Source: Eledone cirrhosa
Taxonomy: Eukaryota
NCBI GenBank assembly: GCA_964016885.1
Contig: OZ024744.1
Location: 54,312,001-54,376,000 of the forward strand
Direction of reading: 5' to 3'
Length of the DNA: 64,000 nucleotides
Shown: positions 1 through 64,000 of the stretch, in pieces
Position numbering within the stretch: position 1 is the first letter of the stretch
How the letters are laid out: each line of letters begins with the position of its first letter
Program-made: the position numbers and the translations under genes
The notes under the pieces: generated by a model
The model's database searches: none
What the model was told of the DNA's origin: nothing
The model's input: the letters and a program-made list of their open reading frames with translations, nothing else

Positions 1-1341
1 TATTATAGTTTCACTACTAACACCTTATGAGTTTATATCTTATTAAATACTTTGTTTGGAGTCTCATTCAACTAGTGAACCTCCTCCTCTACACACTTAA
101 TATCCGCCCCTTCTATTATACTATATATAAATTTCACCTTTATGCTCCTTTTTATGATATTATATAATATATTGATTTTACTTTTATGCTCCTTCCTATC
201 CTCCATAACCTCTCCTCTTTCTGTTCCCATTGGTCTACCATAGTTCTATTTAGAGTCCTTTTATTTGATAACGTTATTCGACTGAACGAAGCATATTTTG
301 CTCTATTCTTGATAATTTTATTGAGATATCTTAAACTTATACGGTTTTGATGACTTAAACACTAGCCAATTTTGAAGTGACTAAATATGTATTTTAAATA
401 CTTTTAATATTAATTAATTTAAAAAGGTTTTCTAGTCAACTCTGGTCTACATTTCTATCTTTTTTCTTTTACTTAACCGCTTGTGACACCTAAGTAAATA
501 TACTTGTTTTTGTTTTTCGATCTTCGGTTTATTTTATTTATTTTTTTACTACCACACGCTGTTTGTCTGACCATGTAATTTTATTAATATATGTCTGTAT
601 GTCAACCACGTAAATATATTTTGTAATACTTTGTGATATTTTGGTAATATTTATGCCAATGTAAAATGACTTGACCTCCGTGTATTTGTTACAATGGTAT
701 AGATATTTTTTCAACACAATTTAGTTCTTTATGATTTTTTCTTACCCTGTGTAAAACTTTATACTATTTGTTAACTTTGAATTATATGTATGATGTAATT
801 TTGTATATCTTTTGATGCCAATATATTATAATATTGTTATTATAATGTTATTATAATGTTTCTATATTGTTTATGCACACTGACAGGGAATTATATATTA
901 TATTTTATTTTTATTTTTATCTTTATTCTTATTTTTATCTTTATTATTATATTATACTGTAAACAATATATATATATATATATTTAAATACTTAATAAGT
1001 GTTAGTTTGTATTTGTACTAATGTGTATATGTATAGATATATATATATATATAGACATACATTAAGCTTTTTATTATCACCATCGATTATATTATATTAT
1101 ATTCTATATCGTACTGTAATTCTCGCATTATATTACCATTTGTGTTTCAAGTTTTTGCATTATGCAATGTGGGTTCAACATGTTAATCACTTCCTTGCTA
1201 TTTGGTCCATATCTATGTTTGTAACTGCTCACTCTTGATCTTAGCCAACTTTTCCTTGATATCTTTCCTAAGCTTTAATAGATGTATACTCCATATTCTT
1301 CTCAGTTTTTGGCTTGTATTGGCCGATAGTGCTTCTTGTAG

Positions 1342-1395
1342 CTTTACTTGCCCTGATGAGTCCTTAATAGGACGAAACATTGTTGGCTATTAAAG
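1342..1395 (+). ncRNA. Minimal type I hammerhead ribozyme, probably in the 3' end of a PLE-like element ending at the (TA)n near 1541
   Basis: cttta-ctt-gcc CTGATGA gtcct-taat-aggac GAAA c-att-g TT ggc-tat-taaag: core at 1353-1359 and 1374-1377, 5-bp stem II, stem I with a 3x3 internal loop, GUU cleavage triplet. Confidence 0.8.
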
Positions 1396-1538
1396 TCTTT
1401 TGATGTATTGAAGGCTTCTTTGGTTTATTTTTTATAATTCTTCGGCTCTGTTTAATTACATTGAGCTATATCTTATACTGTCATTTCTATAATATGAAGA
1501 GGGTGTTTAACTCCAACACACTCCAGTATTTTAATTCT

Positions 1539-1574
<36 letters not shown>

Positions 1575-1605
1575 ATCAAAAGATGGTTAAAAGAGTTCCA
1601 TGTAA

Positions 1606-1671
1606 TTTATTATGCGCATTTCAAAAACAAATATCATCATGCAATAACATTTGTGTTTTCATCAGATAAAA
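1606..1671 (-). ncRNA. Hammerhead ribozyme in the Hydra-like PLE terminus
   Basis: Minus strand tttat CTGATGA aaacacaaatgtt...gatatttgttttt GAAA tgcgca TA ataaa; self-complementary stem III ATGCGCAT. Confidence 0.85.
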
Positions 1672-2023
1672 TAGGAAGACATGATATGAAGGTTAAAAAC
1701 ACTTGTGGATAGTGCAGTTTTAAATCAACATATGAAAAGTAGTTTTAGATTGATGTGTGATATTGGGGAAAAAAATGTTTGAGAGGGGGGGGGAGGAATG
1801 AGGAGGAGATGAGAGTAAAAAGTGGAGGGGGAGGAGTATAATGAGGAAGGATGAGATAGGAGGAGAGATGGGTGATAGAGAGAGAGAGATAGCTTTTATA
1901 ACTGAGAAAAATATATTGTTTTACATAGAGAGGTTGAAACACCGTTGGAAGATAATGTATAAATTAAAAGAATTTGAAAATTAACGAAGAGAAAAATAAT
2001 GTAAAGTTAAGGTTTGTATATTG

Positions 2024-2190
2024 AAGGGTTTAATAATATGTGCGATGAAAAGAAATTGTTAATATGTATTAAGAATAATATTTAAGGGTTTAATAATATG
2101 TGCGATGGAAAGAAAATGTTAATATGTATTAAGAATAATATTTAAGGGTTTAATAATATGTGCGATGGAAAGAAAATGTTGATATGTATT
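2024..2190. repeat. 60-bp minisatellite (~2.8 copies) in the PLE 3' UTR
   Basis: aagggtttaataatatgtgcgatg...aatattt recurs with period 60. Confidence 0.9.
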
Positions 2191-2558
2191 ATTAAAAAAA
2201 CAAAAGTAATGTAAGTAAGGATATATTGTGAGATGAGCATGAATAAGTTAGATGAAAGTGAGAAAAAAATAATGAATAGAGGATGAATAATCTAACGTCA
2301 AAAAAAATGTTTATGTTTACGAAGGATTTTTTAAAGGTGATATAAAGTAAGAATATATTGTATTGTGTAATAATTGTTTCTGTTAGGCACAGTGAGAAAA
2401 GGTACAGATTAGGGGTTAGAAATTAAAAGAAAAAGAAAAGGAAAAGGATGAAAGAGAAGTGATAAATAGGAGTGATATAAAATGAGTAACAAGTATTATA
2501 TAATGTATAATAAATAACTTTGAAATAAGGTAGAAAGATGGGTATATTTTTAAAGAAG

Positions 2559-2590
<32 letters not shown>

Positions 2591-2630
2591 CCTTTGAGAA
2601 AAGGATTCTGAATTGATAAAGTTTAGGATA

Positions 2631-3987
2631 TTAGCTGTATACTTTATGGAATGTTCTGTGGAATTTATGCAAGCAGAGAGAAAACAAGTCAGTGCGTCTA
2701 TTTATTATAGAATCTAAATTAGATATAATAGTACATTTTTCATTTAGACAGAGATTGCAAGTCTTGGATAGAGAACTGTTCAAGTATAGAGAAGCAGAAG
2801 AAACCTTTTTCCAAGAGATGTTATATTTAATATTTTTGTCTTTCAAGGACCATATGAGTTCTGAGAGAGCCGTGTTGGTTCTTTTAAGTTGGTATTTAAA
2901 AGACGAATGATGATTATAAAGACGAGCTTTAAACGAAGTGGAAGTGGAGCCAAAATAGGTGAAGGAATTGGTGTCAGTTATAACTTTACATTCGTAGATT
3001 AAGTTTTTATCAAGACAATGGTTGTTGAGAGGACATTTATTTTTAGCAGGGCAATTGCAATTAAGATTAGAGAGATTATTAACGAGTGACCTAGTGTTAT
3101 CTATAGAAGGAATTGGATTGGAGAAGTTATTTGCGATAGGAATAATAGTTTCTTGATTTAGAATGGGATTAAGAACATTTAGCGAAGTTGTGTTTGACGT
3201 AGTATTTGGGTTTGCAGAAATTAGCCTAGAGTTTACAATGACGTCGGGAGTACTATTACTATTATTATGAAATTCAGTGTTGGAAGGAAGAGATTTAGTA
3301 TTTAGTATTTTATTGTTGTGTTTAGAGATAATGTTGGAAATGTTGGAGGATATCGAATAGGAAAATGTTATAGTGTGTTTGTTAAATATTTTACTATAGA
3401 TATGTGAGGGAGGGAAGCATTTATTTAAGGCACTAAAGAATAATTTAGGAATATTATTATTAATAGAGATGGAGAAAGGAGCATTATACCAGATTATGTT
3501 TTTGTATCTAGGTCTTTTATTAAAGTTATTGGAATGATCATGATTAATTATTCTACTGTAAAATCTTCTAGAATTTGTTTCTTTATTATATTTGATTTTA
3601 TCAGGATAGCCGGCTTTAGAAAGCGCGTTATTATAGTAATTGACGTTAGCATCAAAGATGTTTTTATTAGAAGACAGGTTAGATATTCTTTTTCCAATAT
3701 TACTAACTATAGCATTCTTAATATTAGTAGGGTGGTTAGATTTGAAATTAACATAATTTAGGTTCTCATTGTTTTTATAGTAAGGGTAATATAGGCCAGT
3801 GTCAAGATTAAGAGATACATCCAAGAAATTAGCTATTTTGATGCTGTTATCAAATTCAATTTTTAGGTTATGTAGGTTAAAGAGATTACGTATATTGTTC
3901 TTAATAATATTAAGGTTAACTATGTTGCAATTTAAGATAGTAAAGAGTTCATCGTCACGATAAATTCCATCGCAAAGTTGAGGAATA
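2631..3987 (-). pseudogene. Truncated PLE ORF: RT C-terminus/thumb, N/S-rich linker, GIY-YIG endonuclease
   Basis: Track ORF 2631..3824 plus in-frame upstream codons; lacks RT motifs 1-4. Confidence 0.85.
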
Positions 3988-4089
3988 TTTGATCTTATAT
4001 ATTATGTTTACTCCAGTCCTACAAACTGTAGAGTGCTTCTTATCCGATATCTACATTGCTATAGTGTACTACGATAAAACTCACCTCCT

Positions 4090-4154
<65 letters not shown>

Positions 4155-4221
4155 TTTATATATAGAGAGAAAGGATAAATTACAGAATAACTTATTACAT
4201 GTTGTTCAAATTATAACTTAC

Positions 4222-58261
<54,040 letters not shown>

Positions 58262-58468
58262 CTAGAATATATAAACAAAATCATAGTAAACCTACATGTA
58301 TATATACAATAACATTACAAATGCAGGAAACAGTTATTGGATTCATTATCTCTGATATATACATATATACACCAGGTCCGAACAGAAAAGGACCAAACTC
58401 CTGCTGTCCCAGCCATTTATATATATATATATATACATATAGTTATGTAATAAACAACATAGATAATT

Positions 58469-58542
58469 ATTTCATTTACCAAGATTTCTCGAAGACAGAT
58501 GAGCCTGACACAAACGTCCGACTTCGGTCGTCAGAATGAAAT
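58469..58542 (-). ncRNA. Hammerhead ribozyme in a short TA-flanked element (~58441-58610)
   Basis: atttcatt CTGACGA ccgaag...cttcga GAAA tcttgg TA aatgaaat: 8-bp stem I, GUA triplet. Confidence 0.78.
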
Positions 58543-58632
58543 TTTATTTAAAAGCTCTGTAGCCTACATAGAGCACTCTCTGTTCCTTTACCTTTCCTAC
58601 GGAAACACTTTATATATATATACATATATATA

Positions 58633-58829
58633 ACGAAGGAAATGTGGTAAGGAACCAGGTGGACCATAACGCACCAAAGTACTCAATACTTGAGGTAGTA
58701 GAGTGGGTAATAGGGACCAGTAAGACCCCGACAGCTGAGCTCAAGCCGTTTCGACGGCTAATTCTGGACCAAGAATTAGCCGTCGAAACGGCTTGAGCTC
58801 AGCTGTCGGGGTCTTACTGGTCCCTATTA
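58633..58829. mobile_element. Perfect fold-back with one-sided tail containing the 3' half of a hammerhead
   Basis: 58-bp arms 58708-58765 and 58772-58829, 6-nt loop; GAAA cggct-tgagctc-agctg TC ggggtc; TA flanks. Confidence 0.7.
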
Positions 58830-59112
58830 TATACATATATATATATATTTATATTTTTGAAAATATACTAGACGCTGACGGATTCGCTCCGTAAATATAC
58901 CTTTAATACCAAATTTCTATATCATGACGACCATCGTTATAACTAAAATCTAATCTTATATACACACGTACACAGAGGATACACAGAGAAACTCACGCTC
59001 ACACACGCACACAGAACCTAACACACACACACTCAAAAAGGCACCATCTGACAAACACACCCAAACAGGTAAACGATAAAGTTATATACAACCCCATACA
59101 CCTATATGTATA

Positions 59113-60044
59113 CATCAACAAACACATAACACCAACATCACTTCACTTATATATGTACACACTATTTTATACATCAGCTCCACCATACACATTACATAAA
59201 CTTCCATGTATATAAATATACAATTTAATGTCGATTTGATGTTAATGTTGAAAGACGTGTAATAGTTTTCTGTACAGACTAACTTTCGATATACCACTTG
59301 TTGGTGTGTCTGATGGTGTGTCTGACTCAGAGATAAAGTTCTATACAGCAGTCTTAACTGGAATAAGTAAGGATGAAATAATAAGAAACCTTTCCTTTAC
59401 CACCATTCCAATATCCCTAAGTATCGAGGTTAATAAAATATTTCTCCTGGTTTATGTTAGGGAGTTTGTAATATAAAGTTTGATATTCTTGACAGAATTA
59501 AGTCGTTTATATGTTACTGTTAAAAACATTAAATAATTTACTGTACAATTTAATAGTTAAATAGTTTAAATTCACACGTTTTAAAAGTACGTTTAGGCTT
59601 GATTGGTGAACTAAGAGGAGATTCAGTGGAACGGTCATCGGGAAAATATATTGAGAATATTAGCAAACTTATATATGTAGAGGAAAATAACAAGTCAAAC
59701 GAAATAAAGTAATGTCTTACCCAATATATATCAATATAATATTTTAGAGGTAATACCTTTTCTTGAATTGTGAAGCAGAAACGGTTCGAAACAATAACAA
59801 ACGATCTATCTGTTCTTCCTTAACTGGCCTATATGAGTGTCTCTGAGTCAGACAAACCAACAAATGGTATATCGAAAGTTAGTCTGTACAGAAAACTATT
59901 ACACGTGTTTCAACATTAACATCAAATCGACATTAAATTGTATATTTGTATACATGGAAGTTTATGTTTATGGTGGAGCTGATGTATAAAATAGTGTGTA
60001 CATATATAAGTGAAATGATGTTGGTGTTATGTGTATGTTGATGT
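59113..60044. repeat. Inverted duplication of array-derived sequence
   Basis: ~59841-60044 is the reverse complement of ~59113-59332 with small indels. Confidence 0.85.
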
Positions 60045-60529
60045 GTTGGTGTAAATGGTAGCACAGTGGTCCGGATAACCAAAGATGTGTGTTCGACTCC
60101 CATGTACGTCAATACTCATCTTTTTCCATTTCTCCGAGGGTTCTTAACACCACTATCAGGCTAAATAATTTCTTTAATTTCTTTAGTCAAAATACGGCGA
60201 TAGCTTACATTTCTAATAATTTCAAACCAACTCGCTGTTTCGAAAATATTCTTACTTGACATTACAGTCGCTAAGTTTATAGCTTCTAATTTAAACGGAA
60301 AAAGACGGGTGATGTGTTGGCGTAAATGGTAGCACAGTGGTCCTGATAACCAAAGATGTGGGTTCGACTCCTATGTACGTCATTACTCATCTTTTTCCAT
60401 TTCTCCGAGGGTTCTTAACCCCACTATCAGGCTAAATAATTTCTTTAATTTCTTTAGTCAAAATACGGCGATAGCTTACATTTCTAATAATTTCAAACCA
60501 ACTCGCTGTTTGGAAAATATTCTTACTTG

Positions 60530-60530
<1 letters not shown>
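60039..60530 (+). mobile_element. Partial tandem (271-bp period) of a tRNA-like-headed element
   Basis: tRNA-like segments 60039-60112 and 60310-60383 (acceptor tgatgtg/tacgtca, T arm gtggg-ttcgact-cctat), TTTTT shortly after, ends in TA. Confidence 0.7.
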
Positions 60531-60561
<31 letters not shown>

Positions 60562-60678
60562 TTGGGAGTCTGGGACCACCCGTGTAACCTATCATAGTTG
60601 AAGTGTTGATCTGCAGTCGGGATCTGATTGATCAACCCCGAGCTGATCGTTATAGAATGAATTGTAATACGAAATAAT

Positions 60679-60863
60679 TGTTTCTACTTTAGGCACAAGG
60701 CCAGCAATTACCCAGTGCATTACTGGTACTTTATTTTATCGACCCCGTAAGGATGAAAGGCAAAGTCAACCTCGGCGGGATTTGAACTCAGATCGTAAAG
60801 GGACGTAACTATGCTGGAAAGCATGGCGTCTGACCCTCTACCGATACTGCCAATCCACCGCCC
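60679..60863 (-). mobile_element. Meta-domain-like tRNA SINE with 17-bp TSD
   Basis: TSD ttgtaatacgaaataat at 60662-60678 and 60864-60880; homologous to 47087-47274. Confidence 0.88.
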
Positions 60864-60956
60864 TTGTAATACGAAATAATGTTTCATGCGAAGCTACAAC
60901 TCTTATTGTCACTCCCCCCCCCACACCTCACTCTCTCTCTCTCTCTTTCTTTATTC

Positions 60957-61002
<46 letters not shown>

Positions 61003-61207
61003 CGACACAGACACACACATATATATATATATATATGCACACCCGTACACTAACATACAGGCATACACACACACCTCTCCGTATAAAACAAGAGCTGAAA
61101 AATATATTTCAACATGTGAACCCCCCCCCCCCCCCCACACACACACACACAAACACACATTCCTCCTGACCGATTCATTTCCATTATCACAACAATGAAC
61201 AACTTTG

Positions 61208-61249
<42 letters not shown>

Positions 61250-61767
61250 TTGTCTTAAGGGACACCTGAACTGTTGACCTCTCAACATGACTGCAACTCA
61301 ATCAAGCGGAAAGGGACACTCTTCGACAAACCTACATTTGGCGCCAAGCCAGTTCGCGCTAAAATCAATTTAAAGTTGCACGTGACTTCTACCGACTAAT
61401 CAAAATTGTTTTGACTACAAGAATTTTTGCAATACGAATTGGCGAGAAATTTATAGTGCTTATTCACGTGACATTCAACCAACCAACCAAATTTTAATAC
61501 CTTCCAAGCCACTTTTTTCACATAAAATAGGAAGAATTTCCAAAACTGATCAGATTAGAGCAAAAATCACGAGCACTCTATCTGAAAATTATTTTTGAAA
61601 AGCATAGGAAATGCGCAACCGGTAACAACTTAAAACTAAAACTGAATACTAACTAATACTTATTACTAATTTATACCTATTCCTAATTAAACTATTTTTC
61701 ACTGGGAAAAATTTCTCATCATTTTCTTTTCCTTTTTACTAATATATCACAACTTGTGTGTCACACC

Positions 61768-61844
<77 letters not shown>

Positions 61845-61848
<4 letters not shown>

Positions 61849-62062
61849 CCACCGAGATCGTATTTCGGCGGTGGCCAAAAACAAAGCAGAACGCAAATTC
61901 GAGATATACGGTAAGCGCTCAATGAACTAAAAGAAGACCAGAGCAATTAACATAGGTTATAGAGGCCAGACAAAATGAATACAGTGGTCGTGAAGCTATC
62001 AGCCACCTGAGCCAAGATATGGCTTGATGACCACCGTTTTCATCTTGTCTGGCCTCTATAAC
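61845..62062. repeat. Imperfect fold-back with one-sided tail between (TA)n tracts
   Basis: gttatagaggccagacaaaatgaa... (from ~61955) versus ...ttcatcttgtctggcctctataac (to ~62062). Confidence 0.65.
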
Positions 62063-62082
62063 ATATATATTATATATATATA

Positions 62083-62182
62083 TGCATACATACATACATG
62101 CATACACACATACATACATACATACATACATACATACATACATACATACATACATACATACATACATACATACATACATACA
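62083..62182. repeat. (CATA)n microsatellite
   Basis: Direct reading. Confidence 0.95.
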
Positions 62183-62747
62183 TGGTGGCTGCCAACTCGT
62201 TTTCGAGTACGGCCACTACTTTATATCCATGTAGGAGAACCTCTACTGATGCGCTGAACGAGTGTGACTTTTTAGTCCGGCCAGCGACTAGAAAACTCTG
62301 GTACAAACACTACACTTGTGACAATTATTGACACATAATGCTGGGCCCATGGTACCATGTGACGACAAGTGCAGAGAGATCTCCAGATATAAAGCAATGC
62401 CTGTGCAGTGAAGCTTTTATAGTGAGCAAAGGCACTGCACAAAGCCAGTCCCACTCTCTTAACCAAGATAATATTTACCAAAAAGAAGAAAAAGTCAACA
62501 TCATCGGATACCATCAGGGTTGCAGGTGTTATATTAGAGTATTCCTTCTCCTAGAATTCTGCCTTGACAAAGGCTAAGGGGTCATCTCACCCGGTGATTT
62601 TGGATGGCCATTGACTCTTAAGAGTTCCTTTGCCCTTTGACAGGTTTTGTTTTTAGTCCTGCAGGATGTCAAAAGTCAGCTCCTCACCAAGAAACCTTGG
62701 TGGCGTTGCCAGTTTAGTCGCCAACGACCCGACCACGAGACAGGTTG
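62183..62747 (-). mobile_element. Probable non-autonomous RTE-type element with (TGTA)n tail
   Basis: Minus-strand ggcgactaaa and aaggcag...ctaggagaaggaatactc resemble RTE 5' UTR motifs as I recall them; no ORF; unverified. Confidence 0.4.
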
Positions 62748-62796
62748 TACATACATACACATATATATATATATATATACATATATATATACATAT

Positions 62797-62869
<73 letters not shown>

Positions 62870-62875
62870 TATATG

Positions 62876-62909
<34 letters not shown>

Positions 62910-63102
62910 AGCTATCGCGATGTTTTGACTAAAGGAATTAAAGAAATTATTTAGCCTGATAGTGGGGTTAAGAACCCTCTGAGAAATGGAAAAAGACGAG
63001 TATTGACGTACATACTCGTCTTTTTCCATTTCTCCGAGGGTTCTTAACCCCACTATCAGGCTAAATAATTTCTTTAATTCCTTTAGTCAAAACATGGCGA
63101 TA
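62910..63102. repeat. Fold-back copy of the body of the 60.0-60.5 kb element
   Basis: Arms ~62913-63003 and 63012-63102, spacer tgacgtac; TA flanks. Confidence 0.88.
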
Positions 63103-63112
63103 TATATATATA

Positions 63113-64000
63113 TTCGTTTTGCAAGGTTGTTTTGATATGAAATCGTGTGTCAAAACAAATATTGTTATACTTGGGGAGGGTCATATTGTTGTAATAATAT
63201 TGCCAGAAATAATAACAGGTCACACTCACTGTTTGGTTGTTTTCCCTTCTGCATCTTTTATATCATCATAGTTAATTTTATTGTGTTGCATTGTAATGTT
63301 CACGCCATTTTTTTTTTGTCTCCGTCTCTGCGCATGCGTTTGCGTGTGTGTATAATGTTTGGTGTGTGTGTTCACGCGTGGGTGTATGTGTTTTTGTTTT
63401 TGTTTTTGTACTCTATCTTTGTTTACTAGTATGTGTTTATATGTTTGTTGTTATTGTACTTGTATATATATATATTTATTTATATTTCTCTTAAGTCAGT
63501 ATTGTTTGTTTGGGTATGGTTGTTGTTGTTATTCCATTTGTTTTTTCTGTTTAACTTTGGTTTTCTAAGCTCTATTTCGCTCGATTCTCTGATTTGCCTA
63601 CCTGTTGGGTCATTTCTATGTTTAGATATTATTTTAATTTCTATGTTGTCTATATTACCGTGATATATTTGTCTGGTGTGTTCGTATAGTACTCAACATT
63701 ATTTTTGTCCTTTTAATTCCTCTCAGTGTTGGTCGATTCTTTCTCCTATGCTTTGAGCTGTCTCACCTATGTATGTCGTTGTCATGTTTCTGCAAGTACC
63801 CTCTGTACATCTTATGCTATAGACTACATTTCTAGTTTTACAGTTTATCTGGGGGTTTACTTTACATATAACACATTTCCTATTAGATACAGTGGGCTTT
63901 TTTAAAGGATATGTTTTGCTGATCAGGGATTTTATGGTAGTTCCTGGCTTTTCTACCACTTTAAGCTTTAAGTGGGTCTTTCTTAGGGCCTTTCTACATT
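63113..64000 (-). mobile_element. 3' part of a decayed PLE related to the 26.3-29.8 kb element (runs off window)
   Basis: VEKPGTTIKSLISKTYP...NCKTRNVVYSIRC...YIGETAQSIGERIDQH*, further in-frame stops, KPKLNRK, terminal MTLPKYNNI segment. Confidence 0.9.

Follow-up and report, generated by a model that had tools for sequence, protein, structure and literature searches.

The element at 60039-60530 of the window, by which we mean the whole analysed stretch of 64,000 nucleotides from Eledone cirrhosa (contig OZ024744.1), combines a tRNA-like domain with insertion structures of the kind known from Penelope-like elements (PLEs), and it raises the question of which machinery copies it and what the tRNA-like domain is for. 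The original prediction was a non-autonomous, ribozyme-less PLE passenger, in which processing by RNase P and RNase Z takes the place of a hammerhead and defines the monomers. The architectural part of this reading stands, in view of 5' truncation, staggered 3' ends joined to TA, tandems and fold-backs with their tails outward; the processing part does not stand as a general rule. The explanation which we consider probable, if only modestly so, is that of a non-coding retroelement, about 271 nt long and high in copy number, for which a PLE provides the reverse transcriptase (RT) and GIY-YIG endonuclease in trans, and in which the tRNA-like domain acts as promoter and structure. A role of this domain as promoter is more likely than one as cutting signal.

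The features of the locus are collected in Table 1. TRF finds at 60039-60530 the anticipated 271-bp partial tandem, with 1.8 copies and 96% matches, followed directly by a TA run. Over 224 aligned positions its copies A and B show 8 differences, one of which concerns the first base of the TA flank, and junction-spanning contigs occur in the public runs X1 (a diverged contig, 60174-60371) and X5 (one contig). No open reading frame of at least 100 aa overlaps 60039-60530 and the unit is 271 nt long, so it does not encode the RT and the GIY-YIG domains of an autonomous PLE. On the 5' side the tandem adjoins an inverted duplicate of host DNA, whose arms are 97% and 96% complementary and which, judging from the similar divergence, probably arose together with it in a single insertion. 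We also considered a PLE origin for the DNA upstream of 60039, in the sense of a template switch from PLE to passenger, but this DNA proved instead to be an array of recurrent exon-like units of 60 and 66 nt. As to the prediction that the tandem starts at the 5' end of the tRNA, the Rfam position +1 lies at 60040, one base inside the tandem, and in this the claim is borne out; the junction itself is a 6-nt microhomology, and 13 copies of the host sequence have the same 6 bases and then depart from the element. A target site duplication (TSD) was not found for the tandem, the best shared stretch being 6-7 nt of TA/TG repeat, with the reservation that (TA)n flanks preclude judgement on a TSD.

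Table 1. Coordinates of the features at the locus, as window positions
Feature	Position	Strand	Remark
Inverted duplicate of host intron/exon-repeat DNA from 59112-59313	59848..60044	+	adjoins tandem
6-nt microhomology between inverted host DNA and tRNA -1 to +5	60039..60044	+	5' junction of tandem
Monomer A	60039..60309	+	271 nt (TRF period): tRNA-like head, trailer, body, spacer, leader arm of next head
tRNA-like domain A	60040..60111	+	RF00005, 32.8 bits; A-box-like and B-box motifs
T5 run, then CC	60121..60125	+	copy A, within trailer arm
Spacer	60263..60293	+	mainly at tandem junctions; within the unit, read depth is lowest here
Leader arm of 17-bp leader-trailer helix	60294..60310	+	lengthens acceptor stem
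tRNA-like domain B	60311..60382	+	RF00005, 31.5 bits; discriminator at 60382
Truncation/fold-back hotspot	60366..60386	+	T stem, 3' strand of acceptor stem, trailer start
Trailer arm of helix	60385..60401	+	T5 at 60392-60396
Monomer B body	60402..60530	+	three predicted hairpins; contains staggered 3' ends
(TA)n	60531..60549	.	3' end of tandem; presumed target microsatellite
Fold-back long arm	62908..63014	-	= 60372-60478; 3' end faces left into (TA)n 62761-62909
Fold-back loop	63004..63011	.	8 nt; closed by 3-nt microhomology
Fold-back short arm	63012..63102	+	= 60383-60473; 3' end faces right into (TA)n 63103-63112

The head of each unit is tRNA-derived, with RF00005 scores above the gathering score of 29 bits and ARAGORN calls at 60039-60112 and 60310-60383, and contains what we take, by eye and against consensus motifs, to be A and B boxes, as the head of a SINE would. 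It does not look like a functional tRNA gene: the scores barely exceed the gathering score, the acceptor stem has three G-U pairs, and a Ser-type anticodon stands without a long variable arm. The anticodon-loop bases vary at high frequency among reads, and the A- and B-box motifs are kept in the family despite this variation. The expected inverted repeat around the domain pairs at 15 of its 17 positions in copy B, and the four listed helix variants all keep or restore pairing in the + strand RNA. Folding gave z = -2.74 for the tRNA-like domain and, for the body, -1.75 on the + strand and -0.43 on the - strand; the whole monomer as a circle folded no better than shuffles (z = -1.27 on +, -0.79 on -). 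An amplified subfamily, present in three runs, has lost two pairs of the acceptor stem, 1-72 and 2-71 (X4 record 12 has both losses in cis), and has an A box one base shorter, as read by hand. The domain is followed in both copies by TTTTT, as noted before, and the corollary that this excludes a SINE transcript fails: the run precedes CC, and mollusc SINEs have internal T4-T5 runs followed by C that act as read-through terminators (PMC4758252).

The second structure is a fold-back of the tandem's body with (TA)n on both sides, correctly recognised beforehand, in which 89 of 91 bases agree between 62913-63003 and 63012-63102, with the 3' ends outward. Its two arms have four derived sites in common, and the left one extends to 63014 and hence takes in the last 11 bases of the tRNA-like domain. 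That an arm restarts at the trailer (63012) is true in so far as the short arm begins with the first trailer base, with the qualification that 3-nt microhomology lies at this start. Family-wide, the geometry with tails outward reproduces the reported microhomology in all eight listed opposite-strand joints, one of which also fits heads outward; rows 60366/60382 and 60369/60379 are one junction seen from two strands and were counted once. Microhomology of 2-4 nt is present at all seven distinct joints, which are spread across the 3' half of the tRNA, and in each of them the long arm extends into the tRNA. In the fragment 60291-60435 the long arm ends within 60366-60377 in 6 of 7 distinct junctions (P = 1.5e-4 if ends were uniform over 145 nt), the joint 60177/60247, at an AATT site, being left out of this count; the hotspot region has three 4-nt palindromes in copy A. 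In only two of the seven distinct junctions could the short arm begin with the first trailer base, the RNase Z site, and these include the most-read one (128 reads) and the window's own. Fold-back joints with low counts in raw reads may be library chimeras, and five of the eight rows occur only in X11.

In public reads the element belongs to a high-copy family, with 2,520 contigs in run X1 and 2,890 reads in run X11, and is also found in two other organisms (10 contigs in organism B, 4 in organism C); runs X6-X10, with small shares, were left out of all counts. Copies are 5'-truncated and, as RNA, of + strand polarity. Their 3' ends are staggered over 57 nt and fall, in the numbering of copy A, at four positions (60202, 60207, 60220 and 60259), with TA repeats after each of them, and among the 19 listed loose ends of 280 there is neither a fixed 3' tail nor a pile-up at +1. 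In X1 the depth over the spacer is 8,000-11,000 against a peak of 507,000. Pile-ups of begins and ends in X11 at 60176, 60218, 60221, 60288 and 60291 are AATT sites and were taken as restriction ends of a RAD library, so X11 depth is compared only within 60291-60435. Exact-pattern scans of metagenome_contigs, viral_contigs and genome_contigs gave no match, as expected of an animal repeat, and a literature search with three short motifs of the element gave none either.

How far does this architecture point to PLEs? PLEs are described as forming partial tandems and inverted copies with 5' truncation, as having 3' tails that are optional and as being biased towards (TA)n, and this holds for hammerhead-less clades among them as well (PMC8557442). 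The element has each of these structures: the 1.8-mer of the window, inverted 5'-truncated copies with outward 3' ends (the window's fold-back and 8 of 8 listed joints), and several 3' ends that run into a microsatellite. PLE-type ORFs are present in the window as well; Pfam reports GIY-YIG in one of three C-terminal pieces of the PLE ORF, below its curated cut-off, and a PDB search with this ORF gave no match. A pLTR fold-back in the window (49451-49939) is built in the same way, with TA adjoining its two different 3' ends. Against this reading, non-autonomous PLEs usually have 3' sequence in common with their partner (PMC8557442), and similarity to a PLE 3' end was not found among the window PLEs: none of 24 alignments of the element to 12 window regions reached p < 0.03, the lowest being 0.055. 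The predicted lack of a CUGANGA core is confirmed, since both the + strand scan for CUGANGA...GAAA and the Rfam ribozyme search (E <= 10) came back empty for the element. On the - strand there are three non-canonical near-matches, and a hammerhead-like string near 60430 was rejected, as its core deviates at positions 8 and 9 and a partner for stem I was not seen. A very divergent ribozyme could be missed, because the same scan recovered only one of two PLE hammerhead regions in a control.

Putting these observations together, we would picture the life cycle as follows. Tandem source copies would be transcribed by Pol III from the tRNA-derived A/B-box promoter; the polymerase may read through the C-followed T5 into the next unit, and such a head-to-next-body transcript would regenerate a 1.6-1.8-mer like that of the window. 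The PLE protein would then cut (TA)n and initiate cDNA within the body, at any one of several sites; a PLE RT does initiate at internal RNA sites in vitro and needs no hammerhead cleavage (PMC11167929). On entering the leader-trailer plus acceptor/T-stem helix the RT would often stall, and the cDNA end might snap back, or meet an opposite cDNA, through 2-4 nt of complementarity, which would yield fold-backs; otherwise it would cross the tandem junction and the cDNA would be joined to host DNA by microhomology. On this account the tRNA would not be an obligatory cleavage signal, and a ribozyme would be unnecessary. A plain Pol III start predicts many starts at +1, yet about half of the tRNA-bearing X11 reads extend upstream of +1 into the leader, which counts against the account in its simplest form.

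That RNase P (and RNase Z) cuts a multimeric RNA at the tRNA-like domain of a PLE passenger, in place of a hammerhead, and defines monomers or templates, is an unlikely alternative that nevertheless draws on several observations. The 5' junction of the tandem covers -1 to +5. The first trailer base opens the window's short arm, and a loose end at 60384, with 128 reads, is compatible with this site. Between 60306 and 60312 the depth in X1 increases roughly threefold (sequence variants there give the same effect), and the conserved leader-trailer helix recalls that of MALAT1-mascRNA, by which RNase P cleavage is promoted (PMC8457004). A Pol III promoter equally predicts a start at +1, and B-box conservation cannot separate the two, because the B box is the T arm that RNase P needs. 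As a general rule for defining monomers, cleavage is not supported by the junctions, five of seven being unfit for the RNase Z site, all with microhomology and all with tRNA bases in the long arm, nor by the reads, of which at least 351 in X11 plus 166 aligned ones extend upstream of +1, against about 1,050 over the anticodon arm. From the mascRNA module the element has the helix that lengthens the acceptor stem, and lacks the 5' bulge and the intact 7-bp acceptor stem: the predicted fold bulges by 3 nt on the 3' side and not at -1, as mascRNA needs, a paired trailer inhibits RNase Z (PMC8457004), and the two terminal acceptor pairs are broken in the subfamily. Besides, PLE insertion in vitro can do without hammerhead cleavage (PMC11167929), and a substitute for such cleavage is therefore not required. 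A retrozyme analogue, in which RNase P would cut at each +1, pairing of the leader arm (at the 3' end of the monomer) with the trailer (near its 5' end) would hold the -1 3'-OH against the +1 5'-phosphate in the manner of a nick and a nick-sealing RNA ligase would close a 271-nt circle, strikes us as improbable; in it the PLE RT would copy the circle past one full turn to give 1.8-mers, and pairing of the trailer would in addition keep RNase Z out and the tRNA thus in the circle.

We are similarly doubtful of a PLE passenger whose RNA stems for the most part from Pol II reading through out of host introns or from nearby PLE promoters, with tRNA fold and helix serving only RNA stability or protein binding. 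Copies often contain the leader arm, which lies upstream of the Pol III start at +1, leader variants preserve RNA pairing, and copies adjoin a host exon array and a PLE end, all as this would have it; the retention of A- and B-box motifs beside a highly variable anticodon loop, and the one full junction of the window, which begins at the head, speak against it.

An ordinary tRNA-derived SINE, moved by a microsatellite-targeting LINE (e.g. of R4/Dong or Tx1 type) and rearranged into fold-backs and tandems by post-insertion repair, likewise has little likelihood in our estimation. Such a SINE would have the same head with Pol III boxes and the same T5 followed by C (PMC4758252), 5' truncation is a LINE trait too, and the want of PLE homology among the window PLEs suits it. 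Against it stand the four different 3' ends, with no fixed tail among the listed loose ends, and the arms of the fold-backs, which repeat one and the same sequence and point outward with their 3' ends; to our knowledge, twin priming of one RNA does not yield such arms. Moreover, the tandem unit has a spacer upstream of the head which recurs in other copies, a neighbouring true SINE has a 17-bp TSD where the element shows none, and the element does not match the window's LINE copies. A DNA-level element that captured a tRNA pseudogene, whether a Helitron/Helentron piece or a MITE with 17-bp inverted repeat termini, is largely refuted and highly improbable, since for all the inverted repeat framing the tRNA, the missing TSD and the tandem arrangement, this repeat is internal and not terminal, its variants form G-U pairs tolerated only in + strand RNA, monomer A lacks CTRG on both strands, CTRR is not found at any of the four 3' ends, and the ends are staggered with one-sided polarity.

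LINEs have known SINE-type parasites with tRNA promoters, and LTR elements have small-RNA-derived ones, whereas we found in the literature no tRNA-promoter parasite of PLEs, whose known passengers carry hammerheads or pLTR sequence. If the PLE reading is true, the element would be a compact natural substrate for asking what the PLE protein recognises in an RNA without ribozyme or detectable pLTR homology, and how tandems and fold-backs form, and the hotspot would be a mappable record of stall sites of the PLE enzyme. It also suggests that some invertebrate repeats annotated as unclassified SINEs are PLE-driven. Were RNase P processing true, it would represent a new route to retrotransposon circular RNA.

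Regarding known systems, the element is best read as a new, ribozyme-less variant of non-autonomous PLE or retrozyme-like elements. Octopus OK, OR1 and OR2 are tRNA-derived SINEs. Animal non-LTR retrozymes resemble the element as AT-rich, non-coding units of small size (about 300 nt) in tandem, for which movement by PLEs has been proposed; they carry a type I hammerhead per unit, often match PLE pLTRs and have demonstrated circular RNA (PMC7229834; 10.64898/2026.07.22.740005), while the element has a tRNA-like domain, no hammerhead and no detected homology to the window PLEs. Non-autonomous Chlamys PLEs (MRC1) and hammerhead-less Naiad/Chlamys PLEs share with it partial tandems, inverted truncated copies, microsatellite targets and the lack of a canonical hammerhead; in contrast to it, the 3' end of Chlamys passengers resembles that of the autonomous partner, and the available part of the source mentions no tRNA head (PMC8557442). 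The mollusc Vhc and Snail SINEs have the same tRNA-derived head, A/B boxes and internal T run followed by C (PMC4758252), but the element differs from them in having no fixed 3' tail, no TSD found, a tandem unit with upstream spacer and frequent tail-out fold-backs. MALAT1-mascRNA also has a tRNA-like fold whose acceptor stem is lengthened by pairing of an A-rich leader and a U-rich trailer; it requires a 7-nt helix and, 5' of the RNase P site, a bulged A (PMC8457004), whereas the element has a 17-bp helix, a predicted bulge on the 3' side and an acceptor stem that decays in the subfamily. Finally, Cassandra, Helenus and Ajax likewise place a Pol III gene fragment on a non-autonomous retroelement outside the LINE-SINE system, and the Cassandra transcript extends from one 5S copy to the following one, much as we propose for a transcript from the head to the next unit; they have LTRs, PBS/PPT and integrase-type TSDs (PMC10886601), whereas the ends of the element are of PLE type.

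The unit of about 271 nt with a tRNA-like head is a real, family-wide element which is Penelope-like (PLE-like) in its architecture. The family, its polarity, truncation, staggered TA-joined ends, tandems and fold-backs with both 3' ends outward are established, and the PLE-style insertions originally predicted are borne out family-wide. In the window, which is AT-rich with many (TA)n runs and, going by its repeat motifs, presumably from a cephalopod host, the predicted partial tandem ending in TA and the fold-back of the same body were both confirmed (see table), and no further copies were found elsewhere in it. The left arm of the fold-back extends to 63014 and takes in the end of the tRNA-like domain; since four derived sites are common to both arms relative to both tandem copies, the arms come from one template or subfamily. 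The tRNA-like domains are poor tRNAs: the acceptor stem contains three G-U pairs, and the anticodon is of the serine type with no long variable arm to go with it. The D arm (60318-60334) presumably resembles that of eukaryotic tRNA-Gln, as against the serine tRNA named by ARAGORN from the anticodon.

Features of the window and 3' ends of the family (pLTR, tandem-repeat end of a PLE; X1, X4 and X11, public sequencing runs)
Feature	Positions	Strand	Remarks
Partial tandem	60039-60530		period 271, 1.8 copies, 96% matches; TA run directly after
Fold-back arms	62913-63003 and 63012-63102		89/91 bases identical
tRNA-like domain A	60040-60111		Rfam, 32.8 bits (gathering score 29)
tRNA-like domain B	60311-60382		Rfam, 31.5 bits (gathering score 29)
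3' end	60259		then TA repeats; 12 contigs X1, 1 contig X4, window's tandem
3' end	60220		then TA repeats; 94 reads X11, 1 contig X4
3' ends	equivalents of 60202 and 60207		then TA repeats; fold-back arms
PLE-type ORF	26367-29063		atlas neighbours carry RVT_1, HTH_animal, GIY-YIG
In-frame TGA	29061-29063		interrupts endonuclease part of the 26367 ORF; frame open behind
Near full-length PLE	26139-29922		RT-EN ORF with Cys-rich linker; inverted pLTR piece on 5' side; (TA)n at either end; hammerhead-like core at 29585
pLTR fold-back, 26367 PLE family	49385-49939		hammerhead-like cores in both arms (49656 -, 49734 +)
PLE-type ORF piece	2631-4001	-	typed from motifs only
pLTR-like stretch	in 1000-4001		type I hammerhead 1347-1390 (+); (TA)n end at 1542
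PLE-type ORF of another PLE	63726-63995	-	63% amino-acid identity to 26367 ORF; GIY-YIG E = 0.0063
3' end of that other PLE	63113-64000	-	only 10 nt of TA away from the fold-back
Array of 2.5-3.3 kb units	4200-59850	-	contains exon-like pieces of 60 nt (25) and 66 nt (12); its introns house most window repeats
Additional exon-like piece	59761-59847	-	upstream intron replaced ~20 nt from splice acceptor by inverted duplication and tandem
Three fold-backs, unrelated sequence	29920-30353, 58708-58829, 61952-62066		adjoin TA runs
Ordinary SINE-like insertion	60662-60880	-	17-bp TSD (60662-60678 / 60864-60880); second copy 47081-47275
LINE ORF pieces	21012-23564, 39556-42210, 43076-43978		RVT_1 then PHD finger
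Large inverted repeat (LINE region)	41400-43898
Minisatellite	48692-52234		37 nt, four blocks

A run search gave thirteen public runs, of which 10 contain the stretch in whole or in part, with no RNA run on record among them; four were aligned at 82% likeness to a circularly permuted unit (60165-60435). The run X1 gave 2,520 contigs of the family (450 at 99+% identity, 776 at 95-99%, 837 at 90-95% and 457 under 90%), X11, a RAD library labelled as the same species, 2,890 reads, and two further organisms 10 and 4 contigs, counts which do not give copy number. The begin and end pile-ups in X11 coincide with AATT sites and represent library ends. No fixed 3' tail was found among the 19 of 280 loose ends listed, the remaining 3' ones resembling diverged continuations of the element. 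The same behaviour is seen in the PLE family of 26367-29838, whose pLTR fold-back (49451-49939) has two different 3' ends beside TA. The tandem junction also recurs, in an X1 contig across 60174-60371 (24 differences, 6 gaps) and in a contig of the run X5 where the body is joined to spacer and head. In the work of Frangieh et al. (PMC11167929), a PLE protein cuts AT-rich DNA and does not require hammerhead cleavage, and its start of cDNA at internal RNA sites explains the optional tail.

We propose that Pol III would transcribe the unit from its tRNA boxes and read through into the next one, that a PLE would prime cDNA at (TA)n, beginning at internal sites, and that synthesis may stall within the tRNA helix and be resolved through microhomology. 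Mobilisation by a PLE is likely, and the complete chain of steps is put forward with moderate confidence. No similarity to the unit turned up in 12 window regions, PLE ends included (0/24 tests below p = 0.03); the fold-back and the adjoining PLE end at 63113-64000 may reflect co-insertion or a shared target. The predicted absence of a hammerhead stood: a relaxed search found no core on the + strand of the unit, the - strand yielding three near-matches of non-canonical form. Rfam, at E <= 10, reported no ribozyme across 60030-60535; as controls it detected the hammerhead at 1347-1390 and missed the cores in 49400-49960.

Depth in X11 (first mate +) drops from 1,201 over 60395-60404 to 740 over 60365-60374, levelling off at about 650-750 as far as 60325, and X1 depth falls by half from 60383 to 60372. 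For all 8 opposite-strand joints among the 15 of 19 joints listed, a geometry with both 3' ends outward reproduces the 2-4 nt of microhomology reported, one joint being also compatible with the opposite geometry. Five of these rows hold 3-20 raw reads, from X11 alone or nearly so, and may include library chimeras, one of the five types being also in the window's assembly; two of the eight rows are also present in X1 contigs. With two rows merged, one at an AATT site dropped and a 128-read loose end (60384), interpreted by hand, added, there are 7 distinct junctions in 60291-60435. The long arm ends within 60366-60377 in 6 of them (for a uniform spread of ends, P = 1.5e-4 over 145 nt and 6e-4 over 100 nt), and the short arms start, microhomology allowed, at 60373-75, 60377-81, 60379-82, 60381-83, 60383-86, 60398-401 and 60406/10-14. 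Three 4-nt palindromes cluster in this hotspot (60366-60386). All seven junctions are accounted for by synthesis that stalls at the helix and then snaps back.

The DNA upstream of 60039 is the right arm of a second inverted repeat (59848-60044 vs 59112-59313, 96-97% complementary), whose source is, as far as could be told, not a transposon, and is part of a - strand array in which exon-like units recur (25 of 60 nt, 20 of them listed, plus 12 of 66 nt), bordered by AG/GT and open in the frame read. The array at 4200-59850 has the look of a host gene encoding a long, repetitive protein rich in Ser, Thr and Lys. Element and inverted host DNA have 6 bases in common at the junction, tRNA positions -1 to +5 (+1 being the first base of the tRNA-like domain), and the break may lie anywhere within these; this single event fits an RNA 5' end near +1, made by RNase P or by a Pol III start.

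The original prediction held that RNase P and RNase Z take the place of the hammerhead and define monomers. Besides this tandem junction, it agrees with the first trailer base (60383) matching the short-arm start in 2/7 junctions, including that of the window's fold-back and that with 128 reads; the claimed restart of the fold-back arm at the trailer holds for the window's type but not as a family-wide rule. The long arm enters the tRNA in every junction, so in at least one template the RNase Z site had not been cut. Monomers defined in this way are unlikely.

The inverted repeat said to frame the tRNA-like domain was verified, leader 60294-60310 and trailer 60385-60401 pairing at 15/17 positions, and the domain folds with z = -2.74 on the + strand and -2.61 on the -. 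Among the 40 of 70 variants listed, 4/4 in the leader arm preserve or re-establish pairing of the + strand RNA (two C-to-T mend the window's mismatches, two A-to-G yield G-U pairs), the trailer arm has only a 3-T insertion (2 read starts), and the first body hairpin has variants in 2/3 loop and 0/10 stem positions; the changes are few and the pattern suggestive. A variant subfamily (X4, X5, X11) has changes at -1, +1, +2 and +6, and record 12 of X4, judged by lengths and read by hand, has both the 5' and 3' variant ends, so that acceptor pairs 1-72 and 2-71 are broken. In MALAT1-mascRNA (PMC8457004), RNase P is helped by a leader-trailer helix only where a bulge lies 5' of the cut, and RNase Z is inhibited when the trailer is paired. 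In our unit the bulge is predicted to lie 3'. We favour a role of the tRNA as promoter and structure over RNase P/Z cutting. For the sequence before +1, X11 has 166 reads aligned at 60293-60296 vs ~1,050 over the anticodon arm; 351 more depart from the reference at 60325 and continue (median 36 letters) into a variant form of this head and leader, hence about half of the tRNA-bearing reads continue past +1; no pile-up at +1 occurs among the 19 of 280 loose ends listed. Against our reading stands the rise of X1 depth from ~4,700 at 60306 to 14,600 at 60312, which could be due to starts at +1 or to alignment breaks at variants.

The T5 run had been taken to speak against a normal SINE transcript. 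This did not hold up: CC follows it, as in the internal T4-T5 runs then C of mollusc SINEs, a context reported (PMC4758252) to favour read-through, so T5 does not exclude a Pol III transcript. Transcription by Pol II read-through is quite improbable, and so, to the same degree, is an ordinary SINE; a DNA element is highly improbable.

As for known systems, PLEs that lack a hammerhead are already described, as are non-autonomous Chlamys elements (PMC8557442), and retrozymes have been proposed as PLE passengers (PMC7229834; 2026 preprint 10.64898/2026.07.22.740005), the word 'trna' having 0 occurrences in the available text of the preprint. No tRNA-headed PLE passenger was found in the literature titles and abstract starts searched; the family may already be catalogued, as an unclassified SINE, in a repeat library such as Repbase, Dfam or SINEBase. 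The unit behaves like a non-autonomous PLE; in appearance it is close to a retrozyme, yet the hammerhead that defines one was not found in it, and on the LTR side its parallels are Cassandra, Helenus and Ajax (PMC10886601).
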